Shown here piece by piece: positions 1-64,000 of a DNA stretch of 64,000 bases; within the stretch, counting starts at the first letter, position 1; each line of letters starts with the position of its first letter. The stretch comes from Acidobacteriota bacterium (GTDB taxonomy: Bacteria; Acidobacteriota; Thermoanaerobaculia; Gp7-AA8), in assembly GCA_019244185.1 (NCBI GenBank), contig JAFATB010000019.1, forward strand, positions 96,001 to 160,000. Reading direction: 5' to 3'. Both the position numbers and the translations under genes were made by a program. The notes under the pieces are model-generated. The model worked only from the letters and a program-made list of their open reading frames with translations. It was not told where the DNA came from and ran no database searches.

Positions 1-774
<774 letters not shown>

Positions 775-1172
775 CCGAAGGTCCGCAAAAGGAACTGTCA
801 GCCGGGATCGCGCTCTTCAACGCCGGTGAGTTCTGGCACGCGCACGAGGCGTGGGAACGCCTGTGGCTCGCCGCGAGCGGCGACGAGAAGCGTTTTCTCC
901 AGGGGCTGATCCAGCTCGCGGCGGCGTATCACCACATGCAGCGCGGCACGTTCCGCGGCGGCGCGCGCCTCTTCCGCGCCGCACTCGAGAAGCTCGCGCC
1001 GTTCCCGGACGGGCATGGCGGCGTCGATCGCGCGGAAGCCGTCGAGGCGGCAGTCCGGCATTGCGCAAGTGCGGAACGCGGCCAGCCGATTGCCGCGGAG
1101 TCGTATCCGAAGCTGCGCTACAATTGAGAGCTCTCACATAGCCCACGGAACGCTCGCAAACCGAGGGGTGGA

Positions 1173-2186
1173 ATGCAGGACATCGATCAACGGGACCGGG
1201 AGCTGTTGTCCGCTCTGCAGGGAGAGATTCCACTCGTTTCCACGCCGTTCGCGTTTCTCGGACAGGCGCTGGACATGTCCGAAAAAGAAGTGATCAAGCG
1301 CACCGAGCGGCTCAAGCGCGACGGCATCGTGCGGCAGCTCTCGGCGCAGTTCGACCCGCGCGCGCTCGGCTATCGCTCGTGTCTCGTGGCCGCGCGCGTC
1401 GCGCCGCAGCGGCTCGAGGAAGCGGCCGCGGCGATCAACGCGCATCCCGGCGTCACGCAGAATTACCGCCGCAACAACGACTTCAATCTCTGGTTCACGC
1501 TGCACGTCGCACCGCAGTCGAAGCTCGGACTGGAAGCGACGATCGCGGTGCTCGGACGCGAGGCGGAATGCGACGTCGTGCGCCCGCTGCCGACGCTGCG
1601 GCAGTACAAGACCACCGACTCGGAGCTCGGCTCCGCGCCGGACGACGAGCACGCGCAGACGACGCAGCTCACGCCGCAGGAGACCGAATGCGTGCGCCTG
1701 CTGCAGCGCGATCTGCCGCTGCAGCCGCGGCCGTTCGATGCGCTCGCGCGCGTCAGCGGCATCGCGGCGGACGAGCTCCTCGCCGCCGCGCGCGCGTTGC
1801 AGAAGCGCGGACAGATCCGCCGCTTCACGGCCACGATTCACTCGCGCAAGAGCGGCTTCGTCGCCACCGCGATGGGCGTCTGGATCGTGCCGAAGGACGA
1901 AGTCGACGACTACGCCGCGAAGCTCGCGCAGCATCGCGCGGTGTCGCACTGCTATCTCCGTCCCGTGTACGACGACTGGCCGTACAACCTCTACACGACG
2001 GTGCACGCGCGGTCGGTCGACGAATGCGAGTCGGTGATCAACGATCTCGCGACCGACGCGGGGCTGCGGCAGAAGCAGGTGCTCTTCCCGGTCAAGGAGT
2101 ACAAGAAGTCGCGGCTCGGCTACTTCGCCCCTGAGGCGGAGGAGTGGGAGAACGCGCACGCCGCGCTCGCCGCGGCCGCCTCGTAA
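1173..2186 (+). CDS. Siroheme decarboxylase AhbA-AhbB fusion (two Lrp/AsnC-like HTH+core units)
   Basis: Two repeats: LQGEIPLVSTPF...HPGVTQNYRR..FNLWFT and LQRDLPLQPRPF...VSHCYLRP..DWPYNLYTTVH. Confidence 0.8.
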   Translation: MQDIDQRDRELLSALQGEIPLVSTPFAFLGQALDMSEKEVIKRTERLKRDGIVRQLSAQFDPRALGYRSCLVAARVAPQRLEEAAAAINAHPGVTQNYRRNNDFNLWFTLHVAPQSKLGLEATIAVLGREAECDVVRPLPTLRQYKTTDSELGSAPDDEHAQTTQLTPQETECVRLLQRDLPLQPRPFDALARVSGIAADELLAAARALQKRGQIRRFTATIHSRKSGFVATAMGVWIVPKDEVDDYAAKLAQHRAVSHCYLRPVYDDWPYNLYTTVHARSVDECESVINDLATDAGLRQKQVLFPVKEYKKSRLGYFAPEAEEWENAHAALAAAAS

Positions 2187-2189
2187 GCG

Positions 2190-2504
2190 TTGTTCGATTC
2201 GGCGCGGCTCCCCGACACGAACGTCCGCCTGCGCGGCGCGGCGTTTCCACCGTTTCTCGGCTTCGTCCTGGCCGAGCTCGCGCTGACGCTCCAGCCGTCG
2301 CTGCAGGCGCGGGAGCCGGCCGCCGTCTTCTGGGCGCTGGCCTCGCTCGTCTCCCTCGGCGCGCTTGCCGGCGCTGTGCTGCTCGTGCGGACGGCGTTCA
2401 CGTCGAAGCTCCGCGGCCGCGCCATCGGCTGGCTGCTCGTCGCAGCGGTCATGGACTACGTCTGCGCGCGCCTGGCCATCGCCATGATCTTTCCGGCGTG
2501 GTGA
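2190..2504 (+). CDS. Small hypothetical membrane protein (about 3 TM)
   Basis: Three hydrophobic segments; TTG start 3 nt after the upstream stop. Confidence 0.5.
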   Translation: MFDSARLPDTNVRLRGAAFPPFLGFVLAELALTLQPSLQAREPAAVFWALASLVSLGALAGAVLLVRTAFTSKLRGRAIGWLLVAAVMDYVCARLAIAMIFPAW

Positions 2505-2710
2505 GCAGAAGATTTTGACGCGTGCGGCGCGCTTCTCTCTCTACGGCCAGGCGGAAGGGCGTCTGCATGGAGCGGCATCCCGGAGGAAATGCCGATGAAT
2601 GACTGGCCGGAGTTCGTGCGGGACGGAGAGGCAGCATGCGCGCCGCGGGCGGCGCGCATGCGGGAACTGACGGGTTGGGAGACGGTGGTGTTCGAGGTCG
2701 CGGATGCGGC

Positions 2711-2938
2711 TCAGGAGCCGGAGGGCGTGCTGCCGTCGTCCGCTTTCTCGACGGCGGCGTTCGCGCCCTGAAAGCCGATCTTCGAGTGCGTGCCGTCGCA
2801 GAACGGCTTGATCGTCGAGCCGCCGCAGCGGCAGAGCGCGCGCTTAGTAATCGGGACTTCGTTGCCGTTGTGATCGACGAGCGTGAACTCGCCGTCGACG
2901 AGGTAGGGACCGTTCTCGCGAATCTTGATGGTGACCAA
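2711..2938 (-). CDS. CDGSH iron-sulfur domain protein
   Basis: NGPYLV...ALCRCGGSTIKPFCDGTH; AGGAG RBS before TTG at 2938. Confidence 0.9.
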   Translation of the reverse strand: MVTIKIRENGPYLVDGEFTLVDHNGNEVPITKRALCRCGGSTIKPFCDGTHSKIGFQGANAAVEKADDGSTPSGS

Positions 2939-2946
2939 TGGCTCTC

Positions 2947-3309
2947 CTAGAAAATCGGATTCTCGGCTTTGTGCTCGAAGTTCCACTTGTACACGTAGCC
3001 GGGGAACTGCACGGGAACGGTGTACTTCACGTCGACGCGGATCATGCTGTTGCGCCGTTCGATGACGACGTCGTCGTCGGTGATCGGCAGCTCGAGCTCG
3101 TGCGCCTTGTCCATGATCGCCGCGTGGATGGCGCGGTCGTCGTGGAGGCCGGCGGACTTTGCCTCGTCGACGACGGTGTCGCGCATGTCGGCCGCTTTCA
3201 CCTTGACGGGGATCATCTTGTAGGCGACGAGACCGGCGATGAGGAGGAGGACGAGACCGACCAGACAGCCGAAGTTTCCCTCTCCCCGTTCACTGCGCTT
3301 CCGCATCAT
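2947..3309 (-). CDS. DUF4845-like single-TM, pilin-like protein
   Basis: N-terminal ERGEG + hydrophobic helix; GGAGG RBS; directly downstream of lepB, as DUF4845 genes often are. Confidence 0.6.
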   Translation of the reverse strand: MMRKRSERGEGNFGCLVGLVLLLIAGLVAYKMIPVKVKAADMRDTVVDEAKSAGLHDDRAIHAAIMDKAHELELPITDDDVVIERRNSMIRVDVKYTVPVQFPGYVYKWNFEHKAENPIF

Positions 3310-3345
3310 GCGACCTCCACTGTTCCTCTCGCGCAGAGTAGCAGT

Positions 3346-3933
3346 TCAGTCGAGCCATTTGAAGAGACGCAGCCCGCGATGCGCGCGCGCGTCGGGCGCC
3401 GCATGCTGCGGCGTCGAGGCGTTCGCTTCCGCGCCGGCCTCCAGCGTCGACGACCAGAGGATGAGGCGCGCGCGTCCGACGATCCGCTCGCGCGGCACGA
3501 CGCCCCAGCTGCGGCTGTCGAGCGAGTCGTCGCGGTTGTCGCCCATGACAAAGTACGAGTCGGCGGGGATGAGCTGCGTCTGGATCGCGCCGCTCGCGGC
3601 TTGGCGCAGCACGTACGGCTCGGAAAGCGTGTGGCCGCCGATGCGCACGCGTCCTTCGCGGCTGTCGACGAGATCGCCCGGCACGGCGATGACGCGCTTG
3701 ACCAGCAGCTCGTCTTCGGCGAGCGGCGAGTGGAAGACGATGATGTGGCCGCGCTCGGGCTTGCTGTCGAAGTAGCGGAAGACGACGATCTGATCGCCGG
3801 ACTCGAGCGTCGGCTGCATCGATGCCGAGGGAATCGCGTAGATGTGCGCGACCGCGCGGACGGCCACCGCGAGCCCGATCGCAATCGCGAGCGGCTCGAG
3901 GATCGTGCGCAGCAGGGACTTCGATCGCGGCAT
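3346..3933 (-). CDS. lepB: Signal peptidase I
   Basis: IPSASMQPTL (catalytic Ser), LVKRVIA (catalytic Lys), MGDNRDDSLDSRSWG. Confidence 0.93.
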   Translation of the reverse strand: MPRSKSLLRTILEPLAIAIGLAVAVRAVAHIYAIPSASMQPTLESGDQIVVFRYFDSKPERGHIIVFHSPLAEDELLVKRVIAVPGDLVDSREGRVRIGGHTLSEPYVLRQAASGAIQTQLIPADSYFVMGDNRDDSLDSRSWGVVPRERIVGRARLILWSSTLEAGAEANASTPQHAAPDARAHRGLRLFKWLD

Positions 3934-3992
3934 GGCGCGGAGTTACAACGAATCGTCACCTGCGAAAGTTCCGCCTGCCGGCGAGAGCGCGC

Positions 3993-5663
3993 TCAGCGCG
4001 TCGCGGCGTGGAACGTGTCGCTCGCCGTGCGTTTCGGCGACGGCGCATTGCCGTGCACGGTCTTCACCGCGAACACCGGCATCTTCTGCTGCAAGCCCTT
4101 GAGCGCGAACTCGCCGAGCGGCTCGATCTCGAAGTTGCCGATGACGCGGTCGAGCGTGTGCTGCGAGATGACGAGCTGGCCCGGCTTGGCCACGCCGCTC
4201 TCGAGGCGCGAGGCGATGTTCACCGAGCTGCCGAGGACCGTGTAGTCGACGCGCTTCTCCGTGCCGACGTTGCCGACGACGGCGGCGCCGCTGTTGATGC
4301 CGACGCGGATGCGCACGACGGGGAGGTTCTCGCGCTCGCGCTCCGCGTTCCACTCCGCGATGCGCTCCTGCATCATGAGGCCGGCCATGATCGCGCGGTC
4401 GGCGTGATCGTCCTGCGGGATCGGCGCGCCGAAGAACGCCATCACCGCGTCGCCGATGAATTTGTCGAGCGTTCCGCCGTACGCGAAGATCGCGTCCACC
4501 GCCGCGGAGAAGAAGTTCGACAGAAACGCCGCCACTTCTTCGGGCGCCTTCGTCTCGGACACCGTCGTGAAGCCGGAGATGTCGGCGAAGAGGATCGACA
4601 CTTCCGCGGTGCGGATCGCCGTCTCGTCCGCGGCGACGACGCCCTTCACGATCTCGTCGATGACCGCGGGCGAGTGATAGCGCTCCATCTTCGAGCGGAT
4701 CTTCCGCTCCTGTTCGATCTTCTCGGAGAGCTGCGCGCGCTCGATCGCGACGGCCGCGAAGTTCGCGAGCGCGGTGAGCAGGTCGAGGTCTTCTTCGGTG
4801 AAGCGGCCGATGTGGATCGGCGAGTCGACCTGCACGGCGCCGATGACGCGCTGGCGGTTCCAAAGCGGCACGCACATCGCGGAGCGGATGCCGTGGATGG
4901 CGATCGACTTGCCGCCGAGGAGTCGCGCGTCTTCGAGCGCGTTCGAGGTCATCAGCGCGACCTGCTGCTCGGCGACCATCTTGAGGATCGTGCGCGAGAT
5001 CGGGATGTCGTGCGCGTCGGCGCCTTCGATGAACTTCGTCAGCTTCGGCACCGGATTGCCGCTCTCGTCGAAGAGGATGATCAGCCCGCGCTCGACCGGC
5101 AGGTACTTGAAGATCATGTCCATGACGATGTGCAGCAGCGCCTGCAGCTCTTCGGTCTGCAGCAGCGAGCGCGCGACCTGCACGAGCACCTGGAAGATCT
5201 TCTCGCGCGTCACTGACGGCTCGGGCTTGAAGCCGGGCTCGGAGAGCGGACGCGCGGCGGCGGCCTCCTGCACTTCCGAGAGATCGAGGCCGAACTCGGA
5301 GTTGAAATCGGAGATGCGGCGGATGACGGTGCCCGACGGGTTGTCGAACATCGATTCGCCGGTGAACTCGACCGACGGCATCGTCTTCACGTCGAGCTGC
5401 ACGCTGCCGATGAGGATCTTGTCGCCGGCGTTGATCTGCGACTCGGAGATGAGGTTGCCGTTGACCTTCACGCCGTTGGTCGACTTGAGGTCGATGATCC
5501 ACCACGCGTCGTGCCGCGCCTCGACGCGCGCGTGCCGGCGCGAGACGGAAGGGTGGTTGAGCACCAGATCGTTTCCTTCCGTGCGGCCGATCGACATGTC
5601 CTCCTTCAGATCGGTCACGCGCGGTACGCCGAGATCGACGTAGTGGATCTGGAGCTGGTCCAT
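3993..5663 (-). CDS. FHA-GAF-class III adenylate/guanylate cyclase
   Basis: FHA (IGR..NDL...SVSRRHA..DLKSTNG), GAF (SAMCVPL), cyclase (LFADISGFT, DKFIGDAVMA, VNIASRLE). Confidence 0.92.
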   Translation of the reverse strand: MDQLQIHYVDLGVPRVTDLKEDMSIGRTEGNDLVLNHPSVSRRHARVEARHDAWWIIDLKSTNGVKVNGNLISESQINAGDKILIGSVQLDVKTMPSVEFTGESMFDNPSGTVIRRISDFNSEFGLDLSEVQEAAAARPLSEPGFKPEPSVTREKIFQVLVQVARSLLQTEELQALLHIVMDMIFKYLPVERGLIILFDESGNPVPKLTKFIEGADAHDIPISRTILKMVAEQQVALMTSNALEDARLLGGKSIAIHGIRSAMCVPLWNRQRVIGAVQVDSPIHIGRFTEEDLDLLTALANFAAVAIERAQLSEKIEQERKIRSKMERYHSPAVIDEIVKGVVAADETAIRTAEVSILFADISGFTTVSETKAPEEVAAFLSNFFSAAVDAIFAYGGTLDKFIGDAVMAFFGAPIPQDDHADRAIMAGLMMQERIAEWNAERERENLPVVRIRVGINSGAAVVGNVGTEKRVDYTVLGSSVNIASRLESGVAKPGQLVISQHTLDRVIGNFEIEPLGEFALKGLQQKMPVFAVKTVHGNAPSPKRTASDTFHAATR

Positions 5664-5674
5664 GTGAGCGTCCG

Positions 5675-5704
5675 ATTATAGCGGCTCGCGGACGCGGGTA
5701 TAAT
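5675..5704. promoter_or_regulatory. Back-to-back divergent -10 boxes (TATAAT on both strands)
   Basis: TATAAT at 5675-5680 (-) and 5699-5704 (+), between the divergent cyclase and PP2C genes. Confidence 0.6.
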
Positions 5705-5736
5705 GGCGGCTCCGCGTACAGTCGGATAGCTTCGCT

Positions 5737-6939
5737 ATGAGCGAGCAAGCATCGTCCACTCCATCCTCCGCGTCCTCGCAACGACGCCTCGTGGTTCGGG
5801 CCGCGTTACGGACGGACGTAGGTCTGGTGCGCTCGGAAAATCAGGATTTCGGCACCTACACCACGCCGGAAGAAGAGAAAGAAAGCCATCCGGGCGGACG
5901 TCTGCTCATCGTCGCCGACGGCATGGGCGGTCATCGCGGCGGCGCCACCGCCTCGCGCCTCGCCGCCGAAACCGTCAAAGCCCAATTCCTCGGCAGCGAG
6001 ACGCGCGACATCGCCACCGCGCTGCGGCAGTCGCTCGCGCGCGCGAACTCGCGCATCTACACCGAGGCGCAGTCGAATCCGGAGCTGCGCGGCATGGGCA
6101 CGACGACGTCCGCGCTCGCGGTGCGCAACGGCAAAGGCTGGCTCGCGCACGTCGGCGACTCGCGCATCTATCGCGTGCGTGACGGCGCGATTGAGCAGCT
6201 GACCGAAGACCACTCGCTCGTCGCCAGCATGGTGCGCGAGGGGCTGCTGACGCCGGCCGAAGCGGAGACGCATCCGCGCCGCAACGTGCTGCAGCGCTCG
6301 ATGGGCGTGGCCGAGGACGTCGACATCGACGTGCGCGGCCCGATCGAGTTGCGCGAAGGCGACACCTTCATCCTCTGCAGCGACGGCCTGCATGGACTAG
6401 TGAAAGAGCCGGAGCTGCGGGAGATCGCCGCGCTGCCGATCGAGAATGCCGCGGAAGAGTTCCTCAAACGCGCGCTCGACCGCGGCGCGCCCGACAACGT
6501 GACGGTGATCGTCGCGCGCGTCGAGGCTAGCGACGATCCGGGCGACGAGACGCTGCTCGATCACGACGACCCGATCGACGAGACGCAGAAGCTCTCGCTC
6601 GCCGATCACCAGCTCTACGACGAGACGCAGCGCGAGATCACGCAGAAGCTCGCCACCGCGGACACGACGAAAGTGGCGGCGCTCGCCGACACGCAGAAGA
6701 TGGTCGCGGTCAGCGTTCCGCCGCCGGCGCCGAAGCCGATCGCGCCGACGCTGGAGCTGCCGGTCGAAGACGCGGTGGACGCCGCGCCTGCACCGGCGAC
6801 GGCCGCGCCGCAGGGCGGCACAAGTCCGGTGCTGAAGTGGGCGCTCGTCGCCGTCCTCGCCCTCGGCGCCGCCGGCGCGTGGTTCTACTGGAATCATCAG
6901 CAGAGCCTTCCCGCCGCCGCGCAACCCGCCGCCCGTTAG
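5737..6939 (+). CDS. PP2C/Stp1-type Ser/Thr phosphatase with Thr-repeat tail and C-terminal TM
   Basis: TDVGLVRSENQD, VADGMGGH, HVGDSR, LCSDGL, GAPDNVT; TM WALVAVLALGAAGAWFYW. Confidence 0.92.
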   Translation: MSEQASSTPSSASSQRRLVVRAALRTDVGLVRSENQDFGTYTTPEEEKESHPGGRLLIVADGMGGHRGGATASRLAAETVKAQFLGSETRDIATALRQSLARANSRIYTEAQSNPELRGMGTTTSALAVRNGKGWLAHVGDSRIYRVRDGAIEQLTEDHSLVASMVREGLLTPAEAETHPRRNVLQRSMGVAEDVDIDVRGPIELREGDTFILCSDGLHGLVKEPELREIAALPIENAAEEFLKRALDRGAPDNVTVIVARVEASDDPGDETLLDHDDPIDETQKLSLADHQLYDETQREITQKLATADTTKVAALADTQKMVAVSVPPPAPKPIAPTLELPVEDAVDAAPAPATAAPQGGTSPVLKWALVAVLALGAAGAWFYWNHQQSLPAAAQPAAR

Positions 6940-6942
6940 CTC

Positions 6943-8574
6943 ATGTCCCGCCCCCGGATCCTCCTCGCCGGCGTACTCCTGCTGCTCCTCGCCTGCAAAC
7001 GCGACGTCTCGAAGCTCGACGACGTGCAGAAGATGGCGTACGCGGTGAAGCCGGCGGTCGTGCGCATCAGCGCGTACGCGACGGCGCAGTTCCGCTATCC
7101 CGCGTCCGCGATCGCGCGCATCGAACAGCAACTGCGCGCCGACAAACACGAGTTGCGCGCGCGCGACGTCTCCGGCGCCGAGCTGGTCGCCGACACCGGC
7201 GCCGGCGGCTCGGGCAGCGGCTTTCTCGTGCATCCCGACGGCGTGATTCTGACGAGCGGCCACGTCGTGGCGCCGACGCGCGACGAAGACGCGCTCGCGC
7301 GCGAGCTGCGCCGCAACGGCGCGATCGCCGCGCTCGTGCGCCACTTCCCCGTCGACACGCTGCGCACGATCTACCGCGACGAAGAGCTCGACCGCTACCT
7401 CGTGCCGCTCGCCGCGGCGGGACGCATCGAGCAGACGAAGGTCGTCAATCAGGTCGAGCTCTCGAACGGCGAGACGCTGCCGTTCCGCATCCGCCGCTTC
7501 TCGCCGGCCCTCTACGCGCGCGGCGACGATCTCGCGGTGCTGCAGATCGATCGCAAGGCGCTGCCGTCGCTGCCGCTCGGCGACTCGGAAGCGACACGTG
7601 TCGGCGAGTCGATCTGGTCGGTCGGTTATCCCGCCGTCGCGAGCAGCAGCGACGACGTCATCGGCGGCTGGCTCTCGCGCGACAGCGATCTCGAGGCGAC
7701 GTTCAATCCGGGGACGATCACGGCGATCAAACGCAACGTCGCGAACGTGCCCGTCTTCCAGTCGAACGTTGCGATCTATCGCGGCAACTCCGGCGGACCG
7801 GCGGTGAACCGCGACGGCGAAGTCATCGGCGTGTCGACGTGGGGACACACGAACGCCGAGCAGATCAAGTTCCTCGTCCCGGTCAACGTCGCGAAGCAGT
7901 TTCTCGCCGCCGCGGGCGTGACGCCGTCGACGGAAGGCGCATTCAACGAGCATTACCGCGCCGCGCTCGAAGCCGCGGGCAACGGGCGGTGGGTGGACGC
8001 GAAGCGCGAGCTCGAGCGCGCGGCGCCGCTCTTCCGCAACTCGCCGGAGCTCATTCGTTTCGGCCGCGACGCGAACCGCGCCATCGCCGCGATGCCGGCG
8101 TGGCGGCGGCATCCGTACGCGGCGCTTGCCATCGTGCTCGCGTTCGTCGCCGGTCTCATCACCGCGCTCGTGGCCGCGCGTCGCGCGCGCACGCCGCGGT
8201 TCCCGCCGGACGTGCTGAAAGCGGCGACGATCGAGACCGTCGTCGCGCCGACCGGCGTGCTCTCTTCGCACGCGGCGCTCGGCCGTTTTACGATCCTCAA
8301 CGGCACGCGCGCGGGCGAGAAGCTCGGCCTCGGCGGCTCGGGCATCCGCATCGGGCGCGAATCGACAATTTGTGAGATCGTATTGGAGAATCCGAAGGTG
8401 TCGCGGCTCCACGCGGAAGTGGTTTCGATCGACGGCAAGGTCCTGCTGATCGACCGGAATTCCTCGAACGGCACGTACGTCAACGACCAGAAGATCGACA
8501 AGCGATTCCTCAAGGACGGCGACATCATCTACTTCGGCGGCCGCAACGCCGTCGCGGTGGCGTTTCACGCGTGA
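6943..8574 (+). CDS. Lipoprotein trypsin-like serine protease with TM and C-terminal FHA
   Basis: Lipobox LLLAC; triad LTSGHVV / DDLAVL / GNSGGP; TM YAALAIVLAFVAGLITALV; FHA IGR..VSRLHA..SSNGT. Confidence 0.88.
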   Translation: MSRPRILLAGVLLLLLACKRDVSKLDDVQKMAYAVKPAVVRISAYATAQFRYPASAIARIEQQLRADKHELRARDVSGAELVADTGAGGSGSGFLVHPDGVILTSGHVVAPTRDEDALARELRRNGAIAALVRHFPVDTLRTIYRDEELDRYLVPLAAAGRIEQTKVVNQVELSNGETLPFRIRRFSPALYARGDDLAVLQIDRKALPSLPLGDSEATRVGESIWSVGYPAVASSSDDVIGGWLSRDSDLEATFNPGTITAIKRNVANVPVFQSNVAIYRGNSGGPAVNRDGEVIGVSTWGHTNAEQIKFLVPVNVAKQFLAAAGVTPSTEGAFNEHYRAALEAAGNGRWVDAKRELERAAPLFRNSPELIRFGRDANRAIAAMPAWRRHPYAALAIVLAFVAGLITALVAARRARTPRFPPDVLKAATIETVVAPTGVLSSHAALGRFTILNGTRAGEKLGLGGSGIRIGRESTICEIVLENPKVSRLHAEVVSIDGKVLLIDRNSSNGTYVNDQKIDKRFLKDGDIIYFGGRNAVAVAFHA

Positions 8575-8600
8575 GGCTGTGAATCTGGAGAGGGTGGATC

Positions 8601-9230
8601 GTGGCTGACAAGCGATGTGAGAACGGGCACTTCATCGACGAGTCCTGGGATCTCTGTCCTTACTGTCCGCAGGATGCCAGCGAGCCCGAGATCCCGGTGG
8701 TGCGCCCGCGTGCGGCCGAGCTCTCGCCGCGCGCCGTCGCGTCCGCCGCGGCTCCGGCGCCCGACGCCGCGCCACGGCGCGTAACGTCGAGCGGGTCCGC
8801 CGCCGCCGTCGCGTCACCTCCGCCGCAGCAGCAGATCGAGCGAACCGTGGCCTCGCGTTTGGAAGCGGGCGCGCAGCAGAAGCGCTACGTCGTCGGCTGG
8901 CTGATCGGCCTCAACGGCGCGTCGCGCGGCGAGTCGTTCCCCGTGCGCATGGGACGCAACGTCATCGGCCGCGACCGGCGCTCCGACATCGTGATCGCGG
9001 ACGATCAGGCGTCGTCGCACCACGCCGATCTCGTCTTTCGTCCCGAGGAGCGGCGGTACATCCTCATGGACCACAACTCGACCAACGGCACGTACGTGAA
9101 CGAGGCCGAGATCGAGCCGCGGCGCGATCTCATCGGCAAGGACGTCGTGCGCATCGGCTCGCACCGCTTCGTCTTCATGCCGCTCTGCCACGACGGCTTC
9201 TACTGGGATGACGAGGGCCTGCTGCAATGA
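8601..9230 (+). CDS. Zinc-ribbon + FHA domain protein
   Basis: CENGH...CPYC N-terminus; FHA IGRD..ASSHHA..STNGT; GGAG upstream. Confidence 0.88.
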   Translation: MADKRCENGHFIDESWDLCPYCPQDASEPEIPVVRPRAAELSPRAVASAAAPAPDAAPRRVTSSGSAAAVASPPPQQQIERTVASRLEAGAQQKRYVVGWLIGLNGASRGESFPVRMGRNVIGRDRRSDIVIADDQASSHHADLVFRPEERRYILMDHNSTNGTYVNEAEIEPRRDLIGKDVVRIGSHRFVFMPLCHDGFYWDDEGLLQ

Positions 9231-10462
9231 TCGGCAGTCTCACGGGCAACACGATCGGCAACTACCGCATCGACCGCGAGATCGGCGAAGGCGGCATGAG
9301 CCACGTCTACGTCGGGCGCACCGTCGCCGCGACGGACGTGCTCCCCGAGGATTACCAGGTCGTCCTGAAGGTGATGTCGGACGAGCTCGCGGGCGACCTC
9401 ACCGCGCGCAAGCGCTTCATCAAGGAAGCGTCGATCCTCTCGAAGCTGCGCCACCGTTACATCACGCGCTTCTACGAGTTCATCAACAACGCGGACGGCG
9501 CGGTGCTGGTGATGGAGTTCGTCGAGGGAACGCCGGTCGACGTGCTGCTCTCCGAGCGCGGCGCGCTGCCGGTCAACGACGCGATCAACACCGCGCAGTG
9601 CCTGCTCGAGGCGCTCGTCTACGCGCACGGCAAAGGCATCGTGCATCGCGACATCAAGCCGGCGAACCTCATCCGCGAAGCGAGCGGCGTCGTGAAGGTG
9701 ACGGACTTCGGCATCGCCAAGATCAAAGAAGGCGCGGGCACGCCCGGTTCGACCGTGCTCACGAAGTCGGGCTTTCTCCTCGGCACGCCGCACTACATGT
9801 CGCCCGAGCAGATCCGCGAGCCGAAGGACGCGGGCGCGAAGAGCGACGTCTACTCCGCGGGCGTCGTGCTGTACGAGATGCTCACCGGCGCGCTGCCGTT
9901 CAACAGCCGCTCGCTGCCGAAGCTGATCGACGCGATCTATCGCGGCGAGAAGCAGCCGCCGAGCGCGCTGCGTCCCGAGGTCGGCAAAGAGCTCGAGCAG
10001 ATCGTGATCAAGGCGATGCAGCCGCGCGCCGACCAGCGCTACGAGACCGCGCGCGAGTTCTTCGAGGCGCTCGAGGAGTACACCGCGCGGCAGCCGATCG
10101 GCATCACCGCGCGCCACGCCGCCGCGCCGCCCGAGCCGCCCCCCCCGCCCGCCGTCGAAGCGGCGAAGCATTGGGCGCTCGTGAACGTGAAACCCGAGGC
10201 GAACGAGAAGCACGCCATCCTCGGCGACAGCGTGATGGTCGGCCGCGACCGCACCTGCTCGATCGTGCTCGCGCATCCGGCCGTGTCGCGCCGCCACGCG
10301 CGCATCACCCTCGGCGGCGCCGCGCCGGTGCTCGAGGACCTGCAGTCCGCGAATGGAACGTACGTCAACAACGCGCGCATCGAGCGCGCGGTGCTCAAGC
10401 CGGGCGACATCGTCCGCTTCGGCGCCGACCCGTCGTGCAGTTACGTGTTGCGAGACCACTAG
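9227..10462 (+). CDS. Hanks-type Ser/Thr kinase with C-terminal FHA
   Basis: GEGGMS, VVLK, HRDIKPAN, DFG, GTPHYMSPE; FHA VGRD..VSRRHA..SANGT. Confidence 0.93.
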   Translation: MIGSLTGNTIGNYRIDREIGEGGMSHVYVGRTVAATDVLPEDYQVVLKVMSDELAGDLTARKRFIKEASILSKLRHRYITRFYEFINNADGAVLVMEFVEGTPVDVLLSERGALPVNDAINTAQCLLEALVYAHGKGIVHRDIKPANLIREASGVVKVTDFGIAKIKEGAGTPGSTVLTKSGFLLGTPHYMSPEQIREPKDAGAKSDVYSAGVVLYEMLTGALPFNSRSLPKLIDAIYRGEKQPPSALRPEVGKELEQIVIKAMQPRADQRYETAREFFEALEEYTARQPIGITARHAAAPPEPPPPPAVEAAKHWALVNVKPEANEKHAILGDSVMVGRDRTCSIVLAHPAVSRRHARITLGGAAPVLEDLQSANGTYVNNARIERAVLKPGDIVRFGADPSCSYVLRDH

Positions 10463-10470
10463 GTGAGCTC

Positions 10471-12336
10471 ATGAGCATGATTCCCTGTTTACGCTGTAAA
10501 CAACAGATCGATTCGGAGTACGACCTCTGCCCGCACTGCGGCGAGAAGGTCACGCTCTTCCAGCGGACCTATTCGACGCGGCTGCTCGACGGCAAGTACC
10601 AGATCATCGACCGGCTCGGCGTCGGCGGCATGGGCGAGATCTTCAAGGTCCGCCACATCCATCTCAACGAGCTGCGCGTGATCAAGATCATGCGCCCGAA
10701 CGTGGCCGCGGACGATCAGGGGCTGCAGCGCTTCCTCCAGGAGGCGCGCACCTCGACCATGATCAAGCACAAGAACCTGGCCATGCTGTACGACTTCGCG
10801 CAGCTCGAAGACGGGTCGTACTACATGGTCTGGGAGTTCATCGACGGCACGAACATTCAGAAGTGGATCGCGCAGAACGGCGCGCTGCCGCCGCGCCTCA
10901 CCGTGGAGATCTCGATCCAGGCGCTGCACGGCCTCGATCACCTCCATTCCATGGGCTTGATTCACCGCGACGTCTCGCCCGAGAACATCATGCTGTCGCA
11001 GGACCATCACGGAAAGCTGCTCGTGAAGGTCATCGACTTCGGCATCGCCAAACAGCTAGCCGAAGGCGAAGGCGGCCAGGGTCTCACGCAGACCGGCATG
11101 TTCCTCGGAAAACTGAAGTATGCGTCGCCGGAACAGGCCGGCTTCCTCAAAGAGAACGAACACCTCGATCCGCGCAGCGATCTCTATTCGTTCGGCATCG
11201 TGATGTACGAGATGCTCGCCGGACGCGCGCCGTTCCAAGCCACGAACCCGCACGGCTACATCCTCAAGCACGTCACCGAGAAACCCGCGCCGATCGCGGA
11301 ACTGAACCCGGCATCGAAAGTGCCGCGGCAGCTCGAGGACGTGATCATGCGCTCGCTCGAGAAGAACCGCGACCAGCGCTTCGCCAGCGCCGCGGAGTTC
11401 GCGGAGACGCTCGAGGCGATCCGCGCGTCGATCCCGCCCGACACGAAGTACGGCCTCGGCGAGAAGATGGTCACGCTCTCCGGCGCGCAGACGCTCGCCG
11501 ATCTGCCGAAGATCACGACCACCGGTCCGTCCGCCACGTTCGGCGGCGCCGCGCAGACGCAGCAGACGCAGACCGGCGGTCCGCTTGCCGGCGGCACGAT
11601 GCCGGGCGGAACGATGCCCGGCGGAACGAACGTCGCGCCGCGCGTCGGTCCCGCCACCGGTCCCACCGGCACGCGCATCGCCGGCGATGAAGCGACCGTG
11701 ATGGAGCGCATGCCGCCGAAAGCCGGCAGCAACGAGCCGACGGTGATGGAGCGGCTCGGCACGCCCGGCGGCGCCGCGCCGACGTCCGTCGAAGCGAAGA
11801 TGCAGTGGAGCGACGCCACGCCGCCCGCCGAGCCGACGTTGCTCGAGCGGCAGTTCACCGGCGCCGCCACGCCGCCGCCCGCGAAGAAGAACAACGCCGT
11901 GCTCTTCGCCATCGCCGCCGTCGTCGTCATCGGCATCGCCGTCGGCGCCTTCATGATGACGCGCAAGCCGTCGCCCGCGCCGGTGGCGACGAACAGCGTC
12001 GCGCCGTCGGCGACCGAAGTCACCACGACCGGCGCGCCGAGCAACGCGCCCGTGCCTGCGGGCCAGGGACTGCTGCTGCTCTCCGCGTCGCCGTGGGGCG
12101 ATCTCGACAAGATCGTGAGCAAGCGCGATCAGCACGAGGTCGCGCTGAGCGACGACGCGCGCTCGACGCCCGCGCGCATTCCGCTCGAGCCGGGCTCGTA
12201 CAGCGTCACGCTCTCCGGTCCCGCCGGACAGAAGACGATCGACGTGCAGATCGAAGCCGGCAAACGCACTCCCCACAACATCGACATGGGCAACGTCGAC
12301 GTCGACGCCCTCGCGGAGGAAGTGAGCAAACCATGA
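10471..12336 (+). CDS. Zinc-ribbon Ser/Thr kinase with TM and PEGA-like extracytoplasmic domain
   Basis: CLRC..CPHC; GVGGMG, HRDVSPEN, DFG, YASPE; TM VLFAIAAVVVIGIAVGAFMM; TP..IPLEPGSYSVTL. Confidence 0.92.
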   Translation: MSMIPCLRCKQQIDSEYDLCPHCGEKVTLFQRTYSTRLLDGKYQIIDRLGVGGMGEIFKVRHIHLNELRVIKIMRPNVAADDQGLQRFLQEARTSTMIKHKNLAMLYDFAQLEDGSYYMVWEFIDGTNIQKWIAQNGALPPRLTVEISIQALHGLDHLHSMGLIHRDVSPENIMLSQDHHGKLLVKVIDFGIAKQLAEGEGGQGLTQTGMFLGKLKYASPEQAGFLKENEHLDPRSDLYSFGIVMYEMLAGRAPFQATNPHGYILKHVTEKPAPIAELNPASKVPRQLEDVIMRSLEKNRDQRFASAAEFAETLEAIRASIPPDTKYGLGEKMVTLSGAQTLADLPKITTTGPSATFGGAAQTQQTQTGGPLAGGTMPGGTMPGGTNVAPRVGPATGPTGTRIAGDEATVMERMPPKAGSNEPTVMERLGTPGGAAPTSVEAKMQWSDATPPAEPTLLERQFTGAATPPPAKKNNAVLFAIAAVVVIGIAVGAFMMTRKPSPAPVATNSVAPSATEVTTTGAPSNAPVPAGQGLLLLSASPWGDLDKIVSKRDQHEVALSDDARSTPARIPLEPGSYSVTLSGPAGQKTIDVQIEAGKRTPHNIDMGNVDVDALAEEVSKP

Positions 12337-13412
12337 ACCGCGTCCGACTCCTGTCGTTCCTCTTCGTCGCGCTCGCCGTCGCGGGCGCGGCGCAGGCTTC
12401 GTGGTACGACGATTACGACGCCGGCATCGCCGCGGCGCGCAAAGGCAACTGGAGCGTCGCGCAGCAGAAGATGTCCGCGGCGATCAAAGGCAACGCGACC
12501 GAGAGCAACAAGGCGCGCACCTACGGCGCGATCTTCATCAACTATCACCCGTACTACTACCGCGGCGTCGCCAACCTGAACCTCGGCAACTACCAGGACG
12601 CGATCAACGATCTCGAGAAGACCGCCGGCCCCGGCGAGCTCGATCTCGGTCCGATTGCGTGGCACCTCGATCGCGCGAAGACGAAGCTCGCCGCGAACGA
12701 CAACACGCCGTCGACGCCGCAGCCCGAGCCCGCCCGGCCCACGCCCGCGGCGCCGACACCGACGCCTGCCGCACCCGTCGTGACGACGCCCGCCGTGCCG
12801 TCGATCGATCCCGCGCTGCGCCAGCGCGCGACGTCGGCGCTCGGCACCGCGCGCCAGAAGCTGCAGGCCGCGCAGCAGCGCCGCGCCACGAGCTCGCAGC
12901 AGTACACGCAGGCGATGTCGATGTTCACCGACGCGACGACGCGCAGCGCGTCCGCGCGTTCGAACGACGACTGGAGCGCGATCGCATCGATGGCCGAGAA
13001 CGCGGGCGTACTCGCCGATCTCGCCACGCCGCCGAGCGCGATCCCGTCGACGAATCCCGCCACGCCGTCGCCCGCGCTCATGCCGAAGCCGGCCGCCGCG
13101 ACCGACATCGTGCTCGCCGACTACAAGGCGCAACTGCGCCGCGCTCTGGAGAACTACTTCGCCGGCGAGTTCGAGTCGGCCTCGCGCGACTTCGAAGACC
13201 TCACGCGCAAGCTTCCGGGCAACGCGTGGATCTGGGCGTTCCTCGGCGCGTCGCAGTATTCGCAGTACGCGTTCGAAGCGGACGACGCGTATCGCACGAA
13301 GGCGACGCACGCGTTCCGCAGAGCGAAGCAGTTGCGCACGTGGAGAGACGGGCTGCCGTCGAAGTACTTCTCGCGGCGCATCCGCAAGGCGTTCAGCGAG
13401 ACGGCCGGCTAG
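12333..13412 (+). CDS. Secreted TPR-like protein with Pro/Thr linker
   Basis: Signal peptide ending AQA; helical repeats such as YYYRGVANLNLGNYQDAINDLE; ATGA overlap with the kinase stop. Confidence 0.75.
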   Translation: MNRVRLLSFLFVALAVAGAAQASWYDDYDAGIAAARKGNWSVAQQKMSAAIKGNATESNKARTYGAIFINYHPYYYRGVANLNLGNYQDAINDLEKTAGPGELDLGPIAWHLDRAKTKLAANDNTPSTPQPEPARPTPAAPTPTPAAPVVTTPAVPSIDPALRQRATSALGTARQKLQAAQQRRATSSQQYTQAMSMFTDATTRSASARSNDDWSAIASMAENAGVLADLATPPSAIPSTNPATPSPALMPKPAAATDIVLADYKAQLRRALENYFAGEFESASRDFEDLTRKLPGNAWIWAFLGASQYSQYAFEADDAYRTKATHAFRRAKQLRTWRDGLPSKYFSRRIRKAFSETAG

Positions 13413-13446
13413 CGAACCTGGGCGGCGAGCGCGCGCGTCGCCGCGA

Positions 13447-13479
13447 AGGTGTCATTCCGCGTTCCGCGGAATGACACCT
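13447..13479. terminator. Perfect 15-bp hairpin between convergent genes
   Basis: AGGTGTCATTCCGCG-ttc-CGCGGAATGACACCT. Confidence 0.65.
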
Positions 13480-13498
13480 CAACGCGATGCTTCGTTCG

Positions 13499-14362
13499 TT
13501 ACTCGACGCTCGAATCGTCGGAACCGCTGCTGCCGTTGCCGCCGCCGTTCCCGCCGTTCCCGTTGCCGCCATTGCCGCTGTCGCTGCCGATCGACGGCAC
13601 GACCGAGGCCGCGACTTCGCGGACCGAATCGACTACGCGGCTGACCGCTTCGCGCGCGCGAGCGGCGACGCCGCCGCCACTCGAACGCTTGGCACTGCTG
13701 CCGCCACGCGATGACTTCGAACCGCCGCGCGATCCGGCCGACGACTTGGAGCCGCCGCGAGACGCTGCTGCGCCACGCGAGGCCGCCGACGACTTCGAAC
13801 CGCCGCGAGCTCCGCCCTTGGACGAGCCGCCCTTCGACGAGCCAGCCTTCGACGCTCCGGCCTTCGACGCTCCGGCCTTCGACGCTCCGCCCCGCGCTCC
13901 GCCTTTCGACGAACCGCCGCGCGAGGCAGCCGACGAATTCGAGCTACCGCCGCGGGAAGCCGCTCCGCCGCGCGAGGCCGCGGACGACTTCGAGCCGCCG
14001 CGCGCTCCGCCCTTGGACGAGGTGCCCTTCGACGAGCTGCCCTTCGAGGAACCGCCCTTCGATGCGCTGCCCTTCGATGCACTGCCCTTCGAGGAGCCGC
14101 CGCGCGAGGCCGCGGACGACTTCGAGCCGCCGCGCGCTCCGCCCTTCGACGCCGCGCCGCGCGAGGCGGCCGACGCCTTCGAAGCGGACTTCGACGACGA
14201 CGACTTGGAGGACGACTTCGACGAGGACTTGCTACCGCCGCCGCCGCTCTTCGAGGATTTGCTCGACGGACTCGACTTGCTCGAGCTTTTCGCCGAGGAC
14301 TTCGTGCCCTTCGAGCCGCCACCCTTCGACGACTTCGATGCACTCTTCTTTGCTGCAGCCAT
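13499..14362 (-). CDS. Highly basic Ser/Gly/Lys/Ala/Arg low-complexity repeat protein (histone H1-like / RGG-type)
   Basis: CAGGAG RBS before ATG; repeated SKGGARGGSKSSAASRG units. Confidence 0.65.
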   Translation of the reverse strand: MAAAKKSASKSSKGGGSKGTKSSAKSSSKSSPSSKSSKSGGGGSKSSSKSSSKSSSSKSASKASAASRGAASKGGARGGSKSSAASRGGSSKGSASKGSASKGGSSKGSSSKGTSSKGGARGGSKSSAASRGGAASRGGSSNSSAASRGGSSKGGARGGASKAGASKAGASKAGSSKGGSSKGGARGGSKSSAASRGAAASRGGSKSSAGSRGGSKSSRGGSSAKRSSGGGVAARAREAVSRVVDSVREVAASVVPSIGSDSGNGGNGNGGNGGGNGSSGSDDSSVE

Positions 14363-14480
14363 GTGAGTTTCTCCTGTTCAAAAGTTACCGGGTGGGGGAG
14401 CCGTACTTTTTGTCCAGAGATCGCTGCAAGGGACGCAACCCGGTGTACGAGTTGCACGAAAACCAATGTAGACGAACGCA

Positions 14481-16634
14481 ATGCGATTGTCACGCCCGGC
14501 CCGCCTCGCACGTTGGATGCTGCCGTTTGCGGTCGCGCTGTTTCTCGCGATCGAGACGTTCTGCATTTACATTTTCGTGCTCGACGTGCGCATGATGCGC
14601 GCGCTCGGCAGCCGCAGCTGGCGCCGTCCGACGATCCTCGCCACCGACGCCGGCGGCCGCACGCGCGAGTTCGCGCGCGTGTACGGCGTCGACTGGCGCG
14701 TCACGCCGCCGGTGCTCATCGAGACGCTGCCGCCGCACGTCGCCGACGCCTTCCTCGCCGCCGAAGACGTGCGCTTCCGCCACCACATCGGCGTCGATCC
14801 GGTCGGCATCGCGCGCGCGCTCCTCACCAACGTGCGCGCGGGCGGCATCGCACAAGGCGGCTCGACCATCACGCAGCAGATCGTCAAACAGCGCTTCCTG
14901 ACGCAGGAGCGCACGTGGTCGCGCAAGATCGTGGAAGGCATCCTCGCCGTCGTGCTCGACGCGCGTCTCTCGAAAGACGACATCCTCGAGCTCTACCTCA
15001 ACGACGTCTACCTTGGACATCACGCAGGCGCGGCGATCCTCGGCATCGACGAAGCCTCGCGTCTCTACTTCGACAAGCCGCCGCGTTTGCTGCGCGTCGA
15101 CGAGGCGGCGCTGCTCGCGGGGATGATCCGCGCGCCGAATCGCGACAATCCGGAGAAACGCCCCGACCTCGTGCGCGCGCGCCGCGACGCGATCCTCGGC
15201 GTCATGCGCGACCATCACTGGATCGACGACGCGGAGTATCGCGCCGCCGTCGCGCAGCAGGCCGACGTCTCGCGCGGCGCGCTGCCGGAGACGCCGTATC
15301 CGTATTACCTCCGCGCGTTGCGCACGGAGTTCGTACGCGAGCTCGGTGAACGCGTGCTCGCCGAAGGCGGCCTCACCATCGTCTGCGAGCTCGATCCCGC
15401 GGCGCAGCGCGCGGCCGAACGCGAGGCGCAGCGCGGCGTGGCGCGGCTCGAAGCGCGCTACTCGTGGATCCGCCAGCAGTCGCGCACCGATCCGCTGCAG
15501 GTGGCGATCCTCACCGTCGATCCGCGCAACGGCGGCGTGCGCGCGCTCGTCGGCGGCGCCGACTTTCATCGCTCGCCGTTCGACCGCACCTGGCAGATGC
15601 GCCGCCAGCCCGGCTCCGCGTTCAAGTCGTTCGCGTATCTCGCCGCGATCGCGTCGAAGCGCGCCACGCCGGCGACGCTGCTCCTCGACGCGCCGTTGCG
15701 CGTGGAGCTGAGCAGCGATGAAGTGTGGGAGCCGCAGAACTACGATCAGAACTATCGCGGCCGCGTGACGCTGCGCGAATCGTTCGAACGCTCGCTCAAC
15801 GTGCCGACCGTGCGGCTCACCGAACAGATCGGCCTGCGGCGCGTGGTCGGCGCGGCGAAGGACTTCGGCTTCCAGGACATCCAGTCGATTCCCGCGCTGC
15901 CACTCGGCGTCGTCGAAGTCACGATGCGCGAGCTCACCGCCGCATACACCGCGTTCCCGAACCTCGGCCAGCGCGTCGAGCCATTCCTCCTGCAGCGCGT
16001 CGCGAACCGCAACGGCAAGGTGCTGTACGAACACGAGCTGAAGTCGAAGCGCGTCGTCGACGCCGCGCCCGCGTACGTTTTGCACACGCTGCTGCGCGGC
16101 GTCGTGCGCCGCGGCACCGCCACGCGACTGCGCCGCTACGGCCTCGGCTACGTGGCCGGCAAGACCGGTACGACGAACGACTATCGCGACGCGTGGTTCG
16201 TCGGCTACACCGCCGACGCCGTGTCGACGGTCTGGGTCGGCTACGACCGCGGCGCGCCGCTGCGGCTCTCGTCGTCGGAAGCCGCGATTCCGATCTGGGG
16301 TGCGTACATGAGCGCCACGCCACACCAGCCGTCGAATCCGAAGCCGCCCGCCGGCGTCACGTTCCGCGACATCGATCCGGAGTCGGGGATGCTGTGGCAG
16401 GACGGCTGTCCCGGTCCGATCCGCGAAGTGTTTCTCGACGGCACCGCGCCGACGCGCCGCTGTCCGCGCGGCATCTTCGGACGCATCGTGCGCCGCGTGC
16501 TGTTCGATGAAGATCACTTCGACGAGCCGCCCGCGATCACGTTCGAGCAGTTCCGCCGCTGGGCGAACGAAGTCGACCGCAACCGGCAGGACGTCGAAGG
16601 CGCGCTCGACAAACTGCGGCGCTGGTTCCATTGA
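14481..16634 (+). CDS. Class A penicillin-binding protein (transglycosylase-transpeptidase)
   Basis: AEDVRF..H.GVD, QGGSTITQQ, RKIVE; SxxK (PGSAFK), SLN, KTG. Confidence 0.93.
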   Translation: MRLSRPARLARWMLPFAVALFLAIETFCIYIFVLDVRMMRALGSRSWRRPTILATDAGGRTREFARVYGVDWRVTPPVLIETLPPHVADAFLAAEDVRFRHHIGVDPVGIARALLTNVRAGGIAQGGSTITQQIVKQRFLTQERTWSRKIVEGILAVVLDARLSKDDILELYLNDVYLGHHAGAAILGIDEASRLYFDKPPRLLRVDEAALLAGMIRAPNRDNPEKRPDLVRARRDAILGVMRDHHWIDDAEYRAAVAQQADVSRGALPETPYPYYLRALRTEFVRELGERVLAEGGLTIVCELDPAAQRAAEREAQRGVARLEARYSWIRQQSRTDPLQVAILTVDPRNGGVRALVGGADFHRSPFDRTWQMRRQPGSAFKSFAYLAAIASKRATPATLLLDAPLRVELSSDEVWEPQNYDQNYRGRVTLRESFERSLNVPTVRLTEQIGLRRVVGAAKDFGFQDIQSIPALPLGVVEVTMRELTAAYTAFPNLGQRVEPFLLQRVANRNGKVLYEHELKSKRVVDAAPAYVLHTLLRGVVRRGTATRLRRYGLGYVAGKTGTTNDYRDAWFVGYTADAVSTVWVGYDRGAPLRLSSSEAAIPIWGAYMSATPHQPSNPKPPAGVTFRDIDPESGMLWQDGCPGPIREVFLDGTAPTRRCPRGIFGRIVRRVLFDEDHFDEPPAITFEQFRRWANEVDRNRQDVEGALDKLRRWFH

Positions 16635-16687
16635 TCGCGCTTAAAACCGTGCAAGACGCCGCGCGCGCGGATCGCTACGGTATGCGC

Positions 16688-18001
16688 ATGAAACGCCTCC
16701 TGTTCCTTGCGCTCCTCGCGACCACTGCCGCCGCCGACACGCCGATCGCCGCGACCGCACGAGCGCACGTCGTCGACGAGATCGCGCGGCAGATCACCGC
16801 GCGTTACGTGCTCGTCGACGCCGCGCCGAAGATCGCCGCCGCTCTGCGCGCGCGGACATACGACGACGCCACGACCGCGGAAGCGTTCGCGCGCGCGCTC
16901 ACCGACGATCTGCGCACGATCGGAAACGACCTCCATTTCGCCGTCGAATTCGATCCCGCGCGCGAACAGCGCCTGCGCGCCGCCGGCGCCGGCACGTTGC
17001 GCAAACTTCCCGACGTGCCGCCTACGCCCGACGAGCTCGAGTCGATGCGGCGTGCGAACTACGGATTCCGTAGTAGCTCGATCCTCGAAGGCAACGTCGG
17101 CTATCTCGAGCTGACGACGTTCGAAGACCTCGCGCGCTCGCGCGAGACCGCCGTCGCGGCGATGCAGTTCCTCGCGCACACCGACGCGCTCATCGTCGAT
17201 CTGCGCCGCAATCCCGGCGGCAGCGGCAACCTCGTGTCGTTTCTCCAGAGCTACTTCCTCCCGCCCGATACGCGCCTCGGCGCGATGTTCGACCGCGAGA
17301 CCGGCAAGACCACCGAAGGCCGCACGCTGCGCGCGATTCCGGGCGCGCGGCGCCTCGACATCCCGCTCTACATCCTCGCCGGACCCGGCACCGGCTCCGC
17401 GGCGGAAGCCTTCGCATTCGGCCTGCAGCTGCGCGGACGCGCGCGCATCGCCGGCGAGAAAACGTCGGGCGCGGCGCAGGGCGGCGGGTGGGTGCCGGCG
17501 GCGGAAGGCTTCGTCGTCTTCATCCCGACGTTCCGCGCGTTCGATCCAGCGACTGGGAAAACGTGGGAGCGCGTCGGCGTGCAGCCCGATCTCGCCGCGC
17601 CGGTCGAGCGCGCGCTCGCGGTCGCGCATCTCGACGCCGTGAACGCGCTCGCGGAGCACGCGAGCGACGACCGCAAACGCGAGCTGCACTGGCTCGCGGC
17701 GCTGCTCGACGTCGACGCGCACGGCGCGAAGCCGCTCGACGCGAACGACGCCGGCGCGATCGTCGGCCACTATCGCGGTATCGAGATCGAACGCGACGGC
17801 GATGCGCTCACCTTCCTCGGCGCGAGCGGCGTGAAACGCACGCTCATCCCGCTCGGCGACGGCACGTTCCTCATCGAAGACCGTTCCGTTCCGCGCATGA
17901 ATCAGGCGCGCGTGCGCTTCGTGCGCGACGATGCCGGACGCGTGAACGGACTCGAGCTCCTCACCGTGAGCGGGCAGGTGCTTCCGCGCCCGCGGCTTTG
18001 A
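16688..18001 (+). CDS. S41 family peptidase (IRBP-like), secreted
   Basis: Signal peptide MKRLLFLALLA; NVGYLEL, LIVDLRRNPGG, TGSAAEAFA, GEKTSG, WERVGVQPD. Confidence 0.9.
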   Translation: MKRLLFLALLATTAAADTPIAATARAHVVDEIARQITARYVLVDAAPKIAAALRARTYDDATTAEAFARALTDDLRTIGNDLHFAVEFDPAREQRLRAAGAGTLRKLPDVPPTPDELESMRRANYGFRSSSILEGNVGYLELTTFEDLARSRETAVAAMQFLAHTDALIVDLRRNPGGSGNLVSFLQSYFLPPDTRLGAMFDRETGKTTEGRTLRAIPGARRLDIPLYILAGPGTGSAAEAFAFGLQLRGRARIAGEKTSGAAQGGGWVPAAEGFVVFIPTFRAFDPATGKTWERVGVQPDLAAPVERALAVAHLDAVNALAEHASDDRKRELHWLAALLDVDAHGAKPLDANDAGAIVGHYRGIEIERDGDALTFLGASGVKRTLIPLGDGTFLIEDRSVPRMNQARVRFVRDDAGRVNGLELLTVSGQVLPRPRL

Positions 18002-18026
18002 CAAACACGCCGCACGGTTCTACATT
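17998..18026 (+). promoter_or_regulatory. Sigma70 promoter of the yitJ leader
   Basis: TTGACA (17998-18003), 17-nt spacer, TACATT (18021-18026). Confidence 0.8.
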
Positions 18027-18031
18027 GCGAA

Positions 18032-18086
18032 TCGCTGGATTGATTTGGGGCCGCTTGCAACCAGCTTAAAAAAAGCTAAATCGCCG
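18032..18086 (+). ncRNA. SAM-II (SAM-alpha)-like riboswitch aptamer
   Basis: P1 GCTGG/CCAGC flanking TGATTT..GCTTGCA, followed by an A-run and GCTAAA, as in the SAM-II consensus; upstream of a Met-synthesis gene. Confidence 0.75.
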
Positions 18087-18114
18087 GCAAGTCGAACGCA
18101 TCGCATTCGAATCG

Positions 18115-18150
18115 GCCCCACGTCCTTCCGGCGTGGGGCTTTGTCTTTTT
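18115..18150 (+). terminator. Riboswitch-controlled intrinsic terminator
   Basis: GCCCCACG-loop-CGTGGGGC followed by TTTGTCTTTTT. Confidence 0.8.
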
Positions 18151-20013
18151 ATGGAGTTCATCCAGGCAATCGCCGACGAGCACGTCTACCTCTTCGATGG
18201 TGCGATGGGGACGATGCTCTACGCGAAGGGCGTCTTCATCAACAAGTGCTACGACGAGCTGAACGTGCGCTCGCCGGAGATCGTGCTCGAGGTGCACCGG
18301 CAGTACGTGCGCGCGGGCGCGGAGATTCTCGAGACCAACACCTACGGCGCGAATCGCGTGAAGCTGCAGAGCTTCGGCATCGAGGACGAGCTGCGCGACA
18401 TCAACCTGCGCGCCGCCGAGATCGCGCGCAAGGCCGCGGGCGATTCCGTCTACGTCGCCGGCGCGATGGGACCGCTGGGCATCCGCATCGAGCCGTACGG
18501 ACCGATGGCGCTCGACGAGGCGCGCGGGATCTTTCGCGAACAGGCCGAGGCGCTGCGGGACGGCGGCGTGGATCTGTTCGTGCTCGAGACGTTCTCGAAC
18601 CTCAGCGAGATCGAACAGGCGCTCGAGGCGGTGCGCGACGTCTGCTCGCTGCCGGTGATCGCGCAGGTCACGATCGGCACCGACGGCCGCACGGTCTTCG
18701 GCGACACGCCGCGCGTCATCGCGCAGCGGCTCGACCGCGCCGGCGTCGACGTCATCGGCCTCAACTGCTCGGTCGGTCCCGACGTCATGCTCGACGCGAT
18801 CGAGGAGATGGCCGCGGTGACCGCGAAGAAGATCTCCTGTCAGCCGAACGCCGGCCTGCCGCGCGACGTCAACGGGCGGCAGATGTACATGGCCTCCCCT
18901 GACTACTTCGGCAAGTACGCCAAGCGGCTGATCCACAAGGGCGTCAAATTCATCGGCGGCTGCTGCGGCACGACGCCGGAGCACATCAAAGTCATGGCCG
19001 ACGCGGTGCGCCCGCTCTCGCCGCGGCGCGCGTTCGTCGTCGTCGAAAACGATCCGGCCGCCGACAAGCCCGCGGGCCGCGAGCCGGTGCCGATGTGCGA
19101 CCGCTCGCGCTGGGGCGAAAAGCTCGCGCGCGGCACGTTCGTCACCACGATCGAGATCACGCCGCCGAAAGGCGCGAACGCGGACGCGATGGTGCGCTCG
19201 GTGGAGAGCATCCGCGCCGCCGGAGTTGACGCCGTCAACGTCCCCGATGGCCCGCGCGCGCAAAACCGCATGGGCGCCATCGCCGTGGCCGTGCTGCTGC
19301 AGCAGCGCGTCGGCATCGAAGCGGTGCTGCACTACTGCTGCCGCGACCGCAATCTCCTCGGCATGCACTCCGATCTTCTCGGCTGCGCGGCGCTCGGCGT
19401 GCACAACCTGCTGCTGATCACCGGCGATCCGCCGAAGATGGGACCGTATCCCGAGGCGACGGCGGTGTTCGACATCGACAGCATCGGCCTCACGAACATG
19501 GTGAGCCTGATGAACCGCGGCCTCGACCTCGGCGGCAACCCATTCGGCGACGCCACGTGCTTCACGATCGGCGTCGGCGTGAATCCCGGTCATCTCGATC
19601 TCGATTACGAGCTGCGCCGCCTCGACTGGAAAGTGAAAGCCGGCGCCGAGTACGCGATCACGCAGCCGGTGTTCGACGTGCGGCAGCTCGAGCATTTCCT
19701 CGCGCGCATCGAACATCTGCACCTGCCCGTCGTCGCCGGCATCTGGCCGCTGCTCTCGTATCGCAACGCGCAGTTCATGAACAACGAAGTGCCGGGCGTC
19801 TCCGTGCCGGACGACGTCATGGAGCGCATGCGCATCGCGAGCGAGAAGGGCAAAGAGTTCGCGCTCGTCGAAGGCGTGACCATCGCGCGCGAGACGCTGG
19901 CCCGCGTGCGCGAGCGCGTCGCCGGCGTGCAGGTCTCCGCGCCGCTGGGACGCGTCGATCTCGCGCTGCAGGTGTTCGACGGACTCGTCGAGAAGCGCGT
20001 CAGCGCGTCGTGA
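18151..20013 (+). CDS. yitJ: Bifunctional homocysteine S-methyltransferase / methylenetetrahydrofolate reductase
   Basis: DGAMGT, ETNTYGAN, GLNC, GGCCGTTPEHI; MTHFR half EITPPKG, HYCCRDRN, TGDPP, ITQPVFD. Confidence 0.92.
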   Translation: MEFIQAIADEHVYLFDGAMGTMLYAKGVFINKCYDELNVRSPEIVLEVHRQYVRAGAEILETNTYGANRVKLQSFGIEDELRDINLRAAEIARKAAGDSVYVAGAMGPLGIRIEPYGPMALDEARGIFREQAEALRDGGVDLFVLETFSNLSEIEQALEAVRDVCSLPVIAQVTIGTDGRTVFGDTPRVIAQRLDRAGVDVIGLNCSVGPDVMLDAIEEMAAVTAKKISCQPNAGLPRDVNGRQMYMASPDYFGKYAKRLIHKGVKFIGGCCGTTPEHIKVMADAVRPLSPRRAFVVVENDPAADKPAGREPVPMCDRSRWGEKLARGTFVTTIEITPPKGANADAMVRSVESIRAAGVDAVNVPDGPRAQNRMGAIAVAVLLQQRVGIEAVLHYCCRDRNLLGMHSDLLGCAALGVHNLLLITGDPPKMGPYPEATAVFDIDSIGLTNMVSLMNRGLDLGGNPFGDATCFTIGVGVNPGHLDLDYELRRLDWKVKAGAEYAITQPVFDVRQLEHFLARIEHLHLPVVAGIWPLLSYRNAQFMNNEVPGVSVPDDVMERMRIASEKGKEFALVEGVTIARETLARVRERVAGVQVSAPLGRVDLALQVFDGLVEKRVSAS

Positions 20014-21120
20014 TCAACGCCTGCGGATGACGGCGATCGAGACGTCGTCTTCCGGCGGACGCGCGCCGGAGAACACGCGCCATTCGCCGACGAGCGAGTC
20101 GACGAGACCGACGGCGCTCGCGTCGGGATGCCAGCCGGCGATCACCTCGACGTACGCGTCGCCGAATTCCGTTTCGGCGGCGTTGCGCGCTTCCGTCAGG
20201 CCGTCCGACGCGAGCAGCAGACGCTCGCCGCTCGCGAGCGTGCCGTGCACGACGTCCCACGCGAGCCCTTGCTTCACGCCGAGGGGATAGGCGCCGCGGC
20301 CGATGCGCTCGACGACTCTGCCCTGCGCGTCGATCTTCAGAATCGGCGGATGTCCTGAGACCGTCGCGACGTACGTGCCGTCGGGCGAGAGCAGGAAGTA
20401 GCAGCACGAGAAGAACGAGCGCGAGCCGCCGGTGCGGCAGAGGATGCGGTTGAGCGACGCGACGATCGACTGCGGTTCCGGGTCGACGTCGAGCTGCGTG
20501 CGGAACGCCGCGTGCGCGACCGCCATCACCAGTCCCGCCGCCATGCCGTGTCCCGACGCGTCGCCGAAGAGAACCGCGAGGCGGCCGTCGGGCAATGGGA
20601 CGAAATCGTAGATGTCGCCGCCGACGGTGTTCGCGATGCGGTTGAACGCCGCGAGCTCCCACACGTCGCTCTGCGGCAGCTGCTGCGGGATGAGGCTCGC
20701 CTGCAGATCGCGCGCGAGCTGCAGCTCGTCGCGGAACTTGATCTTGTCGATCAGCTCCATCGCCAGGAGCAGCGTCATCATCAGAAACGTCGCGGTGAGC
20801 TCGAGGAACGTGCCGAGCGGCGGATGCCGCATCGCGCTGAACACCGACAGCAGGCACGCGAAGAAGGCGATGAACGAGAGCAGGAACAGGATGCGCCGAT
20901 GCGGCGCGAGCTTCTTCGCGAGGCCATAGAAGATCGCGCTGGTCGAGCGCACGAAGCGCCGCACGCGCTTCCGCTCCCGCGCGATCGAGTCGAGATGCTC
21001 GGCCATGAGCATCTTCTTCGTCTCCGGCCATTCGAGCGCGTAGAGGTTCGTCACATCGTTGGTGGTCAACGAGGTGACGGTGCTCTTGCCGAGGTCGATC
21101 CAGTCGCGGAGACGGGCCAT
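20014..21120 (-). CDS. Membrane-bound SpoIIE/RsbU-type PP2C phosphatase
   Basis: Two TMs; ELQLARDLQ, VGGDIYD, GDASGHG, ASDGLTEA, EDDVS. Confidence 0.9.
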   Translation of the reverse strand: MARLRDWIDLGKSTVTSLTTNDVTNLYALEWPETKKMLMAEHLDSIARERKRVRRFVRSTSAIFYGLAKKLAPHRRILFLLSFIAFFACLLSVFSAMRHPPLGTFLELTATFLMMTLLLAMELIDKIKFRDELQLARDLQASLIPQQLPQSDVWELAAFNRIANTVGGDIYDFVPLPDGRLAVLFGDASGHGMAAGLVMAVAHAAFRTQLDVDPEPQSIVASLNRILCRTGGSRSFFSCCYFLLSPDGTYVATVSGHPPILKIDAQGRVVERIGRGAYPLGVKQGLAWDVVHGTLASGERLLLASDGLTEARNAAETEFGDAYVEVIAGWHPDASAVGLVDSLVGEWRVFSGARPPEDDVSIAVIRRR

Positions 21121-21167
21121 CTGAGAGACGTTTACGGATTCAAGACGAGCGGGGTTTTCGGAACGGC

Positions 21168-21273
21168 TGAATGAAGAACGCAGAACGCGGAATGAAGAAT
21201 TCAGAAAGGGAGAACCGAAGCGCGGAGCGTCCTCTTCTCAATTCTTCATTCTGCGTTCTGCGTTCTTCATTCA
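21168..21273. repeat. Heptamer-built palindromic intergenic element, copy 1
   Basis: About 40-bp near-perfect IR of GAATGAA/GAACGCA units around a GC-rich loop. Confidence 0.85.
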
Positions 21274-21290
21274 TCTTTTAAACTCTCTCC

Positions 21291-24200
21291 GTGCCTCGCA
21301 GGCTCGCGTTCTTCCTCCTCGCCGTCGCGCTTGGTCTGCGCGCGCACGCGCAGGAACTGCCGTTCACGCAGTTCACGCCGAGCGATCAGGGCACTCCGCT
21401 TCCGTCCGCCAGCGTTCAGAAAGTCGTGCAGGACCACCTCGGCTTCATCTGGTTCGCGTTCTACTCGTCCGGCATCGCGCGCTACGACGGCCACGCGATG
21501 GAAAACTACGGCGTCTCCGACGGCCTCGTCGATCTCACCGTCCGCGAGATCGCGGAAGACGCGACGCATCATCTGTGGGTCGGCTCGGAAGCAGGGCTCG
21601 TCGTCTCCGACAAGCCGCTCGACGCGTATCGCGCGGGCGAGCGTCTGCGGTTCGTGTCGAACGTCGGCGGCGTCGCGCTCGCGCGCACGCGCATCCGCCG
21701 CAACTGCCTCATCGCGGCGAATGACGGGTGGGTGTGGGTCGGAACGCAGGACGGCATCGTGCGCTACCGCTTCGACGGGAACGGCGAGCTCGCGACGAGC
21801 AACGCCGATCTGCGCGACACGGAACAACCCGCGGCCGCGCTGGTGCTGTTCGCGCGTCGCGACGGCACGCTGCTCGCGGGTCTGCTCGGCGGCACGATCG
21901 TCGCGCTCGACGCGCGCGGCAACGTGCAGCGCATCGTCGCGCGCACGCAGCCGGTCGTCGGCGCATTCGCGGAGACCGCGGACGGCGCGTTGTGGGGCGG
22001 CGCGGTCGACGGCTCGATCGTGCGCTTCGACGCCGACACGCCGCGTGTCGTGAACCACGATCTCGGCGAGCGCATCGTGACGCTCCTCGCCACGCGCGAC
22101 GGCGACTTGTGGGCGGCGAGCCTCGGCAGCGGCGCGGTGCGCATTCAGCTGCGCGATCCCGCGCATCCGTTGCGCGTCACGCACGCGAACGGTCTCCTCG
22201 GCGACACGCTCTGGTCGCTGCTCGAAGACCGCGAAGGCAATCTCTGGTTCGGCCAGAACGGCGGCGTGTCGCGGCTGCGGCGCGGCTATCGCGCGTTCAG
22301 CGCGTACACGGCCGAGTCGTCGCCGGCGCTGCCGGATCCCGGCACGTTCGCCGCGATTCCGCGCGGGATCGCGCACGCGCCGTGGAACGACGCGCTCTGG
22401 ATCGGCACCGGCGGCGGACTCGCGGCCATCGATGCGAACGGCTCCGTGTCGACGCTCCGCGCCGCCGACGGGCTCTTTTCGAATCAGGTCTACGCGTTCG
22501 GTGACGACGGCGCCGGCCGTCTCTGGATCGGCACATCCGCGGGCGTCAACTGCCTGTCGCTCGCCGGTTCGGAGCCGCCGCCCTTCAGCGTCATGCAGCG
22601 CAAGCCGGTGACGATCGCGGGCGTGCACGCGGTGCTCAGCGCGATCGGCTTCGACTCGACGTATGCCGCGCACGGCAACGGACGCGCGATGTGCTTCGCC
22701 GGCGGCTGGGGCGTCGCGTGCCTCATGGACGACGCGTGGTATCTGCTGCGCGCCAACGCGGGACTGCCGGCCGCGGGGGCGTCGAGTCTCGCCTTCGACG
22801 CGAACGGCTATCTCTGGATCGGCAGCATCGACCACGGCGTGTACCGCACGCGCGCGCCGCTCGCGGAGAGTCTTGCGACCGCGCAACTCGATGGCGCGTC
22901 GCATCGCGAAGTCGCGCAACCGATCGTCGCGCCGGTGTGGACGAAGGCGAACGGCGCGCCGGCGGAGAACGTGCGGTCGCTCTTCGCCGACGCTCGCGGA
23001 CGGATCTGGGTCGGCACCGGCGTCGGCCTCGCGGTCGTCGACGCGGCGCCGCCGTTCCGCGCGACGCGCGTCCTCGAAGGACATCCCATCGTCGGCATGA
23101 CGCCGTCGCGCGACGGTCGGAGCATCTTCGTCAGCGACAACGCGGGGCTCGTCGAAGTCGACGCCGCGACGCTGCGCGTGCGCGCGCGCATCACGAAAGC
23201 GGACGGCCTCGTCGACGACGAGGCGTGGGCGTACGGTCCGCTGACGACGGGACCGGACGGCCGCATTCACTTCGCGACGCCGAGCGGTCTCTCGATCTTC
23301 GATCCCGCGCTGCGCGACGCCGCCGCGCCGGCGCCGATCGTGCGGCTGCGCAACGTCGAGATCGGCGCGGACCACGACGTCGCGTTCGAGTATGCCGCGC
23401 TCACGTTCCTCGACGAGGCGCGCGTTCGCTACCGCACGCGGCTCGAGGGCTTCGACCGCGGCTGGTCGAATCCGACGAGCGACGTGAAGATCCGCTACAC
23501 GAACCTCCCGGCGCTCTTCTTCGCGCGCGACTACACGTTCGAAGTCGAGGCGCGCAACGGCGACGGCGCGTGGTCGAAGCCGGCGGTCTATCGCATGTCC
23601 ATTCAGCCGCCGCTCTGGCTGCGGTGGTGGGCGGCGCTGCTCTACGCCGCGCTCGTCGTGTGGCTGCTGTGGCTGACGAACCGCTACCGCACGCGCCAGC
23701 TCAAGCGCAAGAACCGGGTGCTCGAAGACCTGGTGCTTGCGCGCACGGCCGAGATCCGCGCGCAGGCGCGCGAGCTCGAGACGCTCGACCGCATCGTTGA
23801 AGTGATCAACCGCGAGGTCGTGCTCGAGAACGTGCTCAAGAGCATTCTCGATCAGGGCATGAAGCTCTTTCCGCAGGCGGAGAAAGGAGTCTTCATCCGC
23901 TTCGACGAGCAGACCGGCCGCACGGAGGCGATCGCGTACTCCGGCTACGACGCCGACTTTTTCCGCGGCATCTCGATGACCTTCGAAGAGACCATGCGCC
24001 GCTACTCCGAGCGCGCGGAGCAGCTCGAGGAAGGCGTCTATCTCATCAAAGGCGACGCGTTCCGCGACCTCGAAGGCAACGATCGCCTCGCGCATTTCCC
24101 GCGGCCGAAGGCGATGCTTGCGATGGCCGTCACGCTCGGTGGCCGCATGGAAGGCTTCCTCGTCTTCGACAACTTCTCGAACGAGCAGGCCTTCGGCCGC

Positions 24201-25799
24201 TCCGACCTGCAGAAGCTCGCGCGCGTCCGCGAGCACGCCATCTCCGCGATCGCGAAGGCGCGCATCCTGCGCGAGCTGCAGATCAAGAACGAGCAGGCCG
24301 AAGAGGCGAACCGCGCGAAGAGCATCTTCCTCGCGAACATGTCCCACGAGTTGCGCACGCCGATGAACGCGATCATCGGCTTCTCCGAGATCCTCGTCGA
24401 GCGCCTGCACGACCGCATCGAGCCGAAGTACCTCGGATTTCTCCGCTCCATCCTGCAGTCGGGGCAGCACCTCCTCAGCATCATCAACGACATCCTCGAT
24501 CTCTCGAAAGTCGAGGCGGGGAAGATGGAGCTGTATCCCGAGACCTTCAGCGTGCGCGGCGCGATCGACGGCGTCTGCCAGGTGATGAAGGGGCTCTCAT
24601 CGAAGAAGACGGTCACGTTCGACGTCGACGTCGCGCCCGACGTCACCGACATCGAGACCGATCACGCGAAGTTCAAGCAGATCCTCTACAACCTGCTGTC
24701 GAACGCCGTGAAGTTCTCGAAGTCGCAGGGCGTCGTCACGATCCGCGCGCGCCGCGTCGGCGAGTCGGTGGCGATCTCCGTCATCGACCGCGGCATCGGC
24801 ATCGCGCCCGAACATCAGAAGGTGATCTTCGACGAGTTCCGCCAGGTCGAGAGCGCGATGAGCCGCTCGTACGGCGGCACGGGACTGGGGCTGTCGCTGG
24901 TGAAGAAGTTCGTCGAGCTGCAGCGCGGCAGCGTCGGCGTGCGCAGCGTCGTCGGCGAAGGAAGCGAGTTCACGTTCACGCTGCCGCTGCGTTTCGCCGG
25001 CACCGCGATCCCGAGTCCGATCGTCGGCCCCGACGGCGTGGTCGTGCCGCCGGGGAATCGCGTGCTCGTCGTCGAAGACGAAGATGAGGCGTTCGACACG
25101 CTGAGCGCGTATCTGCATTCGGCCGGCTACGTGCCGATCCGCGCCCGCTCCGGCGAAGAAGCGCTGAAGCTCGCGCGCGTCATGCGCCTGCACGCGATCA
25201 CGCTCGACCTCGTGCTGCCGGGCATGGAAGGGTGGAACGTGCTGCGCGAGCTCAAACGCGATCCGGCGACGGCGAACGTGCCGGTGATCATCGTCTCGAT
25301 GCTCGACAACCGCGAGCTCGCGCTCGCCGTCGGCGCGGAAGACTACTTCGTCAAGCCGGTCGACTGGCCGCGACTGCTGCGGCGCCTCGCGGAGATCACC
25401 GGTCCGGCGCGCGTCGCACGCGGCGCGCGCTTGCTCGTCGTCGACGATGACGCGGCCGTGCACGCGATGCTCGAACAGGAGCTCGAGCGCGAGGGCTACA
25501 TCGTCGAGAGCGCGGCGTCAGGCGCGGAAGGCCTCGCGCGCGCGGAGACGCTGCGTCCCGATGTGATCATCCTCGATCTCATGATGCCGGGCATGAGCGG
25601 CTTCGAGCTCGCCGACGCGCTGCGCCAGCGCGAGACCACCGCGCGCATTCCGATCGTCGTCTTCACGGCGAAGGAGCTGACCGCCGAAGACCGCGAGCGG
25701 CTGCGCCACGGCGTGAGCGGACTCGTGACGAAGGGCAGTGCCGCGGGCGCGCGGCTCATTCAAGCCATTCGCGCGCTGGAAACACCGGCGACGGCGTAA
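21291..25799 (+). CDS. Hybrid sensor kinase: beta-propeller/Y_Y_Y, TM, GAF, HisKA, HATPase, two REC domains
   Basis: D..G.LW repeats, YRTRLEGFD...[32 protein letters not shown], two receivers with the conserved Asp. Confidence 0.93.
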
Positions 25800-27026
25800 C
25801 TACCGCCGATGCTGCCCCGACGCGCGGCGGATCGGCTCGACCGGTGCGGCCGGCTTCTCCGGTTGCGGCGCGGGCGGTGGCGTGGGCGGCGTCGCGGGAG
25901 GTGCCGTCGGCGTCTTCGCCTCGCGCGCGGCGTCGGACGGCGTGCGCAGGATCACCGCGAGCACGCCGATGCCGATGAGACCGATGATCACGAGCAGGAG
26001 ACCGCGGCTGGCGAGATCGGGCTTTCCGTTCGCGGGCGGCTGCGGGAGCTGCACCGGTTCTTGTGCAGGCGTGGAATCGACGACCGTCGGCGTGATCGGC
26101 GCGGGGGTGGCGGTGGGCGGCGCGACCGGCGTGTTGCTCGCGGTCGATGCGGGAATCGGCGCGGGCGTCGTGCTGATCGGCGCAGGATTCGGTGCCGCGC
26201 TGTTCGCGGACGAGCTCGCGTTCGGCGTCGCCGTCACCGGCTCGGCATGCACGACGACCGGCGGCGCGATCGGCGCGGCGGTCGCGTGTTGCGGCGCGGT
26301 CGTTTGCGCGGACTTGGTTGCATGCGGCGTCGCGGACTTTGCGTTCGAGGACGCGCGCGCGTGCACCGGCGCATTCGCATGCGCGGATCTCGTTTCGTGC
26401 CTCGGCGTCGCGTGCGTCGCATCAGCGCTGCGCACCGGCTTCTTCGTGTGCTTCGGCGTTTCCACGCGCGCGGACTTGGTCGTGGAGTGCGACGTCGTAT
26501 GCGTACGCGAGGGCGTCGGCGTAAGGTGCGCGATCGTCGTGCGCGGCGTGTCGCCGTCGAGCACGCGCTCGAGGATGAACGTGCGCGTTTCGCTGGTCGG
26601 ATAGAACGTGTGGCCGCGATCGTCGACGATGCGGTTTCGCGCGATCGCGGCGGCGAGCCCGGGGTACGCGCGGCTGAGGCGCGTGAACGTGTCTTCGCCG
26701 TAGAACGCGCCGATCGGATCGGTCACCGAGTACGTCCAGAGCTCGTAGAGCGGGCGCCACGCGGCGGCGGGATGCCGCTCGTACAGTGCGGCGAAGGTCG
26801 CGTAGTCATTCGCACGCGCGGCCTGCGCGAGCGTCCCGGATTCGGGTGCGGCCTCGGAGCGGATCGGCTCGACGGGTAGCGTCACGGACGGCAAGGCCGC
26901 GTCGGCGATGAACGTCCGCGGCTGCACGGGCGGCAGCGGCTCTTCCTGTCCGTTGAGGGGCAACGCGTTCGCGCCGAGGAGCGCGAGAAGACCAGCTGCA
27001 GCGGTGACGGAGTTCCTGAATCGCAC
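25800..27026 (-). CDS. Hypothetical exported protein with Pro/Thr/Ala-rich linker and C-terminal TM
   Basis: GGGAGG RBS, signal peptide, low-complexity linker, TM LLLVIIGLIGIGVLAVIL. Confidence 0.7.
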   Translation of the reverse strand: MRFRNSVTAAAGLLALLGANALPLNGQEEPLPPVQPRTFIADAALPSVTLPVEPIRSEAAPESGTLAQAARANDYATFAALYERHPAAAWRPLYELWTYSVTDPIGAFYGEDTFTRLSRAYPGLAAAIARNRIVDDRGHTFYPTSETRTFILERVLDGDTPRTTIAHLTPTPSRTHTTSHSTTKSARVETPKHTKKPVRSADATHATPRHETRSAHANAPVHARASSNAKSATPHATKSAQTTAPQHATAAPIAPPVVVHAEPVTATPNASSSANSAAPNPAPISTTPAPIPASTASNTPVAPPTATPAPITPTVVDSTPAQEPVQLPQPPANGKPDLASRGLLLVIIGLIGIGVLAVILRTPSDAAREAKTPTAPPATPPTPPPAPQPEKPAAPVEPIRRASGQHRR

Positions 27027-27098
27027 GCAACCCTCCCGGCCGTATCTGGGGACCCGGAAGAGTGTAGCGCGAAATGTGCCGGGACGGACGCGCCCCGG

Positions 27099-27563
27099 TT
27101 ATTGCGGCCGCGGTGGCCGCGCGGAGGCCTGCTGCCCGAGGATGCGGGCGGTGTCGATGAGTTCCTGGATGGTCGTCTGATCCTTGCCGCTGGCCTGCAG
27201 GAGATTGATGCGGATGGCGCTGTCGAGCGGGATCATCACGTTCGCGGGATCGGAGTAGAAGCGCTCGAGACCCGACACGAGCTCGAAGCCCGTGATCTTG
27301 CCGGCGGTCGACGTCTGCCGCTCGGTGCGCGCGGCGAGACTGGCGCACGGCGAAGTCGGACCGGCCGTCACGTCGATCTTGTCGAGTGCGTCGCGGTAGC
27401 CGGCCGAGTACCCGATGGCCCAGAAGAGTTTCTCGGTGCTGCTGAGCCGGAGCCATTCCTCACCATTGCTCGGCGGCGTGATCTCGGGCGCGGCGGGCCG
27501 ATCGGCGGCCATCCCGACGACCGCGGTGAGGAGCAGGGCAAGACCGACGACGATTTTTTTCAT
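27099..27563 (-). CDS. Hypothetical secreted protein
   Basis: MKKIVVGLALLLTAVVGMA signal peptide; GAAGG upstream. Confidence 0.7.
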   Translation of the reverse strand: MKKIVVGLALLLTAVVGMAADRPAAPEITPPSNGEEWLRLSSTEKLFWAIGYSAGYRDALDKIDVTAGPTSPCASLAARTERQTSTAGKITGFELVSGLERFYSDPANVMIPLDSAIRINLLQASGKDQTTIQELIDTARILGQQASARPPRPQ

Positions 27564-27645
27564 TGGACGCACCTTCTCAAGATTGGAACGGCTGGTCGAT
27601 TCGGGCGCGATTCTAACCAAATGCAGGGAGCGAACGGAAGAGCGA

Positions 27646-29058
27646 TCAGTCGGCCGCGGCTTCGATCTTCGCACGATACCGCGCGACATCGGGAGTGATC
27701 TCGATGAACGGCAGCGCCGCCGCGAGCTCGCGCTTCGCCTGCACGTACGCGCCGGTCTCGTAGAGCGCCACCGCGATGTAGTAGCGGTACGGCTCTTCGC
27801 CGCCGCGCAGCGTGCCGGCCCGGCTGAACGCCGCCAGCGCGTTCGCGAAGTCGCGCGCGCGGTAGAAGCCTTCCGCGACGCGGATCAGCGCATCGTGATC
27901 GAGGCGCATGTCGAGCAGTCCGCGATAGATCGTCCGCGCCTCGGGCAGCTGCGCGCGTGACAGCGCGCGTTCCGCCGCGGCGAAGCGCGACGCGAGCTCG
28001 GCGGCCGTCGGCGCCGGCGCGAGCGTGTTCATGGGCGCTGTCGTCGCGGGCGCGGTGGTCGTCGTGCGCGTCGTCGTGGTCGTGGTCGTCGTGGTGGTGC
28101 GCGGGGCGGCGGCGGTGCTCGATGGCGCGCTGTTCGGCACCGTGGTGCGCGCGGGGCTCGGCGGCTGCGTCGTCGTGCGCGGCGTCGTCGCCGTGCTGCT
28201 CGGCGGAACCGTGGTGGTGCCGCTCGGCGCCGCGGTGTTGTTGCGCGGCGTCGTCGATGGCGCGGACGGCTGCGTGTTGCGCGGCGTGGTGGCCGGCGCC
28301 GACGTGCTGGTGTTCGGCAGCGCGGTGTTCGACGGTTGCGTCGCGGCGGTGCGCGGCGGAGGGTTCGTGGTCGTGCGCGGCGCGGTGGTGCTGCTCGGCG
28401 GCGGCACCGGAATGGCGTGCGGCGCGTTGGTATTCGCCGGCGTCGTCATGTCCGTCGTCTGCGTCGGACGCGTCGGCGTCACCGGCTGCGGCGGATTGTT
28501 GCGCGGCGCGGTCGTCGTCGAGCGCGGCGGCGTTGTCGTCTGCGTCGTGCGCGGCGTCGTCGCAGCCGTCGTCGACGGATTGCTGTTGTTCGACGTCGTC
28601 CGCGGCGGCGGCGTCACATCCGCTTCTTCGCCCAGCGGCACCGAAGGCGTCGCGGGGTTGCGGCCGAGCGTCGCCACTTCCGCGCCAGTCAACAGCTTCT
28701 TCGCCACGGTCTCGAACGCGGAGCGCGTCTGCGCGGGCAGCGCGCGATAGTGCGGCTCGATGCGCTCGGCCGCGACGACGCGACGCGCGGCATCACGCGC
28801 CGGCTCTTCCTGCGCGAGGCGGTCGTACGCGATCGCGAGCGACGCCTGCGCGAGCTCGTACTGCTCGAGCGCATCCACGAGCCCAAAGGCCGCGACGCGC
28901 AGCGGCGTCGTCGCATCCTCGAAGCGTCCCGCCTCGAGGGCGCTCACGCCGCGGCGCAGAAGATTGATGTAGAAATCGGCCGCCGTCGCTCCCTGGAGGG
29001 GAACGGACGCGCCCAGCAGAAGCGCGATCAGCAATGGGGCGATTGCAAATTTCCGCAT
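27646..29058 (-). CDS. Secreted TPR-like protein with long Thr/Pro linker
   Basis: Signal peptide; N- and C-terminal helical TPR-like domains; (T/A)PRTT-type repeats. Confidence 0.72.
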   Translation of the reverse strand: MRKFAIAPLLIALLLGASVPLQGATAADFYINLLRRGVSALEAGRFEDATTPLRVAAFGLVDALEQYELAQASLAIAYDRLAQEEPARDAARRVVAAERIEPHYRALPAQTRSAFETVAKKLLTGAEVATLGRNPATPSVPLGEEADVTPPPRTTSNNSNPSTTAATTPRTTQTTTPPRSTTTAPRNNPPQPVTPTRPTQTTDMTTPANTNAPHAIPVPPPSSTTAPRTTTNPPPRTAATQPSNTALPNTSTSAPATTPRNTQPSAPSTTPRNNTAAPSGTTTVPPSSTATTPRTTTQPPSPARTTVPNSAPSSTAAAPRTTTTTTTTTTRTTTTAPATTAPMNTLAPAPTAAELASRFAAAERALSRAQLPEARTIYRGLLDMRLDHDALIRVAEGFYRARDFANALAAFSRAGTLRGGEEPYRYYIAVALYETGAYVQAKRELAAALPFIEITPDVARYRAKIEAAAD

Positions 29059-29201
29059 TCGGACGCGGTTCAGAACAGCAGAGCCTTGCGCCGAATTCGC
29101 GCGTCACTGCACGGCATTCGGACCTGTTTCCGATTCTGCCACAACCCAAGCTACGGCGTCGACAGGGGTTACGTCAGAAATGAAGTAACATCCTCCGACT
29201 C

Positions 29202-30503
29202 GTGGGAAAGAACGTCGTTATCGTCGGCGGCGGCCTCGCCGGTCTCGCCGCGTCGATCTATCTCGCCCGCGGCGGCCGCAACGTGACGCTCTTCGAAAAG
29301 CGGACGTACCTCGGCGGCCGCGCGATCACCACGCACCGTCACGGCTACCGCTTCAACCTCGGCGCGCACGCGCTCTACCGGCAGGGACACGCCGCCTCCG
29401 TCTATCGCGAGCTCGGGATTCCCGTGCGCGGCAAATCGCCGGCGACCTCCGGCGCGGCACTGTTCCGCGGCGACGCGTACCGGCTGCCGAGCGGCATCTT
29501 CTCGCTGCTCACGACGTCGCTGCTCTCGTTCCGCGGCAAGCGCGAGCTCGTCGCCGCGTTCGTGCGCGTGCGCCGCAACGAGGCCGCGCGCGTCGCCGAT
29601 CAAACTCTCGGCGCATGGCTCGACGCACGCTTCACCGACGCGCGCGCGCGTCAGGTGATGGAAGCGTTCTTCCGCCTCTTCACGTACGCGAACGACGCGC
29701 GCGAGCAACGCGCCTCGCTCGCACTGGCGCAGGCGCGGCTCGGCTTGCGCGGCGTGCTCTATCTCGATGAGGGCTGGCAGAAGCTCGTCGACTCGATGCA
29801 CAGCGCGGCGATCAGCTCCGGCGTGCATTTCGTCAGCAGCGCGCGCATCGTCGGCATCGTGCACGACGACCGCGTGCGCGCCGTGGAGCTCGGCGGACTC
29901 GATCTCGACGCCGATCGCATGGATACCCAGGCAATCGCGTTTCCCGCCGACGATCCCGAGATGGTCGAGGGCGCGCTCATCCCCGCAGACACCGTGCTGC
30001 TCGCCGTCGATCCGACGACCGCGGCGTCGCTGGCGGGCAACACCGGTGAAACGTGGACGCGCGCGCAGCGCGTCAACGCGGCGTGTCTCGACGTCGGCCT
30101 GCGCGCGCTGCCGCGTCCGCGCGCGACGTTCGCGCTCGGCATCGACGAGCCGACGTACCTCTCCGTCCATTCCGCCGCCGCGCATCTCACGCCGAAAGGC
30201 GGCGCGCTGATTCAGCTCGTGCGCTACGGCGGCAGCGACGCGGCCGCGGACGAGCGCGCGCTCGAGGCGATGCTCGACCGCTTTCAGCCCGGTTGGCGCG
30301 AGCTCGTCGTGCACCGCCGCTTCCTGCCGTCGATGACGGTCTCCAACGCGCTGGTCACGCCCGCGAACCCGCGCCCATCCGTCAACACCTCGGTGCGCGG
30401 GCTCTACCTCGCGGGCGACTGGGTCGGCGACGAAGGGCTGCTGTCCGACGCCGCGCTCGCGAGCGCCCGCGCCGCGGCGCGGGCGATTCTCGCGGAAACG
30501 TAG
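29202..30503 (+). CDS. FAD-dependent oxidoreductase (phytoene desaturase/amine oxidase family)
   Basis: VVIVGGGLAGL, LFEK..LGGRA, GLYLAGDWV. Confidence 0.88.
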   Translation: MGKNVVIVGGGLAGLAASIYLARGGRNVTLFEKRTYLGGRAITTHRHGYRFNLGAHALYRQGHAASVYRELGIPVRGKSPATSGAALFRGDAYRLPSGIFSLLTTSLLSFRGKRELVAAFVRVRRNEAARVADQTLGAWLDARFTDARARQVMEAFFRLFTYANDAREQRASLALAQARLGLRGVLYLDEGWQKLVDSMHSAAISSGVHFVSSARIVGIVHDDRVRAVELGGLDLDADRMDTQAIAFPADDPEMVEGALIPADTVLLAVDPTTAASLAGNTGETWTRAQRVNAACLDVGLRALPRPRATFALGIDEPTYLSVHSAAAHLTPKGGALIQLVRYGGSDAAADERALEAMLDRFQPGWRELVVHRRFLPSMTVSNALVTPANPRPSVNTSVRGLYLAGDWVGDEGLLSDAALASARAAARAILAET

Positions 30504-30518
30504 CTGTCGCGATAAAAA

Positions 30519-31475
30519 CTACAGCGGCCGCACGCGGATGCCGCCGCCGGACGAGCGCAGCACGAGACGCGGACCGCCGCCGTTGATCTGGCCTTTCAAC
30601 GAGTCTTCGCCCTGCGTGCCGAGGATCGTCACGGGGACGTTCGAGCTCACGCCGCCGCCGCTGGAGCGCGCGTCGAGATCGAGCTTCACACCCTGCGCGA
30701 TCGCCACGACCACGCCGCCGCCCGAGGTCACGAGACGCGAGTCGCCGCGCGGCTGGCGCGAGAGCTTCGCCTCGATCGAGCCGCCGGACGTTTCGGCGTC
30801 GACCGCGCCCATCGCTTCGTCGACGCGGATGCTGCCGCCGGAGCTGCGCACGTACACGTCGCCGGTCGCGCGCTCGACCGTCACCGAGCCGCCGGACGTC
30901 CGCGCGTCGACTTTGCCCTGCGTTTCGCCGACGTGGATCGAGCCGCCGGAGCTGCGCGCGGTGATCGAGGCCGCGCCGCCCGCGACATCCACCTGACCGC
31001 CGGACGTGTAGAGATTCGCGACGCCGCCGAGACGGCCGGTCTTGATGTTGCCGCCCGAGGTGCGCGCGTCGACGGTGCCGCCGAGGTCGGCGAGGTCGAT
31101 GTTGCCGCCGGAGGTCTTCAGCTCGACGTTCGTGTGCGCGGGGACGCGCACGTTCCACTGCACGCTGAGATTGGAGAAGTTGAACCAGCCGTGATCGTGC
31201 TCGTCCTCGGTATCGATGACGACGTCGTTGCCGTGCTGCTCGAACGTCACTTTGTGATTCTGCAGGTCTTCGGTCGCGTGGCGCCCGTGGGCCTCGCGCA
31301 CGACCTCGATCGCGACGCCGGTGCCGCCGGCGACGACCTTGATGTTTCCGAAGCCGGCGTCGAGGCGCAGCGTGCCTCCGTCGGCGACATCGAAATGGCG
31401 TCGGATGACGTCATCCGCGGCGTGCAGGCGAACGGCGGCGACGAGGAGAAGAGCGAGCGTGATCGTGCGGCGCAT
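30519..31475 (-). CDS. DUF4097 beta-strand repeat protein, secreted
   Basis: Signal peptide; many (T/S)SGG.(I/V) repeats. Confidence 0.88.
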   Translation of the reverse strand: MRRTITLALLLVAAVRLHAADDVIRRHFDVADGGTLRLDAGFGNIKVVAGGTGVAIEVVREAHGRHATEDLQNHKVTFEQHGNDVVIDTEDEHDHGWFNFSNLSVQWNVRVPAHTNVELKTSGGNIDLADLGGTVDARTSGGNIKTGRLGGVANLYTSGGQVDVAGGAASITARSSGGSIHVGETQGKVDARTSGGSVTVERATGDVYVRSSGGSIRVDEAMGAVDAETSGGSIEAKLSRQPRGDSRLVTSGGGVVVAIAQGVKLDLDARSSGGGVSSNVPVTILGTQGEDSLKGQINGGGPRLVLRSSGGGIRVRPL

Positions 31476-31484
31476 GCGGCTTCA

Positions 31485-31510
31485 TACGCGGCGCGGGCCG
31501 AAAAGTTTGC
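31485..31510 (-). promoter_or_regulatory. Putative ECF (SigW-like) promoter
   Basis: GCAAAC-N16-CGTA upstream of the DUF4097 gene. Confidence 0.55.
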
Positions 31511-31527
31511 AGTACACTCCGACCGGT

Positions 31528-31998
31528 ATGGCCATGGATGAAGGTGAGTTTCGCGCGGCGATGTCGCATTTCGCCAGCGGCGTGACGGTCGTGACGACCG
31601 AGCACGAAGGCAAGCGGTATGGCATGACGGTGGCGTCCTTCGCGTCGCTCTCGCTGCATCCGCCCCTCGTCATCGTCTGCATCGAGAAGAGCGTGAAGTC
31701 GCACGACGCGATCGCCGCCGCGGGCCGCTTCGGCGTGAGCATCCTGGCCCTCGATCAGAAAGACGTCTCCGGCCGCTTCGCCTCGAAGCGCGACGACAAG
31801 TTCGACGGCGTGGCCGTCCGCGAGGGCGCGCTCGGCGTACCGCTCATCGAAGGCGCGATCTGCACCCTCGAATGCCGCATCCATCAGCAGCTTCCCGGCG
31901 GCGATCATTCGATCTTCGTCGGCGAAGTGGTCGACGCGCAGATGCGCGAAGCCGCGCCGCTGGTCTACTTCCGCAGCGCGTATCGAGAGCTCGCGTAA
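31528..31998 (+). CDS. Flavin reductase family protein
   Basis: FRAAMSHFASGVTVVTT, GMTVASFASLSLHPPL, GGDHSIFVGEV. Confidence 0.92.
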   Translation: MAMDEGEFRAAMSHFASGVTVVTTEHEGKRYGMTVASFASLSLHPPLVIVCIEKSVKSHDAIAAAGRFGVSILALDQKDVSGRFASKRDDKFDGVAVREGALGVPLIEGAICTLECRIHQQLPGGDHSIFVGEVVDAQMREAAPLVYFRSAYRELA

Positions 31999-32011
31999 CG
32001 TGCCGCGCGAC

Positions 32012-32842
32012 ATGAGCGACGCGCTGCGCGCGACCTTTCGCCGCGTCCTGCGGCTCGAGAATCGCCGGCAGGTCATCCGCTCCGGCCGCATCGAGCGCAT
32101 CAGCGGCTTCGCATCCGGGATCCTCGGCAACGCGCGCGAGATCACGGTCTATCTCCCCGCCGGCTACGACGAGCGCGACGACCGCCGCTATCCCGTGCTG
32201 TACATGCAGGACGGGCAGAATCTCTTCGACTCCGAACGCGCGTTCATCCCCGGCCAGCACTGGCGCCTCGGCGAGTCCGCCGACCTCGCGATCGGCGAGC
32301 GCACGGCGTCTCCGATGATCATCGTCGGCGTCGACAACGCCGGCCCCGCGCGCATCGACGAGTACACGCCCGTGCGCGACGCGAAGCACAACGGCGGCGG
32401 CCGCGCCGACGACTATGGCCGCATGCTCATCGAGGAGCTGAAGCCGCAGATCGACGAGCGTTTCCGCACGATTCCCGATGACACCGCGATCGGCGGCTCG
32501 TCCCTCGGCGGACTCGTGTCGCTGCATCTCGCATTGCAACGTCCCGATGTGTTTCATCGCGCGGCAGTGATGTCGCCTTCCGTGTGGTGGTCGGATCGCG
32601 CGGTGCTCGGCACCGTCGACGCGTTCGACGGTCCGCGACCGCGGCTCTGGCTCGACATCGGCGGCCGCGAGGGCACCGAAGCGCTCACCGATGCGCGCAC
32701 GCTGCGCGACCGCCTCCGCGCGAAGGGGTGGAAAGACGACGAGGACTTCCGCTACTTCGAGGATCGCCGCGCCGATCACAGCGAGCGCGCGTGGGCCAAA
32801 CGGGCGCGGCAGGTGCTGGAGTTTTTGTTCCCGCCAGCGTAG
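32012..32842 (+). CDS. Alpha/beta-hydrolase putative esterase
   Basis: VYLPAGY..YPVLYMQDGQNLF, GGSSLGG nucleophile elbow, HSERAW. Confidence 0.9.
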   Translation: MSDALRATFRRVLRLENRRQVIRSGRIERISGFASGILGNAREITVYLPAGYDERDDRRYPVLYMQDGQNLFDSERAFIPGQHWRLGESADLAIGERTASPMIIVGVDNAGPARIDEYTPVRDAKHNGGGRADDYGRMLIEELKPQIDERFRTIPDDTAIGGSSLGGLVSLHLALQRPDVFHRAAVMSPSVWWSDRAVLGTVDAFDGPRPRLWLDIGGREGTEALTDARTLRDRLRAKGWKDDEDFRYFEDRRADHSERAWAKRARQVLEFLFPPA

Positions 32843-32854
32843 TTTCGGCTCGCA

Positions 32855-33865
32855 ATGACGGCGCCGCGCGATGCGCTCGACCGGCCCATCCGCGATCTTC
32901 GGATCTCGGTCACGGACCGCTGTAACTTCCGCTGCACGTACTGCATGCCGAAGGAGGTCTTCGGCCGCGACTTCGCGTTCCTGCGCCGCGACGAGCTGCT
33001 GACGTTCGAGGAGATCGCGCGCCTCGCACGCGTCTTCGTCCGCGCGGGCGTCGAGAAGGTGCGCCTCACCGGCGGCGAGCCGCTGCTCCGCCGCGATCTC
33101 GAGTCGCTCGTCGCCCAACTCGCCGCGACCGGCGTGCGCGATCTCGCGCTGACGACGAACGGCTCGCTGCTAACGCGCGCGAAAGCACGCGGCCTGCACG
33201 ACGCCGGCCTGCATCGTGTGACCATCAGCCTCGACTCGCTCGATGACGCGATGTTCCGCGCGATGAACGACGTCGACTTTCCGGTGACGCGCGTGCTCGA
33301 CGCCATCGACGCCGCCGCGGACGCGGGGCTCACTCCCGTGAAGATCGACGTGGTCGTGAAGCGCGGGATGAACGACCGTGACATCCCCGCGATCGCGGAA
33401 CGCTTCCGCGGCACCGGTCACATCGTTCGCTTCATCGAGTACATGGACGTCGGCAACTCGAACGGCTGGCGCATCGACGATGTCGTCTCCGGCCGCGAGA
33501 TCCTGGAGACGCTGCAGCGCAACTGGCCGCTCGTCCCCGCCGATCGCGAGTACTTCGGCGAGGTCGCGGAACGCTGGCACTACGCCGACGGCGCTGGCGA
33601 GATCGGGATCATCACGTCCGTCACGCAGCCGTTCTGCGGCAGCTGCACCCGCGCCCGCCTGGCCGCGAACGGCGAGCTCTATCTCTGCCTCTTCGCCTCA
33701 CGCGGCCACGATCTCCGCGCCCTGCTCCGCCGCGGCGCCACCGACGACGAGCTGTTCGCGACGATCGCCGGCATCTGGAGCACACGCACCGACCGCTACT
33801 CCGAGGTGCGCGCCGACGCGACGCCCGACCTGCGCAAAGTCGAGATGTCGCACATCGGGGGATGA
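32855..33865 (+). CDS. moaA: GTP 3',8-cyclase MoaA
   Basis: [43 protein letters not shown]-terminus. Confidence 0.96.
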
Positions 33866-34033
33866 CCGACCCAGAGCGCCTCCGGCGGGCCGGCGCGGCC
33901 GGCAGCGCTAAGGGCCTAGCCATTACGCACGTGCGGCTGCAGTCAACGTCATTCAAGGCAACGCACGTGCGGATAGGCTAAGCCCTTAGCGCTGCCGGCC
34001 GCGCCGGCCCGCCGGAGGCGCTCCCCGGTCGGT
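33865..34033. repeat. Long inverted repeat (REPIN/MITE-like)
   Basis: 42-bp perfect IR (33874-33915 / 33982-34023) within about 70-bp imperfect arms. Confidence 0.85.
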
Positions 34034-34206
34034 TACTCCCGTCCGCCGTTGTACTTCTCCTTCGACGAGCTCGGCACGGTCGACAGGGCGACGGCGTTCT
34101 TGGTCGGCAGCGATGACTTGGGGCCGAACGGCTGCACGCGCGCGGTGTAGGTGCGCTCGCGCATCGCGCGGCCTTCCTTGATCTCCTGAATCTGGCTCTT
34201 CTTCAT
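34033..34206 (-). CDS. Small basic hypothetical protein (57 aa)
   Basis: ATGA overlap with the UDG stop; GC3-rich codons. Confidence 0.55.
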   Translation of the reverse strand: MKKSQIQEIKEGRAMRERTYTARVQPFGPKSSLPTKNAVALSTVPSSSKEKYNGGRE

Positions 34207-34862
34207 GACCGCGGATTTTGCGACAGTCGGGCCATTCCTTCGACGAAAAGGTTCTTGCCGCCTTGGGACGGATGGCGGACTTTCGTGTGCTCGATGCCGA
34301 GGCGCTGGAGGCTGAGGGACGCGTGATTGCCGATCGCGACGAGTTGGGTGAAGGGAAAGAGCGCGAGGAGGCGTTCGATGAACGGTTGTCCGGCGAGCAG
34401 CTCGGCGGCGGTCGGTGCGCGGTTCGAGTCGGGAGTATCGGCGTCGAAGGGATGGAACGGGAACGCGTTCCAGAGCATCGGCAGCGGTGAGATCGTCTTG
34501 ATCGTGCCCCACACCATCGTCGCGCTGGCTTCGGTGGAGAGGCGCGGACCGGCGGTGGCTTTGCGGTAGCCGCGGTCGGCGCCGAGGATCGGGCCGCTGG
34601 TGGTGGAGACCCCGCCGAGCATCACGCTCTCGCTGACGAACGGGATGCCGGTGAGGCGTCCGCCGCGATAGCTCGGAGCCTCGCCGATGAGCAGCATGCG
34701 CGGCGCGATGGATTCGAGTTGTTCGAGATAGAGCCGCAGATTGCGGCGGCGGATCGCGTTCATCGGCAGGTCGCCTTCGAAGCGCGAGTACTGATTGCAC
34801 GCGCGTTCGGAGACCTCGACCTCGCTGAGCTCGCGGAGGAGCTTGTCGAAGCGCCGCGTCAC
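34203..34862 (-). CDS. Uracil-DNA glycosylase superfamily protein
   Basis: LIGEAPSYRGG..TGIPF, LWNAFPFHP, VRHPSQGG; GTGA overlap with the DUF2207 stop. Confidence 0.85.
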   Translation of the reverse strand: MTRRFDKLLRELSEVEVSERACNQYSRFEGDLPMNAIRRRNLRLYLEQLESIAPRMLLIGEAPSYRGGRLTGIPFVSESVMLGGVSTTSGPILGADRGYRKATAGPRLSTEASATMVWGTIKTISPLPMLWNAFPFHPFDADTPDSNRAPTAAELLAGQPFIERLLALFPFTQLVAIGNHASLSLQRLGIEHTKVRHPSQGGKNLFVEGMARLSQNPRS

Positions 34863-36697
34863 CACCCGCCGCCGCCTCCGCCGCCCGAGCTCGCGCCGCC
34901 TCCGCTGCTGCTCGACGACGGCGCCGAGACTCCGGCGGACATCGCGCCGACCGCCACCGCCCACGAGCCGGTCGCGCCCGCGCCGCCGAAGGCACCTCCG
35001 CCGCCGGTCCATGACGAGCCGGACGAGCCGGATGACGATGACGAGGACGACGACCACGTCGCCGTGTTCATCGTGTGCGCCGACGCGCCGCCGTACGCGC
35101 GGAACCAACGGTCAACGTGTTTACCAAGTCCGAAGGCGAGCACGTAGGGGAACCATTCGTCGCGCAGCGCGGGGTTCGGCAGCGCGAGCTGCTGCGCGAA
35201 GAAGTCACGCGCGCCGGCGATGCGCTTGCGGAAGCGGATCTTCTCGGGCGCGTCCTGAATCTTCATCAGATCGATGGCCAGCCAGAGCACGGCCAGGGCG
35301 AGCGCGGTGAGGCCGGCGATCGTCAGCGGCTCGAGTCCCCACGTCGACGCATTGAGGCAGCAGAGGAGCGCCGGCAGGCTCGCCAGCGTGCACCCCACCG
35401 TGGCGCTGATGAACGCCCCGCGAGTATGCGCGATCGCTTTCCGTGCCGCCGATGCGGCGATGACCCATGCGAAGACGGCGAAGAAGAACGTCAGGAAGCC
35501 GCCCAGCGCGGCGGCCATGCGGTTCGGCTCGTCCGGCGCGCGCACGCCGGCGACGATGACCATCGCGGCAGCGGCGAGGAATACGAGCACGCGTGGCCCG
35601 AGGATGAAGCGCGGCGACGTCAGCTGCCATTCGGGACGCGTCTGCAGCTGCGCGAGCACGCCGTCGGAGATCGCCTTGCCGGGATCGAAGCCGCTGCTGC
35701 GGTAATGCTTCTTGATCGCGTCGGTGTCGGTCTCGATGCGGCCGTCGAAGAAGAGCTTCGCGATCAGCGCGCCTTCGTAATCGCGCAGCGAATTGCGATC
35801 GACCTTCAGCGTGAGGTGCAGCACGTCGTCGTCGACGCGCGTGGCGAGCTTTCCCTCCTGCGTCATGCGCGCGAGCGTGGCCGCGACTTCCGCGGAGCCG
35901 ACGTCGTCGTCCCACGCCGCGCCCGCGATTTCGGGCGGCAGCTCGAGCAGCAGCGGATCGAAGCGCGGCTCGACTTTGTCGAAGCGGCCGGTGGGGCGTT
36001 CGCCGGCGATGAAGGAGACGACGAGCAGCGCGACGATCGCGAGAAATCCGAGAAGAAACCCGCGGCCGATCCAGCGCGGCAGCACGCCCGCGACGCCGGA
36101 CGGTGCGCGCGCGCCGGCGTACGTCAGCTGCTCGCGGACGATCACGTGCTCGCCCGGTGCGAGATGCTCGCGCGTGAGCGCGACCGGCGTCGCGCCGCTC
36201 CAGACCGGGTCGAACGTCACGTGCAGCGTGAAGCGCTCGACCTCGCCGGAACGTTCGGGGAGTCCGAAGTCGTGCGCGAGCGAATAGCCGGTGCCGCCTT
36301 CGGGCACGAGCACGTTCGACTCGACGTAATCGAGCACGTACGTGAGCTCTTGATTGCTGAACGGCGGATCGCTCGGCAGGCGGCTGCGCCAGCGCAGCAC
36401 GCCGTGCGATGTGAACGCGTAGCGATCGACGGCGTCGAGGTTGCCTTCTTCGAGCGCGATCTCACGTCCGCCATCGATGCGCTTCACGCTGTTGAGCGTG
36501 ATCTCCTGTTTTCCGCGCAGATTGAACGAGCGCTCGCCGCCGTTCCAGTCGCCGTCGAACACCATCGCCTGGCGCTCGACGACGTGCAGGTAGCCTTCCG
36601 CGTCGAGATGCGCATCGACGTCGATCGACGTCCAGTGCAGTGTTTTTCCAAAGAGCGGCGATGCGAGGAACAGCAGGAGTACAGCGGTACGGCGCAT
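34859..36697 (-). CDS. DUF2207 family membrane protein
   Basis: Signal peptide, IDVDAHLDAEG.LHVVE, multiple TMs, PYVLAFG, Ser/Gly tail ending GGGGGGW. Confidence 0.85.
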   Translation of the reverse strand: MRRTAVLLLFLASPLFGKTLHWTSIDVDAHLDAEGYLHVVERQAMVFDGDWNGGERSFNLRGKQEITLNSVKRIDGGREIALEEGNLDAVDRYAFTSHGVLRWRSRLPSDPPFSNQELTYVLDYVESNVLVPEGGTGYSLAHDFGLPERSGEVERFTLHVTFDPVWSGATPVALTREHLAPGEHVIVREQLTYAGARAPSGVAGVLPRWIGRGFLLGFLAIVALLVVSFIAGERPTGRFDKVEPRFDPLLLELPPEIAGAAWDDDVGSAEVAATLARMTQEGKLATRVDDDVLHLTLKVDRNSLRDYEGALIAKLFFDGRIETDTDAIKKHYRSSGFDPGKAISDGVLAQLQTRPEWQLTSPRFILGPRVLVFLAAAAMVIVAGVRAPDEPNRMAAALGGFLTFFFAVFAWVIAASAARKAIAHTRGAFISATVGCTLASLPALLCCLNASTWGLEPLTIAGLTALALAVLWLAIDLMKIQDAPEKIRFRKRIAGARDFFAQQLALPNPALRDEWFPYVLAFGLGKHVDRWFRAYGGASAHTMNTATWSSSSSSSSGSSGSSWTGGGGAFGGAGATGSWAVAVGAMSAGVSAPSSSSSGGGASSGGGGGGGW

Positions 36698-36730
36698 CCG
36701 GCGATTCTACGCGCGTGCGCGCCGCGGCCT

Positions 36731-37882
36731 TCAGTGCCGCACGCCGCGCCGGCGCGGACCGGCGCCTGTTTCCGACGCGATGTGATACAGCGCGCCCGCG
36801 TCGTAGTCGGCCACGTACAACTCGCCGGCGACGTCTTCGCCGAACGTGCTGATGGCCAAGTCGGTGTCGAGCAGCGTGCGCGCGGTGATGCTGCCGTTGC
36901 TGAGGCGCGTGGCGCCGTCGATGCGGCCGTTGCAGTAATCGCCGTAGACGTACGTTCCGACGAGCCGCGGATAGCGCGCGCCGCGATAGACGTAGCCGCC
37001 GGTGATCGAGCAAGCGCCGTCGTCGTGCCCGTATTCGAGCACCGGCAGCACGAACGATATGTCGCCGCAGTTGGTCGCCGGGTTGAAGCAATGCGTCCCT
37101 TCCATGCGTCGCCAGCCGTAGTTCTCGCCGCCGATGCTGCTCGCGGGCTGGAAGTCGATCTCTTCCCAGTCGCCCTGGCCGACGTCGGCGATCCAGAGGT
37201 CGCCGGTCGTGCGATCGAAGGAGAAGCGCCAGGGATTGCGCAGCCCGTACGCCCAGATCTCGCCGCGCGCGCCGGCGTGTCCGACGAACGGATTCGAGGC
37301 GGGCACGGTGTAGCCGCTCGTGTTGCGGACGTCGATGCGCAGCAGCTTGCCGAGGAGCTCGCCCAGGTTCTGCGCGCGATTGCCGGGATCGCCACCGGAG
37401 CCGCCGTCGCCCATGCCGATGTACAGAAAGCCATCCGGGCCGAACTGCAGCTGTCCGCCGTTATGGTTGACGAACGGCTGATCGATCGTGAGCAGCACGC
37501 GCGCGGACGCGGGATCGGCGCGATTCGGATCGCTCGACGACACGGAGTAGCGCGCGATCACGGTGTCGCCGTTGCCGGCGCGCGCGGTGTAGTCGACGTA
37601 GAAGAAGCCGTTGTGCGCGAAATCGGGATCGAACGCGACGCTGAGCAGTCCCTGCTCGCCGCCATAGAGAACGAGCGCCCGGATGTCGAGAAACGGCTCG
37701 GGCACCAGACGCGTGCCGTCGAAGATCCTCACGCGCCCCGGCTGCTCGGTAATGAAGAGTCGCGCGTCGCCGGCGTGCGTGACGGAAACGGGATGGTCGA
37801 GACCGCTCACGACCGGCTCGAGCGAGATCGTTTGCGCGAGCGCGGGAATGGCAACGAAGAGGACGACGAGGAGCCGTTTCAT
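36731..37882 (-). CDS. PQQ-dependent sugar dehydrogenase (GSDH family), secreted
   Basis: GEQGLLSVAF, NHNGGQLQFGPDG.LYIGMGDGG, YGLRNPWRFSFD; C-terminal PRRRGVRH. Confidence 0.9.
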   Translation of the reverse strand: MKRLLVVLFVAIPALAQTISLEPVVSGLDHPVSVTHAGDARLFITEQPGRVRIFDGTRLVPEPFLDIRALVLYGGEQGLLSVAFDPDFAHNGFFYVDYTARAGNGDTVIARYSVSSSDPNRADPASARVLLTIDQPFVNHNGGQLQFGPDGFLYIGMGDGGSGGDPGNRAQNLGELLGKLLRIDVRNTSGYTVPASNPFVGHAGARGEIWAYGLRNPWRFSFDRTTGDLWIADVGQGDWEEIDFQPASSIGGENYGWRRMEGTHCFNPATNCGDISFVLPVLEYGHDDGACSITGGYVYRGARYPRLVGTYVYGDYCNGRIDGATRLSNGSITARTLLDTDLAISTFGEDVAGELYVADYDAGALYHIASETGAGPRRRGVRH

Positions 37883-37946
37883 ACGAGCGCTTCCATGCAA
37901 GGATCGGGAACGATTCTTGAGATCGAACGGCGCGGAGGGACACCGA

Positions 37947-38120
37947 ATGGGAACGATTGATCAACCCAAGCCGAGTGCGCCGAAGTCGCCGCAGCCGGAC
38001 GTGCAGCCGCTGCAGCCGGGCGAGACCGTCATCTCGCGCTCGAATTCCGCCGATCCGCAGCGCGTCAATCACCAGACGCCGGACTCTCAGCACGAGAAGT
38101 TCCGCGACGAGGAGCGATAA
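37947..38120 (+). CDS. Small hydrophilic hypothetical protein (57 aa)
   Basis: GGAGG RBS; GC3-rich codons; fills the intergenic gap. Confidence 0.6.
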   Translation: MGTIDQPKPSAPKSPQPDVQPLQPGETVISRSNSADPQRVNHQTPDSQHEKFRDEER

Positions 38121-38171
38121 ACCACTGGCGTTGCGCGGCGGCAGCGTTCGCGCCGCGCGACGCTCACCCGC

Positions 38172-40076
38172 ATGTCCTTCGTCGACCGCCTGCTCGGCCG
38201 CCGCCTCGCCTCGTGGGAGACGGAGGACGCGAAGATCGGCGCGTTCCGCGGCGTTCCGGTCCTCGGGCTCGACGGGCTGGCGTCCGCGGCATACGGTCCC
38301 GAGGCCGCGCTCGCGATTCTGATTCCCCTCGGCGCGATCGGTCTGCGCTACATCGCACCGATCACCGCGGTCGTTCTCGGGCTGCTGGCGATTCTCTATT
38401 TCTCGTACCGGCAGACGATCGCCGCGTATCCGAACGGCGGCGGCTCGTACATCGTCGCGCGCGAGAACCTCGGCACGCGCATGGGGCTGCTCTCCGCGGC
38501 CGCGCTGCTGCTCGATTACATCCTGAACGTCGCCGTCGGCATTTCCGCGGGCGTCGGCGCGCTCGTCTCGGCGGTGCCCGCGCTGCACGCGCACATTCTT
38601 TCGCTATGTCTCGGCGTGCTCGTGCTCATCGCGATCCTGAACCTGCGCGGCGTGCGCGAGTCGTCGACCACGTTCGCCGTGCCGACGTATTTCTTCGTCG
38701 CTTCCCTCGGGACGGTCATGCTGATCGGCGTCTATAAGGCGATCGTGAGCGGCGGACATCCGCAACCGCTCGCGCCGATCCCCGCGACGGCGGCGGCGAC
38801 GACGACCGCGAGTCTCTGGCTGCTGCTGCGGTCGTTCGCGAGCGGCTGCACCGCGATGACGGGCGTCGAAGCGGTGAGCAACGGCGTGCCGATCTTCAAG
38901 GAGCCACCGGTTGTACACGCGCATCGCGCGCTCACCGCGATCGTGGCGATCCTCGGCTGTCTGCTCGCCGGCATCGCCTATCTCTCACACGCGTATGGCA
39001 TCACCGCGATGGACCAGCAGCAGCCGGGCTATCAGAGCATTCTCTCGTCGCTCGTGGCGGCGGTGGTCGGACGCGGGTTCTTCTACTACGTTACGCTCGC
39101 GGCGGTGCTCGCCGTGCTGTCGCTCTCCGCGAACACGAGCTTCGCCGATTTCCCGCGCCTCTGCCGCGTCATCGCCGAGGACGAGTATCTGCCGCACGCG
39201 TTCGCGAACGTCGGACGGCGGCTCGTCTACTCGGGCGGCATCATCGTGCTGACGGTCCTCGCCGGCGGATTGCTGATCGCGTTCGGCGGCATTACGGACC
39301 GTCTCATTCCGCTGTTCGCCGTCGGCGCGTTCGGCGCGTTCACGACATCACAGGCGGGCATGGTCGTGCACTGGAAGCGCATCGGCGCGCGGAAGCACTG
39401 GCATTCGCTCGCCATCAACGCCGTCGGCGCGGTCGTCACCGGCGTGGCGCTCGTCGTGATCATCATCGCGAAATTCAAGGAAGGCGCGTGGATCACGCTG
39501 GTGCTGATCCCGGCGATGCTGCTGATCTTCCGCGGCACGCGCCGCCATTACGCGATGGTGGACCGGCAGATGTCGTTCGACGCCGGCGCGATCGACGTGA
39601 CGCCGGAAGTCGAGCCGCCCGTCGTGGTGGTGCCGATCAAAGGCTGGAACAACCTCGCCGCGAAAGCGATCCGCTTCGCGATGACGATGTCGCCGAACGT
39701 CGTCGCCGTGCACGTGTTCACGGATCCGCAGCAAGCTGAGGAACTGCGCGCGCAATGGTCCGAGCACGTTGAGACGCCGCTGCGCGACACGACTCTGCGC
39801 ACGCCCAAGCTCGTGCTGCTGTCGTCACCCTACCGCCGCCTCTTCGGCCCGATCGTGCAGTACGTCGATCACCTGCGCCAGGAGTGCAGCGGCACGATCG
39901 CCGTGATCCTCCCCGATCTCGTCGAGGGCCGCTGGTGGGAGTATCTCCTGCACACGCACCGAGCCGGCGTGCTGCGTTCGTTGTTGTTGTTGAAGGGAAG
40001 CCAGCGCGTCGTCGTGATCAGCGTGCCCTGGTACCTGGAACGCCGCCGCAACAGTCGCTCCAAAGACGCGCCCTGA
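38172..40076 (+). CDS. APC family permease (KimA/YdaO-like)
   Basis: LDGLASAAYGPE, SYRQTIAAYPNGGGSY, GCTAMTGVEAVSNG, LIPLFAVG; about 12 TM plus a cytoplasmic domain. Confidence 0.88.
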   Translation: MSFVDRLLGRRLASWETEDAKIGAFRGVPVLGLDGLASAAYGPEAALAILIPLGAIGLRYIAPITAVVLGLLAILYFSYRQTIAAYPNGGGSYIVARENLGTRMGLLSAAALLLDYILNVAVGISAGVGALVSAVPALHAHILSLCLGVLVLIAILNLRGVRESSTTFAVPTYFFVASLGTVMLIGVYKAIVSGGHPQPLAPIPATAAATTTASLWLLLRSFASGCTAMTGVEAVSNGVPIFKEPPVVHAHRALTAIVAILGCLLAGIAYLSHAYGITAMDQQQPGYQSILSSLVAAVVGRGFFYYVTLAAVLAVLSLSANTSFADFPRLCRVIAEDEYLPHAFANVGRRLVYSGGIIVLTVLAGGLLIAFGGITDRLIPLFAVGAFGAFTTSQAGMVVHWKRIGARKHWHSLAINAVGAVVTGVALVVIIIAKFKEGAWITLVLIPAMLLIFRGTRRHYAMVDRQMSFDAGAIDVTPEVEPPVVVVPIKGWNNLAAKAIRFAMTMSPNVVAVHVFTDPQQAEELRAQWSEHVETPLRDTTLRTPKLVLLSSPYRRLFGPIVQYVDHLRQECSGTIAVILPDLVEGRWWEYLLHTHRAGVLRSLLLLKGSQRVVVISVPWYLERRRNSRSKDAP

Positions 40077-40171
40077 AATCCGCACGCTCTCGCCGCCGCT
40101 CAGCCGCGCGCAAGCGCCGGCTGCCGCGCGGCGAACGACCGCGGCCCGCAGGGTCCGCGTGTCGTTGTAGA

Positions 40172-40519
40172 TGGAGGCGGCGGGAATCGAACCCGCGTCC
40201 GAAAACAGTGGCAGCCTGGCTCCTACATGCTTAGCTCTTCGTTTGATCTCGTCCACGGCCTGTCCGGAGAGCGGGAACCGGACGTGGACCAGCCTCTTGA
40301 TCTCGCGGACGCGCGCGTAGGCGTTGCGCGCGCCGCCAGCTCACATCATGACGCTCGTTCCATCACCGTGAGCGAGTGATGGAGGAGCGCTCGAGGTCAA
40401 TTAAGCCGCGAGGGCAAAGTCGCTGTTCGCGATTGCGTGTTTTGATCGGTTTAACGAGGTGATCCGCTCGGCATGCAACCATGACCCCGACGTGTTCCCG
40501 TCGAAGCCGGTGCGCCCCC
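40172..40519 (-). ncRNA. ssrA: tmRNA
   Basis: 5' GGGGGCG / 3' CGCCTCCA acceptor stem with G3:U wobble; T-arm GCGGGTTCGATTCCCGC; tag ANSDFALAA* at 40401-40430. Confidence 0.96.
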
Positions 40520-40578
40520 AGATTGTCAACGAACCACGATGCAAAACGGCTGGCATGCTGCCAGAATTTCGCTCCGAC

Positions 40579-41403
40579 ATGGATCCGCACGAGCTAGAAC
40601 GCATCGTCCGCACCGCCTTCGCCGAAGACCTCCCGGACATCACGAGCGAGGCCATCTTTGCGCCGTCCGATCGCGGCGCGGCGAAGTTTCTCATGAAGGC
40701 CGAAGGTGTCATCGCCGGGCTCGCCGCCATCGAAACGGTCTTTCGTCTGCTCGATGAGAGCGCACGCGTGAGGTTGCACGCGGAGGACGGCGACGCGGTC
40801 GCGCCTGGTGATGTGATCGCGGAGGTCGAGGCGTCGGTGATTGCGCTCCTGTCGGGCGAACGCACGGCGCTCAATTTGCTGCAACGCGCGTCGGGCATCG
40901 CCACGGCGACACGCCGCTACGTCGACGCGGTACGCGGCACGCGCGCGCGCATCTACGACACGCGCAAAACCGCGCCGGGACTGCGCATGCTCGACAAAGA
41001 GGCAGTGCGGGCGGGAGGCGGCGAGAACCACCGCATCGGCCTGCACGACATGTTTCTCGTGAAAAACAACCACGTCGACCGCGCCGGCTCCATCACCGCG
41101 GCCGTGCAGCGCATCCGCGCGAAGCAGATGCCGCAGCCGATCATGGTCGAGGTGCGCAACCGTAAAGAGCTCGACGAGGCGCTCGCGCAGACGCCCGACT
41201 TCATCCTCCTCGACAACATGTCGCACGACGAGATGTGCGAGGCCGTCGAACGCACCGCGGGACGCGTGCCGCTCGAGGCCTCCGGCGGCATCACGCTCGA
41301 CACCATCCGCGCCGTCGCCGAGACCGGCGTCGACCGCATCTCCATCGGCGCGCTGACGCATTCGGTGACCGCGCTCGACATCTCGATGCGCATCCATCGC
41401 TGA
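40579..41403 (+). CDS. nadC: Nicotinate-nucleotide pyrophosphorylase
   Basis: ERTALNLLQRASGIAT, DTRKTAPGLR, NHRIGLHD, ILLDNM, EASGGIT, ISIGALTHS. Confidence 0.95.
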   Translation: MDPHELERIVRTAFAEDLPDITSEAIFAPSDRGAAKFLMKAEGVIAGLAAIETVFRLLDESARVRLHAEDGDAVAPGDVIAEVEASVIALLSGERTALNLLQRASGIATATRRYVDAVRGTRARIYDTRKTAPGLRMLDKEAVRAGGGENHRIGLHDMFLVKNNHVDRAGSITAAVQRIRAKQMPQPIMVEVRNRKELDEALAQTPDFILLDNMSHDEMCEAVERTAGRVPLEASGGITLDTIRAVAETGVDRISIGALTHSVTALDISMRIHR

Positions 41404-41411
41404 CAACGTCG

Positions 41412-41426
41412 TGGCACGCTCGTTGC
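41412..41426 (+). promoter_or_regulatory. Sigma54 -24/-12 promoter
   Basis: TGGCACG-CTCG-TTGC, matching the consensus, 14 nt before the DGC ATG. Confidence 0.7.
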
Positions 41427-41440
41427 CGCCGCGTCTGCCG

Positions 41441-42421
<981 letters not shown>

Positions 42422-42445
42422 ACGTTTGGCGCGCCGAGCGGCGCG

Positions 42446-42766
42446 CTACGAAGCCGCGAGCGCGAGCTCGCGCTTGCAGCGATCGATCTCCGCGCGCAGG
42501 TTCAGCACGTGCTGCTGCACCTTCTCCTCGAGCCCCTCGGCGCCCTCGTTCGTCTCGAGCACTTTCTCGAGTGCCGCGGCGTCGGTCGAGATCCGCTGAA
42601 AGCCGTAGCTGCCGCCCGAGCCTTTCAGCTGATGCGCGAGGTACGTGAGGCGATCCTGCGCCTCGCGCGTGCGAACGCTCTCGAGCGCCGTCTGCATCTC
42701 GTCGACTTTGCCTCGCGCCTCGTCGAGGAACTCCCGTTTCAGTTCATCCAGCTCGTGATCCACCAT
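42446..42766 (-). CDS. Stand-alone Hpt domain protein
   Basis: LAHQLKGSGGSYGF..IS..AAALE. Confidence 0.88.
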   Translation of the reverse strand: MVDHELDELKREFLDEARGKVDEMQTALESVRTREAQDRLTYLAHQLKGSGGSYGFQRISTDAAALEKVLETNEGAEGLEEKVQQHVLNLRAEIDRCKRELALAAS

Positions 42767-42788
42767 CGGCATACCCGGCCGCGGTCGT

Positions 42789-42804
42789 TGCACGGGATGT
42801 GCCG
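42789..42804 (-). promoter_or_regulatory. Putative sigma54 promoter of the Hpt gene
   Basis: CGGCAC-ATCCC-GTGCA (GG-N10-GC). Confidence 0.5.
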
Positions 42805-42864
42805 CCGCGCCCGCCGTGTGAGGCATGTCTCACGGCACGCGTGTCTTATGATGACGCGGAGGTC

Positions 42865-43503
42865 ATGACCGCCGAGACGCTCGTGGTGCCGCGCGCCGCT
42901 TTCGACTTCGAGGAGCCGTGGGCGACGCCGCCGGAATGCACGCCCGTGCGTTTGCGCGCCGCGACCGACGCCTCCGCGCCGCGCCTGGCGACGAGCATCA
43001 CCGTCTGGTTCGACGACGCGTATCTGACGGTGCTCTTCTGCGCCTCCGACGACCGCATCGAAGCCTCGCATCTCGCGCACGACGCGCCGCTCTACGAGGA
43101 AGACGCCTTCGAGCTCTTTCTCGCGCCGGAGCGCCTCACGCGCTACTTCGAGATCGAGGTGAGCCCGCGCGGCACGATCTTCGACGCCGCGATCGACTCG
43201 CCCGACGGCGTGCGCCAGACGATGAGCGTCGATCGCGAATGGAACTGCGAGGGGCTCTTCGCCGCCGTGCGAACTGTCATCGAATCCAACGGCACGATGA
43301 GCGTCGACACCGTCGTGCGCGTGCCGTTCGCGGCGCTGGGTTGTCCTGTTCCGTCCGACGGCGACACGTGGCGCGCGAACTTCTTTCGCATCGACCGCCA
43401 CCCGGAGCGCGGCGACGAATACAGCGCGTGGCAGCCGACGATGAGAGTGCCCGCCGACTTTCACGTGGCGGACGCGTTTGGAACGCTCAGGTTCAAAGGC
43501 TGA
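42865..43503 (+). CDS. Carbohydrate-binding family 9-like (DOMON-like) protein
   Basis: LYEEDAFELFL, YFEIEVSPRG, WRANFFR, FH...FG; GGAGG RBS. Confidence 0.8.
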   Translation: MTAETLVVPRAAFDFEEPWATPPECTPVRLRAATDASAPRLATSITVWFDDAYLTVLFCASDDRIEASHLAHDAPLYEEDAFELFLAPERLTRYFEIEVSPRGTIFDAAIDSPDGVRQTMSVDREWNCEGLFAAVRTVIESNGTMSVDTVVRVPFAALGCPVPSDGDTWRANFFRIDRHPERGDEYSAWQPTMRVPADFHVADAFGTLRFKG

Positions 43504-43592
43504 ATGAAGAATTTCGAATGAAGAATTCAGAATGAAGACCGCGCCGGCGCGCCTTCTCAATTCTTCATTCTTCATTCGAAATTCTTCATTCA
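43501..43592. repeat. Heptamer-built palindromic intergenic element, copy 2
   Basis: TGAATGAAGAATTTCGAATGAAGAA ... TTCTTCATTCGAAATTCTTCATTCA. Confidence 0.85.
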
Positions 43593-43631
43593 TCGTTTTC
43601 TCCGGCCTACCCCTTGCACCCGCGCCCTCCC

Positions 43632-45476
43632 GTGCGCCGCCCCCTCCTCCTCCTCCTCCTCCTGACTTCGCTCTCCGCCTCCGCCGCCAACTGGGGTGAG
43701 CGCGGCATCAGCCGCCGCTTCGCGCTGCGCGGCAATCTGCTCTACGACGTCGACGGACGCGGCGTCTCCGTGTACGACGTGAGCGATACCTCCTCGATCC
43801 GCCGCGTCGACAGCGAGCCGTGGAACGACGAGACGTACGACCTCGCGCTGCACGGCGACCAGGCCATCGTGGCCACGAGGCGCGGGCTCGTGCGTTACGC
43901 GATCGGCGCCGACGGCATGCTCGCGTTCTCCGGCGTCAACGAATCCCTTCCTCCGATTTCCCACCTCGCCGCGAACGCCGACGCGATCGCCGCATCGACC
44001 GGCGACCGGCTCCTCTTCATCAACGACGAGACGCTCGACGCCGACCGCGAGATCGCGTTCAACAATCCGATCCGCGCGCTCGCGTTCAGCGACGACGCGC
44101 TCTACGTCGCCGTCGAACGCTCCGGCATCTTCGTGCTCGATCCGCAGAGCGGCGAACAGCTCGGCTTCGTGCCGGTCGAAGCGACCGCGCTCGCCGTCAA
44201 CGGCGCGACGCTCTGGGCGGCGGGCGGCACGCTCAAAGGCCTCACCGCGATCGACGTCAGCGATCCCGCGAACCCCGCGGTCATCGGCAACTCCGGCAAC
44301 AACGAGCACACGTACGGCGATCTCGCCGCGACGGACAACCGCGTCTACGCGATCGAAGGCGCGGACGAAGTGCGCGTCTTCGACACCTCCGATGCGACCG
44401 ACCCGCAACTCGTCTCATCGATCGACGACTGGGTCGCCGTCGTCGCCGCGTCCGGCAACCGCGTGTTCCTCTCCGGCTCGATCGTCGACCAGCACGGGAT
44501 GAAATCCGAGACCGGCGTTCCGCTGCGCGTCTACGACGCCACGACGCTGGCGACCCTCGGCGAGTTCGACGATCTCGCCGGCGCGGTGAGCGGCGCGTGG
44601 ACCGACGGCTCGGTCGCGTTCATCGTCGACCCGCCGTACTTTCGCGTGCTCGACGTCTCGAACAGCGACGCCCCGCGCGAGCTCGCGAACCTCATCGTGC
44701 CGGGGCTGCAGGACTCGATCCGCGTGCGCGACGGCATGGCCATCGTCTACGGCCGCGCGAAGGTGAACTTCATCGACGTCCACGACATCTACCGTCCGAC
44801 CTTCGACGGCACGTGGGACGCGCAGGGACATCCGCCCGGCGGCGCCGGCTTCACCGGCCAGGACACCGTCGTCGAGGCGAACGATCACAGCGGCATGCAC
44901 GTGGTCGACTACAGCGATCCGACGAACCCGCGCATCATCGGCAGCATCAACATGCACTACTTCGAGATCGCGACCGGCGACAGCGCGATCTACACGATCG
45001 ACGCGAGCGCGCTGCTGGCGCGCGAGCTCGTCAACCGCACTCACATCGTCGAACGCAGCGCTTTCAAGACGCTCTATCAGCACCTCGACTCCGCGCCGCC
45101 GAACTCGCCGGCACCGGAGCGCCTCGTCGCGACCGCAGGCAATCTCATCTCGGTCTTCAGCCTCGCCGCCGATCGTTTCGCGCCGGTCGAGGTCGCTCGC
45201 ATCCCGTTCGGCGGTGTGGACGCGCTCGGCACGACCGCGACGACCGCCTGGGTCGCGCGCGACGGCGTGCTCCACCGCATCGATCTCCTCAGCCCCGGCG
45301 CGCCGGAGGCCACCGACTACCACGTCACCGCGCCGATGCAGATCAGCGCGGCAGGCGAGAAGATCGTCGTAGCGGACCGCTATTCGGTGCGCGTCTACGG
45401 GCCGCAGACCGACGCGCCCCCGCCCCCGCCGCCTCCGTCCGCGCCGCCGATGCGCCACCGCGCCATCCGCCACTGA
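43632..45476 (+). CDS. Secreted LVIVD-repeat beta-propeller protein
   Basis: Signal peptide; repeated G..(V/I)(Y/I)DVSDP..P motifs; Pro linker followed by MRHRAIRH tail. Confidence 0.8.
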   Translation: MRRPLLLLLLLTSLSASAANWGERGISRRFALRGNLLYDVDGRGVSVYDVSDTSSIRRVDSEPWNDETYDLALHGDQAIVATRRGLVRYAIGADGMLAFSGVNESLPPISHLAANADAIAASTGDRLLFINDETLDADREIAFNNPIRALAFSDDALYVAVERSGIFVLDPQSGEQLGFVPVEATALAVNGATLWAAGGTLKGLTAIDVSDPANPAVIGNSGNNEHTYGDLAATDNRVYAIEGADEVRVFDTSDATDPQLVSSIDDWVAVVAASGNRVFLSGSIVDQHGMKSETGVPLRVYDATTLATLGEFDDLAGAVSGAWTDGSVAFIVDPPYFRVLDVSNSDAPRELANLIVPGLQDSIRVRDGMAIVYGRAKVNFIDVHDIYRPTFDGTWDAQGHPPGGAGFTGQDTVVEANDHSGMHVVDYSDPTNPRIIGSINMHYFEIATGDSAIYTIDASALLARELVNRTHIVERSAFKTLYQHLDSAPPNSPAPERLVATAGNLISVFSLAADRFAPVEVARIPFGGVDALGTTATTAWVARDGVLHRIDLLSPGAPEATDYHVTAPMQISAAGEKIVVADRYSVRVYGPQTDAPPPPPPPSAPPMRHRAIRH

Positions 45477-45585
45477 ATTTCGGACGGAGGATTTCAGGAA
45501 TTCATCCGAACTTTTCTGATTTGTAAACGGTACTCCGGCACGTTGGGCGTAGAGTGACGGCGGCTAAAGGGACCTCTTTCTCCAT

Positions 45586-46047
45586 ATGGTTCGATGCATT
45601 CCCAGACTGATCCTGCTCGCGCTCGTCGCCGCGACCGTCGTCGTGCGCGGCCAGGAGGCGAAGTGCAGCAGCACCGCGCAGGAGTGCGATCAGCAGATCC
45701 GGAAGATGCTCAGCGGCCGCCGCTACCTCGGCGCCACGATCGCCGAGACGAACCCCGGACTGCTCATCAAAGCGCTCGTGCCGGACGGCCCCGCCGCGCG
45801 TTCCGGGCTTCGCACCGGCGACCGCCTCATTGCGGTCAACGGCAAGTCGCTGACGCAGGCATCCGCGAGCGAGTTCAAGCAGATCCTCGCCGACGCCGGT
45901 CAGACAGGGCGGCTCTGGATCATCGTCTGGCGCCGCGGAGCGTACATCAAAGTCGACGCACGACTGGAACCATACACGAAGGAGCAGATCGACAAGATCG
46001 TCGCGGCGCACATCGCCCAGAGCCACACCATGACGGCAGCGCAGTGA
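45586..46047 (+). CDS. Secreted PDZ domain protein
   Basis: YLGATI, PDGPAARSGLRTGDRLIAVNG. Confidence 0.85.
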   Translation: MVRCIPRLILLALVAATVVVRGQEAKCSSTAQECDQQIRKMLSGRRYLGATIAETNPGLLIKALVPDGPAARSGLRTGDRLIAVNGKSLTQASASEFKQILADAGQTGRLWIIVWRRGAYIKVDARLEPYTKEQIDKIVAAHIAQSHTMTAAQ

Positions 46048-46069
46048 TGACCGGTCGATCCCACGGCCG

Positions 46070-47647
46070 ATGTTTTCCGACCTGATCGAGAGACTGCGAG
46101 CGCTCTCCCCGCGCGGGAGACGGCCGGACCGCGTCTCGATCCTGCTCCCCTTCCTGATCATCTCCATCGGCCTCGGCGCGCTCGCCTGGCGCTCGTTCGA
46201 TCTGTCGCGCAAGACCGAGCTCAGCGCGAAGACGCTCGCGATTCAATACGCCGGCTACTCGGCCGAGATCGCCGCGCGCCGCGTCGACGCCGCCGTCCGC
46301 ACCGAGATGATCCGCGCCTCCGATGACTGGCGCCAGACCGAGCGCCGCGACGGCGCGCCGACGTTCGCCTCCGTGCGCGAGTGGGTCGCGCAGCGCGGCT
46401 GGATCGTCTCCGCGATCTACGTTCCCGACGACGATCCGGCCAGCTCGGTCTACGTCAGCGAGCTCGCCGCGCACGACCACGCCGTGCGCCTCTCGCGCGA
46501 GATCTTCACCTCCAGCGGCACGATGCGCTACACCTACGATCCACGCCGCCTGCTCCAGGCCGTGCAGGACGCGGTCAAGCAGCAGCCGCTCGTGCGCGTC
46601 GGCGCTGAAGCGGGACTCCCGATCGGCCAGCGCGCCGACCTCACGCTCGTGCTCGATCCGCACGTCGAAGGTCTGCAGCGCGTCGATGACGGCTACCGCT
46701 TCACCGCCGCGCTCGCGCCGCCGCTGCAGGCGTACGGCGTCCGCGCCGCCGTGCGCACCGCGTACGTCGGCGGCCGCGGCTGGGAGAACCAGCGCTTCGT
46801 CTCGCTCAGCGTGAGCATCCTGGCCATCATCCTCACCGGCGCCGGCGTCATGCTCGCGCTGCGCGGCATGAACAAGGAAGCGGAGACGACCAAGCTCCGC
46901 GGCGCGCTCATCGCGAACGTCTCGCACGAGCTGCGCACGCCGCTCTCGATGATCCGCCTCGGCGCGGAGACGCTCAAGCTCGGACGCCTCAAACCGCAGG
47001 AGCGCGCCGAGATCGAGGACCAGATCCTCCGCGAGGTGCTGCTCCTCTCGCACCTCGTCGAGAACGTGCTCGATGTCGCGCGCATGCAGAACCGCAGCAC
47101 GAAGGCGCTGGCCTTCACCGCCGTGCATCCGCGTGACCTCATCCGCGGCCTCGTCGCGACGTACGAGGGCTGGATCCGCAGCAAAGGCTTCACCGTCGCG
47201 CTCGAGCTCGACGAGAGCATCGGTCCGCAGATGTGGGACCGCGACGCCGTGTCGCGCGCGCTGCTCAACCTCATCGACAACGCCATCAAGTATTCGAACG
47301 ACGACAAAGCCATCGACGTCGCGCTGCGCGAGACCGCGGAGCACGTCGTCATCGAGGTGAAGGACCGCGGCATCGGCATCGACGCCAAGGACGCGGCGCG
47401 CATCTTCGATCCGTACTACCGCGCGAAGTTCTCCGACACCATCACGCGCCGCGGCGCCGGACTCGGACTCACGCTCGTGCAGCAGATCGTGCATTCGCAC
47501 GGCGGACGCGTCGAGCTCGAGTCGCAGCCCGGCGCCGGCTCGACCTTCCGCCTGCTCTTCCCGCGCGAGCTCGCGGACGCCGCGGCCGACGACGCGACCG
47601 ACTCGCGCCGCTCGCTCGGCGAAACCCTCGCCCCCGGACTCCCGTAA
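46070..47647 (+). CDS. Membrane sensor histidine kinase
   Basis: Two TMs; ANVSHELRTPL, NLIDNAIKY, DRGIGI, GAGLGL. Confidence 0.93.
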   Translation: MFSDLIERLRALSPRGRRPDRVSILLPFLIISIGLGALAWRSFDLSRKTELSAKTLAIQYAGYSAEIAARRVDAAVRTEMIRASDDWRQTERRDGAPTFASVREWVAQRGWIVSAIYVPDDDPASSVYVSELAAHDHAVRLSREIFTSSGTMRYTYDPRRLLQAVQDAVKQQPLVRVGAEAGLPIGQRADLTLVLDPHVEGLQRVDDGYRFTAALAPPLQAYGVRAAVRTAYVGGRGWENQRFVSLSVSILAIILTGAGVMLALRGMNKEAETTKLRGALIANVSHELRTPLSMIRLGAETLKLGRLKPQERAEIEDQILREVLLLSHLVENVLDVARMQNRSTKALAFTAVHPRDLIRGLVATYEGWIRSKGFTVALELDESIGPQMWDRDAVSRALLNLIDNAIKYSNDDKAIDVALRETAEHVVIEVKDRGIGIDAKDAARIFDPYYRAKFSDTITRRGAGLGLTLVQQIVHSHGGRVELESQPGAGSTFRLLFPRELADAAADDATDSRRSLGETLAPGLP

Positions 47648-47673
47648 CATTGCCGTACAACGGAGCGTTTTGA

Positions 47674-48390
47674 ATGACGAAGATCCTGATCGTGGAAGAC
47701 GAGGCGGGACTGAGGCAGGGACTGGAGATCAATCTCCGCCACGAGAATTACGAGACGGCCACGGCCGCCGACGGCGAGGAGGCCATCCGCCTCTTCCACG
47801 CTGAGAGCCCCGATCTCATCCTGCTCGACCTCATGCTGCCGAAGAAAAGCGGATTCGAGGTCCTCGACCACATCCGCAAAGTCTCGAAAGTGCCGGTGAT
47901 CCTGCTCACCGCGCGCGGCCAGGAGACCGACAAGGTCCGCGGTCTGCGCGGCGGCGCGGATGACTACGTCACCAAGCCGTTCGGCGTGCAGGAGCTCTTC
48001 GCGCGCATCGACGCGGTCATGCGCCGCAGCGAGGTCGTGACGACGACGGCGCGGTCGATCTGCGAGGACTCGCTGATCCGCCTCGATCCCGCCACGCGCG
48101 AAGCCTCGGCGAACAATCAGAAGCTCAAGCTCTCGCCGAAAGAGTTCGATCTGCTGATGTACCTCTTCAAGAACAAGGAGCGCGTCGTGCCGCGCGACGA
48201 GCTGCTCTCGCGCGTCTGGAACTATCGCGTCGATCTCAACCTCAACAGCCGCACCGTCGACACGCACGTCACGCGTCTGCGCCGCAAGCTGCAGAAGGCG
48301 GTCGGCACCGACGCCGCGGTCATCGTCGCCGTCGCGAAGATCGGCTACCGCTACCTCGGCGAGGCCAGCGGCTCGGCGGTGGCGCGCTGA
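47674..48390 (+). CDS. OmpR-family response regulator
   Basis: ILIVEDE, LLDLMLP, GADDYVTKPF; winged helix SRTVDTHVTRLRRK, GYR. Confidence 0.94.
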   Translation: MTKILIVEDEAGLRQGLEINLRHENYETATAADGEEAIRLFHAESPDLILLDLMLPKKSGFEVLDHIRKVSKVPVILLTARGQETDKVRGLRGGADDYVTKPFGVQELFARIDAVMRRSEVVTTTARSICEDSLIRLDPATREASANNQKLKLSPKEFDLLMYLFKNKERVVPRDELLSRVWNYRVDLNLNSRTVDTHVTRLRRKLQKAVGTDAAVIVAVAKIGYRYLGEASGSAVAR

Positions 48391-48424
48391 TCGCGATGCA
48401 GGACCTGGAGTAGAATCCGCCGCA

Positions 48425-48493
48425 ATGTCTCGGACGACCGTTCACGCGTGCGCTTGTTGTCGGCCCGCCGCGGGTCCGTCCGAGGTTTGTTGA
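48425..48493 (+). CDS. Cys-rich leader peptide of cysK (MSRTTVHACACCRPAAGPSEVC)
   Basis: 22-codon uORF with Cys at 9, 11, 12 and 22; TAGAAT -10 at 48411-48416, 8 nt before the ATG. Confidence 0.8.
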   Translation: MSRTTVHACACCRPAAGPSEVC

Positions 48494-48524
48494 TGGTCGT
48501 TTAAAAACCCAGCGAATCGAGATG

Positions 48525-48559
48525 GACCCGAGCCGTTGCGCTCGGGTCTTTTTGTTTTT
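48525..48559 (+). terminator. Attenuator terminator upstream of cysK
   Basis: GACCCGAGC-cgttgc-GCTCGGGTC followed by TTTTTGTTTTT. Confidence 0.85.
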
Positions 48560-48587
48560 GCGCGAAAGAAAGGAACGGTTTCCCCTC

Positions 48588-49601
48588 ATGAGCGAACGTA
48601 CCGAACGCATTTACGACAACATCACGGACCTCATCGGCAACACGCCGCTCGTGCGCATCCGCAACGTCGTGCCCGAAGGCGCTGCGGAAGTGCTGGCCAA
48701 GCTCGAGTCGTTCAATCCGCTCTCGTCGGTGAAGGATCGCATCGCCATCTCGATGGTGCGCGAGGCGGAGAAAGCGGGCGAGATCGGTCCGGGCTCGACG
48801 ATCATCGAGGCCACGAGCGGCAACACCGGCATCGGTCTCGCGTTCGTCGCCGCCGCGCTCGGCTACCGCTGCGTGCTGGTGCTGCCCGATACGTTCTCGA
48901 TCGAACGCCGCAAGCTGTTGCAGGCGCTCGGCGCGGAGCTGATCCTCACGCCCGGCCCGATGGGCATCAAGGAAGCGCAGCGCGTCGCCGGCGAGTACGC
49001 GGAGAAGACGCCGGGCGCGTGGCTCTCGCGCCAGTTCGACAATCCCGCGAACGTGAAGATCCACCGCGAGACCACCGCGCGCGAGATCCTGCGCGACACC
49101 GGCGGCCGCGTCGACGCCGTCGTCGCAGGAGTCGGCACCGGCGGCACGGTCACCGGCGTCGGTCAGATCCTCAAACAGGAGCTCGGAACGAACGTGCAGA
49201 TCGTCGCCGTCGAGCCGATCGAGTCGCAGGTGCTCAAAGGCGGCACGCACAGCCCGCACAAACTGCAGGGCATCGGCGCCGGCATGATCCCGGCGATCTA
49301 CGACGCGAGCGTCGTAGACCGCGTGGTCGACGTCTCGTCCGATGACGCGTTCAAAACCTCGCGCCGTCTCGCGAAAGAAGAAGGCATCTTCGTCGGCATC
49401 TCCTCCGGCGCCATCGCCTGGGCCGCGTTCCAGGTCGCGAAAGACCTCGGCCCCGGCAAGCGCGTCGTGGTCGTCCTTCCCGACACCGGCGAGCGCTATC
49501 TGTCGACCGCGCTATTCGAATACACGGACCTCGTGAACCAGCCAGCGACGACGCCGCAGATGCTCGCGGAGCGCGCGGGAGCGACGGCGCAGGCACCTTA
49601 G
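48588..49601 (+). CDS. cysK: Cysteine synthase A
   Basis: IGNTPLV, KLESFNPLSSVKDRIA (PLP Lys), EATSGNTG, GVGTGGT, HKLQGIG, PDTGERYLST. Confidence 0.95.
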   Translation: MSERTERIYDNITDLIGNTPLVRIRNVVPEGAAEVLAKLESFNPLSSVKDRIAISMVREAEKAGEIGPGSTIIEATSGNTGIGLAFVAAALGYRCVLVLPDTFSIERRKLLQALGAELILTPGPMGIKEAQRVAGEYAEKTPGAWLSRQFDNPANVKIHRETTAREILRDTGGRVDAVVAGVGTGGTVTGVGQILKQELGTNVQIVAVEPIESQVLKGGTHSPHKLQGIGAGMIPAIYDASVVDRVVDVSSDDAFKTSRRLAKEEGIFVGISSGAIAWAAFQVAKDLGPGKRVVVVLPDTGERYLSTALFEYTDLVNQPATTPQMLAERAGATAQAP

Positions 49602-49611
49602 AAGGAAAAGC

Positions 49612-49721
49612 GAATTTAGAACGCAGAACGCAGAACGCTGAATGAAGAAATGGGAACCGGCGCGACGCGCGCCGGGCGGGGGCTTCTCAATTCTTCATTC
49701 TGCATTCTGCGTTCTGCATTC
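49612..49721. repeat. Heptamer-built palindromic intergenic element, copy 3
   Basis: (GAACGCA)n..GAATGAAGAA ... CTTCTCAATTCTTCATTCTGCATTCTGCGTTC. Confidence 0.8.
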
Positions 49722-49761
49722 CGGCCCGGCACAAAGCACGTTCCCGCCTATCATTCGCGTC

Positions 49762-50373
49762 GTGGACACCCGCGCCGGTTCCGTCGCTTTCCTGGCCGCC
49801 GCCCTCCACCTCCTCGCCGCTCTCTCCCTCCTCCTTCTCCTCCAACCCGCCCTTCCCGGCGCGGCGTATCCGGCGCGCATCGCCTATCTCGAAACGCACC
49901 GCGCCGCGTGGACGCTCGGCTGGCTCACGTGGCAGCTCGCGGCGATGTCGCTCCTCGCGCTCATGGCCGTGCTCGCGTTGCGGTTTCGCGGCACGGTTGC
50001 GGTCACCGCGATGTGCATCGCGGCGGCGGCGTTCTCGATCGACTTCGCGTCGGAGTCGCGTTACATGGGAGTTCTGCCGGAGCTGCGCGGCGACGCGTTC
50101 GCGGCGCTCGATCGCGAGCTCGACGTGCTGATCGGCTTCGCCGCGAACGGGCTGTACACGATCGCGCTGGCGTTGCTCGTCGGTGCGGGCTGGCGCGCGT
50201 TGCCGAGCGCGGCGCGCATCCTGGCGGTGCCGGTCGTCGCGAGTGGACTCGCGCTCGCGGCCGCGTCGCTCGCACATGACGCGCGCGCGGAGACGATCAG
50301 CTCCGCGGTGCTGTTTCCGCTGCTCGTTTTGTGGATGATCGTGGTGGGATTGTGGCTGCGAAGAAACGCGTGA
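49762..50373 (+). CDS. Hypothetical multi-TM membrane protein
   Basis: About 6 hydrophobic helices; TATCAT 7 nt before the GTG. Confidence 0.7.
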   Translation: MDTRAGSVAFLAAALHLLAALSLLLLLQPALPGAAYPARIAYLETHRAAWTLGWLTWQLAAMSLLALMAVLALRFRGTVAVTAMCIAAAAFSIDFASESRYMGVLPELRGDAFAALDRELDVLIGFAANGLYTIALALLVGAGWRALPSAARILAVPVVASGLALAAASLAHDARAETISSAVLFPLLVLWMIVVGLWLRRNA

Positions 50374-51152
50374 TCGTCCTCGGCGCGCGCGGCGTGTTCG
50401 GCTCGCTGCTCGCCTCTGAGTTGCAGCGCGACTACGACGTCGTGCCGCTCACGCGCGGCATGGCGTTCGATCCGCGCGGCGCGTTCGCCGTCGCCTGCGC
50501 GGCCGGTCCGTTCCAGCAACTCGATCGCGGCCTCGTGCGCACGACCGTCGATGCCGGCGCGCACTGGCTCGACATCGCAGACGACGAGATGTGGTTCTTC
50601 GATCTCATCGACGATCGCGCGCTCGACGCGCGTGCACGCGAGCGCGGCGTCGCCGTGATCCCCGGACTCTCGACTCTACCCGCGCTCTCCGGCGCGCTCG
50701 TGCGGCGGCTCGGCGCGCCGCCGCACGTCACGCTCACGCTCTTCATCGGCAACAACAACCGCAAAGGCGTCGCCGCGATCGCGAGCGCGGCGCAGTCGGG
50801 CAACGGTCCGCTGCGCACGCCCGATCGCGAGCTGCTGCGCCGCGAGCTCGGCATCGACGCGCAGGCGTTCGTGAAGTTCGAAATCCCCGTCGCCGCGCCG
50901 CTGCTGCGTTTCCTCGGACGCGCGCCGCGTCTCGCCGCCGCGATCGCGAAGCCGTTCCGCTTCGGTACACGCGGCGGCTACGTCGAAGCGCGCGCGGGCA
51001 ATCGCGTCGAACGCATTCGCGGCGGCGATCAACGGCTCGCGATTCTGCCGCTCGTCTTCGCCCTGGCGCGGCTCGACGACGTCCGCGGCTGCCATGCGCC
51101 GAGCGTCTTCGATGCCGAGGAGCTACTGCGATTCGTGGAGGCACGCGCGTGA
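50352..51152 (+). CDS. Saccharopine dehydrogenase-like NAD(P)-binding protein
   Basis: VIVLGARGVFG, AAGPF, HWLDIAD, PGLSTLPALS. Confidence 0.75.
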   Translation: MAAKKRVIVLGARGVFGSLLASELQRDYDVVPLTRGMAFDPRGAFAVACAAGPFQQLDRGLVRTTVDAGAHWLDIADDEMWFFDLIDDRALDARARERGVAVIPGLSTLPALSGALVRRLGAPPHVTLTLFIGNNNRKGVAAIASAAQSGNGPLRTPDRELLRRELGIDAQAFVKFEIPVAAPLLRFLGRAPRLAAAIAKPFRFGTRGGYVEARAGNRVERIRGGDQRLAILPLVFALARLDDVRGCHAPSVFDAEELLRFVEARA

Positions 51153-51568
51153 AGCGAAGGAGACTGCATCGCATCGTGTTCGCGCTTGCGGGCGTGTACA
51201 ACCTCGCGTGGGGCGCGTACTCCGCGCTCGATCCGCAGTGGCTCTTCCGCTTCGCCGGCATGCCGCTGCAGAACCATCCCGAGATCTTCGCGTGTCTCGG
51301 CATGGTCGTCGGCGTGTACGGCTTGCTCTATCTCGACGTCGCGCGCGATCCGGAGCGCGGCGCGCGCATCGCCGCCGTCGGATTGCTGGGCAAAGTCCTC
51401 GGACCGATCGGACTCGCGCGGCTCATCGCCACCGGCGTGTGGCCGCTGAAGAGCATCGTCCTCTGCGTCACGAACGACTTCGTTTGGTGGATCCCGTTCG
51501 CGCTGTACCTGTGGGACGTCAGTCAGTTCGCGGCCGCATCCCGCCGTACGGGCCGGGACGCAGTTTGA
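51149..51568 (+). CDS. Hypothetical 4-TM membrane protein
   Basis: AGVYNLAWG, CLGMVVGVYG, GLLGKVLGPIG, NDFVWWIPF; GTGA overlap. Confidence 0.75.
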   Translation: MKRRRLHRIVFALAGVYNLAWGAYSALDPQWLFRFAGMPLQNHPEIFACLGMVVGVYGLLYLDVARDPERGARIAAVGLLGKVLGPIGLARLIATGVWPLKSIVLCVTNDFVWWIPFALYLWDVSQFAAASRRTGRDAV

Positions 51569-51974
51569 ACTTCTCGAACTTCGCGCGCTGCTCCGGCGTC
51601 AGCACTGCCGCGATCTCCTCGTTCGTCGCGTGGATCTCCGCGGTCACGCGCGGCCGCATCGCGGCGAGCTCGGATTCCATGCGATTCACGTGACGCTCGA
51701 TGATCTGCTGGATGCGCGCGTGCTGCTCGCTGGTGAGGTCGAGGCGGCGATCGAGCCGGCGCAGCATCATGTGCGTTGCGAAGGGCGGCACGTGCATGCC
51801 GTGATGGAAGATCACGTAGCGGTCGGCGAAGAAGCCGACCACCAGGCCGGAGCCGAAGGCGAGCACCACCACGATCGCGGCGATGAGCGTCGTGACGAGT
51901 GCGGCCGACGACGAGCGCGGCGGAAGCTGCGGCGGAAGCTGGGACGGAACAGGGAGCGGATCAGTCGCCGACAC
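51519..51974 (-). CDS. Membrane-anchored Spy/CpxP-like (LTxxQ) protein
   Basis: TM followed by LDLTSEQ...VLTPEQRAKF. Confidence 0.75.
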   Translation of the reverse strand: MSATDPLPVPSQLPPQLPPRSSSAALVTTLIAAIVVVLAFGSGLVVGFFADRYVIFHHGMHVPPFATHMMLRRLDRRLDLTSEQHARIQQIIERHVNRMESELAAMRPRVTAEIHATNEEIAAVLTPEQRAKFEKFKLRPGPYGGMRPRTD

Positions 51975-52269
51975 CGAGGGTTCCTCCTCCCGTCATCCAG
52001 GCCTCGATGACGCCGCCGTCGAGCAGCGGCTCGCGCTCGTTGAGCAACGCGAGGCCGAGCGTCGCCGCAAGCGCGATGGCGGACAGCGTCGCCACGAGCG
52101 GGCGAAACCATCCGGCGAGCAGTTCGGCCACGCTCGCGCGCGGCGCAATGCGCTCCTGAATGCGCATGCGGATGCGCGCGAGCTCGCGCTCGTCGGGCCG
52201 CGCGCGCAACGCGCGTGCGTCGCCGCGCAGGCGCTCGAAGAACTTGTCGTCGTCGTCAGTCGTGGTCAT
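51961..52269 (-). CDS. Putative single-TM anti-sigma factor
   Basis: Overlaps the ECF stop; short cytoplasmic domain followed by one TM. Confidence 0.6.
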   Translation of the reverse strand: MTTTDDDDKFFERLRGDARALRARPDERELARIRMRIQERIAPRASVAELLAGWFRPLVATLSAIALAATLGLALLNEREPLLDGGVIEAWMTGGGTLGVGD

Positions 52270-52846
52270 ACAAATCCGCCAGTCGTTCCTTCAGTTTCTT
52301 CCTTGCGAGCGAAAGATGCGAGCGAATCGTCCCCTCGGACAGCCCGGTCATCGCCGCGATCTCCGCGTGCTCGAACTCCTCGACGAGGTGCAGCCGCGCG
52401 ACGAGCCGCTGCATGTCCGGCAGCTCGTCGAGCGCGGCCGCGATGCGCCGTGCGATCTCGCCGCCGACGGCCGCCGCGTCCGCGTCGTCGCGGCGCGCCG
52501 CGGGCGCCTGCTCGCCGAGCGGCTCGTGCGGAAAGCGGGTGCGATGTTTCTGCATGTCGAGAGCGAGGTTGGTCACGATGCGATGGATCCACGGCGCGAA
52601 CGGCTCGCCCACGCGGAAGCGCGGGAGATGCCGGTACGCCTTCACGAACGCTTCCTGCGCCAGATCGTCCGCGTCCGCGGGGTTGCGGACGATGCTGCGC
52701 GCGATCGCGACGACGCGCCGCAAATGCAACGACACGAGAGCGTCGTACGCCCTCGTGTCGCCCGACTGCGCGCGCGCGACGAGCAGCGTTTCCGCGGCCC
52801 GCGCGTCGTCGTCGCCGGCCGCGATCAGCGGCTGTGCCGTTCCCAC
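52256..52846 (-). CDS. ECF RNA polymerase sigma factor
   Basis: DADDLAQEAFVKAY, FAPWIHRIVTN, EIAAMTGLSEGTIRSHLSLARKKL. Confidence 0.92.
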   Translation of the reverse strand: MGTAQPLIAAGDDDARAAETLLVARAQSGDTRAYDALVSLHLRRVVAIARSIVRNPADADDLAQEAFVKAYRHLPRFRVGEPFAPWIHRIVTNLALDMQKHRTRFPHEPLGEQAPAARRDDADAAAVGGEIARRIAAALDELPDMQRLVARLHLVEEFEHAEIAAMTGLSEGTIRSHLSLARKKLKERLADLYDHD

Positions 52847-53286
52847 TGCGCCGCATGCTCCTCGATCATCGTGCCGAGTTTCGCACGCTGCTCCGGCGTG
52901 AGCACGTTCAGCGCCTTCGACACCGCGACGAGCGTGTTCGCCTTCAGCGCCTTCTCCGCGTCGTTCTGCTGATCGAGCAGCGCCTGCGCCGCGGCGACGT
53001 CGTTCGGATTCTTCACCAGCGTCTGCGCGATGCTGCGCAGGCCGCCGTGGAACTGCTGGCGATACGGCGCGTTCTGCGTGCGCAGGTCGGCGAAGATGTC
53101 TTTGATCTCGCTGACCTGCTGATCGCTGAGATCGAGCTTGCCGGCGACGAACGCCAGATGTGCCATCGGATTGAGGCCGTGTCCGTGGCCGAAGCCGTGA
53201 TGCATCGGCGGCTGCTGCGCCTGCAGCACGAGCGCGGCCGCCAGCATCGCGGCGATCGCGGTTGCAATGAGGATCTTCTTCTTCAT
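52825..53286 (-). CDS. Spy/CpxP family periplasmic chaperone
   Basis: Signal peptide, His/Gly-rich N-terminus, LDLSDQQ and VLTPEQRAKL; AAGGAG RBS. Confidence 0.85.
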   Translation of the reverse strand: MKKKILIATAIAAMLAAALVLQAQQPPMHHGFGHGHGLNPMAHLAFVAGKLDLSDQQVSEIKDIFADLRTQNAPYRQQFHGGLRSIAQTLVKNPNDVAAAQALLDQQNDAEKALKANTLVAVSKALNVLTPEQRAKLGTMIEEHAAQWERHSR

Positions 53287-53314
53287 GATGATTCGTTCTC
53301 CTTCTGCATCGCAT

Positions 53315-53340
53315 TACGACGGCGCGCCGCCGCTGTTGAA
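53315..53340 (-). promoter_or_regulatory. Putative ECF promoter of the spy-ECF operon
   Basis: TTCAAC-N16-CGTA. Confidence 0.55.
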
Positions 53341-53386
53341 TGAGGCCGTGAAATCGCGCCGGTATAATCGCGCGACGCTTCGTCGC

Positions 53387-54745
53387 ATGCGGCCGCTCTC
53401 GCTGGTTCTCGCGCTGTCCCTCGCCGCCGGCGCCGCCGCGCAGCAGGCGCTCGTCTGTCCGCCCGCGCCGGGCGGCCGCGCGTGCGACGCGTTTCACTTC
53501 CACATCGCGCTCTACCGTCCCGACACGAAGCAGTTTGTCGAGGTCACCGGCGTCAACCAGTTCGCGACGCAGAACGCGTGCGACCGCGCGCGCGACGCGC
53601 AGCTCGCCGCGAACGCGAAGGTCGTCGAAGCGCTGCGCGCGGTGAAGCAGCAGCTCGAGCCGAACCAGTACGGCCCGTGTCATTGCGACCAGACGCTCGA
53701 CAAGACCAGCCCGATGTACCTGACGGACGCGCAGCGCGTGCAGCAGCTGCGGATGGTCGAGGACGTGCGGCTGCGCGTGCGGGAGCGGATGCTCGACAAC
53801 CGCATCACGAGCGACTCGGAGGCGATGCGCGCGTTGTACACGCCGCTGCCGTCGACGCCGCAGCTCGGCGCGCCGCGCGTCGTGACGCTGCCGCAGACCG
53901 CGACCGCGCAGATCGCGACATCGGCGGATGATCTCCGTTCAACGGCGACGATCGACTCGGTGAAGCCCGCGATCGCCGCGCTCGATCTGCCGCTCGTCGA
54001 GCTCGAAGCGCCAGCCGCGCCGGCGACACCCGCGACGAGCACGATCGAAGTCGCGGCACCACAGCCGGCGACGGAGACGCAACCCGTCGCGCAGCCGACG
54101 CCGGCAACGCAGACCGCACCATCGACGCAAGCCGCGCCAACGCAAACGCCCGCGCAACCGCAAACACCCGCGGCGCAAGCGCCGCAATCCGCGCCGGTCA
54201 CCGAAACGACCGTCACGCCGGAGCCGCCGGTCACGCCCACCGTCGACGCCGCACCGGAGCCGTCGCCCGATCTGCAGGCCACCGCGGATCGCTTCATCAC
54301 GTACGAGACCGAGCGCATTCAGAACGTGCTCAAGGCGTCGCAGGCGATCGACGACGAGAATCTCAAAGGGAAGATCTTCGACGCGGCGATGCAGCGCATC
54401 CAGCTGCTGTCGAACCTGCGGCTGCTCATCGAGGGCTCCGGCGTGCGCAGCCGGCTCGCGGCCGCGGCGCGCGCGGCGGACGACGAGGCCGCGCGGCTGG
54501 CGCTCGTCACGAAGCTCTTCGGCGACGACATCGCGCCGCACTGGGCGCCACACGACGCGAGCGACGTCGTCTTCGACGTCGACCCCGCCATCGCCGCGGC
54601 GCCGGAGCGCGCGCTGCGCGACACCACCGGCCACTTCTCCGCGCAGCAGAAACGCCGCGCTCTCTACCTCGTGCTCGCGCAGACGCAGCCCGCCGAGGAC
54701 CAGCGCCTCTGGCTCACCAGCGTCGTCGAGGAGTTCCTCCAGTGA
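53387..54745 (+). CDS. Hypothetical secreted protein with Cys-containing N-domain and Pro/Thr/Gln linker
   Basis: Signal peptide; TATAAT at 53363-53368. Confidence 0.72.
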   Translation: MRPLSLVLALSLAAGAAAQQALVCPPAPGGRACDAFHFHIALYRPDTKQFVEVTGVNQFATQNACDRARDAQLAANAKVVEALRAVKQQLEPNQYGPCHCDQTLDKTSPMYLTDAQRVQQLRMVEDVRLRVRERMLDNRITSDSEAMRALYTPLPSTPQLGAPRVVTLPQTATAQIATSADDLRSTATIDSVKPAIAALDLPLVELEAPAAPATPATSTIEVAAPQPATETQPVAQPTPATQTAPSTQAAPTQTPAQPQTPAAQAPQSAPVTETTVTPEPPVTPTVDAAPEPSPDLQATADRFITYETERIQNVLKASQAIDDENLKGKIFDAAMQRIQLLSNLRLLIEGSGVRSRLAAAARAADDEAARLALVTKLFGDDIAPHWAPHDASDVVFDVDPAIAAAPERALRDTTGHFSAQQKRRALYLVLAQTQPAEDQRLWLTSVVEEFLQ

Positions 54746-56412
54746 GAACCGCGCTCGCCGTGCTGCTGCTCGCCGTGCTGTTGCTCGCCGTGCTGCCGCT
54801 CGTGGCAACGTCCGCGTTCGCGCAGGATGCGCCCGCGACGAATCCTCACGACGAATTCACGAAGGCCTTTTTCTTCGGAAAGAAATTCGCCGACCTCGGC
54901 GAATACGCGTCCGCGTACGAACAGTTCGCGAAAGCCGACGCGCTCGAGCCCGATCAGGCGCCCGTGCTCTACGACATGGCTGTCGTGCTCGCGCGCGCGG
55001 GCCGCTACTCCGACGCGCAGGTGAAGGTCGATCGTTACCTGCAGCTCTTCCCGAGCGGCGCCGAGCGCGCGAATGTCGCCAAGCTGCAGCTCGAGCTCGA
55101 GTTCCAGCGCGAGCTGCAGAAGAAGCGTCAGACCGATCAGGAGTACGCCGATCTCTTCAACCGCGCGAAGTTCACCTACGCGCACGGCGACCTCGGCGAA
55201 GCGCTGCGCCTCTTCCAACAGGCCGAGCAGCTCCGCGCGTCCGACGCCGCCGCCGTCTTCGACGAGGCGGTCGTGCTCGAGAAGCAGGGCGAGTTCGCGA
55301 AAGCCATCGAACGCTACCGCCGCTACGCGGAGCTGGAGACGAACGTCGAGAAGAAGACCAGCGTCGACGAGCGCATCTTCGCGCTGCAGCACGAGCTCGA
55401 AGACATGCGCACGAAGATCGTCTGCGCGTTCTGCGGCTACAAGCTCCCCGCCGGCGCGACGTGGTGCCCGCGCTGCTGGCACGGTCCGTATCTCGTGAAG
55501 TCCGCGGTGTGGAACACGCGGCCGTGCGTCGACGGCGCATCCGCCACGCGCGCGACCTACTTCTCCGATGAGCGTTTCAATCGCAACGACGTCCTGCCAT
55601 GTCTCTGGAAGAACGGGTCGATGCTGGAGACGCTGCGCTACACGCCGTCGCGCCAGCGCGCGATCCAGGAGGCGCGGCGAGCGGAAGGATGGACGTACGC
55701 GAACGACGTGCTGCAGAACTGGAGCGACCGCCAGGGCAATCAGATCCGCTACACGCAGGGCGCCGATTACTGCGAGAAGATCAGCTCGACCAGCGGCGGC
55801 GAAGTGCTCACGTACACCGCGCACGCCGGCGGCGACGGCATCTGGCTGCTCGACCGCGAGGACCTCATCGTCGACGCGCAGCGCTACACGAATCACTACG
55901 AGTACGACGCGGCCGGACGCATCGCGCGGCAGCAGGTCTCGTACGAGAACGGCGCCGCGTGCAATCACGTCATCGACATGACCGCCGACTACGCGTACGC
56001 GAACGACGCCCTCGTCGCCGCAACCATCAAAGGTGGTTACGACGGTTATACGCCGGAAGGCGCGCCGCGCGTCGACTGGCAGGCCAGTGTCGCCTACACG
56101 TACGACGCGAACGCGCGCGTGATGAAGGAAGAACTGGCGGTGACGTCGTTCAGCAAGACGTACACGCAGAAGGCGCAGGGCGCGCTGCGCGACGAGGTCT
56201 CGCAGCTCTACGCGAACATGCGCGTGCGGAAGCCGATCGAGAACGTCAGCCGCAGCGGCGACTTGTGCGGCGCGAGCGGCAATCAGCTGCTCACGAACCT
56301 CATCGACCTGCGGCCGTTCTACGCGCTCTCGCCGAACCTCGCCATCGCGCTGCAGAACGGCGTCACGCGCGCGGTGGTGACGTTCACCTATCCGGACGCG
56401 TTCCGGCCGTGA
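54742..56412 (+). CDS. Secreted TPR + zinc-ribbon + YD-like beta-repeat protein
   Basis: TPR helices, CAFC..CPRC, YEYDAAGRI / YTYDANARV repeats. Confidence 0.72.
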   Translation: MRTALAVLLLAVLLLAVLPLVATSAFAQDAPATNPHDEFTKAFFFGKKFADLGEYASAYEQFAKADALEPDQAPVLYDMAVVLARAGRYSDAQVKVDRYLQLFPSGAERANVAKLQLELEFQRELQKKRQTDQEYADLFNRAKFTYAHGDLGEALRLFQQAEQLRASDAAAVFDEAVVLEKQGEFAKAIERYRRYAELETNVEKKTSVDERIFALQHELEDMRTKIVCAFCGYKLPAGATWCPRCWHGPYLVKSAVWNTRPCVDGASATRATYFSDERFNRNDVLPCLWKNGSMLETLRYTPSRQRAIQEARRAEGWTYANDVLQNWSDRQGNQIRYTQGADYCEKISSTSGGEVLTYTAHAGGDGIWLLDREDLIVDAQRYTNHYEYDAAGRIARQQVSYENGAACNHVIDMTADYAYANDALVAATIKGGYDGYTPEGAPRVDWQASVAYTYDANARVMKEELAVTSFSKTYTQKAQGALRDEVSQLYANMRVRKPIENVSRSGDLCGASGNQLLTNLIDLRPFYALSPNLAIALQNGVTRAVVTFTYPDAFRP

Positions 56413-57325
56413 CGCCTACCGGTACGCAGAACAGATCGTCGGCCACGCATTCCGCGAACTCGAACTGAATGGTCGTGTGCGCGATGCGGTATTCGCGGGC
56501 GAGCATCGCGTTCACGTCATCGAGCAGACGCGCCGTGCTCTTCACCGGCACGTCGCCGACCATCAGATGACACGACAGCGCGGGCGCGGAGGGGCCGAGC
56601 GCCCAGATGTGCAGGTGGTGGACGCCGTGAATGCCGGCGATCGTGCCGAGGGAGCTCGTGACGGCGGAGGGGTCGATGGTGGCGGGCGTGCCTTCGAGCA
56701 GCAGATTCACCGACTCTTTCAGCACGCCGTAGCTGCTCCAGAGAATCAGCACGCCGATGGCGATCGACACGATCTCGTCCCACTGCAATGAGCCCGTGGC
56801 AACGATGAGCAGCGCGGCCACGATGATGCCGGCGGAGGAGAGCGCGTCACCGACCATGTGCACGAACGCGCCGCGCACGTTCACGTCCTCGCGGCTCTCG
56901 TGATGGAGCGACCACGCGATCGCGCCGTTGACGAAGAGCGCGATGGCCGCCATCACGAGCATCGGCGTCGTCTCGACCGGCGTCGGATGCGCGAGCCGTC
57001 CGAACGCCTCGCGGAAGATCAGCAGCGTGAACGCCATCAGCACGCCGGAGTTGATGAACGCCGCGAGAATGCCGGCGCGCTGGTAGCCGAAGGATTTCGA
57101 GACCGTCGGCGCGCGCCGGGCCAGGCGCACGGCCACGAGCGCGATCACGAGCGCGACGGCGTCGGTGAGGTTGTGCAGCGCGTCGCCGATGAGCGCGAGC
57201 GAGCCGGCGTACACGCCGATCGAGGCTTCGGCGACGACGACGACGAGGTTCGCGGCGGTGGCGAAGGTCAGCTTGCGCGAGACGGTGCGGGTGGGATCGT
57301 GGTGGTGGTGATGGTCGTGAGCCAT
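56384..57325 (-). CDS. Cation diffusion facilitator (CzcD/ZitB-like)
   Basis: His-rich N-terminus, GSLALIGDALHNLTD, FGYQRA, HMVGD, VHHLHIW, HTTIQ. Confidence 0.92.
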   Translation of the reverse strand: MAHDHHHHHDPTRTVSRKLTFATAANLVVVVAEASIGVYAGSLALIGDALHNLTDAVALVIALVAVRLARRAPTVSKSFGYQRAGILAAFINSGVLMAFTLLIFREAFGRLAHPTPVETTPMLVMAAIALFVNGAIAWSLHHESREDVNVRGAFVHMVGDALSSAGIIVAALLIVATGSLQWDEIVSIAIGVLILWSSYGVLKESVNLLLEGTPATIDPSAVTSSLGTIAGIHGVHHLHIWALGPSAPALSCHLMVGDVPVKSTARLLDDVNAMLAREYRIAHTTIQFEFAECVADDLFCVPVGVTAGTRPDR

Positions 57326-57329
57326 CGCC

Positions 57330-57833
57330 TCACCGCGTCGATTTCTCCACCTTCTTCGACTTCGCGGCGACCTGTTCGCCCATCGCGCGGCGCTGCTCGC
57401 GCAGCTTCGCCGCGAGCTCCGCGTCGGACGTCGCCACGATCTGCGCCGCGAGAATGCCGGCATTGCGCGCGCCGCCGATGGCCACAGTCGCCACCGGGAT
57501 TCCCGGCGGCATCTGAACGATCGCGTACAGCGCGTCGAGTCCCTGCAACGCGCCGCTCGCGAGCGGCACGCCGATCACCGGACGCGTCGTCAGCGACGCC
57601 ACGACGCCCGGCAGATGCGCGGCCATGCCCGCGCCGGCGATGAACGCGACGGCGCCGTTCGCTTCCGCGCCGGTCACGATCTCCTTCGTGCGGTCGGGGC
57701 TGCGATGCGCCGACGCCACGGTGAACTCGTACGGCACGCCCGCTTCATCGAGCGCCGCGGCAGCCTGCGACATCACCTCCGCGTCGGAGTCGCTGCCCAT
57801 GATGATGAGAACCCACGGTTTTGCCACTGCCAT
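57330..57833 (-). CDS. purE: N5-CAIR mutase
   Basis: IIMGSDSD, VASAHRSP, AGAGMAAHLPG, VQMPPGIPVATV. Confidence 0.96.
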   Translation of the reverse strand: MAVAKPWVLIIMGSDSDAEVMSQAAAALDEAGVPYEFTVASAHRSPDRTKEIVTGAEANGAVAFIAGAGMAAHLPGVVASLTTRPVIGVPLASGALQGLDALYAIVQMPPGIPVATVAIGGARNAGILAAQIVATSDAELAAKLREQRRAMGEQVAAKSKKVEKSTR

Positions 57834-59128
57834 CAATCGACCGCCCATGCTCCCGATTTGCGCGCCTCGAGCGCGCGATAACCGATGTCGCGCCGGTAGC
57901 GCGCACCTTCGAACCGCACTTTCGGCGCGGCTTCATACACTTTCGCCAGCGCCTCGGACAGCGACGCCGCGCGCGCGCAGACGCTGACGACGCGCCCCGC
58001 CTGATTCACGAGCTTTCCGCCGCGCTTCACGACGCCGGCGTGGAAGACGACCACCGAGTCGTCGGCGATCGGATCGAACTCCACTTCCTGCCCTTTCGGG
58101 AAATCGTCGGGATAGCCGTCGACCGCGATCACGACGCACGCCGCCGCTTCCTTCCGGAAGTTCAGCGCCTTGAGGTCACCCAGGTTGCCGCGCGCGACGC
58201 GCAGGCAGACCTCCGCGAGATCGTCGTCGAGTCGCAGCATCTGCACCTGCGTCTCCGGATCGCCGAAGCGGCAGTTGTACTCGAGGACGCGCGGACCGTT
58301 CGCCGTGAGCATGAGCCCCGCGTACAGCACGCCGGTGTAAGGCCGTCCTTCCGCCTCCATGCCTTGCAGCGTGGGCAGAATGACGGAGCTCATGATGTCG
58401 GCAGCGGTGGAAGCGCCAAGGACCACGGCGGGCGAATGCGCGCCCATCCCGCCGGTATTCGGGCCGGTGTCGCCGTCGAACGCCTTCTTGTAATCCTTCA
58501 CCGGCGCGAGCGGCAGCGCCTTCTTGCCGTCGGTGACGACGATGAACGACACCTCTTCGCCGGCGAGGAACTCCTCGACGAGGATGCGCGTGGCCGCGGT
58601 GCCGAACTTCTTCTCCTCGAACACCATGTGCAGGTATTCGTCGGCCTCGCGCGCGGACTCCACGATCACGACGCCCTTGCCGGCGGCGAGGCCGTCGACC
58701 TTCAGCACGGCGGGGTACTTGGTCTGCTTCAGCGCCGCCTTCGCCTCGTCGACGGAGTTGCAGGTCCACGCCGCGGCGGTGGGGATGTCGTACTTGCGCA
58801 TGAAGTCTTTCGAGAAGACTTTCGAGCCTTCGAGCTCCGCGGCGAGGCGCGTGGGGCCGAAGATGGCCAGGCCGCGCTTCTGGAACTCGTCGACGATGCC
58901 GAGGGTGAGCGGGAGCTCCGGGCCGACGACGGTGAGATCCATCTTCAGCTTCTCGGCGAAGTCGGCCAGCTCGACGATGTCCGCCACGCCGATCTGGACG
59001 CAATCGGCCACGGAGGCGATTCCGGCGTTGCCCGGCGCGGCGTAGAGCTCGTGCACGAGCGGCGACTGCTTGAGTTTCCAGCAGAGCGCGTGTTCGCGCG
59101 CGCCCTGTCCCACGACCAGCACTCGCAT
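57833..59128 (-). CDS. purD: Phosphoribosylamine-glycine ligase
   Basis: GQGAREHAL, APGNAG, VVGPE, LEGSK, KVDGLAAGKGV, GPNTGGMGA, EYNCRFGDPE. Confidence 0.96.
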   Translation of the reverse strand: MRVLVVGQGAREHALCWKLKQSPLVHELYAAPGNAGIASVADCVQIGVADIVELADFAEKLKMDLTVVGPELPLTLGIVDEFQKRGLAIFGPTRLAAELEGSKVFSKDFMRKYDIPTAAAWTCNSVDEAKAALKQTKYPAVLKVDGLAAGKGVVIVESAREADEYLHMVFEEKKFGTAATRILVEEFLAGEEVSFIVVTDGKKALPLAPVKDYKKAFDGDTGPNTGGMGAHSPAVVLGASTAADIMSSVILPTLQGMEAEGRPYTGVLYAGLMLTANGPRVLEYNCRFGDPETQVQMLRLDDDLAEVCLRVARGNLGDLKALNFRKEAAACVVIAVDGYPDDFPKGQEVEFDPIADDSVVVFHAGVVKRGGKLVNQAGRVVSVCARAASLSEALAKVYEAAPKVRFEGARYRRDIGYRALEARKSGAWAVD

Positions 59129-59203
59129 GTCTGCTCCCGATTGTAACGGGGAAGCGCGAAGTCTCTCTAGACGTTTCCCGAACAGCCCCCGTACAAAGGG
59201 GCG

Positions 59204-59821
59204 ATGTCCGCGGAACTCCACGTGATGATGCCGACGACACCCAGCGTCGAACCAGACGATCGCCAGCTCGTGCAGACGATCCGCGAGGGCGACGCCGACG
59301 CCTTCGAACTGCTCGTGCGCCGCAAGACCTCCAAGGTCTACGCGCTCTGCTACCGCATCATCGGCAACGGCGAGGACGCGAAGGACATCGCGCAGCTGGT
59401 CTTCATCAAGCTCTGGGAGAACCTCGAAAAGTACGACGCGAGCTACGCCTTCGACACGTGGCTCTACCGCATGGTCACGAACGTGGCCATCGACTTCATG
59501 CGCAACCGCCAGTCGCGCGAGAATGCCGTGAACTCGAACCTGCGCCTCGTGAAGACCGCCGCCGACGCCGAACAGACCGTCGTCGTGCAGCGGAAGGAAG
59601 TCGAGCATGTCTTCAACGACATCTCCGACGTCCTCTCCCCGAAGCAGAAGACGATCTTCGTCATGAATCAGATGGACGACCTTCCTTCCGCCGAGATCGC
59701 GAAGATCCTCGGCTGCCGCGAGTCGACGGTGCGCAATCACCTCTTCAACGCGCGCAAGCTGATGCAGCAGCAGCTGCAGAAGCGCTATCCCGAATACGCG
59801 CAGCTGTGGAGGGAGCGATGA
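59204..59821 (+). CDS. ECF RNA polymerase sigma factor
   Basis: EDAKDIAQLVFIKLW, FDTWLYRMVTN, EIAKILGCRESTVRNHLFNARK. Confidence 0.92.
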   Translation: MSAELHVMMPTTPSVEPDDRQLVQTIREGDADAFELLVRRKTSKVYALCYRIIGNGEDAKDIAQLVFIKLWENLEKYDASYAFDTWLYRMVTNVAIDFMRNRQSRENAVNSNLRLVKTAADAEQTVVVQRKEVEHVFNDISDVLSPKQKTIFVMNQMDDLPSAEIAKILGCRESTVRNHLFNARKLMQQQLQKRYPEYAQLWRER

Positions 59822-60345
59822 TCTCCTGCGAGGCGTTCCGCACCCGTTTTCACGCGTCGACCGAAGACCCGTCGCTGCTCGACCATCTGCGCGCGTGCGA
59901 CCGCTGCCTCGACTTCGCCGTCGACGTCGATCCGGACGTCCTCTTCCGCTCCCTCGGCGGCGCGGAGCTGGTGCCTCCCGGCGGTGTCGACGCGTTCGTC
60001 AGCGATGTGATGCGCCAAGTGCGCGTGCGCGACGCGGAGACGGCTGCCGCCGCGCGGCACCGCGTCATCAGCTGGCCGCGCCGTCTGGCCATCGCCGCGA
60101 CGATCGCCGCCGGCCTCACCGGCACGCTGCTGACGTATCGTGCGAATGCGCCAACCGTTGCGCCGCAGCCGATCGCGCGTATCGCGCACGCGAGCGCACC
60201 CGTCGCGGCGAAGGCGCTGGTGACGAAACCCGTGGTGGAAACGTATGACTCTCAGAATGCGACGATCGTCGAAGTACCCGGCGAATCATCCGATGACGTC
60301 AAGGTCGTGATGATCTTCGACGAGAATCTCCCGGCGGATTTATGA
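59818..60345 (+). CDS. Zinc-binding anti-sigma factor (ZAS) with TM
   Basis: C...HLRACDRC (HxxxCxxC); TM; ATGA overlap. Confidence 0.8.
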   Translation: MISCEAFRTRFHASTEDPSLLDHLRACDRCLDFAVDVDPDVLFRSLGGAELVPPGGVDAFVSDVMRQVRVRDAETAAAARHRVISWPRRLAIAATIAAGLTGTLLTYRANAPTVAPQPIARIAHASAPVAAKALVTKPVVETYDSQNATIVEVPGESSDDVKVVMIFDENLPADL

Positions 60346-61016
60346 AACGACTTCTGGCTGTAGTGGCGGCGCTGCTCTTTCTCTCCGTCTCCGCGTTTGC
60401 GGAGCCGGCCGAGGTGGGGCGGAGCCTTTCCGTGCGGACGTTCCAGTTCAAGCACAAGCAGGCGGACAAAGCGGCGGCGGTGATCAAGCCGCTCATGAGC
60501 GCGGAAGGGTCGATGTCGATCCAGCCGGCGGCGAACTCGCTCGTCGTCACGGACGCGCCGGAGAACCTCAAGAAGATCGCCGCCGCGCTCGCGGACTTCG
60601 ACTCCGTCGCGCAGCCGTTCCGCCTCTCGATCCGTCTCGTGGCCGCGAGCCGCGTGACCAACGGCACCACGCCGAAGATCACCGATGACGTGAAAGACGT
60701 CGCGCCGAAGCTCGCGCTGCTCCGCTACAACGCGCTCGAAGGTCTCGGTGCCGCCGACGTCGCCGGCAAGGAAGGCGAGCCGGGCGTGGTGGAGCTGAGC
60801 GGCTACCGCGCCGAGTTCAAGTTCGGCGATTACGATCCGGCCAGCGACTCGATCAAAGTCAGCGACTTCAAGTTGTCACGGCTCGAGGGCGATCAGCTTG
60901 CGCCGATGATGAAGACCACTCTCAATCTCAAACTCGGGCAGACCGTGATCATCGGCGCGACCAAACAGCCGCAGAGCCAGCGCGCGCTGATGATCGTCGT
61001 CGCTGCCCGGCGCTGA
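60342..61016 (+). CDS. Secreted protein with Secretin_N-like domain (no secretin barrel)
   Basis: RTFQFKH...LMSAEG...NSLVVTDAPENLKKI....D. Confidence 0.75.
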   Translation: MKRLLAVVAALLFLSVSAFAEPAEVGRSLSVRTFQFKHKQADKAAAVIKPLMSAEGSMSIQPAANSLVVTDAPENLKKIAAALADFDSVAQPFRLSIRLVAASRVTNGTTPKITDDVKDVAPKLALLRYNALEGLGAADVAGKEGEPGVVELSGYRAEFKFGDYDPASDSIKVSDFKLSRLEGDQLAPMMKTTLNLKLGQTVIIGATKQPQSQRALMIVVAARR

Positions 61017-61073
61017 ACAGACGCAGCGCATCCTTTTCTCCTCACTTCGCGCGAAGGGCGCGGCGCACACCGC

Positions 61074-62759
61074 TCACCGTGCGCCGCGCCCGATGGCCGC
61101 CGCGCCGCCGCGCTTCTTCTTCCGCGCCTCGAAGAACTCCACGATCTCGTCGACGTCGCGCGTGTTGAAGATCTCCTTCGCCGACAGTCCCGCCTTCCGC
61201 GCGACGAACGTTCCGGTGATCAGCGCGTTGTACTCGCCGATCGAGTGCGCGTCGGGATGGATGCTGAACATCACGCCGCGGTCGAGCGCGCGTTTCGCGT
61301 GACGCCAGTCGAGATCGAGCCTCCGGGGATTGCCGTTGATCTCGATCATCACGCCGCGCTCGCCGGCTTTCTCGAAGATGCGGTCGTAGTCGACGCTGTA
61401 GCCTTCGCGCGAGAGCAAGAGGCGCCCGGTGAGGTGGCCGATGAACGTGACGTGAGGATCGTCGAGCGCGTTCAGGATGCGCTCGGTCATCGCGTCGCGA
61501 TCCATCTTGAACTGCGAGTGCACGGAGGCGATGACGAAGTCGAACTTCGACAGGACTTTCTTCCCGTAGTCCATCGTGCCGTCGGGGAGGATGTCCGCTT
61601 CGGTGCCGCGGAAGACGCGCATCGGCGCGACCGACCCCTCCTGCCGCGCGATCTCCGCGTGCTGCGCGCGCAGCTTGTCTTCGGTGAGGCCGCCCGCGTA
61701 GTACGCGGCGGGTGAATGATCGGAGAGGCCGACATACTCCCAGCCGCGCGCGTGCGCGGCGGAGAGCATCTCCTGCACCGTGTTGCGGCCGTCGGAGAAC
61801 GTGGTGTGGACGTGAAACGTGCCGCGCAGATCGGCGAGCTGCACGAGCTTCGGACGGCGCTTCTTTGCGAGATCGTCGGCGCTCTCGCGGCGTTCGGGCT
61901 CGACGAACGTAAAGCCCGCTTTCTTGAACGCATCGGCTTCTGTTTTGGCTTTGGAAATCGCGCCGAACGCGTCGACGAACTCCTGCGAGCCGGTGGTGCG
62001 CAGCAGCGTCGAGCCGAAGTCGGACGCGCTCGTGAAGTGCAGCAGCACGTCGACCTCGTTGCGCGCGACGCCTTTCCACGTGTCGTCGTCGAGCTGCTCG
62101 AGGTTCGCGATGACGCCGCGCAGTTCGTCGACCACCGCGTCGCGTTTCTTCGTGCTGATGACGACGTTCACGTTGCGGATGACTTCGAGGCGTCGGCGCA
62201 CGCTGCCGGAGACCTCGACCGCGTCGACGCCGCTCATCGCCTCGATGCGCTCGCGCAGCACCTCGCCGATCTCGATGCCGACCGGCAGCAGGAACTGCGA
62301 CTCGCGCTGGCGCGCGAAGCCGATGCCTTTGAGGATCTGCTCGGCCGTCTTCGCGCCGAAGCCTTTGAGCTCCGTGATGCGGCCGTCGCGCGCGGCCGCT
62401 TCCAATTCGTCCAGCGATCCGATGCCGAGCTCCGAGTAGAGCTGGCCGATTTTCTTCAGGCCGAGACGCGGGACGCGCATCAGCTCGAAGATGCCGGCCG
62501 GATATTGCGCGCGCAGCTCCTCCAGGTATCGCGACGAGCCGGTGCGCACGATCTCCTCGACGATCTGCGCGGTGGCTTTGCCGATGCCGGAGATGCCGAG
62601 GAGGCCGCCGGAGGCGACGAGGGCGTCGAGATCGCCTTCAATTTTTTCGACCGCGCGCGCGGCCTTCTCGAACGCGCGCGCGCGGAACGGATTCGGATCG
62701 CTCAGTTCGAGATAGCGGGAGATCTCGTCGAGCGTCTTCGCGACGGTGAATTTATCCAT
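61074..62759 (-). CDS. polX: DNA polymerase X / PHP fusion, polymerase site non-canonical
   Basis: NPFRARAF, HhH motifs (GIGK, GFGAKT), GSVRR; PHP HVHT..DG, SDH, GH.TGR, DAH. Confidence 0.9.
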   Translation of the reverse strand: MDKFTVAKTLDEISRYLELSDPNPFRARAFEKAARAVEKIEGDLDALVASGGLLGISGIGKATAQIVEEIVRTGSSRYLEELRAQYPAGIFELMRVPRLGLKKIGQLYSELGIGSLDELEAAARDGRITELKGFGAKTAEQILKGIGFARQRESQFLLPVGIEIGEVLRERIEAMSGVDAVEVSGSVRRRLEVIRNVNVVISTKKRDAVVDELRGVIANLEQLDDDTWKGVARNEVDVLLHFTSASDFGSTLLRTTGSQEFVDAFGAISKAKTEADAFKKAGFTFVEPERRESADDLAKKRRPKLVQLADLRGTFHVHTTFSDGRNTVQEMLSAAHARGWEYVGLSDHSPAAYYAGGLTEDKLRAQHAEIARQEGSVAPMRVFRGTEADILPDGTMDYGKKVLSKFDFVIASVHSQFKMDRDAMTERILNALDDPHVTFIGHLTGRLLLSREGYSVDYDRIFEKAGERGVMIEINGNPRRLDLDWRHAKRALDRGVMFSIHPDAHSIGEYNALITGTFVARKAGLSAKEIFNTRDVDEIVEFFEARKKKRGGAAAIGRGAR

Positions 62760-62779
62760 ACGCTGACTATGATGACGGA

Positions 62780-63472
62780 ATGCAAGCACGCGACCGTCTC
62801 CATGCCCGTCTGGTAGTGGCTGTCGACGTCTCGCAGCGCGACGACATCCTCCGTCTCGTGGACTCGCTGCACGGCGTGGCGGGCGTGTTCAAGATCGGCC
62901 TGCAGGCGTTCATCGCGAACGGTCCGTCGATCGTGCGCGAGCTCGTCGCGCGCGGCGAGCGCGTGTTCCTCGACCTGAAGATCCACGACATCCCGAACAC
63001 CGCGCAGCACGCGATCGCCGAAGCCGCGGAGCTCGGCGCGTTCATCGCCACCGTGCACACCGCCGGCGGCTCGGCGATGCTGCGCGCGTGCGCGCATGGC
63101 TCTCTCCTCGTCCTCGGCGTCACGATTCTCACGAGCCTCGACGACGCCGCGCTCGCGGAGATCGGCTTTGCGGGCAACGCGGTCGACAACGCCGTGCGCC
63201 TCGCGCGGCTCGCGCGCGCGAGCGGCTTGCGGGGCGTCGTCGCGTCGCCGCACGAGATCGCGCCGATTCGCGAGGCATGCGGCGACGACTTCGTGATCCT
63301 CACACCGGGCATCCGTCCCTCGGGCTCCGATGCCGGCGATCAGCGCCGCACGATGACGCCACGCGAGGCGATCGCCGCGGGCGCCGACTATCTCGTCGTG
63401 GGACGCCCCATCACAGGTGCGGCCGACGCGAGGTCGGCCGCACTGAAGATTCTCGAAGAGATGGACGCTTAA
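62780..63472 (+). CDS. pyrF: Orotidine-5'-phosphate decarboxylase
   Basis: VAVD, FKIG, FLDLKIHDIPNT, VTILTS, TPGIRP, VVGRPIT. Confidence 0.96.
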   Translation: MQARDRLHARLVVAVDVSQRDDILRLVDSLHGVAGVFKIGLQAFIANGPSIVRELVARGERVFLDLKIHDIPNTAQHAIAEAAELGAFIATVHTAGGSAMLRACAHGSLLVLGVTILTSLDDAALAEIGFAGNAVDNAVRLARLARASGLRGVVASPHEIAPIREACGDDFVILTPGIRPSGSDAGDQRRTMTPREAIAAGADYLVVGRPITGAADARSAALKILEEMDA

Positions 63473-64000
63473 CGCACGGAGCGCCGGCGCGGCACCGTGC
63501 AGTTCGAGCCCGGTCCCGGGAAGAAGATGCGCATCGACGCGAACTGGCGGCGATTGTTCAGCGTGTCCGTGCCGATGGCGCGCAGCACGTGCTCGCCGCG
63601 CGGCGTGTTGTCGAGATTCACGCCGATGCGCCAGTTGTCGACCGGCGTCGTGCTGGAGATGTCGGTGCGCGGCGTGCCGCCGATGAGCGCGGGTCCGAGC
63701 GAGGCGTTGTCGAGGAAGAGCTCGACGTTGGTGATCTTCTGCGTGCCGGTGACCCAGCCGTGGATCGACGCGCCGCCGCAGGTGAGGTGCTCGATGCTAT
63801 CCAGCTCGATGCGTCCGGTGACGATGCCGCACGAGCCCCAGCTCTGCAGGCCGGTCGTTTCGCCGATCACGTAAACGTATGGCCCGATGGCGACGGGATT
63901 GTGTTTCACCTCGTCGTCGCTGGTCATGGTCACGTCTTCGTAAAGGCGCTCGACCGAGCCTTCGAGCTGCGGCACGGTGAAGTCGAAGACGTCGAAGGCG
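63469..64000 (-). CDS. Hypothetical protein, 5'-partial, with C-terminal Ig-like domain and PRRRSVR tail
   Basis: Beta-rich GWV..VELFLD..G.HVLRAIGTD; frame is open to the window edge. Confidence 0.65.
   Translation of the reverse strand, partial: AFDVFDFTVPQLEGSVERLYEDVTMTSDDEVKHNPVAIGPYVYVIGETTGLQSWGSCGIVTGRIELDSIEHLTCGGASIHGWVTGTQKITNVELFLDNASLGPALIGGTPRTDISSTTPVDNWRIGVNLDNTPRGEHVLRAIGTDTLNNRRQFASMRIFFPGPGSNCTVPRRRSVR

Follow-up and report, generated by a model that had tools for sequence, protein, structure and literature searches.

The 64,000-nucleotide stretch of Acidobacteriota DNA analysed here, called the window below, carries on its forward strand a gene at 48588..49601 whose 337-residue product is predicted to be O-acetylserine sulfhydrylase A (CysK). 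This product has a PALP domain (260.6 bits) and reaches 420.5 bits with the NCBIfam cysK equivalog TIGR01139, against a cut-off of 350.95. Upstream lies a histidine kinase/response regulator operon, whose response regulator gene stops at 48390. Between this stop codon and cysK, the predicted regulated gene, we have identified a leader that holds a short open reading frame (uORF) rich in Cys codons, several segments able to pair with one another and an intrinsic terminator, all on the forward strand. An alternative cysK start, the ATG at 48522, was rejected: it would place the terminator within the gene, and the alignment with orthologues begins no earlier than residue 7 counted from the 48588 start. 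A minus-strand frame lying over the leader (48320-48610), without family match, was discarded as spurious. On the other side of cysK, the frame at 49650-50279 looks as if translated out of frame, and its matches in relatives are only weak and partial.

Leader upstream of cysK

The putative promoter of the leader is marked by the -10 hexamer TAGAAT (48411..48416), read from the sequence and separated by eight bases (48417-48424) from the ATG of the uORF at 48425. No full sigma-70 promoter was called by the consensus scan of the leader region, because the -35 candidate CTGATC, at a spacer of 18 nt from the -10, is poor (3/6). As the usual distance between a -10 hexamer and the start site is 6-9 nt, transcription is predicted to start at 48423..48425, which would give a 5′ untranslated region of 0-2 nt. 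The related leaders described below share this arrangement, with TANNNT at the equivalent position in 44/46 aligned leaders (TAGAAT in 20, TACAAT in 8, TAGCGT in 6, and others) and TTGAC[A/T/G/C] 16-17 nt upstream of the -10 in 12/48 relatives, mostly those with a weaker -10. The start codon follows the -10 by 7-10 nt in 41/46 leaders and there is therefore no space for a Shine-Dalgarno sequence.

The uORF itself (48425..48493) has 22 codons (MSRTTVHACACCRPAAGPSEVC) and ends with the stop codon TGA at 48491-48493. Cys stands at codons 9, 11, 12 and 22; the first three of these form the putative regulatory cluster at 48449..48460, which reads TGC (48449-51), GCT and then two consecutive Cys codons, TGT TGT (48455-60), and the fourth is the TGT at 48488-90. 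In a genome-wide scan, 513 short ORFs of 8-44 codons were found to begin 5-11 nt after a TANNNT; two Cys inside three codons occurred in 18 of them, and one of these 18, the cysK leader, was followed by a terminator within 140 nt. The cysteine leader before cysK is not a chance arrangement.

Two alternative sets of pairings can be drawn within this leader. In the free-RNA fold of 48423-48560 (-55.5 kcal/mol, z = -2.77, equalled by 2/200 shuffles), segment 1 (48429..48439, uORF codons 2-5) is paired with 48473-48484, which belongs to segment 2 (CGGGTCCGTCCGAG, 48471..48484), and the terminator hairpin is formed. When the mask of a ribosome is placed on the first Cys codon, 48472-48480 pairs with 48521-48529, so that segment 2 is a partner common to segments 1 and 3. 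Segment 3 (48514..48530) comprises the 5′ flank and the outer 5′ arm of the terminator and pairs either with segment 2, as a predicted antiterminator, or with segment 4. The consensus scan places the intrinsic terminator at 48524..48559, where the 3:4 hairpin (48524-48549) has a stem of 10 pairs, 7 of them G-C, then TTTTGTTTTT, the U-tract lying at 48550-48559. An earlier note on this DNA had already described the TAGAAT 8 nt before the ATG, the 22-codon uORF without a Shine-Dalgarno sequence and the 1:2, 2:3 and 3:4 pairings, and each of these was recovered here; to the Cys codons 9, 11 and 12 that it listed, the one at codon 22 is added.

Conservation in related genomes

A covariance model of the leader (R1) gave one match per genome in 23/35 genomes of the genus and in 48/124 genomes of the family, spread over 14/40 genera; the genomes compared are related, and counts across them, here and below, overstate independence. 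In the genome of the window the cysK leader site was the sole match, and the model matched 0/115 genomes taken from 16 further families of the same class. A pattern scan over all species genomes returned 110 stretches, of which 80 were examined; the model is matched by 13 of these, and the remaining 67, from other G+C-rich taxa, are put down to chance. The element is closely tied to cysK, which is the next gene in 45/45 leader loci with downstream sequence. A response regulator gene lies upstream in 41/48 loci, and in the 7/48 with a different upstream gene the leader still stands before cysK.

The uORF is kept in 47/48 model matches, with 12-29 codons and 2-6 Cys codons, and Cys codon clusters were present in 46/46 analysed leaders. 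Altogether, Cys makes up 148/925 leader residues (16.0%) versus 0.75% in the long ORFs of the window's genome, a ~21-fold enrichment. TGT and TGC are both used, in alternation, and the rarer TGT accounts for 80/135 cluster codons (59%) versus 16% genome-wide. The spacing is also regular: in model-column coordinates, which give the positions of segment 2 and of the terminator in the relatives, segment 2 begins 9-18 nt past the last clustered Cys codon in 44/46 leaders, and the stop codon is found from 3 nt ahead of the first base of segment 2 to 24 nt behind it (46 leaders). The length of the peptide and its C-terminal tail are variable, as is typical for leader peptides.

From the MAFFT alignment, RNAalifold retrieved the terminator and one weak local helix, and nothing more. 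Because the variable middle region misaligns, the helices were defined by hand and with the covariance model. Over 47 leaders, the outer seven pairs of the terminator stem are formed in 100% of cells, and changes on both sides occur at 3 of these pairs. For the 1:2 helix, the MAFFT alignment (A1) gives 71% pairing, and 4/11 pairs are altered on both sides. Taken jointly, 1:2 and 3:4 are 81% paired on A1, an unfitted alignment, where 5 pairs show both-side changes and slid controls are far lower; the corresponding values on A3, 83% and 14 pairs, come from an alignment that was fitted to the structure. For 2:3, the column-wise covariation score observed on A1 was reached by 97/500 shuffles, and on A3 it was 0.116 versus 0.144 for one slid control that was higher.

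The 2:3 pairing was more apparent when whole segments were compared. In 45/46 leaders no upstream stretch pairs better with segment 3, i.e. with the terminator 5′ arm, than segment 2 does; the duplex has a median of -16.5 kcal/mol versus -8.1 for the best other stretch (46 leaders). When each segment was paired with its own partner or with those of foreign leaders, the own partner was better for 1:2 (-13.3 versus -11.3 kcal/mol), for 2:3 and for 3:4, and 0/2000 permutations were as good in each of the three; the negative controls 1:3 (1690/2000) and 2:4 (639/2000) were without such an effect. Support for the predicted 2:3 pairing thus comes from conserved complementarity and from this own-versus-foreign partner test rather than from column-wise covariation. 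The earlier note had proposed that cysK upstream regions of relatives be aligned in search of conserved Cys codons and covarying stems: the relatives agree with the promoter-proximal start codon, the Cys codons, the terminator and a segment 2 with two partners, and changes on both sides back the stems 1:2 and 3:4, with 2:3 standing apart in the column-wise comparison.

Folding under ribosome masks

The predicted switch was examined in 46 leaders by cutting the transcript just before segment 4 and masking the ribosome at the first Cys codon or at the stop codon, an equilibrium stand-in for a kinetic process. The median probability that segment 2 holds the terminator 5′ arm was 0.80 with the ribosome at the first Cys and 0.00 with the ribosome at the stop. 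The 2:3 probability was >=0.5 in the stalled state in 40/46 leaders and <=0.1 at the stop in 35/46; both held in 29/46, and 17/46 were not switch-like in this equilibrium masked-fold test. A ribosome at the stop codon failed to block 2:3 in 9/46 leaders. Without a ribosome, 2:3 still formed in the cut transcript (median 0.64) and 1:2 is thus weaker at equilibrium than in classical models. The trpL and hisL leaders of E. coli behaved in the same manner, giving 0.38-0.74 when stalled versus 0.07-0.30 otherwise.

In the full-length leader at equilibrium, the terminator was favoured under any ribosome mask (median probability 0.99) and its probability dropped to ~0.5 or lower in only 3/46 leaders. 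In E. coli trpL and hisL the terminator likewise wins in full-length folds, and since these two fail as well, full-leader equilibrium folds with masks were dropped as a switch test. As the terminator wins at equilibrium, the predicted switch must be kinetic. The folds also refine what the earlier note had supposed of the stalled ribosome, namely that it would mask segment 1 and free segment 2. Of segment 1, such a ribosome covers only the 3′ half; the state that discriminates in the folds is whether or not segment 2 is masked by a ribosome that has moved past the Cys codons.

Five RNA runs were found, each with 0.04 of the sampled words, and four of them gave short contig pieces, mostly over conserved cysK codons. 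One identical piece of 40 nt, from a soil RNA library, covers 48445-48484; assembled contigs carry no information on transcript ends, libraries of this type may include DNA, and nothing is concluded from these pieces.

Discussion

We consider it probable, from the conserved sequence and the modelled folds, that the cysK leader is a ribosome-mediated transcription attenuator that senses charged tRNA-Cys. The model builds on the sequence elements, their conservation, the linkage to cysK, the regular spacing and the competing complementary segments found above, and from these we infer the start site, the translation of the uORF, the stalling and its effect on termination. Transcription would start at the AUG of the 22-codon leader ORF or 1-2 nt upstream, giving a leaderless or nearly leaderless message. 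When Cys-tRNA is plentiful, the first ribosome would pass the Cys codons and reach segment 2 and then the stop codon 18 nt on; it would thus hide segment 2 during the synthesis of segments 3 and 4 by RNA polymerase, allowing the 3:4 hairpin with its U-tract to form and transcription to stop before cysK. When Cys-tRNA is scarce, the ribosome would stall with a Cys codon in its A site and its front edge just short of segment 2, 15-24 nt downstream. The free segment 2 could then pair with the terminator 5′ arm on its emergence, so that the terminator would form too late and RNA polymerase would read through into cysK. In the event of no translation at all, 1:2 and 3:4 would form and transcription would be terminated.

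An output other than intrinsic termination is the alternative that survives best, and we regard it as unlikely. The uORF would still sense Cys by stalling and would act on cysK translation, on Rho or on mRNA stability, the hairpin being only a structural partner. The sole experimentally tested Cys leader, as presented in the available part of that report, acts on translation (10.1101/834739), and the equilibrium folds never abolish the terminator. Nevertheless, every leader ends in a G+C-rich hairpin with an immediate U-tract, its outer stem is paired throughout the 47 leaders, and the hairpin of the window was scored as a terminator by the consensus scan. Moreover, the cysK Shine-Dalgarno region of the window (48564-48576) lies beyond the U-tract and stays mostly single-stranded in the centroid when 48423-48615 is folded; that fold is not better than shuffles (z = -0.99) and was computed for the window sequence only.

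Termination by attenuation must also be weighed against a functional Cys-rich micropeptide, for instance a metal-binding or redox one, with a hairpin that ends its short transcript or insulates cysK. The CxCC...GPFE motif is kept at the peptide level in many members, in favour of such a peptide. However, the conserved parts outside the Cys codons coincide with the pairing segments, codons 2-5 being segment 1 and GPFE segment 2, and in both the conservation extends to all three positions of the codon. Free variation is seen in the Cys count (2-6), the peptide length (12-29) and the C-terminal tails, one member (L059) reads segment 2 in a different frame, and the element is tied to cysK, all of which makes a micropeptide very improbable.

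We hold it to be equally improbable that the leader is an RNA-only switch, either a riboswitch or a leader bound by a protein or a tRNA, in which the open frame is incidental. Conserved helices with a terminator are indeed typical of riboswitch expression platforms. Yet no Rfam family, with the leader families (Leu_leader, His_leader, Trp_leader and others) included, matches the leader meaningfully even at permissive thresholds, the best being Leu_leader with 15.5 bits versus a gathering score of 50 (E = 6.3). In 47/48 matches the frame is retained, together with a start codon at 7-10 nt from the -10 and with Cys codons that undergo synonymous TGT/TGC changes; the other two leader frames average 0.59 Cys and contain stops in 26/92. 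With the uORF and segments 1-4 set aside, nothing conserved and unpaired is left that could serve as a ligand pocket. Finally, the hairpin could merely be the terminator of the histidine kinase/response regulator operon upstream, with a Cys-rich frame due to chance. This would suit the regulator stop codon at 48390 and the regulator gene upstream of most loci, but it is scarcely credible given the whole leader before cysK behind other upstream genes, the promoter-like -10 between the regulator stop codon and the hairpin and the Cys enrichment.

A ribosome-mediated attenuator at this locus would have much in common with the enterobacterial trpL and hisL attenuators: a short uORF rich in codons for the amino acid of the pathway, four segments that form the alternatives 1:2, 2:3 and 3:4, an intrinsic terminator before the first structural gene, and the same masked-fold behaviour. 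Unlike these, the cysK leader would sense Cys, its start codon lies at or near the predicted 5′ end instead of behind a Shine-Dalgarno sequence, its regulatory codons stand between segments 1 and 2 and not within segment 1, and there is no sequence similarity. To our knowledge, ribosome-sensed control by Cys has been demonstrated experimentally only in mycobacteria, at the level of translation. There, ribosome pausing on polycysteine leaderless sORFs before cysteine-metabolism genes was described as the sensor, and the authors describe the mechanism at their other loci as still open (Canestrari et al., bioRxiv 10.1101/834739). The clustered Cys codons and the short ORF with a presumed leaderless start resemble our leader; as far as the mycobacterial sORFs are described there, the cysK leader differs in its conserved output, a canonical intrinsic terminator with the cysK Shine-Dalgarno region outside it, in its phylum and in having one locus per genome.

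Cys leaders of the terminator type have been predicted before cysS. In Rhodobacterales, uORFC-8-2 upstream of cysS is a predicted ribosome-mediated attenuator and, like the cysK leader, has a uORF in which conserved Cys codons stand in tandem (both UGC and UGU occur), then a stem and a U run (Brewer et al. 2021, PMC8632094). It differs in controlling cysteinyl-tRNA synthetase and not cysteine synthase, in belonging to alpha-proteobacteria, in having its Cys codons in the first stem and in being an unrelated sequence family, and the available text does not describe it as leaderless (PMC8632094). In Deinococcus deserti, leaderless leader peptides include a 10-residue peptide with two Cys before cysS, and transcription attenuation was predicted for genes encoding tRNA synthetases and for amino-acid genes (de Groot et al. 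2014, PMC4007540). As in the part of the D. deserti set available, the genome of the window holds further candidates besides Cys, for Thr and Tyr; the 5′ ends were mapped there and are predicted for the cysK leader, the target is cysS and the phylum is another one (PMC4007540). In Actinobacteria, Cys-rich candidate leader peptides precede cys/cbs operons (Seliverstov et al. 2005, PMC1262725). Like our uORF, these are short, contain Cys codons in runs and stand before cysteine genes; the accessible portion of the study reports no conserved terminator hairpins and proposes Rho-dependent termination (PMC1262725), whereas the terminator and antiterminator of the cysK leader are explicit and conserved.

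The novelty suggested in the earlier note, which knew of no terminator-based Cys attenuator in Acidobacteriota, was overstated as regards the general type, in view of the cysS predictions (PMC8632094, PMC4007540, as far as available), and stands for the phylum: in the literature we found no description of a terminator-type Cys leader peptide in Acidobacteriota or for cysK. As a probable leader-peptide attenuator, the cysK leader is a new family of a known kind and leaves the general view of the attenuation mechanism unchanged. Cysteine synthesis is known to be controlled mainly via CysB/CymR-type proteins, T-boxes and SAM riboswitches. The family adds to these a clean and comparatively well-supported candidate for the classical terminator/antiterminator design for cysteine, placed before the cysteine synthase gene itself. 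It also offers a compact, testable regulatory part of ~140 nt, and an annotation gained for 48 genomes in which the uORF is below gene-calling length.

The same genome has a Thr-rich, near-leaderless uORF with a terminator before thrS, and a Tyr-rich one, also near-leaderless and with a terminator, before the chorismate mutase/DAHP synthase gene. Perhaps, and we put this forward as a speculation with the odds against it, Thermoanaerobaculia-type Acidobacteriota possess a small regulon of ribosome-operated leaderless leaders (Cys/cysK, Thr/thrS and Tyr/chorismate mutase-DAHP synthase) whose Cys member may act as a single-shot sensor. In a leaderless message with segment 1 beginning at codon 2, the 1:2 helix, once formed, would bury the 5′-terminal AUG. 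If this is true, only a ribosome that loads within the first ~50 nt of transcription could report the level of Cys-tRNA.

Acidobacteriota are a poorly studied and mostly uncultured phylum. A survey from 2010, in its available part, lists almost no attenuators with a functional assignment in Acidobacteriota (PMC2965389), and such a regulon, if real, would provide the first functional assignment for attenuators in this phylum. Together with the Thr and Tyr candidates of the same genome, the cysK leader may point to leaderless leader-peptide attenuation as a strategy of general use in this lineage.

Results

In the window, cysK starts with an ATG at 48588 on the forward strand and is identified by a PALP domain and by NCBIfam TIGR01139 (420.5 bits, where the cut-off is 350.95); genes for a histidine kinase (46070–47647) and an OmpR/PhoB-type response regulator (47674–48390) lie upstream of its leader. 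Direct reading of 48100–48900 found every sequence element that the earlier note had listed, all on the forward strand. These are a −10-type hexamer, TAGAAT (48411–48416); a 22-codon uORF, MSRTTVHACACCRPAAGPSEVC, whose ATG at 48425 lies 8 bases after TAGAAT and whose TGA stop is at 48491–48493, with Cys codons TGC at 48449–48451 and TGT TGT at 48455–48460, joined by a fourth, TGT at 48488–48490, that the note did not name; and a terminator hairpin at 48524–48549, scored by the terminator scan at 10 pairs, 7 of them G-C, and followed by TTTTGTTTTT. The note had also proposed three alternative pairings between segments 1 to 4, and these were recovered as well: the free leader RNA (−55.5 kcal/mol; z = −2.77, equalled by 2/200 shuffles) folds into 1:2 (48429–48439 with 48473–48484) plus the terminator (3:4), and when its 5′ part is masked, as by a ribosome on the first Cys codon, 48472–48480 pairs with 48521–48529 (2:3, the antiterminator). 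No Rfam family was found for the leader.

Searching 40 relatives for the cysK protein, the only tally in which genome G030 is counted, identified 23 orthologous loci in the genus, the window's own included, and 16 of them share one upstream layout: TANNNT, 7–10 nt, ATG, a Cys-rich short frame and a GGACCCG-type terminator. The covariance model R1, built on those 16 leaders, finds a single site in the window's genome, the cysK leader. It matches 23/35 genomes of the genus, with one site per genome, and 48/124 genomes of the family, spread over 14/40 genera; both counts take in two unpublished, leader-bearing genomes (G002 and G024), excluding which they become 21/33 and 46/122, and these two genomes are not the sole support of any claim. 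Outside the family, R1 has no match in the 115 genomes drawn from 16 further families of the class, against 13/35 family members in the same draw. A motif scan that took one genome from each species yielded 110 stretches. Of the 80 compared with R1, 13 fit it, ten in records under the title Thermoanaerobaculia and three under Acidobacteriota/Acidobacteria, in support of the phylum that the note had named; the other 67 were chance matches. A cysK orthologue follows the leader in all 45 loci with downstream sequence.

The uORF carries a coding signature. A start codon 5–11 nt past the hexamer opens a frame with at least two Cys in 46/48 R1 matches; in L073 such a frame starts 12 nt past the hexamer, and in L075 it is lost. 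Leaving out L075 (without the uORF) and L052 (cut by a contig end), 46 leaders were analysed, whose peptides have 12–29 residues with 2–6 Cys (median 3). Cys accounts for 148/925 of these residues (16.0%), compared with 0.75% in the long ORFs of the window's genome. TGT and TGC are both used, with preference for the rarer TGT (80/135 cluster codons, 59%, against 16% genome-wide), and the two alternative frames hold a mean of 0.59 Cys, with stops in 26/92. In the whole genome, 513 short frames begin 5–11 nt past a TANNNT; in 18 of them two Cys fall within a three-codon stretch, and just one of these, the cysK leader, is followed by a terminator. The conservation of Cys codons in related genomes, by which the earlier note proposed to check its reading, is borne out by these counts.

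Upstream of the frame, the hexamer matches TANNNT in 44/46 leaders and stands 7–10 nt from the start codon in 41/46. This spacing would leave a 5′ UTR of about 0–3 nt, excluding a Shine-Dalgarno sequence for lack of space, and points to a leaderless or near-leaderless start. At the window's leader the scan reported no full sigma-70 promoter because the −35 is poor (3/6). Over the 48 loci, −10 and −35 strengths are inversely related: TTGACN (at least 5/6 matches) occurs 16–17 nt upstream of the hexamer in 12 loci, mostly with a weaker −10 of the TAGCGT, TAGGGT or TAGCTT type, and loci with TAGAAT or TACAAT, the window among them, are without a good −35. Such compensation is the behaviour of real promoters, and the leader promoter itself is a predicted one.

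The pairings were examined on a MAFFT alignment fitted to no structure (A1) and on a model-fitted alignment of the 48 leaders (A3), which is biased towards structure. On A1, 1:2 plus 3:4 is 81% paired with 5 pairs changed on both sides, and its covariation score of 0.171 compares with at most 0.086 for slid controls and is reached by 2/500 shuffles; on the biased A3 it is 83% paired with 14 double-change pairs, the terminator stem being 100% paired. For 2:3, A1 gives 87.5% paired and a covariation score that 97/500 shuffles reach, and A3 gives 73.9% paired with 22 double-change cells against 11.2 expected, one slid control scoring higher. Two tests independent of alignment columns support the 2:3 pairing. 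The first compared upstream stretches as partners for the terminator 5′ arm and its flank: segment 2 came out best in 45/46 leaders, with a median duplex energy of −16.5 kcal/mol where the strongest competing stretch reaches −8.1. In the second, a leader's own segment 2:3 partners pair better than foreign ones (−17.06 against −15.25 kcal/mol; 0/2000 permutations as good), as do those of 1:2 and 3:4; relatedness of the genomes inflates these permutation tests, yet the control pairs 1:3 and 2:4, which share it, show no such advantage (1690/2000 and 639/2000).

In 44/46 leaders, 9–18 nt (15 nt in the window) separate the final Cys codon of the cluster from the GGTC core of segment 2 downstream, so that a ribosome stalled with its A site on a Cys codon would end just short of segment 2. 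The uORF stop is placed between 3 nt upstream and 24 nt downstream of this core (in the window, 18 nt downstream), and a ribosome that has advanced past the Cys codons would cover segment 2. In equilibrium folds of the complete leader the terminator is always favoured (median probability 0.99 under every mask); we therefore tested what holds its 5′ arm before the 3′ arm is made. Over the 46 leaders, segment 2 holds the arm with a median probability of 0.80 when the ribosome sits on the first Cys, 0.57 when it sits on the last, 0.64 when there is none and 0.00 when it has reached the stop (0.99, 0.99, 0.92 and 0.00 in the window). The hold is at least 0.5 when stalled in 40/46 leaders and at most 0.1 at the stop in 35/46, with both in 29/46. 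The leader family behaves in this test like the proven attenuators trpL and hisL of E. coli, which in the same script likewise keep the terminator at equilibrium (0.98–1.00) and have the 5′ arm held upstream at 0.38–0.74 when stalled and 0.07–0.30 otherwise. Unlike in trpL and hisL, 1:2 is relatively weak in the cysK leaders, and in the modelled folds coverage of segment 2, not of segment 1, appears to be the decisive variable.

Other elements were observed in the same genomes. In L003, L020 and L075, a good −10 stands only about 7–40 nt before the conserved terminator hairpin without a Cys uORF between; these loci resemble leaders reduced by deletion, and in them the predicted promoter would lead directly into the terminator ahead of cysK. 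Just past the cysK stop (49618–49721), inverted heptamer arrays, (AGAACGC) ×3.6 at 49618–49642 and (ATTCTGC) ×4.6 at 49690–49721, flank a G+C-rich palindrome and form one long hairpin (−67.2 kcal/mol, z = −6.2, 0/200 shuffles as good) with no U-tract, which could be a REP-like or mRNA-stabilising element. Comparable inverted arrays of 7–9-base repeats surround the cysK upstream region in L004, where they flank the whole Cys leader, and L009, where they occupy the place of the missing leader; they could represent a mobile or recombinogenic repeat class in the genus. The following 2 kb or so (49642–51693) hold long open frames on both strands with no Pfam or NCBIfam match, the first family match beyond being a weak LTXXQ/Metal_resist on the minus strand (51519–51974). 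Outside the window, contig C21 of the same genome carries two near-leaderless frames followed by terminators: a 16-codon frame with 6 Tyr, MNHSALRYAYYYGYYS (L191; plus strand, start 58534), directly upstream of chorismate mutase (CM_2) and DAHP synthase genes, and a 20-codon frame with 8 Thr, MTRTTTTAQTRTGRTPAPCR (L192; minus strand, start 107904), ahead of the gene for threonyl-tRNA synthetase, recognised by its TGS, tRNA_SAD and class II core domains. They are candidate attenuators, Tyr-sensing for aromatic amino-acid synthesis and Thr-sensing for thrS, respectively.

Discussion

The feature picked out by the earlier note is real, and we consider it probable that the cysK leader is a transcription attenuator sensing Cys-tRNA, an interpretation well supported by comparison, with kinetic steps that we infer. 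A translational mechanism, as in mycobacteria, where polycysteine leaderless sORFs unmask a ribosome-binding site and the mechanism at other loci was left open (Canestrari et al., 10.1101/834739), is less likely, since what is conserved as output is a canonical terminator, and the Shine-Dalgarno region of cysK is found downstream of that terminator, without stable pairing in the window's fold. The conserved frame could also encode a functional micropeptide, which is unlikely: apart from the Cys codons, conservation falls on residues within the pairing segments, and the rest varies. An RNA-only switch with an incidental open frame would account for the pairings, but it leaves unexplained the conservation of the frame and of its start codon, as well as the synonymous Cys codons, and is very improbable. 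That the hairpin merely terminates the upstream operon is contradicted by the seven of 48 loci that keep the leader behind a gene other than the response regulator found in the remaining 41.

Transcription attenuation at Cys-rich leaders has predicted precedents. In Deinococcus deserti, leaderless leader peptides were mapped and transcription attenuation predicted; one of these peptides contains two Cys and precedes cysS (de Groot et al. 2014, PMC4007540), and the uORFC-8-2 motif of Rhodobacterales joins tandem Cys codons to a terminator before cysS (Brewer et al. 2021, PMC8632094). The Cys leader peptides of Actinobacteria are presented without terminators in the accessible text of Seliverstov et al. 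(2005, PMC1262725), that of Korolev et al. (2016) does not cover cysteine, and in that of PMC13236596 the mycobacterial work is the sole one cited. As far as the available text of Naville and Gautheret (2010, PMC2965389) goes, almost none of the attenuators predicted in Acidobacteria has an assigned function. In the portions of the full-text literature searched, we found no description of a Cys leader before cysK, nor of any Cys leader in Acidobacteriota. The leader is a new sequence family within a known kind of regulator; a Cys attenuator before cysK would be unsurprising to a specialist, yet it offers a clean, testable case in an under-studied phylum.
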